DNA of 64,000 bases, from the NCBI GenBank assembly GCA_965200155.1, contig CBDATR010000024.1, positions 288,001 to 352,000 of the forward strand, in the 5' to 3' direction. Made by a program: the position numbers and the translations under genes. Each line of letters begins with the position of its first letter. Positions within the stretch are counted from its first letter, which is position 1. The notes under the pieces were generated by a model that worked only from the letters and a program-made list of their open reading frames with translations, searched no databases and was not told where the DNA came from. The DNA is from Nitrosopumilaceae archaeon (lineage in GTDB: Archaea > Thermoproteota > Nitrososphaeria > Nitrososphaerales > Nitrosopumilaceae). Positions 1 through 64,000 of the stretch are shown in pieces.

Positions 1-2
1 GG

Positions 3-1946
3 TTTCCATGGGGAAGGGACGCGCTGGATCGCGCCAAAAAAGATAACCGGCTCATATTTCTAAGTATAGGATACAGTGCATGTCACTGGTGTCACGTTAT
101 GGCGCACGAATCCTTTGAAAACAAGGATGTGGCAGATATAATGAACGAGTATTTCGTGAACATAAAGGTGGATCGTGAGGAACGTCCAGACATTGATGCG
201 ATATACCAAAGTGCCTGCCAGCATGCTACAGGCCAAGGCGGGTGGCCACTTAGTGTGTTTTTAACGCCCGAACAAAAGCCGGTCTATATTGGAACGTATT
301 TTCCGGTATTGGATGGATATGGCAGACCGGGATTTGGTAGCCTAATTCGTCAGTTGGCGCAGGCATGGAAAGAGAGACCATCAGACATGGTAAAAGCGGC
401 AGAAAAATTCACAACAAACCTGAATGTGATAGCGCCCACGCATTCCAGTATAGTGGACAGGTCACTGCTGGATGAGGCAGTCGTTACTCTATTACAGCTA
501 GGAGACACCACGTACGGCGGCTTTGGCTCCGCCCCAAAATTTCCCAATGTGGCATGTATATCGTTTTTGTTTCGCTATGCGCAGTTGTCAGGTATATCAA
601 AGTTCACAGATTTCGCCCTACGCAGTTTAAGAAAGATGGCCAAGGGAGGAATATTCGATCAGCTGGCCGGTGGTTTTCATCGCTATTCCACAGACAGGCA
701 GTGGTTGGTACCACATTTTGAGAAGATGCTATACGACAATGCGCTAATACCTATGAATTATGCGGAAGCCTATCAGATCACACAAGATGAATTTTTTCTA
801 AAAATCATGAAAAAGACCCTGAACTTCGTATTGCGGGATATGACATCGCCGGAGGGCGTATTCTATTCGGCATTAGATGCAGACTCGGAAGGTGAGGAAG
901 GCAGATTCTATGTATGGTCCAAAGCAGAAATTCTGGACATATTAGGTGATGATGCAGACGTATTCTGCCCATATTACGATGTGACTGCCGGTGGAAATTG
1001 GGAAGGTAACAACATACTATGCAATAATTTGAACCTCTCTACGGTAGCATCATTGCATTCTATGCAGAAGGAGGACGTACAACAGATACTAGACAGATGC
1101 GAGGGCAAACTTCTAGCAATTCGAGAGACACGTCAAAAACCGGGACTAGATGACAAGGTACTTGCATCATGGAACGGCATGATGATAACCGCCCTAGCCC
1201 GGGGTTATCGAGTCTCTAGCGATGACAGATACATGGATGCTGCACGCAAGGCGCTCCAAGTCATAATGGATAACATGTTAGACCGGAATGGCATATACCG
1301 AATATATGGTAGTACGGGAATACGAGGATTTCTGGAGGATTATGCTTGGGTGTGTGGAGCCTTGCTGGATGTATTTGAGGAGTGTCCCGACAAGACGTAC
1401 CTGGATGCTGCACATAATTTGGGAGAACATATGTGTGAGCGCTTTTGGGACGACACAAACGAACAGTTCTTTATGACTCCCAATGATCATGAGAGTCTCA
1501 TAATGCGCCCAATCAGCGAGTACGACATGTCTGTTCCATCTGGAAGCTCGGTAGCCATAATGTGTATGACTCGTCTGTACCACCTAACAGGAGAGAACAA
1601 GTTTTTGGATGTGGCCACCCGTACACTTAAGTCCAAGATTCGCAAGGCAGCAGACAACCCGTTTGCCTTTGGCCACCTGCTTAATGCGGCACACATGCAT
1701 GTACGGGGAGTTACAGAAGTTACGGTTCTCGGTGCCGACGACAACATTAGAAGAATGCTTTCTAGTAAATTTCTGCCAGAAGACATGGTCATTAATGTTC
1801 AAAACGAGACACAAATCCAGAATCTGGAAGAATATCAATTTTTTAGCGGAAAACGTTTCGAGAGGGAAACCAGTGCATATGTATGCAAGAATGGGACATG
1901 CTCCCCACCACTCTTTACCATTCCAGACATAGAGGCGCGCCTCTAA
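3..1946 (+). CDS. Thioredoxin-domain protein, YyaL/SPATA20 (SSP411) family, truncated by the window's left edge
   Basis: The frame is open upstream of the ORF-track start (…LSIGYSACHWCHVMAHESFE); motifs KVDREERPD, GGWPL and PHFEKMLYDNA. Confidence 0.9.
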   Translation, partial: FPWGRDALDRAKKDNRLIFLSIGYSACHWCHVMAHESFENKDVADIMNEYFVNIKVDREERPDIDAIYQSACQHATGQGGWPLSVFLTPEQKPVYIGTYFPVLDGYGRPGFGSLIRQLAQAWKERPSDMVKAAEKFTTNLNVIAPTHSSIVDRSLLDEAVVTLLQLGDTTYGGFGSAPKFPNVACISFLFRYAQLSGISKFTDFALRSLRKMAKGGIFDQLAGGFHRYSTDRQWLVPHFEKMLYDNALIPMNYAEAYQITQDEFFLKIMKKTLNFVLRDMTSPEGVFYSALDADSEGEEGRFYVWSKAEILDILGDDADVFCPYYDVTAGGNWEGNNILCNNLNLSTVASLHSMQKEDVQQILDRCEGKLLAIRETRQKPGLDDKVLASWNGMMITALARGYRVSSDDRYMDAARKALQVIMDNMLDRNGIYRIYGSTGIRGFLEDYAWVCGALLDVFEECPDKTYLDAAHNLGEHMCERFWDDTNEQFFMTPNDHESLIMRPISEYDMSVPSGSSVAIMCMTRLYHLTGENKFLDVATRTLKSKIRKAADNPFAFGHLLNAAHMHVRGVTEVTVLGADDNIRRMLSSKFLPEDMVINVQNETQIQNLEEYQFFSGKRFERETSAYVCKNGTCSPPLFTIPDIEARL

Positions 1947-2263
1947 ATCTTTTCTAGATTTAAAAGTAATATGTCACCGACGCGCGGGTTACCCATATTC
2001 ACATATCTAGACTTGGGCATGGCCATGGTTATCTGCGTTGAACGGTAACTATTGACTTTTATCGTGGGCTGAGTTTGTAATACGGCCTCCAACAGGGGCA
2101 TGACTTGCTTTCGCGTATTGGGATCAAGCTTCTTGTGTGCATTTTCCATTATCAATTGTTTTTGGGATATAGGCTCCGTAGAGACATTCTCTATCAGCGT
2201 AAGCTGTATTGTTTGACCATTATCCACAATTTGTTTTACCTTGAATTCATTTGTCTCAGACAT
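1943..2263 (-). CDS. Hypothetical protein
   Basis: 106-aa ATG ORF converging on the yyaL-like gene. Confidence 0.7.
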   Translation of the reverse strand: MSETNEFKVKQIVDNGQTIQLTLIENVSTEPISQKQLIMENAHKKLDPNTRKQVMPLLEAVLQTQPTIKVNSYRSTQITMAMPKSRYVNMGNPRVGDILLLNLEKI

Positions 2264-2585
2264 ACAGTCATTGAAATAGACACGGATTTATCTGTAGCTA
2301 AATGGCATGGCATGAGACCAAGGTAACAGATGATTATGAGTTCGGGATAGCATCCCACAAGGCGTCAATCACCTGTGCGAGTACACCAATGCCCCACGGG
2401 GATTATATGATTGGCACAATTTGTGCCAATAATTATGCCTAAATTTAGGGGCAAGTATCACCGCGATTAGCACAAATCATTCAAAATTGATATGAACTTA
2501 GATTGGATATACTTTCGCGCGACTTTAGAAAAAATCCAGCGAGGAAGAGTACTAATTTAATTACACGCACACATGTCAGCAAGGC

Positions 2586-3029
2586 ATGTGGAAGATGGAT
2601 CAGGATGAGACATACTTTCGGGTGTTTGATCCTCAGGGGTATATTGCAGGATACTTTGATCCACACTACGGCCAGGATGTAACCGAGGAACAAATAGAGA
2701 TTGCCCTGAAACAAAAATCCAGGATACCGGGTGGTTTTCTGGTGGTCCCAATGCTAAAATTTAATCTATTTGACAGGGATCTTGACATAGGCATAGATGT
2801 GTTGGAGGAGCGTATTGAAACCGTTGGTAAGTCACTGGCCCGTTGGTCCAACTACATGAAGGGAAAGCAGTATCCATTTCACTCAATTCGCATATCCCAC
2901 ACGGATCAAGATATGCTCACAATGACATTTCCCGTGAGATTCCGCAAGCCCATGCGACTGGACCGCAAGGAACTGGTTTCAGAGATATATCCCATCATGG
3001 AATCGCTTCAACGGCAGGGCCTGATCTAA
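2586..3029 (+). CDS. Hypothetical protein
   Basis: 147-aa ORF with protein-like composition. Confidence 0.7.
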   Translation: MWKMDQDETYFRVFDPQGYIAGYFDPHYGQDVTEEQIEIALKQKSRIPGGFLVVPMLKFNLFDRDLDIGIDVLEERIETVGKSLARWSNYMKGKQYPFHSIRISHTDQDMLTMTFPVRFRKPMRLDRKELVSEIYPIMESLQRQGLI

Positions 3030-3750
3030 TCCGTTGCTGTTTTGTAGTCCACGATCTGGTAGTAATAACGTATCCCACAGATGAGACCAGTAATACTATG
3101 GAGGATTCCAGTGGAAACTCAGGCACGGCAGCATACTCATCAGATTCTGCCATCAAGGCATAATCGGAGATTACCGCAATTTGATCTTTCAGGTAATGAG
3201 TTACAAATGCCCCCTTATGCCCAGATCTAAGAAAATCCGGTTCCATCTGGACTCTGGAGATGTTTCCGTTCTGATCATAGATGGTGGCGACTATTGCTAA
3301 CATATTGGCTGCGATATCGCCCTTGTTGTATACTTCACCGGTGATGAATATATCCCCCTGGGCGCTTTTCTGTATCTGTGCAGACGTGACGTCTATAACC
3401 TGACTTTTTGGAATACCAACTTCATACTCTGCCTCTACAACATATTTAGCCACATCTTGTATTGCAGGATCAACCATTATCACATCAAACGGGCCCCTTA
3501 TACCAGGCATCAAGCTGTTGATCAGCGATGCACCGTCACCAGCGAGTACAACTTGTCCTTGATCATCATACATAGTTGCAAGAAGACGTATCTGTCCCAT
3601 GGCACGTCCAGGTCATTCTTCACCTCACCCACAATGTGCAGGGAACCATTCATTTCCCACATACATTCTATCGTTCTGCACGTATACCTCACCCCAAGCT
3701 ACGGGTGTAAAAATTATCATTGCAATCCCGAACGTCACTTGGGGTATCAC
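2995..3750 (-). pseudogene. Secreted/surface FxLYD-like protein with a PEF-type C-terminal anchor; frameshifted N-terminus
   Basis: C-terminal VPEFP plus TM segment. The signal peptide (GTG at 3750) and the GSLHIVGEVKND segment lie in shifted frames near 3650 and 3601. Confidence 0.6.
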
Positions 3751-4026
3751 GTAGACAGTAATGTAAGCGGCCTAAAGAATATTTGTCCACTACCAATGGA
3801 AACCATTCAGGTTTACCCCAGAAACAGTACCCACACCAGATGCTCATGTTAATGACATGAAATGGATGACTAGTTCGCGATAATCCTAGGCGCGCCACCG
3901 GGAACCAGCAATATCCCAGAATGATTGCCAGCAACTGTAGCTGCGCCTCACTGGAGTTTATTCAGATAGTCAGGAAATCTACAAAAGTTACGGATTTTGT
4001 GTGTGATCGTTGAATTTTGATCTATA

Positions 4027-4112
4027 GCAGTCACCATAAGTCTCTGAGTAACAAATCCTACATTTGTCACACATAATCCTCAACTTGTATGTCACAGACT
4101 AATGGCGCTAGC
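4027..4112. mobile_element. MITE family 3 (~85 bp, TIR about GCAGTCACCATAAGTC)
   Basis: Similar to the reverse complement of 44057-44140 and 53727-53809; imperfect terminal inverted repeats. Confidence 0.6.
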
Positions 4113-4222
4113 CATATCAGAAATGTCCATTGATCCTACTCCATGCGAACCGGCGATACTTTGCCTGTTTTTTACACTACAACCAAAAAGACTGATATGT
4201 TGGTTAGGAGCATAATGTAATC

Positions 4223-4612
4223 ATGGGTGCACCCCCATCTAGAGAGGAGTTGAAAGACCGACTTACGCCACAACAGTTTGACATATGTGTAAATGGTGCT
4301 ACCGAACCCCCATTTACAGGCAAGTACTATAACACCAAGGAGAAGGGCAAGTATCTATGCGTGTGTTGCAAAACCACACTATTTAGTTCGGATGCAAAAT
4401 TTGATTCCGGTACTGGCTGGCCTAGTTTTTGGATACCCAATGAAGGGAATGCCATAAGCCAACGTACTGATGACTCTTTCGGCATGCGCAGAACCGAGGT
4501 TATGTGCAAGAAGTGTGGATCACATCTAGGTCATGTCTTTGATGACGGACCACGTCCCACCGGTCTTCGTTATTGTACAAACTCAGCATCACTAGAGTTT
4601 GTCGGGGATTAA
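4223..4612 (+). CDS. msrB: Peptide-methionine (R)-S-oxide reductase
   Basis: [21 protein letters not shown] and RYCTNS motifs; two CxxC. Confidence 0.97.
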
Positions 4613-5628
4613 AACCACTGATCCAGAGTTTGGCTCTGTTTTGTCACTGCCTTCTTCATTTGGTTAAGAGTCTGCGTAACTCGTATCTTGTCAAAGTCTC
4701 GTTCAACCAGATAGTCTATCAGTCCATCATAGTCGGTCTCCTCAAATTGTATAGTGGGCGACTTTTCTACCTCTGGCTCTAGGAATATCTTTCGTATATC
4801 TTGGTATGGAATGGTATCCAAGTCTTCCTGTATCTTTGGTATGTCCTCCAGTCGGGAATGTTTTTTAATCAGTTTTAGTGCAGTCTTGGGTCCTATACGA
4901 CTAAATCCACCGGGATTAAAATCAGTACCAATAAGAATTCCCATATCCACCAGCTGATGGTGCGTGACCTCCAAGGTTTTCAGCACCTCATCCAGATGTA
5001 TAATCTCCGGTTCCACCGCGATGTAAAAATTACGATTTTGTACTTTCCGACGCCCGCTAATGGTAAAATTACGTATAAGCCGGTGCGCCCCGAAGAGTAC
5101 AGAGTCATAGTCCTGGCTGGCAGAAGCCCAAGCATGTCCCGTAATTGTAAGATAAGATGCGGTTGCCTCACCCTCAGAAGGTGCCTGGATATAAGGCACG
5201 CCAAAAAGGTCTAGAACATCCTTGCACTGATCTATCATCTCATCTTTAAGACTTGTAGTTTGTTGTGCATATACACGAGCCTTATCTGCGTCACCATCGG
5301 CCATTGCCTGTTCGTATTTGATGGCGGCATCAGCCTTGGCCATCCTTCGTTTCTCCACCTCCACAGATTTTAGTGATGGCGGCTTTCCATCAAAAACCCA
5401 GACAGGCTTTATTCCCAGACTTAGAAATTTTGAGCACCTATACAGTATTCCGTTGAGATGGCTGGTTACCACACCACTGGAATCGGTAAGAGGCATTCCA
5501 TCAGAGCCGCGAATTGTAGTCAAAAATTGGTATATGGTATTGTATGCGTCTATGGTGATTACCTTAGAGTTCAATGAATCCAGTCTAATTTTGTCCCTCA
5601 CCACCAAATCTTTTAGATTCAGGCCCAT
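4609..5628 (-). CDS. fen: Flap endonuclease 1
   Basis: [28 protein letters not shown]; C-terminal PIP box QTLDQWF; start taken at MGLNL. Confidence 0.97.
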
Positions 5629-5695
5629 TACCCAAATGTACACTGGTAGACATATTTTGCGTTTTGCATATTAAGGGCGGGAGTCACCAAATTAC

Positions 5696-5781
5696 GCCAG
5701 GGTAGCCAAGTGGTTACGGCGGCGGTCTCGAAAACCGCTACGCGCAAGCGTGCAGGGGTTCAAATCCCTTTCCTGGCGCCA
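5696..5781 (+). tRNA. tRNA-Ser(CGA)
   Basis: GCCAGGG acceptor stem; anticodon arm gcggt-ctCGAaa-accgc; long variable arm; GGTTCAAATCC; encoded CCA. Confidence 0.95.
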
Positions 5782-5875
5782 CAATAATACATCAAATAGA
5801 TGCCACTATATAGTTCTGGACAATTTTTTCAAGTCTCTTATATACCTAAGATGATATAATATTAGTGAAAAGAAA

Positions 5876-5956
5876 ATGCCATATGAAGAAGTATGCTATC
5901 AAAGGATGGCCAAAGAGAATCCCGAGGAGTACGAGTTTCTGCACTCCAAGAAGTAG
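5876..5956 (+). CDS. Candidate 26-aa microprotein MPYEEVCYQRMAKENPEEYEFLHSKK
   Basis: TTATATA box at ~5838-5844, ATG ~32 bp downstream, T-rich tract just after the TAG. Confidence 0.55.
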   Translation: MPYEEVCYQRMAKENPEEYEFLHSKK

Positions 5957-5992
5957 TTTCTTTTCTGCTAATTCAAATGACGACGGCTGGGC

Positions 5993-6313
5993 CTAGTCTT
6001 TCCCGCTACGGGGATCGCCAGGACCCAGCATATCCTCGGGCCTGACCTCATTATCCCAGCGACCGCGATATCCTCGAATCAGCGCATAGACCCCGGATCC
6101 TAGCAATGCCAATACCAATGCAAAGAACGCAGTAGAATACTGGGTGGGGCACTCAATATTCCGGGGCGAGTTGTTATCAGTGTATTCCTCGCAGTTACCA
6201 AATTCTGTCTCTTGTAGGTTTATCTCCCTATATTGTGAGCCAAATATTCCCAACACCAAAAAGCCTGCAAATACCAATGCGACTCCGATCATCAGGAACC
6301 GAACATCACTCAT
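5993..6313 (-). CDS. Small two-TM membrane protein
   Basis: Two hydrophobic segments flanking a loop with a Cys pair. Confidence 0.75.
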   Translation of the reverse strand: MSDVRFLMIGVALVFAGFLVLGIFGSQYREINLQETEFGNCEEYTDNNSPRNIECPTQYSTAFFALVLALLGSGVYALIRGYRGRWDNEVRPEDMLGPGDPRSGKD

Positions 6314-6612
6314 AATATGTATACGTCGTATACCAATATGAGTTTTAAGTTATTCTTTTGAAAAATATATCTCGTATGTATGTCAATACAATTTTTTTAT
6401 GGAATGACAAGATGCCAAGATTTACACAGGCCCGGTAATGCACTTTTCATTACGTACATAATTACACATTTCTAGTACAATATTTGCGTAATCAGACTTT
6501 TTGATTTTCCTGTGCAGACAGGACAAAGATTTAGTATGAATTCTCTTACATTTGTACACGGCAAATACGTAAATCCAGACATTTTTATCATAAAAAATAG
6601 ATCAGTGAAAAA

Positions 6613-6864
6613 TTAATAATGCCACCCTTCATCCAGATTATTCCACAGGTATCTAAGAGATGCTATATCAGTACCTATTTCCCCATTTATTCGGTTATTC
6701 AGCACAAAGTAAAAATTCTCTAGTGCGTCAAGACCACCCTCACTGTATATCTCTGCACCAATCTCAGCTATGCGGGTATGTTTGGATTCTATCTCCTTGG
6801 AGTTAGAATTTTGTAAGCAGAAAGTCATTAGATCTATCAGCTCCTCCTCAAGCATCATATCCAT
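6613..6864 (-). CDS. Hypothetical protein
   Basis: 83-aa ATG ORF. Confidence 0.7.
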   Translation of the reverse strand: MDMMLEEELIDLMTFCLQNSNSKEIESKHTRIAEIGAEIYSEGGLDALENFYFVLNNRINGEIGTDIASLRYLWNNLDEGWHY

Positions 6865-7132
6865 GATTGTTACTAGAAATTCATGTAATACAAGAGTTTG
6901 GGTTGTATGAGTTCACGTGTTTTGATCATATGATAAGATTGTAATTGACTTGGTACGACAATAGACCGTATGCGCAGAATCACTTCTCCCACCCTGCACG
7001 TCTAAACCAAGTTGTTAGATACGAACAATTGACCTAGTATCATGGGTTTTCCCACAGACTCGTGTGAAACAGAAAAGTTAAGACCTAATTTTGTAATACC
7101 AGGTATGCTAAAAGCAGAAGAACTCACCAGGG

Positions 7133-7224
7133 GTATGAGTTCACGTCTTCCGGAATCTTGTGCACAAATCACATTAACTGTCGCGATCAGTTGTGCGTAA
7201 ATTTAGACACAGGTGAACTCATAC
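7133..7224. mobile_element. MITE1 (92 bp, TIR GTATGAGTTCAC)
   Basis: 8-bp TSD CACCAGGG; empty site present in IS copy 2. Confidence 0.97.
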
Positions 7225-7350
7225 CACCAGGGAGCAGTTAGTCACAGAGTACTACCGGCTACGCACCAGGTCCGAGGCCGAAGTAACAAACCTGCGTGGA
7301 AAAAATGACCGTTTGTGTGGAAAAGTTGACAGTCTGCACGCCAAACTTGA

Positions 7351-7442
7351 GTATGAGTTCACCTGTGTCTAAATTTACGCATAACTGATCGCGACAGTTA
7401 ATGTGATTTGTGTATAAGATTCCGGAAGACGTGAACTCATAC
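7351..7442. mobile_element. MITE1
   Basis: 8-bp TSD AAACTTGA; empty site present in IS copy 2. Confidence 0.97.
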
Positions 7443-9265
7443 AAACTTGAAGCTCAAACAAAGAATTCCCTTGTTTCAAATCTTGATGACATCATAGAAC
7501 GCAAGGATCAGCTTCATTCCCTGACCGGATGCACTCCGGAAGAGTTCAAATGGATACTAACCAGATTCACAGAATACGTAGAGTCCCTGGAAGGCGATGA
7601 TGCACGGCGATTCTTAGAACTTACAAATGATCGCGGCCATGTGAACAAATTTCCGGTCAGGCATGTACTCTTAGTTACACTGATACGCCTGCGCTGCAAC
7701 ACAAAGCAGGAGCTTCTTGCTGCAATACTCAAGATAAACCAGTCAAACATATGCCGTTACATCCAGTTTACAAAGCAGGGACTGATCAAGATACTCCCAA
7801 CGGCCGATACCGTTGCAAAAGCAATATCGCAAATCAAGTCAGCATCGGACTTTAAGGAAATTGTTCCAGGCCGAGCCGGAGGGGAGATAAAGACTGACGG
7901 GACACATGTACGTGTACAACGTCCTGAAAAAAATCAGGAGGCAATGTACTCTGGTAAACAAAAAACCCACACGTATAACGTACAGATAACATCAAACAAG
8001 AAAAGACTGATAATTCACGTAAGTGGAGTATATGAGGGAAAAAGACACGATTATGGTATATTCAAGAATGATATTCCCCTCGGTGGCAAATGGGGCAAGT
8101 CCCTAAAAGAATCAACCACGCTGCCATCTGAGAAGATAACAGTAATAGCAGATGCAGGATACCAGGGTATGAAAGACTTCCTACCCGGCGCAAAGGTCAT
8201 GATTCCATACAGGGGTAGGGAATCACTCACTAAAACTGAAAGGAAATACAACCAATATGTATCAAAAAGGCGCATATTAATCGAGAATGTAATTCGAATG
8301 CTAAAGGTATATCGTAGATTAAGTCAGGTATATGATGGCAGTCGTGAGGAATTCCGGGAAGATCTACTCGTAGTATCCGGGTTGCATAATTTACACATTA
8401 TGCACAAGCATACCAGGTACAAGAAATTCTTGAAAAATATCTGTCCATAATTTCCGTGTTATTATAATTCGAATATTACTCATCAGAAAATCCACTAAAT
8501 TAATGGGTTTTGTGGTAACCATTTAGCTCACTCATGATATACGTCATCAAGATCCGGTCACCCCACTACACGACATTTGTAATCACGGCATACGTTAGTG
8601 CTGGCAGGTGCCATTCACATTGTTCATGCTTGACTGATTGTGTGCCATAAAATACACCCCAGTTTGAAGCAACATGGGCTATTCCTGTCAATCATGCGCA
8701 TAAGGTCTAATATTGCGCTTAAATACCAAGTTTGAAATAGAATCTAATGAGTAGGCGTACAACACATAATAAATAGGAGTAGGAAAACCGGCTGCTTCGG
8801 GACACCCTTGCGTCCACCAAGAGGAATCTTGCAGATGCGATGAAACGCGTGAAGGTATTGTAAGATGATATGTCAAATATTATAGAAGAACTGAGAAAAA
8901 TCATACAGGATTTTGGATATATTCGTCAATATGTGGCTAAATTAGAAGAAAAACACAGCAAAGCTGCGGTAGCCGCGGCCCGGCTCAAATATTATGAGAA
9001 TGTCAACTCCCCGCCATCACTCCAGTACAGGGCAGACAAGAGGAAGAGCGGAAAGCTAAGGAAGGGGAGCAGACAAGTACTGGATCCATAAGAAAGGCTG
9101 GCAGTCAGGCGAGACACAAGGGCGTCTCCCGTAAACGTAACCCCGATAGAATTACGCATCACATGAGGGCGATAACCTGGTATGCGACTGCAGTAAAATA
9201 ATGACAGTAATTGGTATAAAATCGCGATACGTGACGCATTTAATACCGGCCAGGACAGGATATTC

Positions 9266-9357
9266 GTATGAGTTCACGTCTTCCGGAATCTTATGCACAA
9301 ATCACATTAACTGTCGCGATCAGTTATGTGTAAATTTAGACACAGGTGAACTCACAC
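9266..9357. mobile_element. MITE1 at the IS66/tnpB junction
   Basis: 92-bp consensus match; flanks do not match, so no TSD (probable deletion or recombination junction). Confidence 0.93.
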
Positions 9358-9901
9358 CGACAGAAAGCGAATAATATCGCGAACGACTCCATGAATAGAG
9401 TAGTCCACGCGATCACCAAAGGTGTGGACAAGGTAGTCCTAGAGGATTTATCACCGAAAGCAATGACCAGTCATGGCGGGAACCGGAAAAGAACAATGGA
9501 CCGTTCCATGCGCGAGAACCGGGTAGGCGAGTTCCGCCGGAAAGTAGTACAAAAGTGCGAGGCACTGGGGATTGAATTGGCAGCAGTGCCAGCGAGATAC
9601 ACAAGGGGGCGGTTTACCCGCCCAACGAGCCAGACCTGCCACGTGTGTGGACACGTTGACGACAAATCACGATCAACTAGGGACACTTTCAATATGTAAC
9701 CAGGAATTTCACGCCGATATCAACGCGGCGTTTAGTAACCGGTTTCCCTGTATGGGGCGGCAGAGCGTGTCGTCCGGGGTGGGAACCGTTCCCCGCCCAA
9801 CCGGAGGCGTCAGGGCGGGAATAATGGTGACAATCCAAAGCCATGTACTGTCTAGGAACGAGGTTCCATGAAAATCATAGTCAAAGACTTATGGTGACTG
9901 C
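9358..9901 (+). pseudogene. tnpB: TnpB (IS200/IS605/IS607-type) C-terminal relic plus 3' flank
   Basis: VVLEDL (RuvC-II), TSQTCHVCG and HADINAA (RuvC-III) across a frameshift; paralogous to 44175-44487. Confidence 0.85.
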
Positions 9902-9964
9902 GATAAATGCACGTTACGGCTAAACTCATAAGGTCTATTATACGGTCTTGTGTGCGCGACTATT

Positions 9965-10927
9965 GTGGAAAAAGTCCGGTTCGTTATACCCAAAGGAAGT
10001 CTGGAAGCGGCAACACTAAAGCTGATTGGGGAAGCCTGGACCCGTGTGGTTCGCAAGAATCGCAGCTATAACATATACCTGGACGACCAGGATATACGCG
10101 TGAAACTTATGCGGCCACAGGAGATACCAACACTGGTGGCCGAGGGCCTATATGATGTGGGCATAACCGGCCTGGACTGGATACTGGAGACATCCTCGAA
10201 TGCGGAAATAGTTACAGACCTGGAATACGGCAAGATACGCCTTGTGACTGCCTTCTCTGACTCTCTGTCACATGCATCATTAAATGACATGATAGCCCAA
10301 TATGCCAAGGAGAACCGTGTTCTCCGAATATCCTCTGAGTACATGACACACGCCTCAAAGTTCGTCACCGAGTGTAGTTCGTATAAGGATAGGTTCGGCG
10401 ATGCCGAGCCACTTATCGTGACACCCTGGCTGCGCCGGGGCACTAATGACATGGTTCAGATACACCTGTCCTTTGGTGCCACCGAGGCCAAGCCGCCGGA
10501 CGATGTGGATGCCATAATAGATGTAACCGAGACCGGTACCACGCTAATACAAAACAAGCTGCAGATAGCCGATACGGTACTGGAGTCCTCTGCCCGGCTA
10601 ATTGCCAACCGCGATGCCCTGCAGGATCCGGAGAAGCGCGACAAAATACAGGATATAGCTTCTTTGCTACAGGGAGCCGTGCAGGCCCGCAAATACTTTC
10701 ACATATACTTTAACGTCCACGAGGAAAACCTGGATCGCGTAATTGAGTGCCTATCCTCGCTGAAGCGACCCACCATAAGTCCGCTGAGTGATCCACACTG
10801 GTTTGCGGTAAACACAATAATACGAAAGGATGAATATCACGTTCTGGTCCCGCAGCTCTCCCGTCTAGGGCAGGGACTGGTGGTACACGAACCACGCCAA
10901 ATACTGGCCATGGATGCCGCGCCATGA
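9965..10927 (+). CDS. hisG: ATP phosphoribosyltransferase (long form)
   Basis: PKGSL, RPQEIP, DVGITG, GATE, ETGTTL; start uncertain (9950 or 9965). Confidence 0.95.
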   Translation: MEKVRFVIPKGSLEAATLKLIGEAWTRVVRKNRSYNIYLDDQDIRVKLMRPQEIPTLVAEGLYDVGITGLDWILETSSNAEIVTDLEYGKIRLVTAFSDSLSHASLNDMIAQYAKENRVLRISSEYMTHASKFVTECSSYKDRFGDAEPLIVTPWLRRGTNDMVQIHLSFGATEAKPPDDVDAIIDVTETGTTLIQNKLQIADTVLESSARLIANRDALQDPEKRDKIQDIASLLQGAVQARKYFHIYFNVHEENLDRVIECLSSLKRPTISPLSDPHWFAVNTIIRKDEYHVLVPQLSRLGQGLVVHEPRQILAMDAAP

Positions 10928-12177
10928 TTCGCGTATTATGCGCGGACGACTCACAGATATTCCGGCACCTAAATTCTGCAAAATCCGGCAACCATAACAT
11001 GATACAATCAATCATTGATGCCGTACGGGAAAGGGGTGATGACGCCCTGACAGAATTTGATACAAAATTTGGCGGGGCGGCTAGCTCACTGCGCTTGGAA
11101 CAGAACGACATAAGACAGGCATACAATGAAGTCAGTCCAGGCTTGCTGGAGGCTATTCGCAGCATGAGCCATAACCTGGAACGCGCAGAGCGCGCCCTCC
11201 TTGAGACTGTAAACTCTATTCCTGACATGAATGGCATAACCCGTACATTTACGCCCATTCCCAGTGTGGGCTGTTACGTGCCCGGCGGCAAGGCCCGTTA
11301 TCCCAGCTCCGCGGTAATGTCCGTGATACCCGCGTCTGTAGCTGGCGTGGATCGTATAGTAGTTGTCTCCCCTCCTGTTCGTGGCGGCATGGATGCGGCC
11401 ACAGTAGTCGCTGCGGATCACTGCGGCGCCCATGAAATATACTGTACCGGCGGGGCGCAGGCGGTGGCCGCCCTGGCATACGGCACTGAATCCATCAGGA
11501 ATGTTGATCGCATAGTGGGCCCCGGCAGTGCGGTGGTGACCGCTGCAAAGCGGATAGTATCCGCGGATGTTTCAATTGATATGACAGCGGGTCCCACGGA
11601 GCTGGGAATATTGGCCGATAAGGACGCGGACGCTGGCCTGATAGCATTGGATTTAATCTCACAGGCCGAGCATAGCCCGGACACGGTATGTTTTCTGATA
11701 ACTGACTCGAATGCCCTGGCGCGGAATGTATCTGCAACCATAGAGGCGCGCATGGGAGGCATTGAGCGCCCTGATATAGTGCGTACCAGCCTCTATGAGA
11801 ACGGCTTTATCGTTCTATGTGATAGTAAGAATCAGGCGCTTGATGTGGCACAACGACTGGCTCCTGAGCATTTGCAGGTTATGACCCGTGATCCCCGTAC
11901 AGATGCAGCCATGATTCGTACCGCTGGCCTGGTATTGGTGGGTCATAATACCCCGTCGGCCGCCAGCGACTACATGCTGGGCTCAAATCACATTCTGCCC
12001 ACCGAGGGCAGAGGTCGCCTGCGAGGTCAGCTCTCGGTACTGGACTTTGTACGCATGAATACTCGTGTGGAGGTGAATAATCAACAAATGCAGGATATAC
12101 TGCCACACATGATGTACATGACCGATGCCGAGGGGCTGCCCAACCACTTTGAGGCGGTACGGGGGCGTGTACGATAA
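10924..12177 (+). CDS. hisD: Histidinol dehydrogenase
   Basis: YVPGGKARYPSS, SQAEH, APEHL, GSNHILPT. Confidence 0.96.
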   Translation: MIRVLCADDSQIFRHLNSAKSGNHNMIQSIIDAVRERGDDALTEFDTKFGGAASSLRLEQNDIRQAYNEVSPGLLEAIRSMSHNLERAERALLETVNSIPDMNGITRTFTPIPSVGCYVPGGKARYPSSAVMSVIPASVAGVDRIVVVSPPVRGGMDAATVVAADHCGAHEIYCTGGAQAVAALAYGTESIRNVDRIVGPGSAVVTAAKRIVSADVSIDMTAGPTELGILADKDADAGLIALDLISQAEHSPDTVCFLITDSNALARNVSATIEARMGGIERPDIVRTSLYENGFIVLCDSKNQALDVAQRLAPEHLQVMTRDPRTDAAMIRTAGLVLVGHNTPSAASDYMLGSNHILPTEGRGRLRGQLSVLDFVRMNTRVEVNNQQMQDILPHMMYMTDAEGLPNHFEAVRGRVR

Positions 12178-13235
12178 TGGACTGGAATTCACGACTGGAG
12201 TGGCTTCGCAACATACCTTCATACAAGAAACCAGATATCTTGTCCGGCCTCCGTCTTGATTCCAACGAGAATCTTGCCATAGATGGACAAGATCAGTCCA
12301 AACTACTCCAAAGAGCCTGCCAGCGTACGGATGTGCGCATGTATCCACTGGATGGTACAGAGAGATTGATTGGTGCCCTGTCCGTATATCTTGGAGTACC
12401 AACAAACATGATATCTATGGGGGACGGCTCTGACCAAATCCTGGATATGCTACTATCAAACATGGCTGGTCATGATGCCCGCATTCTGACCACCGACCCC
12501 ACATTCACTCTCATTGTGAACCGTTGCAACCTGTATGGAATATCACTGACACAGGTACCATACACTGATTCAATGACACTGGACACCGAGGCCATACTGG
12601 CCCAATCCGGGGAATCCGACATACTGTACCTTGACTCGCCCAACAACCCTACCGGTTACCAGATGCCTATCAACCACCTACGGCGTATTGTGGAATCTTT
12701 TGAGGGGCCCATAATACTGGACGAGGCATATGCGGACTTTGCGCCCTATTCTGCATACTCCATGGTTGACTCCGCCCCTAACCTGGTGGTTGTCCGTACA
12801 CTCTCCAAGTCCTTTGGACTGGCTGGCCTGCGAGTGGGATACATGATCGCAAATCCTGACATTACTGAGCCCTTCTCCCGCGCCGTGCAGTATCCGTATC
12901 CCATTTCGTCTGTATCTATAGAGTCTGCAATATTGGCGCTGGAGAATCCCCGGGTTGCGGAAGACTCCTGGGATACAGTGCGCCGTGAACGACAGAGAAT
13001 TATACGCGCATTACGGGAGCATGACGTGTTTACAGTATTCGAGTCTGCTGCCAACTTTGTACTATTTGACGCAGGCGGTGCATATCGCCGTATACACAAG
13101 GCCCTGTGGGAGCAGGGTATATCGGTGCGCATGCTGGGCTCGGTGGGCAGTGCTACCGGGTGTCTGCGGGTAACGGTGGGTTCCCGGGACGTCAACTCCC
13201 GTTTTCTGACAGCGGTACGGGATCTGCTAAAGTAA
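12177..13235 (+). CDS. hisC: Histidinol-phosphate aminotransferase
   Basis: SPNNPTG, DEAY, RTLSKSFGLAGLRVG. Confidence 0.95.
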   Translation: MDWNSRLEWLRNIPSYKKPDILSGLRLDSNENLAIDGQDQSKLLQRACQRTDVRMYPLDGTERLIGALSVYLGVPTNMISMGDGSDQILDMLLSNMAGHDARILTTDPTFTLIVNRCNLYGISLTQVPYTDSMTLDTEAILAQSGESDILYLDSPNNPTGYQMPINHLRRIVESFEGPIILDEAYADFAPYSAYSMVDSAPNLVVVRTLSKSFGLAGLRVGYMIANPDITEPFSRAVQYPYPISSVSIESAILALENPRVAEDSWDTVRRERQRIIRALREHDVFTVFESAANFVLFDAGGAYRRIHKALWEQGISVRMLGSVGSATGCLRVTVGSRDVNSRFLTAVRDLLK

Positions 13236-14128
13236 TGAATGACATATGCCGGGCCGACGGCATAATATTCGACTGTGATGGTGTTTTGGTGGATGTGGCC
13301 CAATCATATACGGAGACCATAATCCGTACGGTGTCATACGTGATGCAGTGGTTGGGCATGCCCGGGGCGCCATCCATAACCCCTGCCATAATACAGTCCT
13401 TCAAGGATACCGGCAGCTACAATAACGAGATTGATTTGGCATATGCTGCCATACTGTGCCTGTCCGGCTCCGATCGCACCGGACTTAACCCGTCCGAGGT
13501 ACTTGATACAGGTTCCCGGTATCATGGCATATCTGACATGGAAGAATATGCTTCTACATTGGGTATATCTGATGTACTGGAGAGACTGTCATACCCAGGC
13601 AAGGACAGTATTGTCTCTGAGGTGTTTGATCAGCTGTTCTACGGGCCACGCCTTTATCATGAACGGTTCGGTATTCCATCCAGATTTAGCGAGCCTGGCT
13701 TAATAGAGAATGAGATACTGGTGATTGATACGCCGTTGTCCCAGTGGTTACGCACAAAGTTTGGCGAGCGGATAGGATTACTCACTGGCCGGAGCAGGAG
13801 ATCCGCCGAGTATACATTAGGTAAGTACATGAACTTGTTCAATGTGGATGCGTCCATGTTCCTGGAGGATATGCCAAGACACCTGGCAAAACCAAACCCG
13901 CAAACACTATCTGATGTCATTCGCGCCATGAATCTAAGACACTGTACATATGTGGGCGACTCTGCCGAGGACTTGATAATGGTAAAGGCAATGCCGGATA
14001 TGGTTACATTCGTCGGCGTATATGGCTCCGCACCAATCCCGGAGGATCGCCGCCGTGCATTTGAATCGGCAGGAGTTGTGCACATGGTGGGCTCCATTAC
14101 ACAGCTGCCCACCCTGTTGGGTCAGTAA
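13235..14128 (+). CDS. HAD-family hydrolase (possible histidinol-phosphate phosphatase)
   Basis: FDCDGVL, KPNP and YVGDS motifs; coupled to hisC through TAATG. Confidence 0.85.
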   Translation: MNDICRADGIIFDCDGVLVDVAQSYTETIIRTVSYVMQWLGMPGAPSITPAIIQSFKDTGSYNNEIDLAYAAILCLSGSDRTGLNPSEVLDTGSRYHGISDMEEYASTLGISDVLERLSYPGKDSIVSEVFDQLFYGPRLYHERFGIPSRFSEPGLIENEILVIDTPLSQWLRTKFGERIGLLTGRSRRSAEYTLGKYMNLFNVDASMFLEDMPRHLAKPNPQTLSDVIRAMNLRHCTYVGDSAEDLIMVKAMPDMVTFVGVYGSAPIPEDRRRAFESAGVVHMVGSITQLPTLLGQ

Positions 14129-14251
14129 CGCATATGTGCGTAAATTCACGTCCGACGGATCGCGATGATTAGGATATGTATCGTGATTCTCGACCCAATA
14201 TCCACCAGTAATACTTTACATTGCACAGTATACCATCTCATTCTCAGTATG

Positions 14252-14343
14252 GTGTGAGTTCGCTTGCGTTTACATTAATGCATAGCGGATCGTAGCAATC
14301 AGTATGGTTTTTGAGCACTGGGATTGGAGATGCGAATTCATAC
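14252..14343. mobile_element. Old, diverged MITE1 copy
   Basis: 92 bp, GTGTGAGTTCGC…GCGAATTCATAC, collinear with the MITE1 consensus. Confidence 0.7.
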
Positions 14344-14845
14344 AATCGGGATGTGTGGTTGGTGCTTAAGTGATCGTACTGCCTAAACGGTTTAACTGGT
14401 ACGTGAACTCAAGTTTGTTGTATAATCAAGTTACGTTGAAAAATTGCACTGGTGACAATAGTTTGTACATTTCCATCAGTGACAGTCATTAGATCCAAGT
14501 CAATAGTACGAAAAGTAAGTCCGCTTAGGATCCGGCGTACAGTAGTTCAGATTGCACAAGCCATATGGTAAAGAGAATAACAGAGGAATCAAGACAAAAG
14601 AGGCGTTGCCACAACCAACATAGCTCAAGACCCGAAACAAGACACGTACGAAGATTGTGAACCAGAGAACGGGAACTACTCGAGTAAAGATGGGCAGGCC
14701 CATGATACCAATCACCGCCACCCAGATACGAATGGTAACTGAATCATACAGCAAGGATCCCGCCGGAGTAGTACGTATTGCAAAGAGGCTTAGACATGAT
14801 ACATATCGCGCAGTATATCGCATAATGAAAAAGAACGGTACGGCA

Positions 14846-14955
14846 GGCTCATCACCTGCAAAGTCAGAGTGGGTACGCTATGCTGACTTGCTTGGTGCAC
14901 GATTCCATGCCGCTGCTCGGCTCATCACCTGTAAAGTCAGAGTGGGTACGCTATG
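14846..14955. repeat. 37-bp direct repeat, 36-bp unique insert, 37-bp direct repeat (CRISPR-like single-spacer unit inside an IS)
   Basis: GGCTCATCACCTG(C/T)AAAGTCAGAGTGGGTACGCTATG at 14846-14882 and 14919-14955; the paralog near 37085-37125 has a single copy and no insert. Confidence 0.95.
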
Positions 14956-15280
14956 AGCGTAAATATTCCAATGTGGCACGTAGACTGGCATGTCATGAAA
15001 GATGAGCGCTTCAAGGGACTGAATCTCATAGATGATGCATCCAGGTGTATAGTCGGAGCGGCACTATTTGAGCATGCAACCTGAGAACGCCACTCTATTA
15101 CTGAGACTGGTAATGAAACGATTCGGCGACCCTGCATCTCGGATAACGGCGCGTGTTTCGTAGGACAATAAAAGGGCAAAAAGAACTGGAAACCCACTAT
15201 TCTAGGAAGAACTGCTGGATCAAGACATCATACTAATCAATTCCAGACCATGCCACCCGCAGACAAATGGCAAACTGGAG

Positions 15281-15379
15281 GTATGAGTTCACCTGTGTCT
15301 AAATTTACGCACAACTGATCGCGACAGTTAAAGAACCGGTTCTTTTGTGCACAAGATTCCGGAAGACGTGAACTCATAC
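15281..15379. mobile_element. MITE1 variant (99 bp) inside the IS481-like relic
   Basis: TSD AACTGGAG; empty site at ~36777-36784; AGAACCGGTTCT replaces TGTGA. Confidence 0.95.
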
Positions 15380-15659
15380 AACTGGAGCGCTTCCACAGAA
15401 CGATTGAGGACGAGATATGACATCATGACAGTCTCCGGGATTATGTTGACTACTACAATGAGAGAAGATTGCACTTCTCACTGGATAGATAACGGCGAAA
15501 CACCACTCCAGGAATAAAAAGGCGACCCAGACAATTAGGGCAAATGATGCAAAATGGATGGAGCGGGATGCCAATGACTAGCGGACCGACTTTTCATACA
15601 TTACAACTCCCACATTGGGGCCAAAGTTGTTAAATGGTATTTCCGGTCTCTATATCATA

Positions 15660-16244
15660 ATGAACCGCACGTGTAGTATGAAACGCACAACCTCGGAGAC
15701 AGATGTTGGGGTATCGGTGAACCTGGATGGGCTGGGCAAGGCCGACGTTGAAACAGGCAACAAATTCATAAATCACCTGATAGCGTCCTTCTCTCACCAT
15801 TCCATGATGGATGTACATGTGCGCGCCAGCTCACTGGACGGTATACTTCACCACTTGGTGGAGGATACCGCGATTACCCTGGGAAAGGCCATCTGTGATG
15901 CCCTGGGGAGCAGGCATGGCGTGGCGCGGTTCGGGCACACATCCATACCCATGGATGAGGCCCTGGTGGAGGTATCTGTAGATTTGATAAGACGCCCATA
16001 TGGCATGGTGAATCTGTCCCTAAAGGGGGACTCCGTGGAGAATGTGCCCCATGAGGATATAACCCACTTCTTTGCCTCACTAATACAGAATATGGAGGCA
16101 TGCGTGCATGTGCGTGTCATATACGGCGATAACGATCACCACAAATCCGAGGCGGCAATAAAGGCACTGGCAGTATCGATGCGGCAGGCAATATCCCCTG
16201 ACAGTAAGTATTCGGGAGCTCCCAGTACCAAGGGGACCATGTAA
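15660..16244 (+). CDS. hisB: Imidazoleglycerol-phosphate dehydratase
   Basis: RTTSETD, HHLVED, PMDEAL, NDHHKSEA, PSTKG. Confidence 0.96.
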   Translation: MNRTCSMKRTTSETDVGVSVNLDGLGKADVETGNKFINHLIASFSHHSMMDVHVRASSLDGILHHLVEDTAITLGKAICDALGSRHGVARFGHTSIPMDEALVEVSVDLIRRPYGMVNLSLKGDSVENVPHEDITHFFASLIQNMEACVHVRVIYGDNDHHKSEAAIKALAVSMRQAISPDSKYSGAPSTKGTM

Positions 16245-16840
16245 TGGTCCGTCTGGCGCTGTATGATTATGGTGCGGGAAACATATTCAGCCTAAAAAAC
16301 TCTTTTGAGAGACTGGGAGCCCAGGTGGATGTAATTGCCGACTTTGGCAAAACAGGATACTCCGGGTTACTGCTTCCTGGTGTGGGCAGCTTTGATGCAG
16401 CCATGCTGGATATGCCGAATCCGGGCATCCATGAATTTGCCGGTGACACATTACCGGTTTTGGGCATATGTCTGGGCATGGAGATGTTTCTGGATTCCAG
16501 TGACGAGGGGAGCGAGGCCGGTCTTGGTGTCATACCGGGCAGGGTGGAATCGTTACCCCCCACCCTGAAGGTACCACATATGGGGTGGAACAGTTTGGTT
16601 ATACACAGGCAGGGAATACTGCTGAATGGTGTTGATAACAGTTCATGGGTATACTATGTACACTCATACATGACTCATCCTGATGATGATGCAGTCATAA
16701 CCGCGGTATCAGACTACGGCATGAATATACCGGCCGTACTTGAGAGGGGTAATTATTTCGGTACACAGTTTCATCCGGAAAAGTCCGGACCCACGGGCCA
16801 GCTTATACTGGAGAATTTTCTGCGTGAATGTAAAAAATGA
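16244..16840 (+). CDS. hisH: IGP synthase glutamine amidotransferase subunit
   Basis: LPGVGSF, GICLG, PHMGWN, QFHPEKS. Confidence 0.97.
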   Translation: MVRLALYDYGAGNIFSLKNSFERLGAQVDVIADFGKTGYSGLLLPGVGSFDAAMLDMPNPGIHEFAGDTLPVLGICLGMEMFLDSSDEGSEAGLGVIPGRVESLPPTLKVPHMGWNSLVIHRQGILLNGVDNSSWVYYVHSYMTHPDDDAVITAVSDYGMNIPAVLERGNYFGTQFHPEKSGPTGQLILENFLRECKK

Positions 16841-16853
16841 CTGGGGGAGTGAT

Positions 16854-17549
16854 ATGGTAAAGATAATTCCTGCCATCGATATAATGCAGGGACAGGTGGT
16901 AAGACTGTACCGGGGGGATCCGTCAAAAAAGACCGTGTACGGCGATGATCCGGTAGCCACCGCAAAACAGTGGGAATCGCAGGGCGCCCATATGCTGCAT
17001 GTGGTAGACCTTGATGCCACCCTCTCGATGGGGAGTAACTCGCATATCATACACGAGATAGCCCGGGCAGTATCAATTCCGGTGCAGGTCGCGGGCGGGC
17101 TTCGGGATGAGGGCGCCGTATCTGACATGCTGGCGCACGCCAATCGTGTTGTTATTGGCACGCTGGCCTTGGATACTGTCGCATTGCAGATTCTCCTGGA
17201 CCGTTATGGCAAGCGTATGGTGGTTTCTGTGGATCACAATAATGGCAACATGGTAACTCACGGGTGGAGGCGCGACTCGGGGCTGGACATGATATCGGCC
17301 ATGGCAAGATTCGTGTCCGCGGGTGTAACACAGTTCCTTGTAACTGATGTGTCCCGGGACGGCACCTTGAGCGGGCCGGACATGAAAGGGCTAAGTCGCG
17401 CATGCGCCATAGGTGATGTAATAGCCAGTGGCGGCATATCTGGCCCCGCTGATGTCTGGGCGGTATCCCACCTCAACCCATATGGCGTGATACTGGGTAA
17501 GGCGCTATACGAGAAAAGACTAACCATTCCTGAGGTACTGCAATGCTAA
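16854..17549 (+). CDS. hisA: ProFAR isomerase
   Basis: IIPAID, LHVVDLD, RDGTLSGPD, GKALYE. Confidence 0.96.
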   Translation: MVKIIPAIDIMQGQVVRLYRGDPSKKTVYGDDPVATAKQWESQGAHMLHVVDLDATLSMGSNSHIIHEIARAVSIPVQVAGGLRDEGAVSDMLAHANRVVIGTLALDTVALQILLDRYGKRMVVSVDHNNGNMVTHGWRRDSGLDMISAMARFVSAGVTQFLVTDVSRDGTLSGPDMKGLSRACAIGDVIASGGISGPADVWAVSHLNPYGVILGKALYEKRLTIPEVLQC

Positions 17550-18346
17550 CCCGCAGAATAATCCCCTGCCTGGACGTAAAAGGCGGCAGGGTGGTCAAGG
17601 GCTTGCAGTTCCGCGATATCCGGGATGCTGGGGACCCCGTTGAGATGGGTTCCAGATACAGTAATGGGGGGGCAGACGAGCTGGTATTTCTTGACATCAC
17701 AGCTTCCGAGGAGCGCCGTCGCACCATAGCCAAGCTGGTTCGTGATGTTGCCAGGGTTCTTGACATACCATTCACTGTGGGCGGCGGTGTTGCGTCCGTC
17801 GAGGATGCACGTAACATACTGTTGAATGGTGCAGACAAGGCCGGCACTAATACCGGTGCCATAAGAAATCCCGGCCTGATAACAGAGATGAGGGACATAT
17901 TTGGCCGCCAGTGCGTGGTGGTTGCAATCGACGCAAAAATGAACCGTAGTACCCCACCGGATACCGCCAGTATATTCCACGATGATGCGGGCAGCTTCTG
18001 GTACGAGGTCTGCATATATGGCGGCAAGAAACCAACCGGAATAGATGCCATATGGTGGGCTGGCCGCGCCGTGGATCTTGGTGCCGGCGAGATATTACTT
18101 ACCAGTATAGACCGGGATGGTACCAAGGACGGCTACGACATAACACTCACCGGTACTGTGGCCGACGCGGTGCCAGTACCAGTTATTGCCTCCGGGGGAT
18201 GCGGTACACCAAGGCACATGGCACAGGTATTGCAGGAGACCTCCGCGACCGCGGCCCTGGCGGCATCAATATTTCACTATGGTGAGCGGGCCATACATAA
18301 TGTAAAACAATACCTGGCAGAGAATAATATTCCCGTACGGTTATAA
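17543..18346 (+). CDS. hisF: IGP synthase cyclase subunit
   Basis: RIIPCLDV, GADELVFLDI, TSIDRDGT. Confidence 0.97.
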   Translation: MLTRRIIPCLDVKGGRVVKGLQFRDIRDAGDPVEMGSRYSNGGADELVFLDITASEERRRTIAKLVRDVARVLDIPFTVGGGVASVEDARNILLNGADKAGTNTGAIRNPGLITEMRDIFGRQCVVVAIDAKMNRSTPPDTASIFHDDAGSFWYEVCIYGGKKPTGIDAIWWAGRAVDLGAGEILLTSIDRDGTKDGYDITLTGTVADAVPVPVIASGGCGTPRHMAQVLQETSATAALAASIFHYGERAIHNVKQYLAENNIPVRL

Positions 18347-18371
18347 TATTGGGCAATACTTGCCAAGTATA

Positions 18372-18695
18372 ATGAAACTGGCTGTTGACAATCTGGACTT
18401 TGCCAAGGGCTCGGGGATAATACCCGTAATAGTGCAGGACACAGAGACCATGGATGTACTGACACTCGCATACTGTAACAGGGAGGCCCTGAATCTCACA
18501 CTAAAGACGCGCAAGTCCTGGTTCTGGAGTCGATCCCGCCAGAAACTCTGGATGAAGGGTGAGGAGTCCGGGAATACACAGGAGGTGGTAAATATATTGG
18601 TGGACTGTGACTCAGATGCCATAATATACCTGGTGAGGCCATCGGGGCCTGCCTGCCATACCGGCCAGCGAAATTGCTTTCATAACACGCTGTAG
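18372..18695 (+). CDS. hisI: Phosphoribosyl-AMP cyclohydrolase
   Basis: SRSRQKLWMKGEESG, DCDSD, ACHTG. Confidence 0.96.
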   Translation: MKLAVDNLDFAKGSGIIPVIVQDTETMDVLTLAYCNREALNLTLKTRKSWFWSRSRQKLWMKGEESGNTQEVVNILVDCDSDAIIYLVRPSGPACHTGQRNCFHNTL

Positions 18696-18809
18696 TTACT
18701 TAATCACAGTATTGATGGCTATGTCATTATTACTGAACTTTTTTGTGGCTAAAATTAAGTATTACTTAATTTTGTATTAGGATTTCTTATTTATGCTGTC
18801 TCTGAGATA

Positions 18810-20027
18810 ATGTACATGACAGTGCGTTGTCTTGTGTGCAGGGAGTGTGGCAAGGAGTATGAGTTATCATTTCAGTACATATGCGAGGATTGCTTCGGGC
18901 CACTGGATGTAGCGTATAACATTCCCGCTCTGTCAAGGGACACCTTTGCATTGCGAGATCATACGTACTGGCGATATTCTGAACTGCTTCCCATGCAGTC
19001 ACGCTCTAATATAGTGAGTATAGACGCGGGCATGACCCCGCTCATACATGCGGAGCGGCTGGGCAAGGAGCTGGGTTTGAGCAATCTGTATATCAAGAAT
19101 GACTCGGTGAACTCAACATTCTCGTTCAAGGATCGTCCCGCGGGGGTGGCCGTATCCAAGGCAAAAGAGCTAGGTCTTGCCTCGGTAGGGTGTGCCTCTA
19201 CGGGCAATCTTGCCTCGGCTACTGCCGCGCATGCTGCCCGGGGCGGACTTCCGTGTTACGTATTTGCTCCCAGCGATATAGAGATGGCAAAGATTGTTCA
19301 GGCTCTCTCGTATGGCGCAAATTTTGTAGCCGTGGATGGCACGTATGATGATGCGAATACAATAGCCGCCCAGATTGGGGACAGGCAGCGCATCGGTGTA
19401 GTAAACATAAATCTGCGGTCATATTATGTGGAAGGCTCAAAGACCCTAGCCTATGAGGTGGCCGAACAACTGGACTGGCAGACTCCGGATCATCTTGTTA
19501 TTCCCGTCGGTAGTGGCGCCATGCTGAATGCCATATGCAAGGGATTTGAGGAGCTGCAGGAAGCATCACTGATAGATGACTGCACTGGAATACATCCACA
19601 TGCGGCCCAGCCAAGGGGATGCGCGCCCGTGGTTAGCGCCTACGAGAATGGCGGTCCCGTAATACCCGTGGAGAAACCACAAACGGTAGCAAAGAGCCTG
19701 GCAATCGGAGATCCCGGTGACGGGCGATACGTAATAAAGAGACTGAAACAGTATGGCGGGAGTGCTTATGAGTGCACGGACAGGGAGATACTTGATGGCA
19801 TCATACAGCTGGCAAAGACTGAGGGTATATTCACCGAACCCGCTGGCGGTGTGGCCGTGGCAGTACTAAAGAAAATGGCAGAATCCGGAGCCATATCCCG
19901 GGACGAGAAGGTGGTCTGTTATGTGACTGGTAATGGTTTAAAGGCGACTGAGTCCATAATGTCTGTGTTGGAAAAACCCAAGGTTTGGAGCCCCGATGTG
20001 GCAGAAATAGCGGCGGTGATAAAGTGA
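18810..20027 (+). CDS. thrC: Threonine synthase family protein
   Basis: N-terminal Zn ribbon, SFKDR, ASTGN, EGSKT. Confidence 0.92.
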   Translation: MYMTVRCLVCRECGKEYELSFQYICEDCFGPLDVAYNIPALSRDTFALRDHTYWRYSELLPMQSRSNIVSIDAGMTPLIHAERLGKELGLSNLYIKNDSVNSTFSFKDRPAGVAVSKAKELGLASVGCASTGNLASATAAHAARGGLPCYVFAPSDIEMAKIVQALSYGANFVAVDGTYDDANTIAAQIGDRQRIGVVNINLRSYYVEGSKTLAYEVAEQLDWQTPDHLVIPVGSGAMLNAICKGFEELQEASLIDDCTGIHPHAAQPRGCAPVVSAYENGGPVIPVEKPQTVAKSLAIGDPGDGRYVIKRLKQYGGSAYECTDREILDGIIQLAKTEGIFTEPAGGVAVAVLKKMAESGAISRDEKVVCYVTGNGLKATESIMSVLEKPKVWSPDVAEIAAVIK

Positions 20028-21352
20028 TGACGTCCATAACCTTTGTCATACCATCGGTACTGAACCGGGGTGGTGGTGAAAAGAAGCTGGATATGGATGT
20101 TGACTCCCTGTCGACGGCATTTGAAAATGCGGTATCTGCTATGGGTGATGACTTTGGGAGGCGCGTACTGGAGCCTGATGGTCAGCCCCGCGCCCTGATA
20201 AACATCTACATCAACGGCAAGAATGCAAAGTTCTCCGGCGGCATGGATGCTCCAATACAGGATGGTGATGAGGTATACATTCTGCCTGCGGTCGCGGGAG
20301 GATCCCAGGAACTCTCACGGCATGATCTAGACCGATACTCTAGGCAAGTGATGCTGGATGATATAGGATATGAGGGCCAGCTACGATTGCAGAACGCAAA
20401 GGTCTGTGTAGTGGGTACAGGTGGTTTGGGCAATCCCATAACCATACGCCTGGCCGCCATGGGTGTGGGCTTTTTGCGTATAGTGGACAGGGACGTAATC
20501 GAGCTCTCCAACCTGCCCCGGCAGGTAATGTTCACAGAGGATGATGTGGGACGGGTCAAGGTTGAGGCAGCCGCTGAGAAACTGCAAAAAATAAACCCAA
20601 ACTGTACAATACAGGCCATGGCCCTGTCGGTCAATGACTACTCTGCTGACGAGGTGGTACGGGGGTGTGATGTTGTAGTGGATGCACTGGATTCAGTGGA
20701 TGCCCGGTACGCGCTGAACAAGGCATGTATTGCCGCAAATATTCCCTTTGTTACGGGCGCCGCGGTTGGTGTCACAGGACAGGTATTTACCGTTCTGCCT
20801 AATAGCAGCGCCTGCTATCACTGCATGTTTCCGGCGCTGGATGAGGAGACAATGCCAACATGTAGCATAGAGGGCGTCCATCCGTCAATATTGTCCATAG
20901 TGGGCGGAATTGAGGTGGCCGAGACAGTAAAGGTATTGCTGAACAAGGCGCCTGGTCTGTCGGAGCGCATATTGTATATAGATATAGGCGATGATATGGC
21001 GTTCAGTCATACCAGGACATTTCGTGCCCCGGAGTGCCCCGTATGCGGTACGGGACAGGCGGAGCAGTCCGATACGTCAGACATTATAATAGAGGAACTC
21101 TGCGGGAGGAGTGGTGGCAAGAGGACGTTCTCTATCACTCCGGTCAACACCTTTGATGTGGATGCCGCCAAACTGACAAACGTGGCCCAGGAGCGTAACT
21201 TTACGGTAGAAAATTTGGGTGAGATGGGAATATCCCTTCGTAACGCCGACCTATATGTTGGTGTCATGAAGCGAGGATCTGCCATGGTTGTGGGCGCAAA
21301 AGATGAGAAAGAGGCAACATCATTGTATCTCCAGATTACCGGTTACTCCTAG
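20027..21352 (+). CDS. MoaD/ThiS ubiquitin-like domain fused to a ThiF/MoeB (E1-like) adenylyltransferase
   Basis: ILPAVAGG followed by RYSRQ, VVGTGGLG, DRD, SNL and CxxC pairs. Confidence 0.92.
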   Translation: MTSITFVIPSVLNRGGGEKKLDMDVDSLSTAFENAVSAMGDDFGRRVLEPDGQPRALINIYINGKNAKFSGGMDAPIQDGDEVYILPAVAGGSQELSRHDLDRYSRQVMLDDIGYEGQLRLQNAKVCVVGTGGLGNPITIRLAAMGVGFLRIVDRDVIELSNLPRQVMFTEDDVGRVKVEAAAEKLQKINPNCTIQAMALSVNDYSADEVVRGCDVVVDALDSVDARYALNKACIAANIPFVTGAAVGVTGQVFTVLPNSSACYHCMFPALDEETMPTCSIEGVHPSILSIVGGIEVAETVKVLLNKAPGLSERILYIDIGDDMAFSHTRTFRAPECPVCGTGQAEQSDTSDIIIEELCGRSGGKRTFSITPVNTFDVDAAKLTNVAQERNFTVENLGEMGISLRNADLYVGVMKRGSAMVVGAKDEKEATSLYLQITGYS

Positions 21353-22503
21353 TTATTCTTGCGACCGGCGCTCACCAGCTCCAGCCTTCGACGGAATGCC
21401 ACCGCGACCGCGGTGGCCCCAATTCCCGCAAAGAAGAATATCCAGTAGGGCGAGGCGGATCCGCCTATTATAGCATATCCGCTGAGTGTGGGCCCTATGG
21501 TCCAGCCAATGCCAAATAGCGCCTCATAGGCTCCTATCATTCTGCCAGTAGTGTTCCTCTTGCTGCCCTGCAATATCACCTCCAGGGCCAACGGATACAG
21601 CGTAGAGAAGCCAAATCCCAGCAGTATGAGGGCAGCTGCGAACTCCACAAAAGTAGTACCGGCCGCGGATATGCCCATGCCAGCTGTTACCATTATTGCA
21701 GACATGACAAAGGTAAGGACGGCGCGCTTGGACATGTAGTCTGCCATAAGTAAGGATCCCACTCGCGTTATGCCGAACAGAAAGTACAGGATTAAGATGG
21801 CCGTATCATCCATGCCGCGCTCGTTCAGAAAGGCGGGGTATATGGTAAGTATGAGACCAAAAGCTGCCGTGCTAAACAAGAGAAGTGTAACTACGACGGG
21901 AAACCTGATTATGTGTCCGAAAGATTTGAGGTTTATCTCCCCGGTCCCCCTCTTGGGCGCCTTGTTGTACGTCATAACTGCGGAGACAAGGGCAGCTGCC
22001 ATAACATATGCTGTAATCTGGAATAGCATGCGGTAGTCCACATCTGAGAATTCCAGCATGGCGGCACTGATTAAAGGACCAACCATAAAGCCGATGGCAA
22101 AGAACATTATGTACCATGATATGTACTTGACCCTGCCACTGGAATCTCCGGAGAGGATTGCCTCTGAGGGTGGCCAGATGAATGCATGGGCTACCCCCAC
22201 CATGCCCCGATACACCACTACCTCTTCTACGGTAGTGGCAATTGAGGTCAGGTATAGTGATGCGGTATTGAGCAGTATCCCTATGGTCAATAGATATCCG
22301 TTGTTTATGCGATCCAGCAGGATGCCGACAAAGATCGGGATGATCATATACGGTATGAAGTTAACCATTCCAATCAGCCCCAACTCCGCGTATGACGCAC
22401 CTATGTCGTTCTTGGCGAAGATGGGCAGTATGGGTCCGTGCATTCCGTATGACGTGCCCACCATCATGGCTATGGCAAACAGGAGTATGACTACCCTCTT
22501 CAT
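21349..22503 (-). CDS. MFS transporter
   Basis: About 12 TM segments; MFS motif A GILLDRIN. Confidence 0.9.
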   Translation of the reverse strand: MKRVVILLFAIAMMVGTSYGMHGPILPIFAKNDIGASYAELGLIGMVNFIPYMIIPIFVGILLDRINNGYLLTIGILLNTASLYLTSIATTVEEVVVYRGMVGVAHAFIWPPSEAILSGDSSGRVKYISWYIMFFAIGFMVGPLISAAMLEFSDVDYRMLFQITAYVMAAALVSAVMTYNKAPKRGTGEINLKSFGHIIRFPVVVTLLLFSTAAFGLILTIYPAFLNERGMDDTAILILYFLFGITRVGSLLMADYMSKRAVLTFVMSAIMVTAGMGISAAGTTFVEFAAALILLGFGFSTLYPLALEVILQGSKRNTTGRMIGAYEALFGIGWTIGPTLSGYAIIGGSASPYWIFFFAGIGATAVAVAFRRRLELVSAGRKNN

Positions 22504-22599
22504 ATCCTATATGCGGTGCATGATGGTTAAATTGTTAATACGGCCTCAAGTCTTTGCCATGGTTTTTCATGACCTTCCTACCCTTCTTCACGTAATACC

Positions 22600-22790
22600 A
22601 TGCATGGCTTTGCTTCATAACCGCTCTGGCGTCTCCATGCGGTATTGGTATTTCACGTGAAACTCCTGGTTACACTGGATGCAGACGAATCTGCCACTAA
22701 CCGTGTTATGTACCAACATGGCCGGTGCCGTCACCAACTTGAATCCTTTTAGTCCCGCACTCTTGCCCCACAGCGGGGATCACGAGATTG
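22600..22790 (-). pseudogene. Highly degraded tnpB relic (approximate limits)
   Basis: CGTGAAACTCCTGGTTACA and GTCACCAA…AATCC are shared with the 44175-44487 relic. Confidence 0.5.
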
Positions 22791-23146
22791 GAGGTTTTGT
22801 TTGCATATGTGATTCGCCCTTTCATTGTAATATTCCCCTACTTTCTGATGGACTCAATGGCTTATGAATAATCTGTATTAATCGCTGTTATTTGCCGTGC
22901 GTCATTAAACACAGACGAGCTCAATACGAGATCATTTAACATCTGAGATGCGCTCTCATAGTGGGTGTCAGGTTAGGCTGCAAGTTAGAGTACATTGCCT
23001 CGCTTCATACTGGGGATTCGCATGACCTTGGCTGCCGATACCACTATGGGACAAAACGTGACTATAATCCCTGTTTGGGTGATACGAATTTGTGGTATCC
23101 CTAAAGGCTTATAATTGAATTTTCATTTTTGGTCAACTGTTTGGGA

Positions 23147-24574
23147 ATGCGAGACGGGCTCACTTTTGATGATGTACTTTTGATACCAAAGTACTCCACC
23201 GTGACTACTAGAAGTCAGACTGACCTTAGTACGAGACTCTCCAGGAACATCCAGATTCGTATACCGTTTATCAGCGCCAATATGGATACAGTCACCGAGT
23301 CCGCCATGGCGGTGGTGATGGCTCGTGCAGGAGCAATTGGCATTATACACCGATTTCTTAGTATACAGGAAGAGGTGAATGAGGTACTGAAGGTTAAGAG
23401 ATCCGGTAGCGTAATGATAGAGAATCCCTATATCATACCCGCTAGCAGCACCATTGGCCAGGCTCGTGAATATGCTGATAACAAGGACGTCTCCGGATTA
23501 CTGGTGATAAACGGGGACAAGGAGCTGGTGGGTATAGTAACTGACAGAGACTTCCTGTTTGAAACCAACGACAATAAACCCATATCCGATATAATGACAA
23601 AGGATGTGGTAAGCACATCTCCCGGCACTTCCATTGATGATGCCAAACACATATTGCATGACAATAGAATAGAAAAGCTACCCATAATAGACGCGGAGCG
23701 TCGTATACGTGGACTGATAACTTCCAAGGACATAACCAACAGGGAAGATTATCCATTGGCATCCAAGGACTCCAAGGGAAGACCCCTGGTGGGCGCAGCT
23801 GTGGGTGTCAAGGGGGACTTTATGGAGCGAACGGAGGCACTATTGGAGGCTGGTGCGGATATTGTGGTGGTTGATATAGCTCATGGACACAGCGAGAATG
23901 CCATAGGCACAGTCAAGAATATCAAAAAGGCGTTTCCCCGGTGTGAACTGATAGCCGGTAACGTAGCTACCGCAGCTGGTGTCAAGGATCTCATAAGTGC
24001 TGGTGTGGACGCAGTGAAGGTCGGTGTAGGATCCGGCTCTATCTGCATAACCCGTGTAATAACCGGTTCCGGCGTTCCCCAGCTTACGGCCGTAATGGAT
24101 TGTGCCAAAGTTGGACGCGATAATGATATCCCCATAATATCTGATGGCGGTACTCGAACATCTGGTGACGCCACCAAGGCCTTGGCCGCTGGCGCATCTG
24201 CGGTGATGCTGGGCAGTATGCTTGGAGGTACCGATGAGTCGCCGGGAACTGTACTGACCAAGAATGGCAAACGCTTCAAGGTATATCGTGGGATGGCCTC
24301 GCTGGCAGCATCCATAGGGCGGACAGCCAAGGAGACCGGTGCAGCGTCATCAGAGTATAATCTCAATGACTATGTAGCCGAGGGTGTGGAGGCCATGGTT
24401 CCATACAAAGGCAGCATCGTGGACATACTGAAGCAGATTACCGGTGGTCTGCGTTCAGGTCTCAGCTACTGTGGCGCCCGCACAATTCCGGAAATGCAAG
24501 ACAATGCAGAGTTTATCCGGATGTCCGGAGCCGGATTTGCAGAGAGCAATCCGCACGATGTCTCTGTCATGTAA
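23147..24574 (+). CDS. guaB: IMP dehydrogenase with CBS pair
   Basis: GLTFDDV, SANMDTVTE, GVGSGSICIT, YRGMAS. Confidence 0.97.
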   Translation: MRDGLTFDDVLLIPKYSTVTTRSQTDLSTRLSRNIQIRIPFISANMDTVTESAMAVVMARAGAIGIIHRFLSIQEEVNEVLKVKRSGSVMIENPYIIPASSTIGQAREYADNKDVSGLLVINGDKELVGIVTDRDFLFETNDNKPISDIMTKDVVSTSPGTSIDDAKHILHDNRIEKLPIIDAERRIRGLITSKDITNREDYPLASKDSKGRPLVGAAVGVKGDFMERTEALLEAGADIVVVDIAHGHSENAIGTVKNIKKAFPRCELIAGNVATAAGVKDLISAGVDAVKVGVGSGSICITRVITGSGVPQLTAVMDCAKVGRDNDIPIISDGGTRTSGDATKALAAGASAVMLGSMLGGTDESPGTVLTKNGKRFKVYRGMASLAASIGRTAKETGAASSEYNLNDYVAEGVEAMVPYKGSIVDILKQITGGLRSGLSYCGARTIPEMQDNAEFIRMSGAGFAESNPHDVSVM

Positions 24575-24812
24575 TGTTTGTCACTTCCCACTTATTCCTT
24601 TTACAAACTAGTATGTGCTATGTTTTTCATTGGCTGTGCTCCAATCCGGGAGCTCAAACTTGTTCTGTAGGTCATTAACATGAGTGATCGCGGTCATTAT
24701 AGTGATTTGCACGTGGCGAGGATATGCCCCATGCAAGATATGTGCCGGTAGAGTGATTTAATCAATTCTTGGACGCACTATTTTTTAAGGTGAGGGCTGA
24801 ACACAGCACCAT

Positions 24813-25280
24813 ATGACGGGTAAGCTCATTTACGCCGGTATGGCTGCGGGTGCGATCATAATAGGAATAGCTACTGCCTCGTTGATCATGGATTTGACTA
24901 GGGGGCAGTTGGAAATAACTGAGACTTTTGCTGTAGGCGAGTCCACATCATATCAGATAACCGGCGATGCAGATTCTGTTCATACGTTAATAATTACGGC
25001 GGAGAGTTTTGAGATGGAGTTGCAGAGTCCCGGTGACGGCTTTGCTATTCCCAGGTCTGTATTCACCGACTCTTACCGTGTGGAATGGATGCATGAGGAA
25101 TCCGGCCGTACTGCCATTTCTCTACAGAACACGGGCAAGACGGAGATGGTTGTGGAGGGCATGCTGTCGGTGTCTGTTGATCCTATCTTCATGGCATATC
25201 ACGGAGTTGTGATTACATCGGGGGTGCTAATTGTGGGCTTTACTATGGCAATGCGGCTAAGAAAGCCCCGTGGATTTTAG
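24813..25280 (+). CDS. Hypothetical membrane protein
   Basis: N- and C-terminal TM helices. Confidence 0.75.
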   Translation: MTGKLIYAGMAAGAIIIGIATASLIMDLTRGQLEITETFAVGESTSYQITGDADSVHTLIITAESFEMELQSPGDGFAIPRSVFTDSYRVEWMHEESGRTAISLQNTGKTEMVVEGMLSVSVDPIFMAYHGVVITSGVLIVGFTMAMRLRKPRGF

Positions 25281-25823
25281 CAGACTGGATAAAAAGTCAG
25301 TATCGCCGAACCGGCTGGAGAGCTTTCTCTCATCAATCCAGGAACAATCAGTACATTTTATGACATCCCGTATGGGCACTACACGTCCGCCACACTTTAC
25401 GCATTTTGTAAGTACTACGCCCAGCGTTGGCTCATCCATGACTGCATGTATTGTTCCATTCAGGTGGCTCGCTATGCGCAGTATAATTACATCATTCACC
25501 AGTGCAACGTTCTTGAGCCGAAGGTTTCGTATGGAGCATATGCATTCTACATTAGACTTGGTGCGATTGCCGTTAACGTACTGAATTGATACTGCCATCA
25601 TGGTAGTCATTACCGCAGCAACCGTACCTATGATGATGTCGCCGGGATCCGGTACACCTATGTCTGTACGCCGTTTTATGTTTGCAATACGGCTTGTGTT
25701 GTCTACGATGGTGTCTCCTATCACTGTAGCGCGCACTACATCGCCATCATCAAAGGCATTCTCACCGGCTTCGTACTCTTCTATGGCCGCTATCCTGTCG
25801 CCTGGGAGAACATTCCATGACAT
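25257..25823 (-). CDS. csl4: Exosome RNA-binding protein Csl4
   Basis: VLPGD, S1 domain, C-terminal Zn ribbon and ERKLS. Confidence 0.92.
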   Translation of the reverse strand: MSWNVLPGDRIAAIEEYEAGENAFDDGDVVRATVIGDTIVDNTSRIANIKRRTDIGVPDPGDIIIGTVAAVMTTMMAVSIQYVNGNRTKSNVECICSIRNLRLKNVALVNDVIILRIASHLNGTIHAVMDEPTLGVVLTKCVKCGGRVVPIRDVIKCTDCSWIDERKLSSRFGDTDFLSSLLKSTGLS

Positions 25824-26099
25824 GGCGCGTCGTCACCAGATGGAATTATAACTCTTTGCTGACCATTGTGGTAGACGTTTGGGTCTACTTGTGCATATCT
25901 TGCGCTTTCTCTTGTTACCGGTCTGCTCCATACCATTAATGGGATAATGTGAATCTTGAGTGACAGATGCTCATATTGAGATGCTGCGAGAACCCGGGTA
26001 CATTTGAACCTATTATGTTTTGGCTGAGCTCGTTACGTATGTGCCGGATTGGAGGGCATGATCAAGCCCAGACTAGTAAAATTAAAGAAAAATTATGGT

Positions 26100-26663
26100 C
26101 TAGGGGATTGCCCTGCTGTACAGTTTGCCTTCTAGGGCCATCTTGTACATCTCAGCGACGTATGGATTCTCACCAGGAGTCTCCGCGCCGAGCTCTACGA
26201 GTCGAGCATATACCCGGACTACGTAGGCCAAGGCACCCATAAATGCCACGACTACACCCATGTTGAACATCCAGTGGTTCGGTACGGCGAATATCTCCTC
26301 TACGAACCAGAAGTGCCACATCTCGTTGACGCCTATAGTGAACATGGTTGCAAGATAACCTAGTATGGTCATCTTTAGACCAGTGTTCATTGAGTTGTTC
26401 GGGCCTCTGAGAACTGGAACTCTTCTGTCATAGATAGCCGCAGCACCCCAACCTAGCGGTAATGCTACAAAGTGGCTGTATAGCCACCAGTGGGCTGGTG
26501 TGAACGCACTATCTCTTATGGATGTCTGGTGCAGTGAACCGTCGACGAAGTTGTCTACCTCGACGGACGCGGCAGTTGATCCCATAGCGATGACGATAAG
26601 CCAGATCTTTTTGAGTCTCTGGATCTCCACCTCTTTTGGGATGAGTGCTGGCATCTGTGCCAT
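26100..26663 (-). CDS. amoC: Archaeal ammonia monooxygenase subunit C
   Basis: MAQMPALIPKEVEIQRLKK, DGSLHQTSIRDSAFTPAHWW, NEMWHFWFVEE. Confidence 0.98.
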   Translation of the reverse strand: MAQMPALIPKEVEIQRLKKIWLIVIAMGSTAASVEVDNFVDGSLHQTSIRDSAFTPAHWWLYSHFVALPLGWGAAAIYDRRVPVLRGPNNSMNTGLKMTILGYLATMFTIGVNEMWHFWFVEEIFAVPNHWMFNMGVVVAFMGALAYVVRVYARLVELGAETPGENPYVAEMYKMALEGKLYSRAIP

Positions 26664-26918
26664 GTCTAACCTAATCTTTGATTCCATATAAAGAGAGTTG
26701 TTTTTGTTTGTAATAGTTTTGTATATTTGTTTGTCTACTTGTTAATATTTAGATAATATTTTTAGCCACTATGTCTTGTTTTTTATAATTTTTTTACTAA
26801 ATTTTTTCCTGTCTTCATTGCTAAGCAATAATGATAATCATGAACCTAATGATTATACAAACCAAACACTATTTTGTATAATTAAAATGAAAAATAGGTT
26901 ACAGAAGGTATCTTCCTT

Positions 26919-27281
26919 CTAGTGTCCCACAAACAATACAATTAGTATTGTTCCGACCGCGGTACCGGCAACACATGCCGCAACCACTCCGTTACTATTC
27001 TTGTTAGAGCCTTCCTGCATTACTTTAACGCAAAATATGTAGCCTATGGCCTCAATGATGGTCAGCACTATGAATGCAAAATGGCCACTGGGTGTCGGAT
27101 ATGCCCAAGGATAGTAGAAGTATCCTGCAGCAGTACCGCCAAAGGTTGCTAGCCACGCCGCAAGATATGATGCGGTTATCAATCCTGTCATATTTTCGAC
27201 GCGCTTGCCGATCATACGCTCTACATCAGCGCTACTTGATCCGCCGCCACCGCCGGAGCCAAATCCTTTTGGTAGTGTCAT
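26919..27281 (-). CDS. amoX: AMO accessory subunit X
   Basis: 120-aa membrane protein with Gly-rich N-terminus and YFYYPWAYP, directly upstream of amoC. Confidence 0.85.
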   Translation of the reverse strand: MTLPKGFGSGGGGGSSSADVERMIGKRVENMTGLITASYLAAWLATFGGTAAGYFYYPWAYPTPSGHFAFIVLTIIEAIGYIFCVKVMQEGSNKNSNGVVAACVAGTAVGTILIVLFVGH

Positions 27282-27482
27282 GTGAGTATTGTCATCTTTA
27301 GAATACTTTTAAGTCTTTCTTGGTGATAACAAACTTGCCACTATCCGGGAGATACGTACAGGTATGAGTTCACGTCTTCCGGAATCTTATGCACAAATCA
27401 CATTAACTAGACCTTATGCGCATGATTGACAGGAATAGCCCATGTTGCTTCAAACTGGGGTGTATTTTATGGCACACAATCA

Positions 27483-27574
27483 GTATGAGTTCACCTGTGT
27501 CTAAATTTACGCATAACTGATCGCGACAGTTAATGTGATTTGTGCATAAGATTCCGGAAGACGTGAACTCATAC
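27483..27574. mobile_element. MITE1 inside IS copy 2
   Basis: TSD CACAATCA; empty site in copy 1 at ~8635-8642. Confidence 0.97.
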
Positions 27575-27766
27575 CACAATCAGTCAAGCATGAACAATGT
27601 GAATGGCACCTGCCAGCACTAACGTATGCCGTGATTACAAATGTCGTGTAGTGGGGTGACCGGATCTTGATGACGTATATCATGAGTGAGCTAAATGGTT
27701 ACCACAAAACCCATTAATTTAGTGGATTTTCTGATGAGTAATATTCGAATTATAATAACACGGAAA

Positions 27767-29005
27767 TTATGGACAGATATTTTTCAAGAATTTCTTGTAC
27801 CTGGTATGCTTGTGCATAATGTGTAAATTATGCAACCCGGATACTACGAGTAGATCTTCCCGGAATTCCTCACGACTGCCATCATATACCTGACTTAATC
27901 TACGATATACCTTTAGCATTCGAATTACATTCTCGATTAATATGCGCCTTTTTGATACATATTGGTTGTATTTCCTTTCAGTTTTAGTGAGTGATTCCCT
28001 ACCCCTGTATGGAATCATGACCTTTGCGCCGGGTAGGAAGTCTTTCATACCCTGGTATCCTGCATCTGCTATTACTGTTATCTTCTCAGATGGCAGCGTG
28101 GTTGATTCTTTTAGGGACTTGCCCCATTTGCCACCGAGGGGAATATCATTCTTGAATATACCATAATCGTGTCTTTTTCCCTCATATACTCCACTTACGT
28201 GAATTATCAGTCTTTTCTTGTTTGATGTTATCTGTACGTTATACGTGTGGGTTTTTTGTTTACCAGAGTACATTGCCTCCTGATTTTTTTCAGGACGTTG
28301 TACACGTACATGTGTCCCGTCAGTCTTTATCTCCCCTCCGGCTCGGCCTGGAACAATTTCCTTAAAGTCCGATGCTGACTTGATTTGCGATATTGCTTTT
28401 GCAACGGTATCGGCCGTTGGGAGTATCTTGATCAGTCCCTGCTTTGTAAACTGGATGTAACGGCATATGTTTGACTGGTTTATCTTGAGTATTGCAGCAA
28501 GAAGCTCCTGCTTTGTGTTGCAGCGCAGGCGTATCAGTGTAACTAAGAGTACATGCCTGACCGGAAATTTGTTCACATGGCCGCGATCATTTGTAAGTTC
28601 TAAGAATCGCCGTGCATCATCGCCTTCCAGGGACTCTACGTATTCTGTGAATCTGGTTAGTATCCATTTGAACTCTTCCGGAGTGCATCCGGTCAGGGAA
28701 TGAAGCTGATCCTTGCGTTCTATGATGTCATCAAGATTTGAAACAAGGGAATTCTTTGTTTGAGCTTCAAGTTTGGCGTGCAGGCTGTCATTTTTCCCAC
28801 GTAAACTGTCAACTTTTCCACGCAGGTTTGTTACTTCGGCCTCAGACTCGGTGCGTAGCCGGTAGTACTCTGTGACTAACTGCTCCCTGGTGAGTTCTTC
28901 TGCTTTTAGCATACCTGGTATTACAAAATTAGGTCTTAACTTTTCTGTTTCACACGAGTCTGTGGGAAAACCCATGATACTAGGTCGATTGTTCGTATCT
29001 AACAA
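27767..29005 (-). CDS. Intact DDE transposase (IS5 / DDE_Tnp_4-like) with an N-terminal coiled coil
   Basis: DGTH, YSGK, HD, ADAGYQG and RILIEN motifs; start uncertain. Confidence 0.9.
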   Translation of the reverse strand: MLDTNNRPSIMGFPTDSCETEKLRPNFVIPGMLKAEELTREQLVTEYYRLRTESEAEVTNLRGKVDSLRGKNDSLHAKLEAQTKNSLVSNLDDIIERKDQLHSLTGCTPEEFKWILTRFTEYVESLEGDDARRFLELTNDRGHVNKFPVRHVLLVTLIRLRCNTKQELLAAILKINQSNICRYIQFTKQGLIKILPTADTVAKAISQIKSASDFKEIVPGRAGGEIKTDGTHVRVQRPEKNQEAMYSGKQKTHTYNVQITSNKKRLIIHVSGVYEGKRHDYGIFKNDIPLGGKWGKSLKESTTLPSEKITVIADAGYQGMKDFLPGAKVMIPYRGRESLTKTERKYNQYVSKRRILIENVIRMLKVYRRLSQVYDGSREEFREDLLVVSGLHNLHIMHKHTRYKKFLKNICP

Positions 29006-29157
29006 CTTGGTTTAGACGTGCAGGGTGGGAGAAGTGATTCTGCGCATACGGTCTACTGTCGCGATCAGTTGTGCGTAAATTTAGACACAGGTGAACTCAT
29101 ACACGTACAGTGCCATGCAGTGCTGTTGACAATTTTTGTGATGTATGAGTGGCGTAT

Positions 29158-30603
29158 CTATTGATACTGCTTGAGGAGCGTATTTGACTCATCAAGTGTA
29201 TGATGCAACTCCTTGCGCCAGTTATCAAATCCTGTAGGTGAATCGGGAAAATTACGATAGTGTGCAGTGAGCTTTTTGTTCTGCTTGGTAGTAAAGCGAA
29301 GTCCGCTGGCAAGCTTCTTGTTTAGCGCACCTCGTATAAGCATGCCAAGTTTTGTCAGAGAACCAAAGTCCGGATGCTCGCCCTTGGAGATGGCATCTAC
29401 ATCCAGATTTCCCAGAAAATGCTTCATTCCATAGTTTATCTGGTCGTTGGTTAGCGTTTGTATGAGTCGACGGAATATTTCTAGTCCTGCGGTCTTGTAT
29501 CCGTACTCGTCTATGAACTCTTTATTGTACTTCCAGAGCCCTGCCTCTGTGGTATCTCCTGATTCCAATGAGTGCGCTATGCACTTTCCGGCTATACTTC
29601 CTGCTACAAGCGCTGGCCCAATTCCACCTGCATCCAATGGCTTGGGCATCCATGCTGAGTCACCCACCATGATATAGCCCCCGGACACAAGACAATCATT
29701 TTGGCGGCGCACCGATACCTGGAAGTTTCCTGTTGCATTATTTGCGTCTTGGGGATCCGTGGACAGCGTGGGATTTTTGATGGCCCTGTTGCGTTTAACA
29801 TATTCCTCAATCAGTGTGCTGACATTGTCTGCCTTGTGCAAGCGACTGTTGCGCGCAGCCAGCAGGGTCTTTTCCACGCCCAATCCTATGTTTACCTTAT
29901 CCTCGCTCTTGGGAAATACCCAACCGTATCCACCGGGGGCTATGTCCTGGTCTAGGTGTATGATGCAGTAGTCCGGATCAAACTCGGTGGTGTCCTGCTC
30001 GCCGGGCTCAAAGTACATTATGTGCCTGCCTGTGGATTCCACATCCCTACGATCCACCTTTCTCTCTATCTTGTCGGTATTTTTTATCTGGTTGCGCAGC
30101 ATGGATGTTATGCCCGTGGCGTCTATCACTACGTGGCAGGTCTTTTTGTAGGGATTCTTCTCCCCATCAACTCCCATCACTCCTGTTACTTGATTATTTT
30201 CGTATACTAGTCCTGTAAGGTTGACTTTGTAGTCGAATTGTATCCCCATATCCAGGCATCTCTGGTTCTGTCTCTCGGGAAGGATCTGGCGATTGAGCAT
30301 ATATCCGTCCCCGTCAAACGGAATTGCTGTTTCCCTGTCTGGAGAGAACGCCATTACGCCCTTCACCTTGTGCTCTATCTCCGGTTCGCTCCACGATACT
30401 CCGGTATACTCTGTCATATAGTCTACCGCCTCCTTGCTTACGGCATCTCCACATATCCAACCACTGGTACTCTTGCGGCCAGGCATAATGGGGGGGCTAC
30501 GGTCCACTACCAGTATACTGGCACCCTTGGCATAATGGGAAACCGACTGAGCAGCCACGGTCCCTGCCAGTCCTCCACCGGCTACTATAACATCATAGTC
30601 CAT
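29158..30603 (-). CDS. Geranylgeranyl reductase-family FAD oxidoreductase
   Basis: DVIVAGGGLAG, CGDA, GGYGWVFPK, VGDSA. Confidence 0.9.
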   Translation of the reverse strand: MDYDVIVAGGGLAGTVAAQSVSHYAKGASILVVDRSPPIMPGRKSTSGWICGDAVSKEAVDYMTEYTGVSWSEPEIEHKVKGVMAFSPDRETAIPFDGDGYMLNRQILPERQNQRCLDMGIQFDYKVNLTGLVYENNQVTGVMGVDGEKNPYKKTCHVVIDATGITSMLRNQIKNTDKIERKVDRRDVESTGRHIMYFEPGEQDTTEFDPDYCIIHLDQDIAPGGYGWVFPKSEDKVNIGLGVEKTLLAARNSRLHKADNVSTLIEEYVKRNRAIKNPTLSTDPQDANNATGNFQVSVRRQNDCLVSGGYIMVGDSAWMPKPLDAGGIGPALVAGSIAGKCIAHSLESGDTTEAGLWKYNKEFIDEYGYKTAGLEIFRRLIQTLTNDQINYGMKHFLGNLDVDAISKGEHPDFGSLTKLGMLIRGALNKKLASGLRFTTKQNKKLTAHYRNFPDSPTGFDNWRKELHHTLDESNTLLKQYQ

Positions 30604-30738
30604 TATGTGATTATCTTTTTAGTTTCTATTTAAAACAACTGTGTTTGGGTCGGTTCGTCGCGGGGTCATCAACGCAATGCTCAGACTGGAGCGGCTACTG
30701 TCTCCTCATTCCCGTGATTTGTTGTAATGCGTGGTTAT

Positions 30739-31155
30739 TTAATGCAGATCCATCATGTCTGTCAGCGCAGACTGGAGCGGCTGTCCGTGTGTTTGAATAC
30801 CTATCTTTATGCGCACCGCGTCGCCCTCCTGCAGCACCGCTGAACCTGATACCAACTCCTGCTTGCCCAGTCGTATGTATGTAGTGGAGCCGTCTGTTCT
30901 TTCATGTAACGTGTCCATTAATATCTGGCACTGCTCTCCTGATAGGGCCCTTCCCAGTCTGTTCAGGAACGTCTTGGCAAGTTTGCCCCGCATGGATGTC
31001 CCAATGACAACTATCCTGTTACGGTAATGCCCCTCGAGCTCCTTGCTCTCCCACATATCCTTGTCCATGCCCAGTACGTCATTCATGGCCTGAATGATCT
31101 TTGCATGATCCTCGGTGGCATGCATAATGGTATCCACCCGAACGTTTACAATCAC
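30739..31155 (-). CDS. Archaeal RNA-binding protein (UPF0201/DUF54-like)
   Basis: HATED, GHYRNRI, YIRLGKQ. Confidence 0.8.
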   Translation of the reverse strand: MIVNVRVDTIMHATEDHAKIIQAMNDVLGMDKDMWESKELEGHYRNRIVVIGTSMRGKLAKTFLNRLGRALSGEQCQILMDTLHERTDGSTTYIRLGKQELVSGSAVLQEGDAVRIKIGIQTHGQPLQSALTDMMDLH

Positions 31156-31158
31156 GTA

Positions 31159-31770
31159 CTATGCCTCTAGCATCGCTATACGCTTCTCTGCGGTGCGCAC
31201 CAGCTTTACCTTCTCAAGACCTACGTGTCTTAGTCTGCTGAGTTTTTTACCCTCTGACAGTATGCTGGCGTGTATGTCACCATAGCAGGTTTTCTGCACA
31301 AACTGGTGTATGTCCAGCTCCGGTACGTCTCTTCTTATAATATTGCGTGCCGCCAATCGCAGTGCATGTTTTTTGGAACTGTTGAGCTGTTGATGGGTCA
31401 GCGCTATCACGTTTATGCGAAAGACGTATCCGTCCTTGGTCTCCGCGTCCATGATGAAGTTTACCTTTGAGGAACCCCGTCGTACCAGACTCTTGAGATA
31501 CTCCTTGGAGTACTCGTATCTCTTGAATATGGTGTATGCAGTGTCTCCTTCTATACGCTCTATCTGGAAATAGAGCTTTATGTTATATTGTGATGTATCT
31601 CCCTTGAGAATGTCGTGCAAAGTGGTTTCCACTACGCGTCCTTTGGCTACCTCATCATTGGTTATGGGTATGTGTGCCAAACGTATGAACTTCATTGATT
31701 CCGGAGCTACCACGTTGACCCAGCGCTTGTCTCTCCACTTGTCCCGCGTGCGTACCTTTCTACGTGCCAA
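31159..31770 (-). CDS. rps3ae: Ribosomal protein S3Ae (eS1)
   Basis: RDKWRDKRW, GRVVETTL, SLVRRGSSK. Confidence 0.95.
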   Translation of the reverse strand: MARRKVRTRDKWRDKRWVNVVAPESMKFIRLAHIPITNDEVAKGRVVETTLHDILKGDTSQYNIKLYFQIERIEGDTAYTIFKRYEYSKEYLKSLVRRGSSKVNFIMDAETKDGYVFRINVIALTHQQLNSSKKHALRLAARNIIRRDVPELDIHQFVQKTCYGDIHASILSEGKKLSRLRHVGLEKVKLVRTAEKRIAMLEA

Positions 31771-31945
31771 TTACACATGGCAGTTAAGCCCAAAATATAA
31801 GGGTAAGCAGTTATCTGTGAGAACCATTTAGTGTATAGATTTGCATCATTGACGCGCTTCCATCATACGCATTATCGTGACGTGAACACTCGTTTGTATC
31901 TGCGCTTGTGGGTCGCGCCAGTTGGTTCCAATTAAGAGGGAGAAA

Positions 31946-33199
31946 CTAGATTGTACTACAACCGGTATATTTTTGAAGCCTGTCGGGAATTGTGATGTGA
32001 CCGTCTGTGTCCTGATAATTCTCTATTATGGCGACCATGGTGCGGGTGGTGGCCACCAGTGTACTGTTGAGTGTATGCAAGTACTTGGGCTTGTCGTTAG
32101 TATGGTCTCTATACCTTATCATGAGTCTGCGCGCCTGATACTCCGTACAATTGGAACAGGATACTGCCTCGCGATACGCCGACTGGCCTGCCATCCATAC
32201 CTCTATGTCGTAGGTTTTGGCTGACACTTTGCCCATGTCGCCGGTTGATAGTAGCATAGTCCGGTAAGATAGCCCTAATCCTTCGTAGAATGACTGAGAT
32301 ATCTCCAACATTCTCTGGTGCTCCAGCCATGAATCCTGAGGCCGTGCATATACAAACTGCTCCACTTTGTCAAACTGGTGTACCCGGAATATTCCTTTTT
32401 GGTCCCGCCCGTGAGCTCCTGCCTCCTTCCTAAAGCACGGACTCACGCCTGCATATCTTATGGGGAGGCTGTCGCCCTCAATTATCTCGTCCGCATGCAT
32501 GGCAGCCATGGCGTGCTCCGAGGTTCCTATCATGTATAGGTCCTCATCCTGTATCTTGTATATTACATCCTCAAAATCCTCCGCTATTACAGCTCCCTCC
32601 ATGGCTTGGCGGTTTATCATGTATGGTGGTTGTACTAGTGTGTATCCGGCCGCGGCCAAGTGGTCCAGGGCATAGCGTATGAGTGACTGGTTTAGTATGA
32701 CCAGGCCATCCTTGATGTAGTAGAATCGTGATCCAGACACCTTGGCCGCCCTCTCCATGTCCAGCAAGCCCGCCTGCTCCACCACATCCACATGACTCTT
32801 GGATGGGGGCGTTATCCGGCCCCAGCATCTTACCTGAGTGTTGGCCGTATCATCGGGACCGACGGGTACCGAGTCGTGTACCATGTTTGGGATGGCGCGG
32901 ATCATTCTGTGATATGTCTCCTCATTGGCCTTCTGGTCCGCTTCCTGCTCGTCTAGCTCACGTGAGATATCTCCCATCTCAGATATTGCATTTGACGCAT
33001 CACCGCCGGTTTTTTTCAGGGTGGCTATAGTTCTACCATACTGGTTACGTTTCTGGCGTAACACGTCAATTTTGGATATGTGAGTCCTGCGCATCTCTTC
33101 ATACTTTGCCAACTTGTCTAAATCATAATCAGTACCGCGATTTTGTAGCATGACTCTTACAGACTGGAGATTATCTCGTATGATGTGGGGGTCTATCAT
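31946..33199 (-). CDS. serS: Serine-tRNA ligase
   Basis: GTSEH, CFRKEAGAHG, FRVHQF, HTLNST. Confidence 0.97.
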   Translation of the reverse strand: MIDPHIIRDNLQSVRVMLQNRGTDYDLDKLAKYEEMRRTHISKIDVLRQKRNQYGRTIATLKKTGGDASNAISEMGDISRELDEQEADQKANEETYHRMIRAIPNMVHDSVPVGPDDTANTQVRCWGRITPPSKSHVDVVEQAGLLDMERAAKVSGSRFYYIKDGLVILNQSLIRYALDHLAAAGYTLVQPPYMINRQAMEGAVIAEDFEDVIYKIQDEDLYMIGTSEHAMAAMHADEIIEGDSLPIRYAGVSPCFRKEAGAHGRDQKGIFRVHQFDKVEQFVYARPQDSWLEHQRMLEISQSFYEGLGLSYRTMLLSTGDMGKVSAKTYDIEVWMAGQSAYREAVSCSNCTEYQARRLMIRYRDHTNDKPKYLHTLNSTLVATTRTMVAIIENYQDTDGHITIPDRLQKYTGCSTI

Positions 33200-33432
33200 T
33201 GCTGGACTACCTCCAGCATTACTTGAGCGTGTGATAATATTTCATCTACAGTACCTATGACCTGAGATATCTCCCCGGATATGGATACTGTGCCTATGTC
33301 GCCACTTGTGTGGGTGGTGATCTCCATTCCTGGCGGTATGTCTACATTATCCGGTTCCAGAGACTTTTGTATTGCATCAAGCCTCTTGTGGTCTATCTCT
33401 AGACTAATCTGAACTTTACACGCTATTGACAT
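33196..33432 (-). CDS. pcc1: KEOPS subunit Pcc1-like protein
   Basis: 78 aa, SLEPDN motif, conserved rps15-DHH-pcc1-serS-rps3ae context. Confidence 0.75.
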   Translation of the reverse strand: MSIACKVQISLEIDHKRLDAIQKSLEPDNVDIPPGMEITTHTSGDIGTVSISGEISQVIGTVDEILSHAQVMLEVVQQ

Positions 33433-34810
33433 CCGCTTCCAAAAAGTCCAGAAATTCGTCTAATTTGTCTTTGCCTATGCGGGCACCGGCTGCCATGTCG
33501 TGGCCGCCACTGACGCCCCCGAGCCTCTCGGTCCCCTTGCCCATCAGCGCACTGAGACTGGTCGGTTCGTTACAATCCCGGGCTTTGCGGGCAGAGAATT
33601 TTACAGTATTCATGTCTCCGTGAGTGTATAGTATGATAACCTTGCCTGTATGTTTGGGCGAGCTAGCTATCATGGATGCTATGGTGCCTGTCATGGTCTC
33701 CGGCAATATATCCTCGGCATTTACTATGACTGCGTTCCCCCTGGTGACAGTGCGCCATCTATCATTGGATATTATGCTCATGTACTTTCGTATGTTGCCT
33801 CTATACTTCTTTAGTATGCTCTCTGCATCCACTAATGCTTGTCCCCTGTCTCCCATGCATATGGCCATTCCGATGCTGGCTCTTCCTATACGGCCGCACG
33901 AGTTTAGCATGGTGCCAAATTCGCGGCAGTCTCGAAGGAAACTGCCTTCTTCCTCCCCTGTTATGGTGTATGTGTGCCCTATCATCTCGGCCACTGCATC
34001 ACTTACGCCCTGGCCTGGTGCATACTTGGCTATGGCCTCTATAATGGAAGTCTTCTCGTCCTGGGATAATTCCGCAGGCACGCGCCACCGACCCTTCTCT
34101 TTTAGACTTATTCCAGCCTGAGCCAGCAGGGTTGCGCAGCTTCCTCGTTCCCAGGTTATGCCCTTTATGTAAGGCTGTGATGTGTATGCTAGGGCATCCG
34201 CTATCGGTCTTGTCTCTCTTCCATAGAGCAATAAATCAAGTTCTACGGAGAGTAGGTCCAGATCTTTGGCGGCATTGACTATCTCCTTATTTTTACCGGT
34301 TAGGGCTCTACCATCTCCCTGGTCTTGCCTATCGCCTAACGCGGCTACTACTGCTATGGGTGCAAGATCCTCGTTCTGTCTGTCCAGTGCGGTAGCGGCA
34401 AGGTACGTCATGCCACCCGCGGATATTGCTGTACCTCCGTCTATTCCATACTTCCATGCATTTATTACGCGTTCATTGTCTTTCTCTGATTCTGATATGT
34501 GGTGGTGGTCCAAAACAAGCCATCTATCATCCAGATTACGATCTAGGTCTTCTGCAAATCCTGAACCAAGGTCTGTCACTATGTTGAATGTGTGTTTGTC
34601 TTTACCCAAATCCTCTGCCACTTTGGTGCTGAACTCCGCGGATGATCTCAGCGTGCATACACATCCCGCTCTGATCAGGGCCTTAGCGATAATGGCCCCC
34701 GATGCCAAACCATCACAGTCCATATGCGTGATTACTAATACGGGCTTATTGCCCTTGATACACTCGGTTATGTTATCAACAAATAATGATAGCGAATTTT
34801 CTAGGTTCAT
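33416..34810 (-). CDS. DHH-family phosphoesterase (RecJ/Cdc45/GAN-like)
   Basis: HMDCDG, DLGSG, LDHH, GGHDMAAG. Confidence 0.92.
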   Translation of the reverse strand: MNLENSLSLFVDNITECIKGNKPVLVITHMDCDGLASGAIIAKALIRAGCVCTLRSSAEFSTKVAEDLGKDKHTFNIVTDLGSGFAEDLDRNLDDRWLVLDHHHISESEKDNERVINAWKYGIDGGTAISAGGMTYLAATALDRQNEDLAPIAVVAALGDRQDQGDGRALTGKNKEIVNAAKDLDLLSVELDLLLYGRETRPIADALAYTSQPYIKGITWERGSCATLLAQAGISLKEKGRWRVPAELSQDEKTSIIEAIAKYAPGQGVSDAVAEMIGHTYTITGEEEGSFLRDCREFGTMLNSCGRIGRASIGMAICMGDRGQALVDAESILKKYRGNIRKYMSIISNDRWRTVTRGNAVIVNAEDILPETMTGTIASMIASSPKHTGKVIILYTHGDMNTVKFSARKARDCNEPTSLSALMGKGTERLGGVSGGHDMAAGARIGKDKLDEFLDFLEADVNSV

Positions 34811-35256
34811 TCCAGCTGTGCAACAACAGATTTGTACTTCCAGTTCTGAGGTATGCGACCTGTTCTTTTATAGTACACAGACAGACGGTGTACCTTGGCC
34901 TCTATCAGCTCCAAGGATCTAACGTTGCGTCTATCGCCCCTGTTGTCCTTTAGGTGCCTTTGGAGACCTACGGCCTTTCTGACAATATTATTCAGATCTT
35001 CTGGCATATCTGGACGCATATCGTTCTGATCCAATATGTCACCTACAGTCTTACCTGTTATGGGCTTGACTAGGGGTATGGCGTGCTGATCACGAAGTTT
35101 TATCCCTATCTGGCTAGGTGTGAGACCCTCTTTTGCATACCTGATTACTAGCTCTTCTACCTGTTTTGGGGTGTGGGCTAGCCATTGCGGTATTATTACC
35201 TCCACGGGTCGGCTGGAGTGTGACTTGCCGTGCCTGTGTGTATGCATCCTTCCCAT
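34807..35256 (-). CDS. rps15: Ribosomal protein S15 (uS15)
   Basis: MGRMHTHRHGKSHS, PSQIGIKLRD. Confidence 0.97.
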   Translation of the reverse strand: MGRMHTHRHGKSHSSRPVEVIIPQWLAHTPKQVEELVIRYAKEGLTPSQIGIKLRDQHAIPLVKPITGKTVGDILDQNDMRPDMPEDLNNIVRKAVGLQRHLKDNRGDRRNVRSLELIEAKVHRLSVYYKRTGRIPQNWKYKSVVAQLE

Positions 35257-35520
35257 AATGTAAAGAATTGATACTGTAAAATTAAACGTTTGTGCCTGTG
35301 TGCGGGTATCTGTTTTTGTCCAAACAACGCTTTCTTCAGTGGTATCTGTCGCCAGCCCGCTCCTGGCAATGACTGATGTCATGTAAATGATGGGCGACAT
35401 AACATGCGTTGCCGTTGTGGGTACTCTTCTGGATGTGACTGGCCATTGCCCACATACTGGCGGGAAATTAATGCATGTACGCAGCTAACCGAGCATGCTT
35501 ATAAAATTAAAGAAAAGGGA

Positions 35521-36171
35521 TTAATCCCACTTGGACCAAGCTGCCATCCATCTGTACGTCCATGTATTCAGTTTACAGCCCAGCGCAGCCATGGTTACAG
35601 ATAATACTGCACCAGCTCCTGCACCAAGCGCTACCGGACTATTGTAGAACTTTCCTACCTGCGGTTCAATGGGCGTCATATATGGAGGTAATGTAGGTCT
35701 CGGATACTTGAATGCTGTTTCAAGCGGGTCCGCCACTGTAATCAAGTTCACCATGTTGAACAAAGGCAGGGACATTCCTACCAAAACACCGCCGAATAGT
35801 ATCAAGCTATGTTTGTTCTTTTTGGTGGCCCAGTATACCAAGTCGAGTAACATACCCGACGGTAGCCAGACTGGCGTCACTATGAAGTCGTATGGATACC
35901 CCAGTGCAAACCATGCACCTTTTGCTACCCACGTATAGACTGTCAGGATGAGACAATAATACGTAGCAGTTCCCGGTACCCCAGTAAACGTCAAGTAATA
36001 CGTTGCACCTACTACAAGCATTAGTGTTTGAGATATTGAGAAGATTACGTAAGATGTCCATGCCCAATCTGTGTAGAAGATATAGTCACCAGCATTGATT
36101 GTCAAAAGTGTAGAGTTTACAGCAACAACCACTATGAACAAGTAATGGGTACATCGTCTAAGCCATACCAT
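35521..36171 (-). CDS. amoA: Archaeal ammonia monooxygenase subunit A
   Basis: MVWLRRCTHYLFIVVVAVNSTLLTINAGDYIFYTDWAW…WMAAWSKWD, 216 aa. Confidence 0.99.
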   Translation of the reverse strand: MVWLRRCTHYLFIVVVAVNSTLLTINAGDYIFYTDWAWTSYVIFSISQTLMLVVGATYYLTFTGVPGTATYYCLILTVYTWVAKGAWFALGYPYDFIVTPVWLPSGMLLDLVYWATKKNKHSLILFGGVLVGMSLPLFNMVNLITVADPLETAFKYPRPTLPPYMTPIEPQVGKFYNSPVALGAGAGAVLSVTMAALGCKLNTWTYRWMAAWSKWD

Positions 36172-36303
36172 TGTTCTAAATTGCAATTCAACATATATAA
36201 AAATTTTTTATCGGTGTTGGTACCAGATCGCATATTGCCTGACTCCGTACACTATCTTATGGCATTAAACAAATGTCTTTTCATGGCGCCTTGCAAGTGA
36301 GAC

Positions 36304-36395
36304 GTATGAGTTCACCTATGTCTAAATTTACACATAACTGATCGCGACAGTTAATGTGATTTGTGCATAAGATTCCGGAAGACGTGAACTCATAC
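36304..36395. mobile_element. MITE1 upstream of amoA
   Basis: 92 bp; TSD AGTGAGAC/AGTGATAC with one mismatch. Confidence 0.95.
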
Positions 36396-36556
36396 AGTGA
36401 TACAGTATCCACGCGGACATCAAAGCCGCGTAGTGACCGATTCTCTGTATGGTACAGCTGATCTAACAGAACGCGTAGTGACAAGTCATCCTTACAGGAC
36501 CCGGTATGGAGGGACCATGAAATACCATATCAAGACTTGTGGCTACCCTCATCTAA

Positions 36557-37490
36557 TGTAATGTATGAAAAGTCGGTCCGCTAGTCATTGGTATCTCGCT
36601 CCATCCATTTTGTATCATTTGCTCTAATTGTCTGGGTCGCCTTTTTATTCCTGGAGTGGTGTTTCACCGTTATCTATATCCAGTGAGAAGTGCAATCTTC
36701 TCTCATTGTAGTAGTCGATATAATCCCGGAGACTGTCATAATGCCATATCACATCCTCAATCATTCCATGGAAGCGCTCCAGTTTGCCATTTGTCTGCGG
36801 GTGGTATGGCCTGGAATTGATTAGTATGATGTCTTGATCCAGCAGTTCTTCCTAGAATAGCGTGTGTTTCCAGTTCTTTTTGCCCTTTTATTGTCCTGCG
36901 AGACACGCGCCGTTATCCAAGATGCAGGGGCGCCGAATCGTTTCATTGCCAGTCTCAGTAATAGAACGGTGTTCTCTGAGGTTGCATGCTAGAATAGTGC
37001 CGCTCCGACGATGCACCTAGATGCATCATCTATGAGATTCAGTCCCCTGAAGCGCTCATCTTTCATTACATGCCAGTGCCACATTGCATTGGAATATTTA
37101 CGCTCATAGCGTACCCACTCTGACTTTGCAGGTGATGATCCTGCCGTACCGTTCTTTTTCATTATGCGATATACTGCGCGATATATTGTAATTCTGTCTA
37201 AGCCTCTTTGCAATACGTACTACTCCGGCGGGATCCTTGCCGTATGTTTCAGTTACCATTCGTATCTGGGTGGCGGTGATTGGTATCATGGGCCTGCCCA
37301 TCTTTACTCGAGTCGTTCCCGTCCTCTGGTTCACAATCTTTGTACGTGTCTTGTCTCAGGTCTTGAGCTATTTTGGTGACAGCAACACCTCTTTTGTCTT
37401 GATTCCTCTGTTATTCTCTTTACCATATGGCTTGTGCAATCTGAACTACTGTACGCCGGATCTAAGCGGACTTACTTTTCGTACTATTGA
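36557..37490 (-). mobile_element. IS481-family-like relic copy 2 with 15-bp TSD
   Basis: TGTAATGTATGAAAAGT end; GCTACCCTCATCTAA at 36542-36556 and 37491-37505. Confidence 0.9.
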
Positions 37491-37539
37491 GCTACCCTCA
37501 TCTAACACAAGCTATATTCTAGTGCATATTTGCTATTGT

Positions 37540-38391
37540 ATGATTATGTGCAGTAGTAGGCCGCGAATATCACCCATAGTCAAATGGGCCGGTGGCAAGG
37601 CAAGACTGGCAGATACGTTGCTTGGAATGCTGCCAGACCGTTTTGATACATATCATGAACCGTTCGTAGGCGGCGGCTCTATGCTGTTTAGGCTTATTCA
37701 GAAACAAACTAGCCTATTGTGTTACGCTTCTGACATGAATCAAGAATTGATCATAACCTACGAATGCGTCAGAGATGATCTGGAACAATTACTGGAACTA
37801 TTGCAGGCCCATAAACGCGCATTCATGGACAATCGGGAAGAGTACTATTATGATGTCCGTGCCCAGAATCCCTCCAATCGTGTGGAGATAGCTGCTAGAC
37901 TCCTATTTCTGAACAAAACCTGCTTTAATGGACTGTATAGGGTGAATGGTAGGGGTCAGTTTAACGTACCAATGGGCAGTTACCAGAATCCGGATATAGT
38001 GCGCGAGAAGAATCTTCGCAAGATGAGCCATTTTCTGAATAGTTGCAACTGCTCCTTTCAGGCTGCGGATTTTGAGACTGCGTTGGATTATGTAGAACCT
38101 GGCAGCTTTGTATATCTTGATCCACCATACCAGCCCATATCCAAGAACAGCTTTACTACGTACACTTACCCAGATTTTCCTTACGATGATCTGTGTAGAC
38201 TTGCTCGCGTATGCTGGAACTTGGATGCCAGTGGTTGCTATGTGATGCTCTCAAACTCTTGCTCGGAGAAAGTAAAACAACTATTCTCCGAAAATCCTTG
38301 GCATACTACATCATTGAAGGTTCATCGTATGATAAATTCTGATGGTTCCAACCGCACTGGGCACTGTGATTTGCTAATACGAAATTATTAG
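37540..38391 (+). CDS. Orphan Dam-family (D12 class) DNA adenine methyltransferase
   Basis: KWAGGK, EPFVGGGS, FNGLYRVN, YLDPPY; no adjacent endonuclease. Confidence 0.93.
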   Translation: MIMCSSRPRISPIVKWAGGKARLADTLLGMLPDRFDTYHEPFVGGGSMLFRLIQKQTSLLCYASDMNQELIITYECVRDDLEQLLELLQAHKRAFMDNREEYYYDVRAQNPSNRVEIAARLLFLNKTCFNGLYRVNGRGQFNVPMGSYQNPDIVREKNLRKMSHFLNSCNCSFQAADFETALDYVEPGSFVYLDPPYQPISKNSFTTYTYPDFPYDDLCRLARVCWNLDASGCYVMLSNSCSEKVKQLFSENPWHTTSLKVHRMINSDGSNRTGHCDLLIRNY

Positions 38392-38589
38392 GAATGCTTG
38401 TGTCTTTGCATAAAGCGCCTAGCTGCCATGTTGTGGAAGTATTACTCGCTCACTGGTCTGCAACCATGAAGCATTGTGTACAGAGACAAACTCATACACT
38501 GCGCAACCAGTGTTGACCAAATGAGCGTGTCACCTCTGTGAATCCATTTTTCAGTTCCAATTATATATCACAGACGATAAATCAGCAAT

Positions 38590-38688
38590 GCAGGGATATC
38601 GAAGCTCGGTCAACCGAGAAGGACTCAAGATCAATCATAAGAGATCCTTTCCCTCAGGGGTTCGTGGGTTCGAATCCCACTCCCTGCA
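38590..38688 (+). tRNA. tRNA-Leu(CAA) with a short canonical intron
   Basis: GCAGGGA/TCCCTGC stem; aagga-ctCAAg, ~14-nt insert, atcctt; GGTTCGAATCC. Confidence 0.92.
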
Positions 38689-38706
38689 TTTGTATAGTAC
38701 AAGAGA

Positions 38707-38815
38707 GGTGTATAACAGTCACGCAACGGCGGTGTTCTTTACTGGCCACCAAGTCACTGGATGCCATAAGGGAGATGCGGTGTATAACAGTCACGCAACG
38801 GCGGTGTTCTTTACT
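38707..38815. repeat. 37-bp direct repeat, 35-bp unique insert, 37-bp direct repeat (CRISPR-like single-spacer unit)
   Basis: GGTGTATAACAGTCACGCAACGGCGGTGTTCTTTACT is identical at 38707-38743 and 38779-38815. Confidence 0.95.
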
Positions 38816-38970
38816 CTGGTTACCGGATGATTTGTAATGCTGTCGTGCATTTGGGCGGTTTCTTTGTCATTAAAGTACAGACTACACCTGAAGCATACCC
38901 ATCTGTTGGCCATACTATATGTATGCTGTAATCATTATTAAGACTGGTGTATGATTAGTCGTCGCACTAT

Positions 38971-39297
38971 CTATCTTATCCTGCTACCCATCGGTACTTC
39001 CGAGGACACATCCAGCCAAAAGGGCTTCTCGTCGGCGTCTGCAGCTAGCAACATTGCCTGCGATTCTATCCCCGCAACTTTGCGATGCTCTAGGTTTGCA
39101 AGCACAATCACGGTGCGTCCTGTCATCTCTTCTGGAGTGTAATACTGGGCCCCACCTATTACAACGGTGCGGGTCTCACCGCCCAGGTCTATCACACCCT
39201 GCATTATACGCGTCCGCCCCGGTATATTCTGCGCAGAGACTACTTTGGCTACTCGAATGTCCAATTTAGTAAAATCCTCGTATGAAATTTCTTCCAC
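38971..39297 (-). CDS. tRNA-binding protein (Trbp111/CsaA OB fold)
   Basis: FTKLDIRVAKV, NLEHRKVAGIESQAM. Confidence 0.92.
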   Translation of the reverse strand: MEEISYEDFTKLDIRVAKVVSAQNIPGRTRIMQGVIDLGGETRTVVIGGAQYYTPEEMTGRTVIVLANLEHRKVAGIESQAMLLAADADEKPFWLDVSSEVPMGSRIR

Positions 39298-39696
39298 AAT
39301 GCCAACCGTATAGTGCTTGTATTATATTTTTAGTGCCGCGATGGAAGAATGGTACCGGCCATTGGAACTGGAGTTACGGTTCCGGATTTTAGGCAGGATA
39401 CCCACCACGGCATATTTGTATGAACATACATGCAATATATACTAGTGTGGGATTTGTTGGCAAACAGTTTTCACTTGTACCGGAGCTTAATCCTCATTTT
39501 ATATGGACATTCGTGTCATGTGTGCGCCGTGTTTGGCAGCACGAGCTGACGCTTTGACTGGATTCATGTTCCCACTTGCCTTATCTTACTACGATCCTGT
39601 TGAATGGCCCATTCTTGTTACGGGCATACTGTAGCGTGTTACAGAGGGCGTGACTGCCATCTATGATTAAAAACGCATAAACGGCCAAACTACAAT

Positions 39697-39898
39697 GTAA
39701 CCGATAGGTCGCCCAAGTAATTTTCCCTAATACTGACAAGGTAGAGACTAATCCTGTTATTTTACTACACAGCATTTGTATAAAAGGCAGTCAACATACG
39801 TTAGTGGCAGTGAGGCTTATTCCCTACCAGTTTGTTTGCACTTACCGGATTTTATGTCATGAAAACACGCCTCAATTTGGAGCGACCTAATCAGTCAC
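39697..39898. mobile_element. MITE family 2 (~200 bp, TIR about GTAACCGTTTAGGTCGC)
   Basis: Collinear with 54524-54823 and 43375-43656; no TSD visible. Confidence 0.75.
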
Positions 39899-39951
39899 AA
39901 CTATGATCGGGTTTTGATTTATATTTATGATTACGTCTCAAGCCGCCATAT

Positions 39952-41985
39952 ATGATAGCTGAAATGCTTCCAATCGGTGCCGGAATTGCATCAATATTGG
40001 TCGCAGTAGGCTTGGTTGCGTGGATATCAAAGCAGAACCCCGGAACACCTAAAATGCTGGAAATCTCCGAGGCTGTACGGGTAGGGGCTGCGGCATTTTT
40101 GCGCCGAGAGATGAAGATTATAATCCCTGTGGCCATAGGCTTGTCTGTAATAATAGGTGCCTTTCTGAACTACACCAATGGCATAGCATTTGCGGTGGGG
40201 GCCGCCCTGTCTGCTGTAGCCGGATTAATATCGCTAAAGATAACGGTAAAGGCCGCTGTACGGGCAGCCAACATGAGTGGCGAGGGACTTGGTAAAACTT
40301 TTGCCATGGCTTTTAGGGGTGGCGCCACTGTGGGTCTCATAATACCAGCCATGGCGTTACTGGCCATAACTGGACTGTACATAGCATTCCCGGATCCTAT
40401 TACAATAGCTGGGGTAGGCATAGGCGCAAGCTTGATCGCCTTGTTCATACGCATTGGTGGGGGCATATTCACAAAGGCTGCCGATATGGGGGCAGACTTG
40501 GTGGGAAAGGTGGAGGCAAACATACCTGAGGATGATCCGCGTAACCCCGCTACCATAGCTGATAATGTGGGCGATAATGTGGGCGATGCCGCAGGCATGG
40601 GTTCGGACGTTTATGAGTCGTATATAGTCACTATATTGGCATCCTTGCTGATAGCTGCACTTATCGGGGCACCGGATATTTTCCTGTACCCTATAATGGT
40701 AGGTGCCGCAGGCATGATAGCATCCATAGTGGGTGTGGTTATGGTCAGGGGCAACAATATTACAGACGTCATGTCGCCGCTAAATCGTGCATTCTATGTA
40801 TCGGCGGCCATAGCCATAGCACTTAACTTTGTCTTTATTACACAATTTGTCGGTGGTGATGCCACATACGCGCTGTTTGGTGCCACTGTGATCGGTGTGA
40901 TTTTGGTGCCTGTGATTCAAAAGATTACGGACAGGTACACCAGCTACAAATTTGGACCGGTTAACGAGATAGCAGAATCGGCCAAGTGGGGTTATGCGTC
41001 ACTAACACTGATGGGAATAATCAAGGGGTTGCAGTCCACCGGTCCATTCATGATAGCCTTGGTATCTGCCATCATTATCTCATTTGCTATATCTGCCACC
41101 GCAGCCCCTGAAGGAGCAGACCCGCTACTGTACGGGATATTTGGCACATCACTCACCGCCATGGCCATGCTGAGTCTGGCAGGAATAGTACTTAGTATAG
41201 ATGCCTTCGGCCCCATAGCGGACAACGCGGGAGGGATAGTGGAGATGACCGGCATGGGAGAATCAAATCGTAAGGTCACCGATGAGATTGATGCTGTGGG
41301 CAATACAACCAAGGCTGTTACAAAGGGCTTTGCTATCGCCAGTGCAGCCTTGGCAGCCTTGGCAATGATACAAGCCTTCCAGTTTGAAGCAGCTCATGTA
41401 TTTGAGGGGATGTTGAGTCTGGATTACTCGCTAACAAATCCGGCCGTAGTCATAGGTCTTATAGTTGGGGGGCTGATACCGTTCATTATAACCGGCCAGC
41501 TCATAAACGGTGTCTCGCGCGCGGCAGGCAAGATGGTTGATGAGGTGCGCAGGCAGTTCAAGGAGAATCCTGGCATACTTACAGGCAAAACCAAGCCTGA
41601 TTATGCCAAATGCGTGGACATTGCAACTGTTGCATCAATACGGGAGCTGTGGAAGTCTGCAATTATAGCCATCATATCGCCCATAATATTGGGCATATTG
41701 ATGGGCCCTACCGCGGTGGCCGGACTGCTGATGGGCTCCGTTGTCACTGGAATATTCTTGGCATATCATTTGGCGAATACTGGTGGAGCTTGGGATAATG
41801 CAAAAAAGCTAGTTGAGATGCGTGGCGAGAAAGGCAGTGAACAACACAAGGTAGCAGTAGTGGGAGACATAATCGGAGATCCCTACAAGGATACCGCGGG
41901 ACCGGCGCTTAACACGGTGATTAAGCTCCTGAATACCGTCGCCATTGTATTTGTGCCTGCATTTGTGGCAATCATAATGTTGTAG
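39952..41985 (+). CDS. hppA: Membrane-bound H+-translocating pyrophosphatase (GNTTK suggests K+-independent)
   Basis: DMGADLVGKVE, EDDPRNP, DNVGDNVGD, GDPYKD. Confidence 0.97.
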   Translation: MIAEMLPIGAGIASILVAVGLVAWISKQNPGTPKMLEISEAVRVGAAAFLRREMKIIIPVAIGLSVIIGAFLNYTNGIAFAVGAALSAVAGLISLKITVKAAVRAANMSGEGLGKTFAMAFRGGATVGLIIPAMALLAITGLYIAFPDPITIAGVGIGASLIALFIRIGGGIFTKAADMGADLVGKVEANIPEDDPRNPATIADNVGDNVGDAAGMGSDVYESYIVTILASLLIAALIGAPDIFLYPIMVGAAGMIASIVGVVMVRGNNITDVMSPLNRAFYVSAAIAIALNFVFITQFVGGDATYALFGATVIGVILVPVIQKITDRYTSYKFGPVNEIAESAKWGYASLTLMGIIKGLQSTGPFMIALVSAIIISFAISATAAPEGADPLLYGIFGTSLTAMAMLSLAGIVLSIDAFGPIADNAGGIVEMTGMGESNRKVTDEIDAVGNTTKAVTKGFAIASAALAALAMIQAFQFEAAHVFEGMLSLDYSLTNPAVVIGLIVGGLIPFIITGQLINGVSRAAGKMVDEVRRQFKENPGILTGKTKPDYAKCVDIATVASIRELWKSAIIAIISPIILGILMGPTAVAGLLMGSVVTGIFLAYHLANTGGAWDNAKKLVEMRGEKGSEQHKVAVVGDIIGDPYKDTAGPALNTVIKLLNTVAIVFVPAFVAIIML

Positions 41986-42023
41986 ATTAGTGAGGCAGTG
42001 TCAACATAATGCTGATTGAAGTA

Positions 42024-42428
42024 TCATTGCAGAATCAGACGTATCTCTACTATATGACCATTATGCAGCCATACTCTACATGTATCATTTATGCCAGAGT
42101 ATATTATCCAGGCCACCGGATTTAGGCGCATATACTTCCTGTCGGTTTCAGAAGGTACTGCATCGGAAGTGGGGTGGGAATGAAATATGCCTACCACATC
42201 AAGATCATGTTGTGCGGCGTATATGTACACAGACACTAAATCTTCATCCGATATGGAAAACCTGACGGGCGAGTGAGCGCTGTTAGGCACAATCAGAACT
42301 TTTCTTGTTATCCATACGCTGTCCTTTGTGTCTCCTAGCAGTACTGCGCATGTCTCCATGGGTGCATATGATAGGGCATGTCTTCTGAGCTCATCCAGAC
42401 TACTCTTGTCTATGTATATACCGTTCAT
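42024..42428 (-). CDS. JAB/MPN+ (M67) metalloprotease
   Basis: E…FHSHP…PSETD JAMM motif. Confidence 0.93.
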   Translation of the reverse strand: MNGIYIDKSSLDELRRHALSYAPMETCAVLLGDTKDSVWITRKVLIVPNSAHSPVRFSISDEDLVSVYIYAAQHDLDVVGIFHSHPTSDAVPSETDRKYMRLNPVAWIIYSGINDTCRVWLHNGHIVEIRLILQ

Positions 42429-42458
42429 GCCACCGATATCTGTACGTCAGATGTATTC

Positions 42459-43322
42459 TTACTCTACCATTGTGGCATTTGATGGTTCCGCGTCACCAAA
42501 GAGATCCGACTCTTCGGCAGGAGCGGGCTCTTCTATTACGAATACAGATGTCATCCATGGGTGAACAAGACAGAAGTACTCGTATTCTCCTACATCCAGA
42601 TCCGATGTGTCCAATTCGTAGGTTGCATCAAACGCCATTAGGCCCGAGTCAAAAGTCTCTCCAACATCTGGCATGCTTGTCACAGTGTGGGCTACCAGAT
42701 CTTCGTTATACCATTGTATACGATCCCCCTGTTGTACTGTAAAGCTATCCGGACTGTAATCTGGATTGGTCTGATCCTCAGAACCCTCCAGTACAATGAC
42801 CTCGAAGGTATTGCCCGTGAACGGCTCGGGCTCTACGGGTTCCTGTACAACGGGTTCCGGTGCCTCAACTAGGTATGCTGTGGGTCCCAATAACCCAAAG
42901 GCCACATATGTGACTATGCCTGCAGCCGCAGCCATGGCAAATATTCCGCCCAACGGCTTTGTATACTGTGGCATCTTTGCAGCTATATACGCCATAATAA
43001 TTGAAGGGAATGTTATGGCCAACAGTATGCCTGCAAAGACTCCAGTGGTACTCACTGTATTAAACAGGAATCCCGCAGTTCCAAAGGCAAGCGATATAGA
43101 TACAACGACTAGAGCAGTAGCCTTGGCGCGATTGCTTGTAGATACGCCCCCATCCAATATGCCGGTAGCTAGGAATATCAGGCCTAGTATCAGTGTTAGT
43201 CCAGTCAGGGCGTGCATGCCGTCTATAAACGTGTGAGCTATGCCAGCATAGGATATTGTAACCCCCGCCAAGCCTATGGCAGTCAGTCCCATTCCGGGCA
43301 TCATAAGATCCCAGTTACTCAT
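42459..43322 (-). CDS. Multi-TM protein with a C-terminal blue-copper (cupredoxin) domain
   Basis: About 5 TM segments; HTVTS and YFCLVHPWM copper ligands. Confidence 0.9.
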   Translation of the reverse strand: MSNWDLMMPGMGLTAIGLAGVTISYAGIAHTFIDGMHALTGLTLILGLIFLATGILDGGVSTSNRAKATALVVVSISLAFGTAGFLFNTVSTTGVFAGILLAITFPSIIMAYIAAKMPQYTKPLGGIFAMAAAAGIVTYVAFGLLGPTAYLVEAPEPVVQEPVEPEPFTGNTFEVIVLEGSEDQTNPDYSPDSFTVQQGDRIQWYNEDLVAHTVTSMPDVGETFDSGLMAFDATYELDTSDLDVGEYEYFCLVHPWMTSVFVIEEPAPAEESDLFGDAEPSNATMVE

Positions 43323-43374
43323 TCAAGGGCGTGTCTTTATCATTCGTAATTAATCCTTTTGGATAACTGGAGCT

Positions 43375-43656
43375 GCAATAGTTTGGACCACCCAAGTAAT
43401 TTTGCATATGCCTCCAAGTCATAGACTAAATCTAGCTATTCCACGCGATGTTTGCATGACAATGCAGCACGGTATACGTTATGGCGCGTTACATAAGTCT
43501 GTGGCATACAAAACTGAGATTACGTAACAAATGTATGACCAGAGACTTACAATTGCGGCTATGAGGCTGCCACAGTTCATTTCTTACAGGTTTGCATATG
43601 CTTACCCTATTGTGCCATGAAAACACACCTCAATTTGGGGCGACCTAAACGGTTAC
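43375..43656. mobile_element. MITE family 2, diverged, with a probable family-3 insert
   Basis: Ends TTGGGGCGACCTAAACGGTTAC; internal CATAAGTCTG…CAGAGACTTA. Confidence 0.6.
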
Positions 43657-43705
43657 ATTGATTACCAGCGAAATTTATATAACATACCGATTTCAATTCC
43701 ATAAC

Positions 43706-43975
43706 ATGATACCCATCATAGGAACACTGCTAAACATACTACCATCAATCGCGGGACAACTCGGCCCTAACTACGATCCGTTGTTTTACGATGTAATGAT
43801 TTACATATTTGGTACAATTATGTTTACGGTATTCCTTCTAGGAATTATTGCGTTCTGGTTACGTGTACACGGATGGGCCTACAAAGACAACCGTGAGAGA
43901 TGGATTGATGAGTTGGATAAACACTTCGAGAGAGAAGGTATTGGTCTTATCCCAGATAACGGTAAGTATTGGTAG
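43706..43975 (+). CDS. Small single-TM protein
   Basis: 89 aa from ATG 43706; TTTATATA box ~25 bp upstream; T-tract after the stop. Confidence 0.75.
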   Translation: MIPIIGTLLNILPSIAGQLGPNYDPLFYDVMIYIFGTIMFTVFLLGIIAFWLRVHGWAYKDNRERWIDELDKHFEREGIGLIPDNGKYW

Positions 43976-44056
43976 GACCATTTTTTCATCTTTTTGAATG
44001 ATTAGGGGCACCTTGCTCCCTTAATTTGTATAAGTTATTGCATCATTGGCGGTATG

Positions 44057-44140
44057 GCGAACGCCATAATTCTTTGACATGCAAGACGGGGATTGTATGT
44101 GACATGTAGGATTTGTTGCCCAGAGACTTATCGTAGCCAC
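44057..44140. mobile_element. MITE family 3
   Basis: Matches 53727-53809 and the reverse complement of 4027-4112. Confidence 0.65.
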
Positions 44141-44174
44141 CATGTGTCTCATTTGGTGTACAATGCTCAATATA

Positions 44175-44487
44175 GCTGTCACCATAAGTCTTTTACTATG
44201 ATTTTCGTGGCACCTCGTTCCTGGGCACCACATGGCTTTGGCTTGTCACCATTATTACCGCCCCGGACGACACGCTCTGCCACCCCATACAGGGAAACCG
44301 GTTACTAAACGTCGCGTTGATATCGGCGTGAAACTCCTGGTTACATATTGAATGTGTCCCTAGTTGATCGTAATTTGTTGTCAACGTGTCCACACACGTG
44401 ATAGGTCTAGCTCGTTGGGCGGGTAAACCGCCCCTCGTGTATTTCGCTGGCACAGTCACCAATTCAATCCCTAGTGCCTCGCACTTT
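44175..44487 (-). pseudogene. tnpB: TnpB C-terminal relic copy 2
   Basis: Reverse-complement paralog of ~9552-9901; HADINA motif. Confidence 0.8.
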
Positions 44488-44890
44488 GTATGAGTTCACG
44501 TGTTTTGATCATTCACTAAGATATAGATTGGTATGATAATATTTTGCTTAAATACAAAATTTGCAATAAGAATCTAATGAGAAGACGCCGGTCCTATAAG
44601 GAATTGGAACTGGAAAAACAGATTCTTCAGGATACCCTTGCGTCTACCAAGAAAGATCTTGCACATTACAAAGAACGTCTGAGAATATTGGAAGCACATA
44701 TATCACACGCACCATAGAAGAAATACGAAATCACATGCAAGATTTCCAAATTATTAGGAATTATGTAAATGAATTGGAAGAGAAATTAGAAGAAAAACAG
44801 GGGAAAATTGCGGTAATCACAACGCGACTTAAATATTATGAGAATGCTCACTCGCCGTATGAGTTCACGTGTTTTGATCATATAATAAGA
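44488..44890 (+). mobile_element. IS66-family left end with transposase N-terminal relic; a second left end starts at 44857
   Basis: GTATGAGTTCACGTGTTTTGATCAT at 44488 and 44857; RLKYYENAHSP relic. Confidence 0.7.
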
Positions 44891-45036
44891 TAGAATGTGT
44901 CACAGTTTTTTAATTATAATTACATTCTGGCAACAACCTCGTTCATTACAGAAAGGCCCTGAGCCCTACATGTCTGAACACATATGGACATGCGGCGCAT
45001 GGCCCTTTCACCACCCTTTATCTGACTACTAATCTT

Positions 45037-45128
45037 GTATGAGTTCACCTGTGTCTAAATTTACGCATAACTGATCGCGGCAGTTAATGTGATTTGTGCA
45101 TAAGATTCCGGAAGACGTGAACTCATAC
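45037..45128. mobile_element. MITE1
   Basis: 92-bp consensus match; no clear TSD. Confidence 0.93.
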
Positions 45129-45277
45129 TATTCTACAAGTCTGTTGGGAGATGGGGGATTCTATGTGACCGGTGGAAAAATTCCTGCCCAGAGACTTGTG
45201 GCAGTCGCGGTGTTCCTGCTACGACATCCTGTATACTGCCAAATCTTGGCGGAAACACACCACAGTCAGTTAGTTCA

Positions 45278-45832
45278 CTATTCGTCTCTGCTGGGCGGCA
45301 TAAAGTCTTGATCTTCACTCTGATCACGATCTTTGGATACAAATTCTGCACGATAACGGGATCCGTCTTCCAGTAGTGTGTTAATGAAGTGTGGTGATCT
45401 CTCATTGTTTACATATATGACAGACCTTGATATCTCCATATCTCGTAACGGAAAGTCCCACATCCACAAAAAGTGCCCTATCTCAAAGGGATATTCGTTT
45501 TCCCATTCTGCATAGATGATGCCATCGTCACTCAGTGTGTACATGGACCTCTGGCATTCACCAAGCTCACCCTCCCCAAAACCTATGTTAGCAGGTATGT
45601 CTGCTCGTGCCCCGTCGACGTAGAGCTCCAGTGTTGCAGATATCCTATATGGGGTATTTCTGTCGTTTATGCACACTACGAGTGGATTGTCTGCATTTAG
45701 TACAAGCTGAACTGCAGCACTAATACCAGCTACAGAGAATCCTATTATGGCAGTCATAATGAGAAAGCGGATTGTCTTTTTGCGTTTGTAGGGATCGCTG
45801 GTTCCAGGCCAGTTCATGTGCATATTATGCAA
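45278..45832 (-). CDS. Hypothetical membrane-anchored protein
   Basis: N-terminal TM helix, IPANIG motif; exact start uncertain. Confidence 0.75.
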   Translation of the reverse strand: MHNMHMNWPGTSDPYKRKKTIRFLIMTAIIGFSVAGISAAVQLVLNADNPLVVCINDRNTPYRISATLELYVDGARADIPANIGFGEGELGECQRSMYTLSDDGIIYAEWENEYPFEIGHFLWMWDFPLRDMEISRSVIYVNNERSPHFINTLLEDGSRYRAEFVSKDRDQSEDQDFMPPSRDE

Positions 45833-46058
45833 TTATGTATGTTAAAGTCCTTTCGACAGTGGCGTAAGTGGAATGGTGTGATTTCTTGCATCGCTCATAT
45901 CCTGCACAAGTTGACATAATCATTATCGTACATAAATTCGGGCTGAGCGAACTAACATCGTCAATTTCTCCAAGCATCTAAACCATGGGTGTACACGGTA
46001 CAAATGAGCTGCACACAGACTGTTATACAAGTCCTTTTGGATCGGAAACAGCGTTTCA

Positions 46059-46373
46059 TTATTCGTCCATTATCTCGATGGTATCAAGCATGTCTTGATG
46101 ATCTGCCACAAAATATGTGATCTCATCTGAGTCTATCTCTAACCACTCGGACTCACCTTGATAAGGCAGAAAATCTTCTACAAACAGATTATCTTTACCG
46201 CTCAGTCGCACAACCACTTTGTTTCTTTTTGGTAGTATTCCAAATGGAAGCCGAATGACCTTGCCACGTCTTTGGGCTTGTAGGTTGAATTTGTAAGAAT
46301 CTCCCCGGAACACTACATCGCCAAAAAAGTAGCTCTGGAATATGTCTAATCGCTTTATGTGGAAATGTAACAT
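46059..46373 (-). CDS. Hypothetical protein downstream of amoB
   Basis: 104-aa ATG ORF. Confidence 0.75.
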   Translation of the reverse strand: MLHFHIKRLDIFQSYFFGDVVFRGDSYKFNLQAQRRGKVIRLPFGILPKRNKVVVRLSGKDNLFVEDFLPYQGESEWLEIDSDEITYFVADHQDMLDTIEIMDE

Positions 46374-46442
46374 GTATGTACTAACAACTGGATAGTTTAA
46401 GAGGATAACTCTCCCCTACGATTAATAAAATTAAAAAATTGC

Positions 46443-47012
46443 TCAGATAACTTGCCACGGTCGGGTTGCAAATGTTATGACATAGCCAACACCGATCAGT
46501 ATGGATTGATACATGATATTGGTATAGGGAATAGGCTTGATTATTGGATCGCCTTCTACTATAACCGTCTGCCCCGGTCCAAGTCCTGGACCCACTGAAG
46601 CCACATTAAGCTGGGTGTGGACATGGTATACGCCCGCTTCCAGCGCAATTGCGGATATAGAATAATCTGTTACGGAATTGCCTGCAATATCAAAGACATT
46701 GCCTGGTGGATCCCTAGCTATTATCTCCCATCTGTTTCCTGCATTGGTTGATTCTGAGAATATGGATATCCACCCTCGAAGATCTCTTTCTACCAAACTG
46801 GTAAGTTGCCCATTGAGCGTTAGTGTCTCACCGGTCTGAAGTGAAGATCTATTGAATGTCTCTCCTTCTATTCTTATGAAACGACTCTGAAGCTGTGCCT
46901 GAACACCATGAGCTTCGGCGGACTGAAAGAGTGAATCGACCCAATCAAATCCTAGCGTGCCCGTTGCTAGCACAAAACTTAGACTCAATACGATTAATTT
47001 TCTGTTTATCAT
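46443..47012 (-). CDS. amoB: Archaeal ammonia monooxygenase subunit B
   Basis: AHGVQAQLQSRF, GVYHVHTQLN, ATRPWQVI; 189 aa. Confidence 0.98.
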   Translation of the reverse strand: MINRKLIVLSLSFVLATGTLGFDWVDSLFQSAEAHGVQAQLQSRFIRIEGETFNRSSLQTGETLTLNGQLTSLVERDLRGWISIFSESTNAGNRWEIIARDPPGNVFDIAGNSVTDYSISAIALEAGVYHVHTQLNVASVGPGLGPGQTVIVEGDPIIKPIPYTNIMYQSILIGVGYVITFATRPWQVI

Positions 47013-47797
47013 TGATACCCCTTGTTATGACATAGCAATAGGTGATTGTTATAAGCATTTCTATTATTCTCGCAGAGAATTTCCACCAGTTTTTAAATAG
47101 ACATCTAATTGTGCTTAAAAACTAATGAGTAAACCCCTAATTGACCATAACATAAAACAGCAAATCTTGGCTGTCCCCACCTGTGGTGAGCAGTGTATTG
47201 AAACCAATCGGGAAAAGTCTAATCACAGGCCAAAAATCCGACAAGGTCAGATAATGGTGTAGAGTGGGGGTATCTTATGTCACTAATACGTAGTCGTTTT
47301 TTTGAACATACTCACGCATAAATTCAGGTATGTTAAATTCATGCGAACTTGAAGCCTATTTTTGGCTCCTGCTCCCAAATACTCTTGTTCAACTTGAAGG
47401 ATTCCAGGAACGCCATGTGCGTTGCTCCTGGGGTGGGCAACTTTGTTACGACATTTAACAAAGCACGAGGACATGGCTCTTAACCGTTTAGGCTAACTCC
47501 AATTAAGGACAGTCATACACTCCGTCGTGATACCGTCACCTCTGTGCACCGGATACAGATGCCGTGTGAGTCGTGCTCAGCTGTTACGCGACGCTTGTAT
47601 AACAAGGCGGCTCAATGCATGGCCTTGGATTACCGCCCGACATTATCATGAATGGATTCATGAGATGCGCGCTAAAGATTGTCGCTAAACTTGGTACACA
47701 TACAACTCGAGTACGGTCGCGCGTATCTCAATGAGATAGTTGGTTACACATAGCTCGCTTAAAAGGAATATATTCGAGTCTAAAACTCTCATACCTC

Positions 47798-48094
47798 ATG
47801 GTTAACATAAAGAATGCAAAAAACAGACGTAGTGATATAGAAGTAGAGGGTACTATCGAAGATCTCTCTGAGCCGCGTACTGTTACTACAAAATATGGTC
47901 AGGCCGAAGTCTGCGATGCTTATCTGGTAGATGAGGAGGACAGAATAAAGCTATCCTTGTGGGGGGATGACATAAAAAAAGTCAAGAACGGTGATAGAGT
48001 GTCCATCAAGGGTGCTTATACTAACACATACAAGAACGAAGTACAACTGAGCATACCCCGAAAGAATGGCATACTCGAAGTAATCTCCCGTTGA
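47798..48094 (+). CDS. Single-OB-fold ssDNA-binding protein (SSB/RPA-like)
   Basis: EPRTVTTKYG, IKLSLWGDD, GAYTNTYKNEVQL. Confidence 0.85.
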   Translation: MVNIKNAKNRRSDIEVEGTIEDLSEPRTVTTKYGQAEVCDAYLVDEEDRIKLSLWGDDIKKVKNGDRVSIKGAYTNTYKNEVQLSIPRKNGILEVISR

Positions 48095-48172
48095 ATGGCT
48101 TGTACTTTTTTAGATTACACACTCTTTCTATGGGTGGGATGCCCCTTGACCAAATTATAGTATGGATGTACT

Positions 48173-49258
48173 ATGCCTGAAGTGTGGCTTAACTATGGTC
48201 CGGTGGACGTGGTACTGAATATACGTGCAGAGAACTTGGATCGTATAATAACAAAACCCGGACCTTTGCTTGGTGTTGATTATATTGAGGAGCGCCTACA
48301 AAAAATTGACCTAACTAGTCCACAAACTCTGGTGTTGCTACAGGATACCGTGGCAATACGCAGCCTGATATCCATATTATATAACATGTGCGAAAAGCGT
48401 TCTTTGCCATTTCCAAAGATAGTGGCAAATCGGCAGATAGTCCAAAGTATAAAGTCAAATCTTCCACAAGGTAGTGCCGTCCAAGAGTACGACAAGGCCA
48501 GTCTCGACAGTGGTATGATCTTTGTTTCCGAGATATCTGGTGATGGTTTGTTTGGGTACGAAACTGTGTCAACTATGTTGCTTAGAATGTTCGGCCCTGA
48601 TGCAATGCTTGACGCATATGCGGCCAGGGATGCGGATACTCCCATGCCCTCTCATTTTACAAAGTCCTATCATATTGCCAATGAATTTGTAGAAAAGTTC
48701 GACATACTGTCTATCAACCTGACCAGTAGAGCTGGTGAAATATTGGATGTGCATGTAGGACATCCTTCCGCGTGTAACCCATCAAGGATGACCGGCTCCG
48801 CATATCCGGAGAGCGGTAATGTAAAGACTATAGTGGGCAGCACGGGCGCATCTGTCGCCAACGACACACTGGCACATGCCCTGTCATCTCTGTGGACTAT
48901 GTACAAGGGTCTGCGTTCTGGCGGGCAGGCTGTTCTGTTGGCCGAATGCGCCAGCGGTTTGGGGTCACCTGCAATAAGAGGCAGAATGGAGGGAAAAATG
49001 AGTCCAGAGTATATACATGATCCCCCCGTATATGCAGAGGGAATGGAGGATTTACTATTCTTGGATACGGTGTCTCGCGATATAGATGTAGTGTTGGTAT
49101 CTGCACTCCCGGAGTTTTATGTCTCGAAACTAAACATGAGTCTTGCCTTGCGTGCTCAGGATGCCTTGGACGCTGTATTACAACAAAATCCAAGGCGCAA
49201 GATCTTGGTACTAAGTGATGCCTCTGGCGCCATACTATGGAATAATTCCCGCGGGTAG
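48173..49258 (+). CDS. Conserved protein, possibly degenerate LarA/DUF2088-like
   Basis: WLNYG N-terminus and LLAECASGLG motif. Confidence 0.65.
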   Translation: MPEVWLNYGPVDVVLNIRAENLDRIITKPGPLLGVDYIEERLQKIDLTSPQTLVLLQDTVAIRSLISILYNMCEKRSLPFPKIVANRQIVQSIKSNLPQGSAVQEYDKASLDSGMIFVSEISGDGLFGYETVSTMLLRMFGPDAMLDAYAARDADTPMPSHFTKSYHIANEFVEKFDILSINLTSRAGEILDVHVGHPSACNPSRMTGSAYPESGNVKTIVGSTGASVANDTLAHALSSLWTMYKGLRSGGQAVLLAECASGLGSPAIRGRMEGKMSPEYIHDPPVYAEGMEDLLFLDTVSRDIDVVLVSALPEFYVSKLNMSLALRAQDALDAVLQQNPRRKILVLSDASGAILWNNSRG

Positions 49259-50323
49259 GGGGGCGCAAAGAACTGCCAAGACGATTATGGCCAAATATGC
49301 CTTCTTTCTACTACTGGGCAGTGGAGTCACTTCATCCAGCGTTGACGCAGATGGATTTCTCATACTAAGTATAAGTATGAGCAACGCCATAAACCAGTAA
49401 TTTAAGAGTACCAGCACCCCCATACTCCCAAAAGTTGCATACCTGTGGACGCGTTCGCTCATTAGCGTCCTTGCCATATGGCCACCGTCTAGTTGCCATG
49501 CAGGTAACAGGTTCAGGAAGGTGACCAGAAATCCTATCCAGGATGCCCATAGTATGGGGGTAAGGATCACTACATTGGGTTCTCCCTTCCCGAATAGTTC
49601 CAATGCACCGTACATGAAAAGTGACTCACCAAACTGAAATTCAGTCAGCATATTGGTACTCATAAGATACTGGGCTGTCTGCTCATCAATAAGTGGGGCA
49701 TTCCACGCACCTACCAAAGCCACAATAATGGCTATCACAACTCCTGCCACCGGACCCGCTATTGCAATATCAAAGAGTATCTTTCGGTTTACGGTGGGTC
49801 CGCCGGACCGTATAAACGCACCAAAGGTGGGTATTCCGATTATTGGTAAACCGGGAATGAAGAATGGCCAAGTCGTCTTGAGTTTATGCGCCTTCATGGC
49901 TATCAGATGGCCTGCCTCATGCACCCCCAATATGCCCAGCAGGCATAGCGTGTAAATGACGGCCATCTGAAATGGCTCGCCTACGTATACGATATTGTTT
50001 ATCTGCATCGTACGGTAATAGCCATCTACCATGACGAATACACAAACTATACCAAATAGTATGCGCGGTGTCCACACATTGCCAAGGAAACGACCGGGTT
50101 TTTGTAGGGTATACTGCTGGACTATTATGTACAGGCTCTGGTCTTGGTTAACCAGTCTGCAAATGTATCTACTATTTTCTAAAATACGGGCCAATTCCTT
50201 GAACTTCTCGGAATAGTTTGTATCACCAATGCGAAACTCCAAGGAATATGTACCGTGATTTGTGTCTATAACGTCAAACTTGGAATGGATAACGGTGATT
50301 ACATCATCCTTGGTTATGTCCAT
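49235..50323 (-). CDS. Site-2 protease (M50)
   Basis: HEAGH, AGP, NLLPAWQLDGGH. Confidence 0.95.
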   Translation of the reverse strand: MDITKDDVITVIHSKFDVIDTNHGTYSLEFRIGDTNYSEKFKELARILENSRYICRLVNQDQSLYIIVQQYTLQKPGRFLGNVWTPRILFGIVCVFVMVDGYYRTMQINNIVYVGEPFQMAVIYTLCLLGILGVHEAGHLIAMKAHKLKTTWPFFIPGLPIIGIPTFGAFIRSGGPTVNRKILFDIAIAGPVAGVVIAIIVALVGAWNAPLIDEQTAQYLMSTNMLTEFQFGESLFMYGALELFGKGEPNVVILTPILWASWIGFLVTFLNLLPAWQLDGGHMARTLMSERVHRYATFGSMGVLVLLNYWFMALLILILSMRNPSASTLDEVTPLPSSRKKAYLAIIVLAVLCAPLPAGIIP

Positions 50324-50425
50324 ATTCTATCTGTAACAGTCGATATTATGTCTTTTTTGGCATATGTGAGCAATACAGACTTTATCAGATTTGATTTATA
50401 AGCGCCAGTCCAATGATTAGGAGCA

Positions 50426-50839
50426 ATGAGTCTCACACCGCAGCAGCTGTATCAGGAACAAAAAATGCTAGAGGATCTTGATATAAAATTAGCCACAGAA
50501 GCACAGAAAATTAGAGACTACATAACAGAGGCCGGAAATGCCATTACTGCCATCAGGTCCATAAAAGGTGGAAAAACACTACAAACACTTCTCCCAATCG
50601 GGCCTGGCGTCATGGTGAAAGCAGTACTCTCTGCTGATGATTCACTTCCCGTTCATGTGGGTGCCGGTGTAGTACTGGAAAAGAGTGCCGATTCGGCAAT
50701 TCTGTTCTTGGAATCCAGAATAAAGGAGTACAACTTGTCTCTGAACGAGTCTGCTTCTGCACGACAGCAAGTAGCTGCAAAGATGAGCAAAAATGTCAAA
50801 TTACTAGAACAAATGCATGAGGCAAATTCTGCGAACTGA
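50426..50839 (+). CDS. pfdA: Prefoldin subunit alpha
   Basis: Coiled coils flanking LLPIGPG and VHVGAGV; located upstream of ftsY. Confidence 0.88.
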   Translation: MSLTPQQLYQEQKMLEDLDIKLATEAQKIRDYITEAGNAITAIRSIKGGKTLQTLLPIGPGVMVKAVLSADDSLPVHVGAGVVLEKSADSAILFLESRIKEYNLSLNESASARQQVAAKMSKNVKLLEQMHEANSAN

Positions 50840-50840
50840 C

Positions 50841-52655
50841 ATGTTTGACAGCCTCCGCAAAGCGCTATCGGGAGTTTCAAAGGCATTTGTCGAGAAGGAG
50901 CTTGACGAGGGGACAATCGAGGATGCGCTCTCGGATCTGGAGATGTCATTACTGCAATCTGATGTGGCTTTGGAGGTTGTAGATGAGATCAGCCAAGATC
51001 TCAAGAACCGGTTGAGTGGCACTACGGTACCCAAAAAGAAGATACAAGAATTTGTGCGAGGGGCATTACTGGAATCTGTATCGTCACTGCTGGGGAATGC
51101 CGGGACTCTGGATGTGTTAGAGCGTATACGAATGAAGAATGAGTCAGGTGATCCATATGTCATCCTATTCCTGGGAATAAACGGGACTGGCAAGACTACT
51201 ACATTGGCCAAGATGGTATATTTACTAAAACAGCAAAATTTGACCGCAGTGGTTGCCGCCGCAGATACGTTTAGAGCCGGAGCCATTGAGCAGCTAAAAG
51301 AGCATACGGACAGATTACAGGTAAAGATAATATCACAAAATTACAACTCTGATCCCGCGGCAGTGGCGCGGGATGCTGTTCTTTATGCTAAATCCCATCG
51401 TGTCAACTGTGTCCTGATAGATACAGCAGGCCGCATCCAGACAAACACAAACCTGATGCAACAGATAGAAAAAATAATCAAGGTAGTGGGACCTGATCTT
51501 AGAATATTTGTCGGGGACTCCTTAGCAGGAAACGACGCGTTAAGCCAAGCCATACAGTTTCGTGACTACACTAACTTTGATTGCGTAATCATGACCAAGA
51601 GCGATGCCGATGCCAAAGGTGGAGCGGCTCTGTCTATAGTAAAGATGACATCAAAGCCGATTGTCTTTCTTGGCGTAGGTCAGGAGTATGGAGATCTAGC
51701 CCCATTCAAAAAAGAGGTGTTTTTGGATACACTGTTTGGCGAGGCAGAGGTGGATCCCTCCCTGTTATCTAGAATGCCCGATATGGCTGCCCCACCACCG
51801 GTCATTGAGGAACCAAAAGATGAACCTGCCATTCCGTCCCTATCACAGGAATTATCTCAGGATACCCATGCCCCACCACCGCTCATTGAGGAACCCAAGG
51901 ACATCCCTGATGCAGAATACGAAGAACCCCCGCAGCGAGATCCATTTGAGGGCATTTCTGATGATGACATAAAATCATATTCCGAGATAAACAAGGCTCC
52001 GCCTCCGGAGAGCGACGATGAGGCTCTGGAACTAGCCACGCAAATTAAAAAATGGATAAGTGACGGAAGGCCTTCTGGCAAGCCAGAACCCAAAGACGAA
52101 CCCCCACAGCGAGATCCATTTGAGGGCATTTCTGATGATGACATAAAATCATATTCCGAGATAAACAAGGCTCCGCCTCCGGAGAGCGACGATGAGGCTC
52201 TGGAACTAGCCACGCAAATTAAAAAATGGATAAGTGACGGAAGGCCTTCTGGCAAGCCAGAACCCAAAGACGAACCCCCGCAGCGAGATCCATTTGAGGG
52301 CATTTCTGATGATGACATAAAATCATATTCCGAGATAAACAGGGCTCCGCCTCCGGAGAGCGACGATGAGGCTCTGGAACTAGCCACGCAAATTAAAAAA
52401 TGGATAAGTGACGGAAGGCCTTCTGGCAAGCCAGAACCCAAAGACGAACCCCCGCAGCGAGATCCATTTGAGGGCATTTCTGATGATGACATAAAATCAT
52501 ATTCCGAGATAAACAGGGCTCCGCCTCCGGAGAGCGACGATGAGGCTCTGGAACTAGCCACGCAAATTAAAAAATGGATAAGTGACGGAAGGCCTTCTGG
52601 CAAGCCAGAACACAAGAAGAAAAAACGCGGATTGTTTGGGTTCTTCAGAAAATGA
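50841..52655 (+). CDS. ftsY: SRP receptor FtsY with a long acidic repeat C-terminal tail
   Basis: GINGTGKTTT, DTFRAGA, DTAGR, TKSD. Confidence 0.96.
   Translation: MFDSLRKALSGVSKAFVEKELDEGTIEDALSDLEMSLLQSDVALEVVDEISQDLKNRLSGTTVPKKKIQEFVRGALLESVSSLLGNAGTLDVLERIRMKNESGDPYVILFLGINGTGKTTTLAKMVYLLKQQNLTAVVAAADTFRAGAIEQLKEHTDRLQVKIISQNYNSDPAAVARDAVLYAKSHRVNCVLIDTAGRIQTNTNLMQQIEKIIKVVGPDLRIFVGDSLAGNDALSQAIQFRDYTNFDCVIMTKSDADAKGGAALSIVKMTSKPIVFLGVGQEYGDLAPFKKEVFLDTLFGEAEVDPSLLSRMPDMAAPPPVIEEPKDEPAIPSLSQELSQDTHAPPPLIEEPKDIPDAEYEEPPQRDPFEGISDDDIKSYSEINKAPPPESDDEALELATQIKKWISDGRPSGKPEPKDEPPQRDPFEGISDDDIKSYSEINKAPPPESDDEALELATQIKKWISDGRPSGKPEPKDEPPQRDPFEGISDDDIKSYSEINRAPPPESDDEALELATQIKKWISDGRPSGKPEPKDEPPQRDPFEGISDDDIKSYSEINRAPPPESDDEALELATQIKKWISDGRPSGKPEHKKKKRGLFGFFRK
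51924..52611 (+). repeat. Coding tandem repeat, about 4 x 174 bp (58 aa), near-identical
   Basis: Units start at 51924, 52098, 52272 and 52446. Confidence 0.97.
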
Positions 52656-53563
52656 CTCTATCCACCAAAGACCTACTAACATTGGAGGAGTTGAGTGCCT
52701 CTGAGTTCCGGGATATATTGGACCTTGCTATGAGGCTGAAGGCAGATTTGGTCTCAGGGAACAACCAAAGTTCACTAAAAAACAAAGTTTTGGTGATGTT
52801 CTTTCAAAAACCGTCCACTCGCACTCGTATCAGCTTTGAGGTAGGCATGTCTCAACTTGGTGGCCATGTGGTTAGCCTGTCATCTGATGAGATGCAGCTG
52901 TCTAGGGGCGAATCGTTGGCGGATACTGCACGCACTATATCCGGATATGCTGACTGTATAATGGGACGTGTATACGATCACAAGCAAATAGAGGAACTGG
53001 CTAGACATGCTAGCATTCCGGTGATAAATGGTCTGTCTGATGACTTTCACCCCTGTCAGACTCTCGCAGACTTTGCCGCTATACTGGAACAAAAAGGTAG
53101 ACTAAATGATATTCGAATCGCCTGGGTTGGTGACGGCAATAATGTCTGCAATTCCATGATATATGGGGCAGCTTTGTCTGAGGCAACAATGAGTATAGCC
53201 ACACCCAAAAGTCTGCGTCCACTAGATAGTATAGTGCAAAAGGCCCGTATGCATACTACCATAGATCTTGTAGAGGATCCTTATGCGGCGGTCAAAGACG
53301 CGGATGTGGTGGTAACTGACACGTTCAAGTCAATACATGATGCCACAGGTATACACCAAACAGAACTCTTTCCCAAATACCAGGTGAATGACAAACTAAT
53401 GTCACTTGCCAAACCTGATGCAATATTCATGCATTGCCTTCCTGCAACCCGCGGCAACGAGGTTACCGCATCGGTGATAGACGGACCACACTCTGTAGTG
53501 TGGGCTGAGGCAGAGTACCGCCTGTATACACAAAAGGCACTATTGTCTTTACTCTTGGCCTAG
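52652..53563 (+). CDS. argF: Ornithine carbamoyltransferase
   Basis: PSTRTR, HPCQ, GDGNNV, FMHCLP. Confidence 0.96.
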   Translation: MTLSTKDLLTLEELSASEFRDILDLAMRLKADLVSGNNQSSLKNKVLVMFFQKPSTRTRISFEVGMSQLGGHVVSLSSDEMQLSRGESLADTARTISGYADCIMGRVYDHKQIEELARHASIPVINGLSDDFHPCQTLADFAAILEQKGRLNDIRIAWVGDGNNVCNSMIYGAALSEATMSIATPKSLRPLDSIVQKARMHTTIDLVEDPYAAVKDADVVVTDTFKSIHDATGIHQTELFPKYQVNDKLMSLAKPDAIFMHCLPATRGNEVTASVIDGPHSVVWAEAEYRLYTQKALLSLLLA

Positions 53564-53667
53564 GACGTGTAGTCATGTGTGAGCAGACTTTGTCTTTCAA
53601 GTTCTGAGTTGGGAGATGCGTCACTCGTAAAAATGGTAGCCAAGTCTTGCTGCTTGCGTAACCGTTT

Positions 53668-53899
53668 GTAGCCGTTTAGGTCGCGTTAAAGATCACACAT
53701 CTAGACGGTGAATTCATGGGTATACAGCGAACACCATAATTCTGACATGTAAGACAGGGATTGTATGTGACAAATGTGGATTTGTTACACAAGGACTTAT
53801 GGTGGCTGCCACATGTGAGGTATCATGACTGAAAAGGCAGGAATGGGCATGTTAGCGGTATATTTTAAGCGGTTGCACAGGGGTGACCTAAACGGTTAC
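53668..53899. mobile_element. Element with MITE2-type TIRs carrying a family-3 MITE (53727-53809)
   Basis: GTAGCCGTTTAGGTCGC … GTGACCTAAACGGTTAC; an extra GTAACCGTTT at 53658. Confidence 0.65.
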
Positions 53900-54055
53900 G
53901 ATCCTCAAAGTATGTATCCACCTTGTGCAGGCTGCGATAGAATTACGGTACATCAAGGAACATGAAGAAAAATACGAACCAAATACGCCAAGCGTCGACT
54001 GTGCTTGGAGCGACATGAATGGTTACTATTCCCTTCCATTCTCAGTTTACATTGA

Positions 54056-54515
54056 ATGAGCGACAATCATAACACGATGACACAAGAAAGAGCCACAATT
54101 CTAGTCTCCGGAAAGGTTCAGGGGGTGGGACTCCGCAATAGTGTTAAAAATGTGGTGAAAGAAATTGGGCTGAAAGGTAGTGTGGAGAACCTTGAGGACG
54201 AATCCGTATTAATAATATGCGAGGGTGACAGTACATAGAGTCACTCATTGCTGCCATCAACAAATTGGAAGAACCTGTACAATAGATGATATGCAAGTGA
54301 AATATACTGCTGCCACTGGAGAATTCACCATATTCAAGATAATCTCGGGAGACATGCAATTAGAAATACTCAATGCAATGAATACCGGCGCTTCTCGGCT
54401 AAATATGCTAATTGACTACGCAAAGCATCACTCAAAGCAGAACGACACAATAATTGGGCAGAACATCCTTGCTCAAAAAGATCGGGATCGACTCCAAGAT
54501 CAACCACCGGTTTAA
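54056..54515 (+). pseudogene. Acylphosphatase-like gene with C-terminal extension, frameshifted
   Basis: VSGKVQGVG.R and GSVENLEDESV; the continuation lies in other frames. Confidence 0.75.
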
Positions 54516-54523
54516 TCATACTG

Positions 54524-54823
54524 GTAATCGTTTAGGTCACCTAAGTGTTTTTCCTAATATGCAACCAAGGCAGGGACTAAATCCTGTTATCTCACTGCGC
54601 TACATTTGCGAACACAACATACGTTAGGGCTGGCGGTGTCTATCACCCACCGCTTCGGGCTTGTGGTTACCGGATTTTGTGTCATGAAAGCAATTCGGGT
54701 ATGAGTTCACCTATGTCTAAATTTACGCATAACTGATAGAACCGGTTACCAGTTAATGTGATTTGTGCATAAGATTCCGGAAGACGTGAACTCATACCAA
54801 TTCGGAGTGACCTAAACGGTTAC
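54524..54823. mobile_element. MITE family 2 carrying a MITE1
   Basis: GTAATCGTTTAGGTCAC … GTGACCTAAACGGTTAC. Confidence 0.8.
54699..54797. mobile_element. MITE1 variant (99 bp)
   Basis: TSD CAATTCGG; AGAACCGGTTAC replaces CGCGA. Confidence 0.95.
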
Positions 54824-54874
54824 CGCTACTTTGGCGCTTACGTATATAAGTAAACACAGGCGTCATGTCAACAC

Positions 54875-55360
54875 ATGGCTTATTCAAGAATAATGCGGCG
54901 TCTACGGGAAGAAAAGACCAACTACAAAAAGCGGAAGACTATGCTTATGGGAAAGCGAAATTTTGTCACCGTAGTTATCTCCAATGAGAATACCCATGTG
55001 CAGGTTATACATCCAAGCATGAACGGGGATCGCGTTGTGGCGTCTGCCCATTCAGGACGGCTACTCCAAATTGGATGGAAGGGTTCTCGCAAGAGTATAC
55101 CGGCGGCGTACTTGACTGGCTACATGGCAGGTAAGAGGGCTATTCGTAGTGGCGCGATCAATGCCATACTATATACGGGTACTAGGAGGTACACCCAGCG
55201 TATGGCTGCCGCACTAAAAGGTATGATTGATGCAGGTCTCCAAATACCCGCGGATCCGGATACATTCCCACCTCAGGAACGTATACTAGGTGAGCATCTT
55301 ACAGTAAAGAATGATGTAACTGTATTCAAAACACAAATTGAGGGTGAGGCGTCCAAATAA
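54875..55360 (+). CDS. rpl18: Ribosomal protein L18
   Basis: RRLREEKTNY, PAAYLTG. Confidence 0.95.
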   Translation: MAYSRIMRRLREEKTNYKKRKTMLMGKRNFVTVVISNENTHVQVIHPSMNGDRVVASAHSGRLLQIGWKGSRKSIPAAYLTGYMAGKRAIRSGAINAILYTGTRRYTQRMAAALKGMIDAGLQIPADPDTFPPQERILGEHLTVKNDVTVFKTQIEGEASK

Positions 55361-55980
55361 TGAACCGACAAGGCAATCGTAAGGATGCAGATGAGGTATG
55401 GATTCCCAAGACCAAGCTTGGCAGGCAGGTTAACTCCGGTGGTATAACAAAACTTGAGGCTATAATAGAGCAGGGGCTACGGGTGCAGGAGGCTGGCATA
55501 ATCAAGAAGTTACTACCCGATCTAAAGGCTGAGGTCATAGATGTGGGTATAATACAAAAAATGACATCCAACGGACAGTCTACCCGTTTCAAGGCTATAG
55601 TGGCCGCCGGAAACGGAAACGGCTATCTGGGCGTTGGCCAGGGTAAGTCCAAACAGATGCGCATAGCCATAGAGAAAGCCACCAATCAGGCTTACCTTAA
55701 TGTTAGTCCAGTCAAGTTGGGTTGTGGCAGCTGGGAATGCAGGTGTGATCAGAAACACTCTGTTCCCTTCAAGATACGAGGTAAGGGTGGCAGCGTTACA
55801 ATAGAGATACTTCCTGCTCCGCGTGGGTTGGGCCTTGTGGCCGGGGGAAAGATAAAACAGCTACTGGAGATGGCCGGATTAAAGGATGCATGGACAAAGG
55901 CCACCGGTTCTACAGCAACCATGAATTCCACATCCAAAGCTATTCTGAATTGTCTGAGGCAGACCTTCAGTCAAGGGTGA
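55360..55980 (+). CDS. rps5: Ribosomal protein S5
   Basis: WIPKTKLG, GCGSWEC, PAPRGLG. Confidence 0.96.
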   Translation: MNRQGNRKDADEVWIPKTKLGRQVNSGGITKLEAIIEQGLRVQEAGIIKKLLPDLKAEVIDVGIIQKMTSNGQSTRFKAIVAAGNGNGYLGVGQGKSKQMRIAIEKATNQAYLNVSPVKLGCGSWECRCDQKHSVPFKIRGKGGSVTIEILPAPRGLGLVAGGKIKQLLEMAGLKDAWTKATGSTATMNSTSKAILNCLRQTFSQG

Positions 55981-55989
55981 GATGACGCA

Positions 55990-56457
55990 ATGACTGGGGC
56001 ATATTTGGTAGTACGTGTAAAAGGCCAGGCCGATGTGCCGCATTGGGCACAAACCACTATGCGACTACTAAAGCTGGAGAAGAAGCATCGCGCTACCATA
56101 ATCCCTGCAACCGATACTGCCGCAGGAATGCTCAAGAAGATACAGACCTTTGTATCTTGGACTGATGCACAACCCGCTATAGTGCAGGAGCTTTTGCAAA
56201 AGAAGGCTCGCAAGTCAGGATACAAGAAGGTAGATGCATCGGATCTGCCGGAGATGGGGTATGATAGCATGGAATCCTTGGCTGCCTCACTATCTGATGG
56301 CAAGATATCGCTCTCTAAAGTACCTCTGCTTAAGCCATGGTTTGCACTCTCGCCACCCCGCTCAGGATACAAGAGGAGTACAAAGAGGCTGGCTGGACAG
56401 AGGGGTGTTCTTGGTAAATATGACGGGCTATCTGACATGGTACGGAGGATGGTATAG
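55990..56457 (+). CDS. rpl30: Ribosomal protein L30
   Basis: VVRVKG and FALSPPR motifs; operon position. Confidence 0.94.
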   Translation: MTGAYLVVRVKGQADVPHWAQTTMRLLKLEKKHRATIIPATDTAAGMLKKIQTFVSWTDAQPAIVQELLQKKARKSGYKKVDASDLPEMGYDSMESLAASLSDGKISLSKVPLLKPWFALSPPRSGYKRSTKRLAGQRGVLGKYDGLSDMVRRMV

Positions 56458-56882
56458 TGGCCACCCGACTGCGTAAGACACGAAAGTACAGAGGATCTAG
56501 GAACCATGGATGGGGACAGGTGGGCCAACACCGTGCCAGCGGTCACAAGGGCGGACTGGGCGTATCCGGCCAGTTAAAACACCATTATTCCTCCATGCTC
56601 ATGAACGAGCCGGACCACTTTGGGCATTCCTCTACCAGGCCACCAGTGCCAAACGTAACCAAGAAGTGGGCTAGTGTGCGCGATTTAGCTGATCTATATG
56701 CGAAGTATGGTTCTCGGGACGGAGAGAAGAATGTAATCAACCTCTTCGCGTTAGGATACCAAAAACTGCTGGGTGGAGGTACCGTCTCCATGCCATATAC
56801 GGTGATAATACCCGCCAGTACAAAGTCCGCGACTGAAAAAGTGCGCGGCGCCGGTGGCGAGGTGCAGTCCAGCAATGGTTAA
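56457..56882 (+). CDS. rpl15: Ribosomal protein L15
   Basis: RGSRNHGWG, KLLGGG. Confidence 0.95.
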   Translation: MATRLRKTRKYRGSRNHGWGQVGQHRASGHKGGLGVSGQLKHHYSSMLMNEPDHFGHSSTRPPVPNVTKKWASVRDLADLYAKYGSRDGEKNVINLFALGYQKLLGGGTVSMPYTVIIPASTKSATEKVRGAGGEVQSSNG

Positions 56883-58305
56883 GGGAAGCGCTACCGATCT
56901 AATACGCAGGATCGTCTTCCGCGCAGAACCCTATCTACCTCAGGTACCAAAACCCAAGAAGAAGCTCACGTTACAGAAACGTCTCCTGTGGAGCGGCGTT
57001 GCCTTACTCATATACATGGTAATGGGTCAGACTCCGCTCTTTGGCACATTCACTCCAGAATTGGACTTCTTTGCATTTGCCCGAGTCATATTTGCCTCGC
57101 AGCAGGGTACACTGGTGGAGCTGGGCATAGCCCCCATAGTAACTGCCGGTCTGCTTATGCAACTCTTGCGTGGCTCTGAAATACTCAAATTTGATTTTAA
57201 GAATCCCAAAGAACGCGGAGTCTTCCAGACTGCTACCAAGCTGGTTACCTATATTATCATCGTCGCCGAGTCAACCATATACAGTATCGCGGTGTATGGT
57301 GACGGGGTAGCAGATCCATCCCACCTATACGTGATGATGGGCCAGCTTATGGCCGCCTCTATACTGATCATGTTCCTGGATGAGATGATACAGAAAGGCT
57401 GGGGATTGGGTAGCGGTATAAGCTTGTTCATCATGGCTGGTGTTACCCAACAAATACTGTGGAGTATATTTAGTCCGCTTCCTGCCAATGATGGTGGCTC
57501 CATCGGCATAATCCCATTCCTGTTCCAGTCTGCCATGGCAGGGGATCTCTCTAATGTATTCTTCAGGGCAAACCAGCTGCCCAGCATATTTGGGTTGCTT
57601 TTAACAGCGGGCATATTACTTATACTTGTCTTCACGCAGGGCATGAAGATAGAGATACCCATAGTCTCTACGCGGTACCGTGGTTTCTCTGCTGTATATC
57701 CCATAAAGATGATGTATGTGTCCAATATACCAGTAATACTGGCCTCGGCACTGACTGCCAACGTGGTATTCATAGGTCAGCTGCTTTGGTCGAATGTAAA
57801 TCCGCGCAATACAGATGTCTTTTGGAACGTCTTGGCGCAGTTTGATCCAACAAATCCATCATCCCCTGTGGGTGGCATAATCTATTACGTGACTCCGCCC
57901 CGTGGCCTGGATGTCGCGGCGCAGGATCCTACCCGGGCCGTAGGGTATGTTCTATTCATGATAGGTATTGTAGTCCTCTTTGGCCGCCTGTGGGTAGAGC
58001 TGGGTGGACTCTCGCCCAAGAGCGCAGCGCAGAACCTGCTGGACGCGGACGTGCAGGTGCCTGGATTTAGACGATCCAATAAGCCTGTGGAATCGCTCCT
58101 GAACAAGTACATCCCGTCGGTCACAATAATCGGCTCCATGATATTGGGTCTGTTAGCTGGCGTGTCTGATGTACTAGGCGTGTTTGGTACGGGTATAGGA
58201 GTTTTGCTTATGGTAGACATACTGATCAATTACTACACTCAGCTTGTACGAGAGCAGGTCGAGGTAGTGATGCCGCGGTTGGGTGCGTTGCTTGGCAGGC
58301 GCTAA
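56875..58305 (+). CDS. secY: Preprotein translocase SecY
   Basis: ELGIAPIVTAG, KGWGLGSGISLFI, SNIPVIL, PGFRR. Confidence 0.97.
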   Translation: MVKGSATDLIRRIVFRAEPYLPQVPKPKKKLTLQKRLLWSGVALLIYMVMGQTPLFGTFTPELDFFAFARVIFASQQGTLVELGIAPIVTAGLLMQLLRGSEILKFDFKNPKERGVFQTATKLVTYIIIVAESTIYSIAVYGDGVADPSHLYVMMGQLMAASILIMFLDEMIQKGWGLGSGISLFIMAGVTQQILWSIFSPLPANDGGSIGIIPFLFQSAMAGDLSNVFFRANQLPSIFGLLLTAGILLILVFTQGMKIEIPIVSTRYRGFSAVYPIKMMYVSNIPVILASALTANVVFIGQLLWSNVNPRNTDVFWNVLAQFDPTNPSSPVGGIIYYVTPPRGLDVAAQDPTRAVGYVLFMIGIVVLFGRLWVELGGLSPKSAAQNLLDADVQVPGFRRSNKPVESLLNKYIPSVTIIGSMILGLLAGVSDVLGVFGTGIGVLLMVDILINYYTQLVREQVEVVMPRLGALLGRR

Positions 58306-58879
58306 GCGTGTTATTGTAGTGGGCATACCTGGTGTGGGCAAGACTACACTTCTTAGATCCGTGGTGGATAGGATGCGCACCAGTGGTCAAAATGTATCCG
58401 CGTGTAGTTTTGGCACCGTAATGCTAGATGAGGCCAAGAAGAGTGGTATAACTGATAGGGATATGCTCCGGAACTTGCCTACTCCAGAACAGATACGACT
58501 GCAAAAGAGTGCTGCCCAGTACATAACCCGCCAACAGGGGGATGTGATTATAATCGATACACACGCGTTTGTAAGCACGCGCTCCGGTTACTATCCGGGA
58601 TTGCCTGAGCGCGTAATACGTATACTGGAACCGGCCGGATATGTATTATTATCGGCCAAACCCGAGGAGATATACAACAGGCGTATGAACGATCCTACAC
58701 GGCAGCGTGATCACATCCACATATTAGATATAAAGCAAGAACTATCTCTACAAGTAGCCATGGTTGCCGCGTGCTCAGTAGTGTCTGGTGCCCCTCTCAA
58801 GGCGGTAATGAACCGTCAGGACAAGATGGAAGATGCAGTAGATGAGATGATATCTGTGATAGGAGCGATGGATAAATGA
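58283..58879 (+). CDS. adkA: Archaeal adenylate kinase
   Basis: GIPGVGKTT, DTH, GYYPGLP; start uncertain. Confidence 0.93.
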   Translation: MRCLAGAKRVIVVGIPGVGKTTLLRSVVDRMRTSGQNVSACSFGTVMLDEAKKSGITDRDMLRNLPTPEQIRLQKSAAQYITRQQGDVIIIDTHAFVSTRSGYYPGLPERVIRILEPAGYVLLSAKPEEIYNRRMNDPTRQRDHIHILDIKQELSLQVAMVAACSVVSGAPLKAVMNRQDKMEDAVDEMISVIGAMDK

Positions 58880-59508
58880 ATGCCATACTACTGTACCTAG
58901 AGGCAATATTCTTGCAGGAAGATGGTGGCTTTATGGATTTCTTGGGCGGAGATCGTGGCGCGCTGGGTAGCGATGATCCCGTCATAGCCGGTGTTATAGC
59001 GGCTGCCTTTGCGGTATCCGGTTTTGGTATACTGTTGAATCTAATGAATGCTGCCATACGCAAAAAGATGGTAGACCAGGTAAAGTGGCGCCGCATAATG
59101 AAGGAGACAAGAGCATTCCAGAAGGAGCGAATGTCTGCCTATCGTTCCAAGGATCAGGCCAAGATAGATAGCCTTAACAAAAAATCCGCATACATGAACA
59201 AGCTCTCCATGGAGCTGATGCAAATGAACCTGCGTCCCATGATGATCACATTTGTCCCCCTGATACTGATATTCTACTTTGTACTGCCGTACCTCTTCTC
59301 GTATACGGTGGCAATATCTCCCATACCCCTTAATGTCATACCCGGCGACATCTTTGCGCTTACATGTACCGCAGAGCAAGCGGCAGATCCGGATCATGTA
59401 TGTGAAACGGAGAATACAATCTTTCTTTGGGCGTGGTACTTTTTGTCTTCCATAGCGTTTAGCGGAATGATAATGAAACTCACCAAGACAAGTATGGATC
59501 TCACTTGA
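58876..59508 (+). CDS. EMC3/TMCO1 (DUF106) Oxa1-superfamily membrane protein
   Basis: TM, coiled coil, RPMMITFVP and WYFLSS; located between adk and cmk. Confidence 0.88.
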   Translation: MNAILLYLEAIFLQEDGGFMDFLGGDRGALGSDDPVIAGVIAAAFAVSGFGILLNLMNAAIRKKMVDQVKWRRIMKETRAFQKERMSAYRSKDQAKIDSLNKKSAYMNKLSMELMQMNLRPMMITFVPLILIFYFVLPYLFSYTVAISPIPLNVIPGDIFALTCTAEQAADPDHVCETENTIFLWAWYFLSSIAFSGMIMKLTKTSMDLT

Positions 59509-60065
59509 CTCAATCAATAGTGTTATCCGGGCCCCCTGCCGTGGGTAAATCCACTGTGGCGCAACATCTGGCCTCACACTATAACATGGAGTGGATAAGC
59601 GGTGGTGATGTACTAAAGGATATGGCCAGGGAGCGCGGCTTTGATCCCTCTGGTAAAGATTGGTGGGACACGCCCAAGGGCATGGAATTTCTGGCAATGC
59701 GCGAAGAAAACTTTGAGTTTGACAGAAGCATGGATAAGCGTCTCTTGGAGATATGTGAGCGCGGTGGTGTCATAATCACCAGTTACACCTTGCCTTGGCT
59801 TACCGAAAAAGTGGTACGAGTGTGGCTGGAATGCTCCCTGGCTGTCAGCGCCCGTCGTATGCAGAGGCGAGACGGCGTCGATTCCAAAAGTGCATATGTT
59901 ATCACCGAGAATAGGTATAGGCGCAACATTCAGTTATACAGACGACATTATGGGTTTGATTTTGGTAGGGATGACTTGGTATTTGATGTGGTGGTGAATA
60001 CCGATGACAAGGATATTGGGCAGGTGCTAGATGCAGTTATTCAGAACCTAGATGTGTTGCTATGA
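59505..60065 (+). CDS. cmk: Cytidylate kinase, archaeal type
   Basis: SGPPAVGKST, ISGGD. Confidence 0.9.
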   Translation: MTQSIVLSGPPAVGKSTVAQHLASHYNMEWISGGDVLKDMARERGFDPSGKDWWDTPKGMEFLAMREENFEFDRSMDKRLLEICERGGVIITSYTLPWLTEKVVRVWLECSLAVSARRMQRRDGVDSKSAYVITENRYRRNIQLYRRHYGFDFGRDDLVFDVVVNTDDKDIGQVLDAVIQNLDVLL

Positions 60066-61057
60066 CACTACCCCAGCTGGAGAACCTCGTGCTGATTGAC
60101 CGGGACGAGACGGATCCTCAGTATGGTGTCGCGTATGATGCGCGCAGTATGGAGCAGCTGTTGAACTATGGCCTTATTATCCTAGATAAACCGCCCGGTC
60201 CCACTAGCCACGAGACTGTTGCCTGGGCCAAGCGTATACTTGGCCTGGGCAAGATAGGTCACAGCGGTACACTGGATCCCCAAGTCTCCGGCGTTCTCCC
60301 ACTGGGGCTGGGTGAGGCCACAAAAGCTCTGGGTGTCTTACTGGAGGGTCCCAAAGAGTATCATGCCATATGCAGGTTTCATGCAATGCCAAAACCACAA
60401 CAGTTGCGCTCACTACTGGATGAGTTTCATGGACCCATATACCAGCGTCCTCCCCAGCGTTCCAGCGTCAAGCGTCGCACAAGAACCAGAACCATACACA
60501 AGATTGAGCTTTTGGAGCAGAAGGCAGAGCTGGCCCTTATGAGGGTGGTCTGCGAGTCCGGGACATATATCCGCAAGCTGCTGTATGATATGGGGGAGAT
60601 ACTGGGTCCGGGCGCTACCATGATAGAGCTGCGCCGCACCAGGGTACACCAGTTCGCCGAGGCTGGTGGACTTGTGACACTGCACCATCTTGTTGACGCA
60701 TATGCCACATGGAAAGAGTCCGGCGATACCACCCTTCTGTCTTCCATGGTATTACCCGTGGAGGCAGCCATGAGTCAGGTAAAATCGGTGGTAATACGAG
60801 ATTCCGCGGTAGATGCCATATGTCATGGTGCTCAACTTGCAGTTCCCGGTGTACTACAGATATCGCCAGATATGGCTACTGGTGATACTGTTGCAGTATA
60901 TACGCAGAAGGGGGAGGTTGTGTCCCTTGCCAGCTGTGTGATGGATGAGGCCCAGATTAAAGAGTCCAAGAAGGGTTGTGCCTTTGAGACCAAGCGTATC
61001 ATAATGGCGCCCGGCACCTATCCGCGACGTTGGCGCACTCGGGGCAGGCATGAATAG
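60062..61057 (+). CDS. cbf5: H/ACA pseudouridine synthase Cbf5
   Basis: DKPPGPTSH, GHSGTLDP, GTYIRK, PUA domain. Confidence 0.96.
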   Translation: MTLPQLENLVLIDRDETDPQYGVAYDARSMEQLLNYGLIILDKPPGPTSHETVAWAKRILGLGKIGHSGTLDPQVSGVLPLGLGEATKALGVLLEGPKEYHAICRFHAMPKPQQLRSLLDEFHGPIYQRPPQRSSVKRRTRTRTIHKIELLEQKAELALMRVVCESGTYIRKLLYDMGEILGPGATMIELRRTRVHQFAEAGGLVTLHHLVDAYATWKESGDTTLLSSMVLPVEAAMSQVKSVVIRDSAVDAICHGAQLAVPGVLQISPDMATGDTVAVYTQKGEVVSLASCVMDEAQIKESKKGCAFETKRIIMAPGTYPRRWRTRGRHE

Positions 61058-61489
61058 TTGTCGCGACAGTTATTGGTAGTATTCATGGCGGTCGGGGCTA
61101 CATCCGGCCTGGCTGTGGGGTTATTGCTGCTGAGCACTGATGATGGGGACCTAGACTACAAGAGTGGTCTCTCGGTAGGCGTGATTACGGACAAAAAAGA
61201 GTATGTCCGAGGCGAGACTGTGCATGTCAGTATAGTGAATACTGGTACCGTGACACTACCCGGTGGTCCTTGGGATTTGGAGGTAACCGGCTTGTCTGGT
61301 ATGCGCATGTATCACACCACTCATGAGGGCATCTCTGATGTATTGGTTACCGGCGATTCAGTTAGCGTGGTCTGGAATCAGACCAAGACTGACGGACAAA
61401 CTATTCTGGATGGCTTGTATCGCATATCCGTACAAGGTCCGTCCGAAGCCCATATACGCGACTCTACCATAATTACAATACAGAAATGA
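61058..61489 (+). CDS. Hypothetical membrane-anchored Ig-like protein
   Basis: N-terminal TM, TDKKEYVRGETV. Confidence 0.7.
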   Translation: MSRQLLVVFMAVGATSGLAVGLLLLSTDDGDLDYKSGLSVGVITDKKEYVRGETVHVSIVNTGTVTLPGGPWDLEVTGLSGMRMYHTTHEGISDVLVTGDSVSVVWNQTKTDGQTILDGLYRISVQGPSEAHIRDSTIITIQK

Positions 61490-61492
61490 TAG

Positions 61493-61593
61493 TGGCGCCG
61501 GGAGGGAGATTTGAACTCCCGTTCCCTTGCGAGAACGCGCTTTATGGTCCTTGATTTCCAGGCGCGCGCCCTACCAGGCTAGGCGACCCCGGC
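61493..61593 (-). tRNA. tRNA-Ser(GGA) with a short intron
   Basis: GCCGGGG stem; cgcgc-ctGGAa plus insert; long variable arm; GTTCAAATC; encoded CCA. Confidence 0.92.
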
Positions 61594-61827
61594 ACACTGT
61601 TGAATATCAGTGCTGACTAATTAACTGATTCGCTAGATTTTTGGGAATTATATATGAGTTACATTATTCATGGGAACCGGTTACTGGAATGAGGTGCATA
61701 GAATCATCACTCCCAATAATGACACTGATATACAACAAGTTTGGTGTGCAGACTTGTGTGTTCTTTAGCCGTTCTCACACACAAAGTGATTCTGTGCATA
61801 AGATCTAATATACTGCCCAAGAATATT

Positions 61828-62709
61828 ATGATGTTGAAATCTTTGTTATTCAATAAAAGGCCACAGGTATTCGAGGTCTCCAACGGCAGGAATCCTTATC
61901 ATCTTATACCATACATAGGCAACAAGTCTGGTTTTTGCCATATCTTTGATGTACTGATACCAGATTCTATTAGAAACCACCGGATATATGATATCTTTGG
62001 TGGTGGTGGCTCATTCTCCATATACTGCTCATATCGCTTTGGTTCAAAAAATGTCACATACAACGATAACAATCCAGTCATAGCCAATTTCATACGATGT
62101 GTAAGGGATGACCCTTCCGGGTTGCACCGGCAGTATCTCATGCATAAACAAAAATCAGGCAATGAATACTATCTTGATACACGAGACAAATCTCTAGACG
62201 TCGGTCTTGTGGGCGCTGGCCGGTTCCTGTATCTGGCCAAGAATGCATTCTCAGGTAAGATAAGGTTCAACCGTTCCAACAAGTTCAACACACCCATGAG
62301 AAAGGACAGTCGGTGCCCGGATATGGATCTTGAGCACCTACGACGAACCAGCGATATAATAAAGGACATGACAATTACGAACGAATCCTACGAGTTCTAT
62401 GATGATACACGGGAATCATTTGTGTACCTTGATCCACCATACATGAATAATACAAACAACCATTACAACGGGGTGCCGGAGACGGACAAGTTTATAGAAT
62501 TTGTGAAGAAGATAGAATGGGATAATTATATTATGATTTCAGAGCAGAATGATCCGTCTGCCTTGAAACTGTCTGATGATTTCAGAGTCTATCCCATACT
62601 GCTGAAACGATCACTACAATATAATACACAAAATAGCAGCCAAGAGATCATAGCGATAAACTACATTTCGACACTGTTGGAATCTACTGATGGCAAGCAT
62701 AGCCATTAG
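61828..62709 (+). CDS. Dam-family (D12 class) DNA methyltransferase
   Basis: PYIGNK, DIFGGGGS, ND, YLDPPY. Confidence 0.9.
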   Translation: MMLKSLLFNKRPQVFEVSNGRNPYHLIPYIGNKSGFCHIFDVLIPDSIRNHRIYDIFGGGGSFSIYCSYRFGSKNVTYNDNNPVIANFIRCVRDDPSGLHRQYLMHKQKSGNEYYLDTRDKSLDVGLVGAGRFLYLAKNAFSGKIRFNRSNKFNTPMRKDSRCPDMDLEHLRRTSDIIKDMTITNESYEFYDDTRESFVYLDPPYMNNTNNHYNGVPETDKFIEFVKKIEWDNYIMISEQNDPSALKLSDDFRVYPILLKRSLQYNTQNSSQEIIAINYISTLLESTDGKHSH

Positions 62710-63452
62710 TGGATTTCAAAACGAGGACTGGGTAGTGTCAGAATTCAACAACTACCTTTGTAGCTATTGGGCAAAGCGTTGGCTAAAAACCATGGGATAC
62801 AATAAGATCGAACATCTATGCTCACAAACAACCAGAAAAATGGGTTATTTCAACAAGGCAGATGTCTTGGTTCTAGGTAGAATGGATCTCGGTTAAAAAA
62901 TTCTCGATTAGTTTCAACCAGATTGATAAGAAGTGGGTTGATGCATATGCGAAACAGTGGAACATGTCACAAGAAGTTAAAAATATTTTCAAAAGATATT
63001 GTGGGGAAGTAGGGCATAGGCCAAGAGACTTGCTTAATGAACGTCAGTTGAGAGAAATCTCTGACAAGAGGCGTTTTAAAATGAATGAATTGTCTGAGGC
63101 ATATCAGGAACAAATGTTAAATTTTTTAAACAAGAACCGGAAGAAGATTGTTAAGGATGTTATAAGTGGAAGCGGAAAGGCATCGGCCAAATGGATGCTT
63201 TTGGTAGAGGAAAAAGATGGTAGTCCGCAAAGATCTGTACTTTTACCGATTAAGATGGTTATAGAGCATTGCAACGGTAGAGCATCGATCACGGAACGAG
63301 GAAATTTAAAACTAGGTGAGATTACCATACAGAGGAAGGGTGGAGATGCAGGTAAGGATACATCTCAGATGCTGCAATTTAAATTCTCACCTAGAAGACT
63401 TTTCGATATTCAGGGTATAGATGTTATTGAGCGATGTAAGAAAATTCCGTGA
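62690..63452 (+). pseudogene. HinP1I-like type II restriction endonuclease, frameshifted near 62880
   Basis: GFQNE, WLKTMG, FNQIDK.W, Y.GE, DKRRF and TIQRKGGD.G..T.QMLQFK match recalled R.HinP1I motifs; split over two frames. Confidence 0.85.
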
Positions 63453-63567
63453 GATAAGCGCGGCATTACGGAGAATATATGCTAAAGTCACAGAATACGA
63501 GCGCGAGTAGAGAATCGCATGATTTTTTGGTGGTTTTTCAATAGAACCGGTTATAGGAAAGATTACT

Positions 63568-63590
63568 AGACCTTATGCGCATGATTGACA
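63568..63590. mobile_element. Solo IS5-like terminal fragment abutting a MITE2-like end
   Basis: AGACCTTATGCGCATGATTGACA is identical to 27409-27431 and preceded by ACT. Confidence 0.8.
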
Positions 63591-63731
63591 TCAGGTCGCT
63601 CCAAATTGGGATTATGGCACATGAGGGACTATTGGAATGATAGTCCTAACAAGTAACTTAACTACATAATTCCCAGATTTTTTCCCGGTATTTCAGGTAA
63701 TACTCTTGCCCATAGCATCATTAACCATAGG

Positions 63732-63807
63732 TGCTCCCGCCGGGATTTGAACCCGGGATCACTGCCTTGAGAGGGCAGTATGCTTAACCGGACTACACCA
63801 CAGGAGC
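63732..63807 (-). tRNA. tRNA-Glu(CTC)
   Basis: ctgcc-ctCTCaa-ggcag anticodon arm; GGTTCAAATCC. Confidence 0.95.
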
Positions 63808-64000
63808 CCCGTATAGCTCTCAAACAGTCTTAATTTAAAGGAAATGCAGGGTATGTTCTCCCGTTATTATGCAAACCGTGGTGTTAGTTTAAGCTGATCC
63901 AGATTGATGTACGCGGCCACGCCATTAAAATGATGCTAGGTTAGGCGACAAATCTGAGTGTGTAACCTTGAATATTCTCTGATGCCGGAGCGACTCCTTA

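Follow-up and report, generated by a model that had tools for sequence, protein, structure and literature searches.

A duplicated 37-mer within a degenerate insertion sequence

The window analysed here is a stretch of 64,000 nucleotides (positions 288001-352000 of contig C24 of the assembly; other contigs are named in the same way, and coordinates given without a contig are those of the window). The genome of this sponge-associated archaeon is swamped by insertion sequence (IS) and MITE copies, the archaeal SSU model is matched with 1437.6 bits over all 1,478 model positions, and the window contains intron-length tRNAs. The locus under study lies within one copy of a high-copy IS, and the features that bear on it are the following, with the strand given where one applies:

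14497-15607, plus strand: degenerate high-copy IS that hosts the unit, delimited by the extent of homology to other copies (about 80 or more)
14846-14882: first copy of the duplicated target (pseudo-repeat), 37 nt, identical at 36 of 37 positions to a paralogous IS copy
14883-14918: inserted fragment (putative ectopic spacer), 36 nt, a single occurrence in the genome
14919-14955: second copy of the duplicated target, 37 nt, with C>T at its 14th base
15281-15379: MITE-like element of 99 nt, assigned by family homology, nested in the same IS copy and separate from the integration event
37105-37141, minus strand: empty site of ancestral type in a paralogous IS copy, with a single 37-mer and no insert, found by sequence comparison
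38707-38815: second ectopic unit of the window, found by the direct-repeat scan, with a perfect 37-nt duplication, a 35-nt insert and a period of 72
59374-59403, minus strand: host donor (protospacer) for the ectopic unit at C10:530646, found by match search, with TTC immediately 5'

A repeat search of the window identified 14846-14882 and 14919-14955 as 37-nt direct repeats that are identical at 36 of 37 positions and lie 73 nt apart from start to start, at exactly the coordinates of the first-pass annotation, which had described a 37-bp duplication with one mismatch around an unrelated 36-bp insert. The first 37-mer reads GGCTCATCACCTGCAAAGTCAGAGTGGGTACGCTATG and the second differs from it by one C>T. 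At the mismatched position the aligned IS copies carry C in 74 cases, T in five and a gap in nine, and this preponderance of C makes a later substitution the probable source of the T in the second repeat copy. The insert proved dissimilar to both flanks, by inspection and by the repeat search, and a tandem duplication was rejected on this ground. Inverted repeats were searched for at the unit and none were found, and the insert is single-copy in the 2.38-Mb, 51-contig assembly, where its next-best match is 14 nt long; it is thus neither a local copy of adjacent DNA nor the remnant of an element with terminal inverted repeats. A search for its own donor and PAM returned none in the host genome, and there were no exact matches in the viral_contigs and metagenome_contigs collections.

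The element that received the insert is itself decayed. In the ORF listing the frames of the IS copy at 14497-15607 are broken, with sub-threshold Pfam hints of rve (E 0.069), the DDE integrase core sought for an IS481/IS3-type element, and of HTH_21 (E 0.052), and no clearly intact copy appeared among the 87 matches examined: among full-length copies the longest ORF reaches about 250 aa, while two longer ORFs (384 and 374 aa) follow partial IS matches. Eighty IS copies across the genome span the junction, and the 73-nt addition is present in one of them only; the other 79 are empty, 72 with an overlap of exactly 37 nt and seven with small indels. The apparent repeat is therefore ordinary IS DNA that was duplicated by the insertion, as the first-pass annotation had argued from a paralogous copy within the window. 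That copy does hold one 37-mer and no insert, but it lies at 37105-37141 on the minus strand, about 20 nt away from the 37085-37125 given at first. The MITE-like family of 15281-15379 has 575 genomic copies of at least 85 nt. The second ectopic unit of the window, at 38707-38815, starts 19 nt downstream of an intron-bearing tRNA gene (38590-38688), and its insert is an exact copy of C10:205388-205422.

Ectopic units across the genome and the host CRISPR-Cas system

The first-pass annotation had taken the unit for a member of a class that should appear as a genome-wide peak of duplications of about 37 bp. The whole genome was scanned for direct-repeat pairs (12-mer seeds, periods of 30-130, X-drop extension, true CRISPR array excluded), and the peak is sharp. 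Repeat lengths of 36 and 37 nt are represented by 23 and 38 pairs, against 3-9 each for lengths of 30-35; at periods of 69-78 outside the array the two lengths account for 20 and 32 pairs, with 0-5 at neighbouring lengths; and repeats of 34-41 nt give 65 pairs at periods of 71-75, against 0-4 at other periods. Ten pairs of a separate 37-mer family ('fam2'), a 35-nt tandem repeat (C40:6293), a pair in a repeat-rich region (C9:12517) and a unit duplicated as a whole on C35 (C10:339147) were dropped before counting. This filtering left 54 ectopic units, with inserts of 34-39 nt. Their duplications measure 35 nt in two, 36 nt in 18, 37 nt in 24, 38 nt in five, 39 nt in three and 40 nt in two; their periods are 71 (3 units), 72 (20), 73 (16), 74 (8), 75 (6) and 78 (1); and the repeat pairs are perfect in 44 and differ by one mismatch in 10. 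Two of the ectopic loci, C9:70400 and C24:237593, carry three repeats and two spacers. Where a donor fixes the boundaries of the insert, two duplications measure 36 nt, two measure 37 nt and one measures 38-39 nt, a looser spread than in the real array.

When G005, a complete genome of the same genus (2,214,775 nt) whose homologous array has 36-nt repeats, was scanned in the same way, no peak appeared at periods of 69-78: one pair had a repeat length of 36 nt, two of 37 nt and three of 38 nt, mostly 75-nt coding tandem repeats, and only two clean candidate units emerged. One further candidate lies near the cas locus of a second relative (G006). Such units thus occur in the genus at low frequency, and more than 20 times as often in the present genome. 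The same-genus genomes encode homologous Cas4-Cas1 and Cas2 proteins, and the repeats of their arrays, 36 nt long, belong to the same family and recur with periods of 70-76.

Given this genome-wide length peak, chance is no explanation for the duplication and insert at 14846-14955, which are confirmed as real in the assembly. An artefact of assembly or consensus building, for example a chimera or a long read polished wrongly, deserves consideration at a site in a highly repeated IS, as the host element has about 80 copies and public short-read contigs fragment there and do not show the insert. The region is contained in seven public runs from two studies, labelled sponge metagenome; in four runs from two studies the short-read contigs support the unique flanks at 13500-14526 and 15579-16500 and break inside the repeated IS, and in the four runs examined none is listed across 14883-14918. 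The insert, however, is a unique 36-mer that is absent from every other IS copy, and the repeat copies that flank it differ by one base. Moreover, 37 of the 54 units lie in unique DNA (the other 17 in repeated DNA), and 22 inserts are exact copies of distant loci in sizes that give the CRISPR period, which assemblers do not create. We regard an artefact as highly improbable.

The host has a CRISPR-Cas system of matching geometry. The whole genome, in an assembly that is 87.6% complete, yields one Cas1 match (PF01867, E 4e-92), on contig C9. It belongs to a 549-aa ORF that fuses Cas4 (PF01930, residues 14-194) to Cas1 (PF01867, residues 225-503), and Cas2 (91 aa, PF09827) is the next gene. The true array on C9 comprises 289 repeats of a 36-nt sequence, ATTTCCGCAGCCTAACGGTTGCGGCCTCATTGAAGG, with 35-39-nt spacers and a degenerate distal repeat; its 288 periods are mostly 71 (16), 72 (85), 73 (101), 74 (63) and 75 (15), with the mode at 73. 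Beyond the array lie Cas3 (with an N-terminal helicase and a C-terminal HD domain, Cas3_HD, at residues 766-859), GSU0054 and GSU0053, the effector matches being to Csb1/GSU0053 and Csb2/GSU0054 (PF09617, E 1e-45, and PF09609, E 2e-21). A 319-aa ORF adjoining the effector genes had no Pfam match when the large subunit Cas8u/Csx17 was sought. Judged by these domain matches, the architecture of the host system is type I-G-like (formerly I-U). Remnants of other CRISPR loci also occur, namely an orphan repeat at C43:128229-128263 and cas2-like fragments on C22.

The true repeat is taken as 36 nt because base -1 is variable (T in 87, G in 85, A in 82 and C in 35 cases), and a 37-nt repeat with a PAM-derived G at the 3' end of the spacer was rejected since that position varies. 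The geometry first proposed for the unit, with a 37-bp repeat, consequently stands for the duplication, which is at most 37 nt long, and not for the true host repeat of 36 nt. The period of 73 at 14846-14955 equals the array mode, the 36-nt insert falls inside the spacer range of the array, and cas genes, of which the first-pass annotation saw none in the window, are present in the genome as Cas4-Cas1 and Cas2.

Target sites, donors and the origin of the insertion

The ectopic targets are barely closer to the true repeat than random sequence when compared ungapped over their whole length (mean 14.2 of 36 positions identical, against 13.6 of 36), and an orientation-EM motif search returned a weak signal, with a total IC of 6.7 against 4.66±0.46. 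The target-motif signal is informative only when both ends are analysed symmetrically. Reading 53 sites inward from both presumed nicks (106 ends), we observed enrichment of T at +2 (49/106), of G or T at +3 and of C at +4 (44/106), together with G or C (S) at +10 and +11 (p 2e-8 and 9e-7) and a depletion of T at -3 and -2. Both ends of the true repeat have the form nnTTCnnnnnSS, as ATTTCCGCAGCC on the top strand and CCTTCAATGAGG on the bottom strand. In a leave-one-out analysis, a PWM built from the ectopic sites only scored those sites at a mean of 1.69, against -3.36 for random positions (Mann-Whitney p 6e-17). Ranked among random positions by the same PWM, the true repeat lies at the 99.91st percentile and the 37-mer at 14846-14882 at the 98.5th. 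Individual positions recur as well: one IS position was used three times independently (C13:35858, C34:161231 and C34:37402) and another twice (C34:19810 and C24:245716).

Host donors, defined as matches elsewhere in the genome aligned over at least the insert length minus 6 with at most two mismatches, were found for 28 of the 54 ectopic inserts, with exact cores in 22, whereas a full-length host match is lacking for all 288 true spacers (Fisher p 2e-26). TTN adjoins 9 of 21 exact donors, against 20% at identically treated random positions (p 0.014); more than half of the donors lack it. True spacer 58 shares about 26 nt with the ectopic insert at C25:4760, the sole match of a true spacer outside the array, so the array and this ectopic site sampled the same non-host sequence. 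This pair also holds the only 15-mer common to ectopic inserts and true spacers, and the inserts are otherwise all different. Together, these observations support the view that ectopic inserts behave as prespacers; for the insert at 14883-14918, a prespacer nature is suggested by analogy with the other ectopic units.

Filler DNA is often copied from the host genome, as are about half of the inserts genome-wide, and this brings to mind a replication or repair accident, whether template switching or the fill-in of a staggered break with filler DNA captured by end joining. At the present locus the insert starts with CTGACTT, the reverse complement of AAGTCAG in the repeat, which could hint at template switching. 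This 7-mer match is weak, however, and the insert at 14883-14918 is unlike either flank. Accidents of this kind would not be expected to have a fixed geometry, whereas the 54 units share 36-37-nt duplications and periods of 71-75; the PAM and target-motif signals would not be expected either, and the same-genus genome has about two units. An origin by such an accident accordingly carries very little credence.

The alternative raised in the first-pass annotation, an undescribed integrase of the same geometry, would trace the units to another integrase or transposase whose ruler measures about 36-37 bp, for instance a casposase-like enzyme, and not to CRISPR adaptation. In its favour are the incompleteness of the assembly (87.6%), the target duplications of 36 to 38-39 nt, looser than in the real array, and the remnants of other CRISPR loci, with the orphan repeat on C43 and the cas2-like fragments on C22. 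Yet the genome holds a single Cas1-family match; duplication length, insert range and modal period coincide with those of the host array; and a motif derived from ectopic targets ranks the true repeat at the 99.91st percentile. One of the inserts shares sequence with a true spacer, the donors are enriched for TTN as for Cas4/1, and the units cluster beside the cas locus, five of them lying in the 10 kb upstream of the array where 0.23 would be expected. A further enzyme is unnecessary, and we hold its involvement to be most unlikely.

We conclude that the unit at 14846-14955 is very probably a fixed, off-target, full-site spacer integration by the type I-G-like Cas4-Cas1 and Cas2 of the host. 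The first-pass annotation had favoured a fixed off-target Cas1-Cas2 acquisition, and the length peak, the cas genes, the donors, their TTN, the overlap with spacer 58 and the end motif all support it. In the mechanism that we envisage, the integrase, carrying a prespacer about 36 nt long, would attack the two strands of the IS by staggered transesterifications at points about 36-37 nt from each other, their spacing set by the molecular ruler that normally spans the 36-nt CRISPR repeat. Gap repair would then duplicate the intervening 37 nt on both sides of the insert, and one substitution would have accumulated after integration. The staggered nucleophilic attacks and the fill-in steps are those of established Cas1-Cas2 chemistry. 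The choice of the IS site may be due to a weak resemblance between each of its ends and the symmetric end motif (nnTTCnnnnnSS) of the true repeat, and the insertion would have been neutral and have persisted because the site lies in a dead IS.

Consequences for the genome and comparison with known systems

The repeat-spacer-repeat architecture of the unit could indicate that, although off-target in origin, it now works as a miniature CRISPR locus that is transcribed, processed and used for defence or regulation. C9:70400 and C24:237593 have grown to three repeats and two spacers, which implies that such sites can be re-used. Against a working locus, the 37-mer shares nothing meaningful with the true repeat apart from the end motif, so that its recognition by a Cas5-Cas6-type processing subunit is unlikely; the IS gene around the unit is also broken, and no leader is evident. 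Exact copies of host genes make up half of the ectopic inserts and, if functional, would be self-targeting. A present function in defence or regulation is very unlikely, and the 'proto-CRISPR unit' of the first-pass annotation is apt as a description of structure, while array function is not indicated because the duplicated 37-mer is unlike the true repeat overall. The 54 ectopic units are best read as scars of adaptation infidelity and not as working arrays. Host-derived inserts would be self-targeting in the real array, and none are seen there.

The odd duplication at 14846-14955 is thereby explained with no new integrase. Beyond this locus, the ectopic inserts amount to an unselected record of what adaptation captures, about half of it self DNA, against none in the real array; this difference is direct evidence, at the level of the genome, that functional arrays lose their self spacers through autoimmunity. 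The units also offer an in vivo read-out of the intrinsic target code of the integrase, nnTTCnnnnnSS, and of the precision of its ruler when no repeat is present. They supply intermediates for the birth of CRISPR arrays de novo, in the form of one-, two- and three-spacer neo-units, some of them on a mobile element, and they present a defence system as an endogenous mutagen in a host-associated archaeon.

Several units lie where they could affect genes, beginning with the adaptation genes themselves. A block of three repeats and two spacers (148 nt), formed by two of the five units close to the array, sits exactly between the cas1 stop codon and the cas2 start. The same junction is 139-148 nt shorter in three relatives (G001, G006 and G008), which indicates that the site is empty there; in G005 it is compatible with a 148-nt difference, less exactly, as the cas1 alignment ends short of the junction. 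Elsewhere, several units with a period of 72 add in frame to long ORFs, extending one from 546 to 570 aa (C22:16729), a second from 246 to 270 aa (C10:40507) and a third from 244 to 268 aa (C43:106025). Others break or abut genes, among them an ORF for an Mrr-like nuclease, the C-terminal end of an amidohydrolase, and the 5' edges of the genes for SHMT and dihydroorotate dehydrogenase. Selection for in-frame insertion was considered and set aside as too weak, periods divisible by 3 making up 27 of 54 ectopic units against 102 of 288 true ones (p 0.048); such periods are not more prominent in unique DNA (16/37) than in repeats (11/17).

A broader reading, which we put forward tentatively and consider possible but doubtful, is that Cas4-Cas1 and Cas2 act as a genome-wide 'copy-and-paste' insertional mutator. 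It would place fragments of about 36 nt, mostly host DNA and preferentially from one 540-kb contig, at repeat-like sites, with a rate or fixation more than 20-fold above that of the congener, and the units would be a source of genome evolution. If this reading were true, the genome would evolve through in-frame insertions of 24-25 aa and through insertions beside gene starts, and it would acquire array seeds, some of them at a 37-nt terminus of a transposable element and spreading as its passengers. On this reading, too, the two-spacer block between cas1 and cas2 may have uncoupled the expression of these genes and reduced the fidelity of integration.

Staggered cuts and fill-in that duplicate the target on either side also accompany transposon, MITE and casposon insertion. 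In contrast to those elements, the inserts described here are all different, measure 34-39 nt, have no terminal inverted repeats and in many cases copy host genes, and a duplication of 36-37 nt is far longer than the usual transposon duplications. The mechanism proposed for the ectopic units is known from CRISPR systems, and it is their natural scale that appears to be unreported in the literature searched: a full-text search, which covered chiefly literature outside the subscription journals, returned nothing on off-target integration occurring naturally by the dozen within a single genome.

Four precedents frame the finding. In the type I-U (now I-G) system of Geobacter sulfurreducens, Cas4/1 yields new spacers, mostly of 36 bp, with a TTN PAM in about 50% of the unique ones, and in E. 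coli this system takes spacers mainly from plasmids and integrates them into the array (PMC6547450). The present system resembles it in its Cas4-Cas1 fusion, with spacers of 35-39 nt and TTN at 9 of 21 donors, and differs in that the events lie outside the array and are largely of chromosomal origin. Ectopic acquisition has been described in the type II-A arrays of Streptococcus thermophilus and S. mutans (PMC7999890, PMC5338259, PMC8265633), where, as here, integration occurs away from the leader-proximal repeat; the targets reported there are genuine repeats within the array, whereas ours are ordinary genomic DNA with no repeat.

For Pyrococcus furiosus Cas1-Cas2 acting on plasmids in vitro with a 30-bp repeat, one study describes paired sites on opposite strands, one repeat length apart, and off-target sites whose likeness to the repeat lies mostly in the borders and a few positions within (PMC6698737). 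Pairing at one repeat length and resemblance at the borders are shared with our units, in which the ruler is 36-37 nt, the events are chromosomal and in vivo, and nnTTCnnnnnSS marks both ends. A further parallel is the non-canonical integration that creates neo-CRISPR loci in E. coli type I-E, reported by Nivala, Shipman & Church in 2018 and cited in 10.1101/148544, PMC7054753 and PMC6698737. According to these citing papers, a spacer-sized fragment enters a non-CRISPR site and a repeat-length duplication produces a repeat-spacer-repeat unit, at sites that share features of the leader-repeat region, much as at 14846-14955. That case is reported to have required overproduction of Cas1-Cas2, with 'circumstantial evidence' in two other species (as cited in 10.1101/148544). 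The units of this archaeon, by comparison, are natural and fixed, arise with a Cas4-Cas1 fusion, number 54 in one genome and are about half chromosomal in origin, and extend a phenomenon documented before mainly under overproduction in E. coli to dozens of natural fixed events attributed to a type I-G Cas4-Cas1.

The host insertion sequence and units in and near the window

The 37-nt direct repeat around its 36-nt insert (14846-14955) lies in one of two window copies of a degenerate, high-copy insertion sequence (IS), in the neighborhood of further repeated elements and ectopic units, that is, 36-37-nt target duplications around spacer-sized inserts outside the CRISPR array.

14497-15607: host IS copy carrying the 37-nt repeat and insert
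about 36557-37490: second host IS copy
15281-15379: MITE-like element, about 92-99 nt; further copies at 7133, 7351, 9266, 27483, 36304, 45037 and 54699
38707-38815: second ectopic unit of the window; a 35-nt insert lies between perfect 37-nt duplicates
C24:352098-352298: two staggered ectopic units, 98-298 nt beyond window base 64000

Among the 87 host-IS hits that we examined in the studied genome (about 80-87 copies), none carried a clearly intact transposase ORF; in full-length copies ORFs reach about 250 aa at most, and a further two, of 384 and 374 aa, come after partial hits. Copies diverge from one another by about 6%, and at least 8 ectopic units lie within them. The family is apparently the product of an old burst, now dead, that serves as a neutral landing pad for ectopic units. 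Nested within the IS copy that carries the 37-nt repeat and insert is the MITE-like element at 15281-15379, which has termini GTATGAGTTCAC…GTGAACTCATAC; the genome contains 575 copies of it that are 85 nt or longer, with a median identity of 88%.

The insert of the second unit in the window is an exact copy of C10:205388-205422, and an intron-bearing tRNA gene (38590-38688, 99 nt) ends 19 nt upstream of this unit. The window also supplies an insert itself, as 59374-59403 is the donor (protospacer) of the ectopic insert at C10:530646, with TTC preceding the protospacer. In the staggered pair beyond the window, the target of the second integration overlaps a repeat copy from the first with a 21-nt offset.

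The cas1-cas2 junction and relatives

The junction of cas1 and cas2 itself carries a unit, and a few candidate ectopic units with the geometry seen in the studied genome were found in same-genus relatives.

C9:70400-70587 (about 18401-18588 of L002): three copies of a 37-nt stretch with two 37-nt inserts
G005 C1:586038-586147: candidate unit, duplication length 36, period 74
G005 C1:2004738-2004846: candidate unit, duplication length 37, period 72
G006 L007 3508-3616: candidate unit, duplication length 37, period 72, 4 mismatches

The stop codon of cas1 and the start of cas2 both fall within the triplicated stretch, and the two inserts are copies of C10:291117-291150 and C24:421310-421346. The unit leaves the two genes intact but has pushed them 148 nt apart, and the junction is empty in the relatives G001, G006, G008 and, less exactly, G005. 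For the relatives' candidate units, no host donors were found in G005.

Donor sources and other CRISPR traces

Contig C10 (540 kb) makes up 22.7% of the assembly and is the source of 14 of the 24 single-copy donors of ectopic inserts (binomial p 1.8e-4), scattered from 28 kb to 479 kb; this excess may reflect copy number, replication landmarks or the contig's being a separate replicon. The ectopic insert C25:4797-4831 and spacer 58 of the true array (C9:about 75210-75245) share about 26 nt on opposite strands, a sequence for which the genome holds no host donor; one foreign sequence was captured on two occasions. Other CRISPR-related traces lie outside the array.

C43:128229-128263, minus strand: orphan repeat, matching the true one with 2 mismatches
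C22:9852-9979 and C22:30274-30419: cas2-like and repeat fragments

They are what is left of other or decayed CRISPR loci. A leader-like remnant lies alongside the C43 orphan repeat, which adjoins an IS copy.

A 37-nt word at an element terminus

The 37-nt word CTTGCGTCTACCAAGAAAGAACTTGCACATTACAAGG forms the terminus of a different repeated element and occurs at 87 sites in the studied genome, including the following.

44637-44673: site in the window
C10:6462-6636, C24:97241-97415 and C24:500844-501097: sites elsewhere

The word is solitary in most copies. In several it is triplicated with a 72/66-nt period and with "spacers" common to different copies, which suggests that ectopic spacers were gained at the element end and then dispersed with the element; some of the remaining copies have unique spacers. 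The 3' end of the word (…ATTACAAGG) is similar to that of the true CRISPR repeat (…ATTGAAGG).

Follow-up and report, generated by a model that had tools for sequence, protein, structure and literature searches.

The DNA analyzed here is a window of 64,000 nucleotides (G000:C24:288001-352000) from a 2.38-Mb archaeal assembly, G000, which consists of 51 contigs and is 87.6% complete. Positions 15332-15343 of this window are occupied by a perfect 12-bp palindrome, AGAACCGGTTCT, which lies within a copy of a short mobile element, MITE1, and this copy is itself located in a degenerate insertion sequence (IS). The features of the locus and the related copies elsewhere in the window are as follows:

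14500..15605, plus strand: degenerate rve-type (integrase-core) IS with in-frame stops, host of the focal MITE1 copy
15273..15280, no strand: left 8-bp target-site duplication AACTGGAG of the focal MITE1 copy, perfect
15281..15379, plus strand: focal MITE1 copy, subfamily B1, 99 nt, terminal inverted repeats GTATGAGTTCAC / GTGAACTCATAC
15332..15343, no strand: perfect 12-bp palindrome AGAACCGGTTCT, block B1, in place of TGTGA of the MITE1 consensus
15380..15387, no strand: right 8-bp target-site duplication AACTGGAG of the focal MITE1 copy, perfect
27483..27574, plus strand: MITE1 copy with the consensus states TGTGA and CGCGA, given as an example
7133-7224 (minus strand), 7351-7442, 9266-9357 (minus strand), 36304-36395 and 45037-45128: other consensus MITE1 copies
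54699..54797, plus strand: MITE1 copy, subfamily A1, with AGAACCGGTTAC (54738-54749) for CGCGA and the duplication CAATTCGG; about 21 copies genome-wide
9735..9746, plus strand: GTAACCGGTTTC inside the 3' end of a TnpB-type element, part of the 15-nt block TTAGTAACCGGTTTC; one ancestral-like copy has GGAACAT
44294-44305: inverted second copy of the TnpB-type GTAACCGGTTTC site

MITE1 is a 92-bp non-coding element whose terminal inverted repeat and 8-bp target duplication are also those of an IS of the IS66 family. In the autonomous partner the same first 12-13 bases are followed by an open reading frame of 527 amino acids that matches PF03050 (DDE_Tnp_IS66, E 2.6e-39). The genome contains 566 full copies of this short, non-coding element (68-254 nt), and 327 of them are flanked by a perfect 8-bp duplication, the commonest being AAACGGTT (three times), AAATGGTT and AACCATTT (twice each). 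The 99-nt element at 15281-15379 shows all four properties of a MITE of an IS66-family element: terminal inverted repeats, a duplication of fixed length, the ends of an autonomous transposase element, and high copy number combined with a short, non-coding sequence. Measured from TATGAG to CTCATA, the core is 90 nt long in 402 copies (the consensus form), 97 nt in 58 copies of two kinds and 99 nt in 69 copies, and a few copies are longer. Several palindromes are already present in the consensus, namely TAAATTTA, TCGCGA, T(T)GTGCAC(A)A and TTCCGGAA. In the 90-nt core two positions (31 and 64), which are 33 nt apart and each lie inside a direct repeat GCAYAA, are dimorphic for C and T. A distant relative of 92 nt with similar ends and an unrelated interior is found at 14252-14343, a short distance upstream of the host IS.

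Repeats are abundant in this genome, with about 32% of the 2.38-Mb assembly present in more than one copy. Another frequent element, with the termini AGACCGTATGCGCA / AGACCTTATGCGCA (102 termini, flanks ending in A-N-T), has inserted repeatedly into MITE1 directly behind CAGT and TTAAT, and examples in the window are located at 29050-29102, in a truncated MITE1, and at 63568-63590. The terminal repeat GTAACCGTTTAGGTC occurs on many elements with different interiors, for example at G000:C24:255646-255787, and MITE1 has inserted several times into this repeat with the duplication AAACGGTT.

The exchange at the focal site can be defined precisely by comparison with the other full copies in the window. 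Six of the eight have the consensus sequence at both variable sites (CAGTTAA-TGTGA-TTTGTGC), the focal copy reads CAGTTAA-AGAACCGGTTCT-TTTGTGC, and the remaining variant copy (54699-54797) is consensus at the TGTGA site and carries AGAACCGGTTAC for CGCGA. The window sequence was read directly at 15332-15343, and the alignment leaves no freedom at either boundary: five bases are missing and 12 are present instead, a net gain of 7 without duplication. Alignment to the six consensus copies thereby confirmed the replacement of 5 bp by a 12-bp palindrome that a model had proposed from the letters of this stretch (the sequence-only reading). If the flanks are counted, the palindrome extends to 16 bp, AAAGAACCGGTTCTTT, at 15330-15345. 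With at most one mismatch the 12-mer occurs twice in the window, as compared to 0.08 expected occurrences.

Contrary to the sequence-only reading, which described an insertion at this locus, block B1 did not originate here. The same block with the same flanks is found at 40-45 places in the genome, depending on the flank anchors used, and in 42 of the 566 full copies, and the focal copy is bordered by a perfect duplication of its own. Furthermore, at the corresponding position of a second copy of the host IS (C24:509630) there is a consensus MITE1 bordered on either side by AACTGAAG, as opposed to AACTGGAG on both sides of the focal copy. Two MITE1 variants were therefore inserted independently into the same hot spot. 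Copies of the host IS without any MITE also exist, since the empty-site joint 15272->15380 was found in contigs of two sequencing runs (X3 and X8), and an intact relative of this IS at C24:93022-93855 matches the Pfam family rve (E 4.4e-12). The block shared by about 40-45 copies, the perfect duplication around the focal copy and the different duplication at the paralogous site together identify the palindrome as a subfamily marker and not as a local event. We therefore conclude with high confidence that the focal palindrome is an inherited marker of one subfamily of an IS66-type MITE. The focal copy transposed to its present site already equipped with the block, and the MITE has remained unchanged since landing. 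The focal locus itself is thus ordinary, a MITE copy of a particular subfamily.

MITE1 copies that share their flanks form 25 groups, and in 5 of these the members differ in their block state; the focal pair represents two separate insertions, and the others are located in IS copies that are about 96% alike. Conversion in situ, for which such pairs were considered, is weakened as an explanation, because the focal pair has different duplications and repeated insertion into a hot spot is sufficient. Insertion also took place in the opposite direction: the rve-type IS has entered MITE1 many times at or beside TTCCGGAA, with at least 12 junctions in different subfamilies (e.g., G000:C43:8757, C9:187052 and C31:35752), which suggests a strong target preference of this IS for the TTCCGGAA palindrome of MITE1.

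MITE1 varies at four sites, designated A to D, in each of which a palindrome may replace a few bases, and the direction of these changes can be deduced from older copies. Diverged relatives of MITE1 show consensus-like sequence at all four sites, and the palindromes are therefore derived. The divergence from the respective own consensus amounts to 0.41% in A1, 0.48% in B1 and 0.71% in A2, compared to 1.37% in the 90-nt class, and these lower values indicate that the block-bearing subfamilies are younger bursts. Both lines of evidence back the assumption of the sequence-only reading that the other MITE1 copies represent the ancestral state. One MITE1 lineage can be followed stepwise from B1 to C1 together with B1, then to the addition of D1 and finally to B2, B3 and D2, point substitutions being almost absent. 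Among the carriers of each block all four haplotypes of the two linked C/T positions (r2 0.40) are represented, in about the proportions of the parental consensus class. This spread requires either repeated recombination between copies or repeated creation of the same block, and the latter would favor a deterministic mechanism over occasional repair accidents.

Two further arrangements of the block were observed outside regular copies. At G000:C5:89740-89880 a partial MITE1 breaks off precisely at the border of its AGAACCGGTTCT block, and a full copy from the same subfamily comes directly after it; as a single duplication, GAGAACCA, surrounds the pair, a rearrangement breakpoint at the palindrome is indicated. 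At G000:C24:482690-482960 a diverged MITE1-like remnant, non-repeated by self-BLAST, contains GTAACCGGTTAT and AGAACCGGTTCT 22 nt apart.

The center of the palindrome, the 8-mer AACCGGTT, is found eight times in the window in comparison to 0.68 expected occurrences, a number that was reached in none of 100 shuffles. Half of these sites are in repeats (two MITE1 copies and two TnpB elements) and half are single-copy. Genome-wide we counted 233 sites, 202 of them in repeats. After masking every stretch with a second copy, which removed 32% of the genome, 31 sites were left in 1.61 Mb of non-repeated DNA versus 17-30 expected from Markov models of orders 0-6, and BLAST searches with the sequence context assigned 29 sites to single-copy contexts. 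The enrichment of the 8-mer expected by the sequence-only reading does not extend to DNA outside the repeats, and the genome-wide excess has resulted from the amplification of repeats. In this genome the extended palindrome RGAACCGGTTCY is present at 110 sites versus 0-2 sites in each of 30 relatives. A spread of the 12-mer beyond chance over unrelated sites, including unique DNA, as would be typical for an independent mobile unit, was not observed. We found no sign that the 12-mer moves freely, and the proposal of an ultra-minimal mobile unit is thus not supported. Thirteen of the 233 sites belong to a tandem repeat of about 13 units of 39 bp at G000:C10:386960-387470, each of which contains AGAACCGGTTGT. 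Two sites, at 61675 and 63545 of the window, are close to tRNA genes (61496-61593 and 63732-63807). Two tRNA matches in the window, 38590-38688 and 61496-61593, are 98-99 nt long, which is above the usual length and suggests introns.

Comparison of repeat copies with and without the AACCGGTT 8-mer revealed that the exchange in subfamily B1 is one of at least seven primary replacements, with two secondary ones in addition. Each of them installed a AACCGGTT-centered palindrome or a closely related 15-16-mer, and all are located in mobile elements. The primary events are:

MITE1 site B: TGTGA replaced by AGAACCGGTTCT, about 40-45 copies
MITE1 site A, first form: CGCGA replaced by AGAACCGGTTAC, about 21 copies
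MITE1 site A, second form: CGCGAC(A) replaced by GGAACAGGTTGTTCT(A), about 60-65 copies
MITE1 site C: TTACGC(A) replaced by GGAACGGGTCATTCT(A), 15 copies
MITE1 site D: CCGG replaced by GGAACCGGTTCC, 8 copies
IS66-family transposase gene: GCAAAGC replaced by AGAACCGGTTCCA, 38 copies with the block and 30 without
TnpB gene, 3' end: GGAACAT replaced by TTAGTAACCGGTTTC, at least 15 copies with the block and 1 without

The later changes took place within earlier blocks, at site B first to AGAGTAACCGGTTCT and then to AGAGTAACCGGTTACTAT, and at site D to GGAGTAACCGGTTACGTTCC; these secondary events strike the centers of the earlier AACCGGTT blocks. In the primary events 4, 5, 5, 6-7, 6-7, 7 and 7 bases were removed and 12, 12, 12, 15-16, 15-16, 13 and 15 inserted, and the net gain in length of every event is between +6 and +9. 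The loss of exactly 5 bp that the sequence-only reading took as characteristic is thus not a general property, as the comparison of multicopy repeats yields no 5-bp mode. Three outcomes had been named there as speaking against its proposal, namely variable deletion lengths without a 5-bp mode, absence of 8-mer enrichment, and an adapter or assembly artefact, and the first two are what we found. Its idea of a stereotyped scar survives in part: replacements with the same core recur at several independent sites, while no such event happened at the focal locus.

The arms of the palindromes are AGAACC, GGAACC, GTAACC or GAAACC, and the related 15-16-mers have the form GGAAC-N-GGT-NNN-TCT. Some blocks have hybrid arms (AGAACC with GGTTAC, or AGAGTAACC with GGTTCT), and such hybrids around a constant core are expected from exchange within a self-complementary core. 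None of the blocks has direct repeats at its borders; target bases are missing instead. Several blocks occupy the center of an older short palindrome, either TCGCGA, TTCCGGAA or an earlier AACCGGTT block. MITE1 sites A and D are the centers of two consensus palindromes, and site A is in addition the loop of a predicted 5-bp hairpin. Other kinds of block replacement were not seen among the 566 MITE1 copies, which otherwise differ only by point changes and a few small indels.

Two of the replacements affect protein-coding genes of mobile elements. In the IS66-family transposase gene 38 of 68 copies carry AGAACCGGTTCC(A) or a TTAC variant and 30 carry GCAAAGC or GCAGAGC/T. On the coding strand the block converts ...NNPAEQALRY... 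into ...NNPAEQWNRF followed by a stop, so that the gene is truncated in these 38 copies. The protein of the TnpB-type element matches OrfB_IS605 and a Cas12f1-like TNB domain; here the block shifts the frame directly after the ...INAA motif in at least 15 copies, and the one ancestral-like copy reads NAAWNIL.

Taken together, the best explanation, which we regard as probably correct though by no means firmly so, combines an inherited subfamily marker with the series of events described above, in which templated patches would have been installed and then amplified by transposition. The 5-for-12 replacement would have taken place once, at an earlier time, in a MITE1 master copy, and another AACCGGTT site might have served as the template of the patches when breaks were repaired or DNA was replicated. 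The self-complementary core could allow the nascent strand to switch strands or loci; copying of one arm would then result in a perfect palindrome and copying of two different arms in a hybrid, and transposition would multiply those master copies that carry blocks. Our confidence is low in one component, namely the origin of the blocks by short templated deletion-insertions with one AACCGGTT-type site as the template for another. Core and arms recur at other loci of the genome, and the identity ends before the flanks: for no block did we find a donor with extended flanking identity, matches continue past the core for only 2-4 bases, and neither of the two 15-16-mers exists anywhere else in the genome. 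Microhomology at the junctions examined is limited to 0-1 base, an extent indistinguishable from chance. A first AACCGGTT site still needs an origin if patches are templated, and net gains of +6 to +9 are not predicted by a random repair process.

Such regularity could also point to an active process. It is conceivable, although we think it rather unlikely, that a dedicated sequence-specific nuclease, transposase or recombinase repeatedly removes a few bases and writes a AACCGGTT palindrome, with a preference for elements handled by the IS66-family transposase. To about the same limited degree we consider a process coupled either to the machinery of IS66-family transposition or to a defence directed at this machinery, which would cut out 4-7 bases and write the AACCGGTT-centered palindrome into the MITE, its own transposase gene and TnpB, and would hit the centers of earlier blocks again. 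This is in line with the installation of the same 8-10-base core at no fewer than seven independent sites, each time with a small loss of target, with the narrow band of net gains, with the confinement of the blocks to elements of this type, with the later events at the centers of earlier blocks and with the presence of blocks in both MITE1 and the IS66-family element that has the same ends. The occurrence of each block on all C/T haplotypes, the six block changes in one MITE1 lineage with almost no point changes and the resemblance of the MITE1 duplications AAACGGTT, AAATGGTT and AACCATTT to the core fit as well. However, the 8-mer shows no excess in non-repeated DNA; the target signature is not constant, neither in the bases removed (4 to 7) nor in those inserted (12 to 16), the flanking pairs vary (AG, GG, GT, GA), a candidate enzyme was not found, and for no locus could both states be traced to a common ancestor. 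An origin of the blocks as remnants of nested inverted-repeat elements, lost by nearly precise excision except for the outermost bases of their terminal repeats, appears improbable to us. GTAACCGGTTAC indeed consists of the first six bases of the terminal repeat GTAACCGTTTAGGTC and their reverse complement, the blocks vary in their centers (CG, AGGTT, GGGTCA) but not in their outer parts, as in joined termini, and net gains near +8 correspond to the duplication length of these families. The GTAACCGTTTAGGTC family comprises 78 termini in varied sequence surroundings, of which one pair was checked and showed an 8-bp duplication, and GTAACC is the tip of this family, but RGAACC is not the tip of any in the genome and no element with RGAACC termini was found. 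Moreover, the blocks lack any duplication and have lost target bases, tip-to-tip palindromes of other terminal-repeat families are not enriched, GTAACCGGTTAC occurs only seven times (six of them at two MITE1 sites by the cluster reading), and no MITE1 copy is interrupted at sites A-D by such an element among the matches listed.

Further candidates examined in this connection were rejected. A full-length element with RGAACC/GTAAC termini was found neither by inverted-repeat pairs nor by repeat boundaries or terminal repeats with perfect 8-bp duplications, the enriched 8-mers TGTGAACC and GGTTCACA are both internal to the rve-type IS and hence not termini, and the sequences predicted for a nested MITE1 insertion that keeps both duplications, worked out by hand, do not match the blocks. 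Selection instead of mutation bias, with the palindrome as a binding site or hairpin that aids transposition or tolerance and that arose by convergent random changes, is very unlikely: the block-bearing subfamilies are young and expanding, and the blocks are placed in parts of MITE1 with indel variation among diverged relatives, one of them in a predicted hairpin loop, but the emergence of the same 10-12-mer at least five times by random mutation is implausible and the block truncates the IS66-family transposase. An artefact of assembly, adapters or polishing is the explanation to which we assign hardly any weight. The assembly is fragmented into 51 contigs, incomplete (87.6%) and rich in repeats (32%), but the block is found inside contigs at more than 40 loci with different flanks. 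Furthermore, independent Logan contigs (contigs, not raw reads) from runs of at least two studies hold the block beside the consensus version, which likewise speaks against an artefact.

The runs that contain the window stretch come from three studies and are labeled as sponge metagenome and as two other coded organisms. A related organism is represented in run X8 (share 0.21). Logan contigs of X1, X3 and X5 cover the unique flank at 15579-16400 with 0-1 differences. Three versions of the MITE are present in these contigs, with the palindrome, with TGTGA and with AGT added behind 15333, and none of these contigs bridges the unique flank across the MITE. In 60 genomes of the family MITE1 was not found, the sole match outside G000 being one of 22 nt in G069, and a metagenome scan yielded none.

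We also searched for enzymes and published precedents. A Y1 (RAYT/TnpA) transposase (PF01797) was not found in the 87.6%-complete assembly, whereas the control search matched 6 of 14 genomes, and neither was a C5 methyltransferase (PF00145), the only methyltransferase class covered. The search for a Bse634I-type endonuclease had no match in the genome, and its control likewise matched nowhere. In the literature there was no report on AACCGGTT as a prokaryotic repeat among the matches listed, nothing that pairs nearly precise excision with palindromes was found in the open literature, and palindromic excision footprints of archaeal ISs were represented by one general review among the matches listed.

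The subfamilies described here resemble MITE subfamilies of IS66-family ISs in their shared terminal inverted repeats, the 8-bp duplication, the non-coding sequence, the hundreds of copies and the internal differences spread by transposition, but the markers of MITE1 are neither point changes nor simple indels: one palindrome was installed repeatedly. Quasi-palindrome or template-switch mutagenesis and templated break-repair insertions combine a small deletion with an insertion of 10-20 bases, and palindromes are created or perfected; in the classical template-switch cases nearby sequence is copied and each product differs. The blocks of MITE1, IS66 and TnpB likewise combine a small deletion with an insertion and the hybrids fit a switch within the core, but they share one core although their sites are unrelated, and no donor that matches the flanks was found. 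Nearly precise excision of the IS10/Tn10 type leaves a short palindrome of the outer ends of the inverted repeats, and the target duplication is kept. GTAACCGGTTAC with its match to the tips of one terminal-repeat family is reminiscent of such remnants, whereas the blocks have no duplication, have lost target bases and, in most cases (RGAACC arms), match no terminal repeat of the genome.

The highly iterated palindrome HIP1 of cyanobacteria is distributed over both genes and spacers and presumably arises by substitution. Like HIP1, AACCGGTT is an 8-bp palindrome strongly over-represented in one genome, but its excess is confined to repeats, without over-representation throughout the genome, and arises by block replacement. 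REP elements with RAYT transposases and the small palindromic mobile repeats of organelles, such as the GC clusters of yeast mitochondria, 20-50 nt long and scattered in unique DNA, are comparable as very short hairpin-forming repeats inside other sequences and sometimes inside genes. The blocks, in contrast, comprise 12-16 nt and were seen only inside transposable elements. That neither a Y1 transposase nor a C5 methyltransferase was found in the 87.6%-complete assembly makes REP/RAYT-like or HIP1-like readings less likely.

In this sponge-associated archaeal genome, one third of which consists of repeats, almost all internal differences between transposon subfamilies amount to the same short palindrome in place of a few bases, and among them is a block that introduces a stop into most copies of the IS66-family transposase gene. 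If templated repair between palindromes is the true cause, the genome would illustrate, in a clean natural case, the spread and growth of short palindromes in mobile DNA. If instead a dedicated activity is responsible, this would be a new way of modifying or disabling transposons and a new kind of small-scale DNA editing of archaeal mobile elements. Under either reading the events form a concrete and countable set that can be tested by population sequencing.

Follow-up and report, generated by a model that had tools for sequence, protein, structure and literature searches.

The stretch of DNA analysed here (the window) is 64,000 nucleotides long and corresponds to C24:288001-352000 of a metagenome-derived archaeal assembly of 2,380,067 bases in 51 contigs (87.64% complete; contigs are given as C numbers). 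The host encodes an AmoA of the archaeal type (PF12942, 2e-115). A tRNA gene on the plus strand (38590..38688; Rfam RF00005, 41 bits) and a gene for a protein with a tRNA-binding domain on the minus strand (38971-39297; PF01588, 1.3e-22) flank a convergent (3′–3′) intergenic gap, with a Dam-like methyltransferase upstream and an H+-pyrophosphatase further downstream. The unit under study lies in this gap, beginning 19 nt past the tRNA 3′ end, and interrupts no gene. ARAGORN missed the tRNA, as it did a second one at 61496-61593 on the minus strand (Rfam, 40.5 bits); both genes are ∼98-99 nt long and probably carry introns.

The unit consists of a 37-mer, GGTGTATAACAGTCACGCAACGGCGGTGTTCTTTACT, that is present at 38707..38743 and, letter-perfect, at 38779..38815 (no strand is assigned to either copy), separated by a 35-bp insert, GGCCACCAAGTCACTGGATGCCATAAGGGAGATGC, at 38744..38778; the period is 72. 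Allowing up to three mismatches, the window contains two matches to the 37-mer, both perfect, against a mean of 0.00 in 100 shuffles. Across the whole assembly (2,380,067 bases), the 37-mer occurs in these two copies only, with 0 matches for a reversed-pattern control. The window and genome searches thus bear out the sequence-only reading, which had described a perfect 37-bp duplication around a 35-bp insert.

The insert has a single match elsewhere in the genome, at C10:205388-205422, which is identical at 35/35 positions and whose minus strand corresponds to the plus strand of the window. This source is the 3′ part of a 241-aa open reading frame (ORF) encoding GTP cyclohydrolase III (PF05165, 1.1e-48), and the protein contains ...ALATKSLDAIREMRD.... 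The peptide ATKSLDAIREM, from which the insert had been taken to be a coding fragment, forms part of this host protein. Because the identity between unit and source spans 38 nt (window 38742-38779), all splits from a 34-bp duplication with a 38-bp insert to 37/35 fit, including 36/36. The borders of the unit are therefore uncertain by a few bases, and the true staggered-cut distance was probably 36.

A sister unit is found in the same window at 14846..14955 (no strand assigned), with 37-bp copies that differ by one mismatch around a 36-bp insert. An earlier comparison of the two units holds: both duplications are 37 bp, the inserts are 36 and 35 bp and the targets share 15/37 positions when aligned without gaps. 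The 14846 unit is inside a degenerate multi-copy element, which gave no Pfam match, and has five empty paralogues at 93-96% identity. An empty paralogue of its target is seen within the window at 37105..37141 on the minus strand, as a single copy with one mismatch. Alignment of the 14846 and 37105 loci leaves a single clean 73-column gap, which equals one copy plus the insert.

Units of this kind are spread across the genome. A first scan for direct repeats that were solitary and non-tandem (exact over at least 20 nt, at offsets of 30-200) returned 105 pairs, 52 of which have a period of 71-75, while the remaining 166 offsets together account for 53. Mismatch-tolerant extension, retaining pairs whose duplication measured 34-40 nt and whose insert measured 32-40 nt, took 100 candidate pairs at periods 66-82 to a set of 64 units; a tandem protein repeat at C10:346-349 kb was left out. 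The expectation that two units in one window would mean many genome-wide was correct, with 64 in 2.38 Mb. The period is 72 in 27 units, 73 in 18, 74 in eight, 75 in six, 71 in four and 78 in one. Duplications measure 37 bp in 29 units and 36 bp in 21, followed by 38 (five), 39 (four), 40 (three), 35 (one) and 34 bp (one). Insert lengths centre on 36 (18 units), 37 (16) and 35 bp (15), with 34 (six), 38 (three), 39 (three), 33 (two) and 32 bp (one) making up the rest. The two copies are identical in 49 units and differ by one mismatch in 13 and by two in two, and the local sequence that is duplicated differs from unit to unit among all 64.

At three loci (C24:237593, C24:500916 and C9:70400), two inserts lie between three target copies. 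Two further units adjoin at C24:352098-352298, 98-298 nt past the window end, where the second target covers the final 16 nt of the first one as well as the flank downstream of it; stray integrations can cluster. The ∼25 small contigs of the assembly (1.6-11 kb) have a GC content of 35-42%, compared with 45-52% for the large contigs, and may represent contamination, a mobile element or a further replicon. One of them, C51, bears one unit and is the source contig for another insert.

Reconstruction of the empty state (flank, one copy, flank) identified uninterrupted paralogous sites across both junctions for 26/64 units, all of which sit in multi-copy elements. The filled state is derived. The load of repeated elements in this genome is very high, with up to 76 paralogous matches for a single 156-nt query site (e.g. 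C13:35858 and C34:161231), and one of these elements is an IS66-family transposase gene. The flanks of the 38707 unit are single-copy in the genome and no paralogous site exists. Nor was an empty allele found in 40 other genomes, whose kinship ranges from shared genus to shared order; these align over the tRNA only and, in a few, also over the downstream gene (∼71% identity), and the intergenic DNA is unalignable. An exact scan of metagenome contigs with the 37-mer gave 0 stretches. Logan contigs stop at 38736 and restart at 38786, with no joints reported; since the 37-mer exceeds the word size, filled and empty alleles are indistinguishable in these contigs, which give no sign of transcription either.

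We consider it negligibly probable that the unit arose by chance, by replication slippage or as an assembly artefact. Slippage does make short direct repeats, and a metagenome-derived assembly in 51 contigs invites caution. However, the shuffle expectation is 0.00 and the insert comes from another contig instead of from adjacent sequence. The stretch was also found in seven public runs from two studies (runs labelled sponge metagenome), in which 0.97-0.99 of the sampled words from window positions 37500-40000 (unit included) are present, and relatives whose genomes are single contigs have units of this class too.

The inserts provide a second view of their origin. One insert is common to four units, all in copies of one repeated element, so the 64 units hold 61 distinct inserts; these are all different and share no ends. 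Matches elsewhere in the host's own genome were found for 34/64 inserts, mostly at 100% over the full length. These features bear on whether the units are footprints of a CRISPR-unrelated transposon, a MITE with an unusually long target-site duplication, a casposase or another integrase. Casposon target-site duplications are short. Target duplication around an insert is a hallmark of transposition, and casposons are known in this archaeal group, according to the available part of the literature on them. Yet the inserts are not copies of one element: they differ, have no ends in common and in 34 of 64 cases are plain copies of scattered host sequences. Furthermore, the only Cas1-family gene found is a CRISPR Cas4/Cas1 gene, and the lengths of duplication and insert equal those of the array repeat and spacers, shifting along with them in a related genome (G075, see below). 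We therefore regard a mobile-element origin as exceedingly unlikely.

Whole-genome repeat scanning revealed a single large CRISPR array (C9:71011-92087) with 289 copies of a 36-nt repeat, ATTTCCGCAGCCTAACGGTTGCGGCCTCATTGAAGG, and no second array or repeat type. Its spacers are 35 (16), 36 (85), 37 (101), 38 (63) or 39 nt (15) long, with eight outliers; that is, 280/288 canonical spacers are 35-39 nt, giving periods of 71-75. Upstream of the array are a gene for a 549-aa Cas4/Cas1 fusion without internal stops (Cas_Cas1 3.4e-91, Cas_Cas4 9.9e-19) and, adjoining the array, a gene for a 91-aa Cas2 (1.1e-18). The fusion scored 710.7 bits against the NCBIfam model cas4g_cas1g (NF049935), for which the cut-off is 560. 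The array has a leader of ∼166 bp, and its far side encodes Cas3g (1.2e-212), Csb2 (2e-84), Csb1 (3.1e-20) and the I-G Cas3-extension protein. The locus is a type I-G system. A search for the Csx17/Cas8g large subunit gave no match in the host, and control genomes likewise gave no match. At C9:99400-110000, IS5-family transposase fragments adjoin csb1, where the I-G large-subunit gene is expected, and beside them are matches to DUF1156, DUF499 and a DrmD-like helicase, families annotated as anti-phage, that fall well below model cut-offs. The assembly (87.64% complete) yielded no Cas1 homologue beyond the Cas4/Cas1 fusion.

The C9:70400 locus named above is part of this operon. Its two stray spacers, among three 37-mer copies at C9:70400-70624, lie exactly at the cas4/1–cas2 junction; copy 1 contains the cas4/1 stop, the TTG start of cas2 falls in copy 3, and both frames are open. 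The adaptation module has apparently integrated into its own operon.

The repeat–spacer–repeat format of the 38707 unit, with a spacer that matches host DNA exactly, could also describe a genuine tiny orphan array with its own 37-nt repeat, horizontally acquired or carried by a mobile element and yielding functional crRNA; a regulatory self-targeting guide is conceivable. The sequence-only reading had itself named the 37-mer being the repeat of a true array elsewhere as an outcome that would overturn it, and this is excluded by the presence of only two copies in the genome. Across the 64 units, moreover, all of the 'repeats' are different, and the empty sister paralogues show the 'repeat' to be plain local DNA that became duplicated where it stood. 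An 8-bp hairpin is formed by the canonical repeat (-14.3 kcal/mol, z -2.85), whereas no hairpin was found in the 37-mer (-4.2 kcal/mol, z +0.88), and its 3′ end is not of the ATTGAAGG type seen in the canonical repeat. There is neither a leader nor an adjoining cas gene at the unit. An orphan array is thus a most improbable explanation. Because the 37-mer does not form the canonical hairpin, processing into crRNA is unlikely and the unit is probably silent; we predict that no crRNA is made from it.

Together, these results make it very probable that the 38707 unit is an off-target spacer integration by the resident type I-G Cas4/Cas1–Cas2. This reading is supported by the geometry of the unit, the source of its insert, the empty sister paralogues, the open cas4/1 and cas2 frames and the co-occurrence of such units with I-G systems (see below). 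The proposal that one ruler-type integrase acted at both window units stands. It had been tied to a possible promiscuous DNA-recording system, but a separate system of that kind is not supported: the resident type I-G Cas4/Cas1–Cas2 acting off-target is the simplest integrase, since the duplication, once chance extension is allowed for, is as long as its 36-nt repeat and the insert falls within the spacer range. Catalysis would fall to this complex.

In the mechanism that we propose, Cas4/Cas1–Cas2 would capture a ∼36-bp host fragment from the GTP cyclohydrolase III gene. Two transesterifications would join the 3′ ends of the fragment to opposite strands of a non-CRISPR site, ∼36 bp apart, a spacing set by the same ruler that operates across the 36-nt repeat. 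Gap repair by the host would then leave a copy of the ∼36-bp target at either end of the insert.

When bases shared by protospacer and target are allowed for, the minimal duplication is 36 in 12/25 uniquely mapped inserts, a cluster that fits a 36-nt ruler. The measured duplication is more often 37 than 36 (29 vs 21 units), which is beyond chance extension of a strict 36-nt ruler, and therefore either wobble of the ruler or microhomology at the ends has to be assumed. Identities of 1-3 nt between protospacer flank and target end, seen in 11 and 12 of 25 cases, are likewise above chance expectation. Period 72 is commoner among the stray units (27/64) than in the array (85/288). Reading-frame selection was rejected as the cause of this excess, or of the excess of 37 over 36, because the period modulo 3 (0/1/2) is alike in units within long ORFs (9/6/2) and in the others (25/12/10).

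The mode of 37 instead of 36 and the completeness of the assembly (87.6%) would also be compatible with off-target integration by the Cas1–Cas2 of a different CRISPR system, encoded in an unassembled part of the genome or by a lost or visiting element. We judge this highly improbable. The genome scan showed neither a further array nor another type of repeat, minimal duplications cluster at 36 (12/25), and two further I-G genomes have units at their own periods.

These genomes come from a survey of relatives, in which Cas4g/Cas1g scored above the cut-off in 7/61 sampled genomes of the family. In G065, from another genus, Cas4/Cas1g is present and 800 kb of sampled sequence gave 19 candidates, or ∼14 units once five protein tandem repeats (75-nt) are subtracted. 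At least three of its inserts match elsewhere in the sample, and its array has a related 36-nt repeat with periods of 71-75. In G075, where Cas4/Cas1g is also present, the solitary pairs in 380 kb plus an array piece peak at period 71 (15/61, with 37/61 at 69-75), equal to the modal period of its own array. Two genomes of the same genus as G075 have no Cas4/Cas1g match: a 400-kb sample of G010 contained 0 units, and 0/4 solitary pairs in 400 kb of G052 were at 66-76. Units are thus present in 3/3 I-G genomes and 0/2 Cas1-less samples, which supports the off-target reading as a pattern among few and related genomes, outside any statistical test.

The mean best identity between the sites and the canonical repeat is 14.05 of 36 (null, 12.61 +/- 0.23), or 13.69 of 36 (null, 12.60 +/- 0.25) after collapse to 49 target families. 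Hence, the targets resemble the canonical repeat weakly, yet above random sites. Target choice is non-random, because the same exact site has been struck repeatedly in paralogous copies, with different inserts. One such site, in the 5′ part of the IS66-family transposase gene (PF03050, 1.3e-34), has received five distinct inserts. The target features put forward from the two window units do not extend to the population. The paired motif AC(9-10)...GT(28-29) is present in 2/64 units, namely these two; GG at positions 1-2 is seen in 8/64 units on the plus strand and 9/64 on the minus strand, and 13/64 inserts end in C. A target logo of all sites, centre-aligned and on both strands, shows weak signals with a maximum of 0.23 bits.

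We also examined the sources of the inserts for a protospacer-adjacent motif. In Geobacter, the Cas4/1 fusion of a type I-U (now I-G) system selects a TTN PAM, which 50% of unique naive spacers had, according to the accessible part of that study (PMC6547450). TTN stands beside 9/24 uniquely sourced protospacers here, vs 12.8% in the null (p=0.002), although this Geobacter PAM may not be that of the host. It is absent beside the other 15/24, which counts against the off-target reading, and the 38707 source has it on neither side (GCT precedes it; the downstream side, read as its reverse complement, is CTC). Since only half of the unique naive Geobacter spacers had it, TTN does not strictly define such integrations. 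Unit orientation derived from TTN agreed with that from repeat similarity in only ∼5/9 cases.

Stray and canonical spacers differ in how often they match the host genome. Outside the array, the genome has a match to only 1/288 canonical spacers, and this sole match is to the stray insert at C25:4760, drawn from an overlapping part of one unknown source; no protospacers of canonical spacers were found in the assembly. The C25:4760 insert and canonical spacer 58 (C9:75210) have 26-28 nt in common; one source, presumably foreign, was sampled on two occasions at staggered positions. The difference between stray and canonical spacers fits a purge of self-spacers from the real array (e.g. by autoimmunity) with tolerance at stray sites, and it equally fits stray and canonical sites that draw on different substrate pools. 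Among the uniquely sourced self inserts, 14/24 derive from contig C10, which makes up 22.7% of the assembly (binomial p=1.8e-4). The only Orc1/Cdc6 match in the assembly is at C10:298701-298961, and the C10 bias hints at origin-linked sampling of self DNA.

Stray integration has also affected genes. Once the empty site is restored, 27% of units lie inside an ORF of at least 150 codons, vs 67% of 2,000 random sites; this depletion fits purifying selection against disruptive insertions, and target preference could contribute. Long frames of 495 and 523 codons are broken at C10:229607 and C10:288031, respectively, and at C22:16729 a frame is lengthened in phase from 575 to 599 codons. By comparison, the 38707 unit is an ordinary scar, probably immunologically silent and near-neutral, and it could in principle seed a new array.

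Off-target integration has precedents, described here from the accessible portions of the cited papers. Nivala, Shipman & Church (2018, Nat Microbiol 3:310; cited in 10.1101/148544, PMC7054753 and PMC6698737) reported off-target integration in E. coli that gave rise to 'neo-CRISPR' loci. According to the first of the citing papers (10.1101/148544), their study had only 'circumstantial evidence' from two other species, PMC7054753 notes that rarer off-target events were detected at ∼350x genomic coverage, and PMC6698737 deals with in vitro off-target sites of Pyrococcus furiosus Cas1–Cas2. Like the E. coli neo-CRISPR loci, as far as they are described there, the units in this archaeon have a spacer-sized insert at a non-CRISPR site with a repeat-length target duplication, and they are able to take further spacers, as at the three loci with two inserts. 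The E. coli events involved a type I-E system with over-produced Cas1–Cas2, whereas a native archaeal type I-G system with a Cas4/Cas1 fusion is concerned here, in a natural genome with 64 units against 288 canonical spacers and with about half of the inserts self-derived.

The same partial accounts allow comparison with other systems. The type I-G system of Geobacter sulfurreducens (Almendros et al. 2019, PMC6547450) has a Cas4/Cas1 of the same family, and TTN is enriched by its protospacers, as it is here. Canonical I-G adaptation takes place at the leader–repeat junction, in contrast to the ordinary genomic DNA used here, with ∼14/36 identities to the repeat. Pyrococcus furiosus Cas1–Cas2 (PMC6698737) likewise integrates into non-CRISPR DNA, though that was in vitro, into plasmids and with a 30-bp repeat, while the sites in this study are natural and genomic with far weaker repeat-like features. 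The casposase, a Cas1 homologue described from Nitrosopumilus (PMC8464041), produces a target-site duplication through Cas1-family integrase chemistry, as is proposed for the units here. Unlike the present units, casposons are of kilobase scale with their own ends, and the assembly has no second Cas1 homologue. In the titles and abstract openings screened, no report was found of stray spacers in Thaumarchaeota or sponge symbionts, nor of off-target spacer integration at this scale in nature. The 38707 unit most likely results from a known mechanism, but the group of units to which it belongs is unusual.

Until now, off-target integration has been known mainly from over-expressed E. coli Cas1–Cas2 and from in vitro work. 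Dozens of scars in one genome are a rare natural record of how often the adaptation enzymes misfire. Since crRNAs are probably never made from the stray units, interference does not select among them, and they may show the substrate choice of the integrase in raw form; the signals are that about half of the inserts are self vs none in the real array, the partial TTN bias and the C10 source bias. This makes it testable whether self and non-self are discriminated at acquisition or afterwards, what Cas4/Cas1–Cas2 recognises in a leaderless target, how new arrays are born and whether symbiont pseudogenes are formed in part by CRISPR adaptation.

We tentatively suggest, while considering it somewhat less than an even chance, that the I-G modules of these ammonia-oxidising archaea are intrinsically promiscuous, which would make stray integration a lineage-wide mutational force. 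If so, stray integration would break or lengthen genes, repeatedly strike one IS66-family transposase site, split even the cas4/1–cas2 junction and be able to seed arrays. The silent scars would then be an unselected fossil record of CRISPR adaptation, one in which about half of the captured DNA is self and comes preferentially from the contig that carries the sole Orc1/Cdc6 found. Autoimmunity would remove self-spacers from the real array, hence their absence there.
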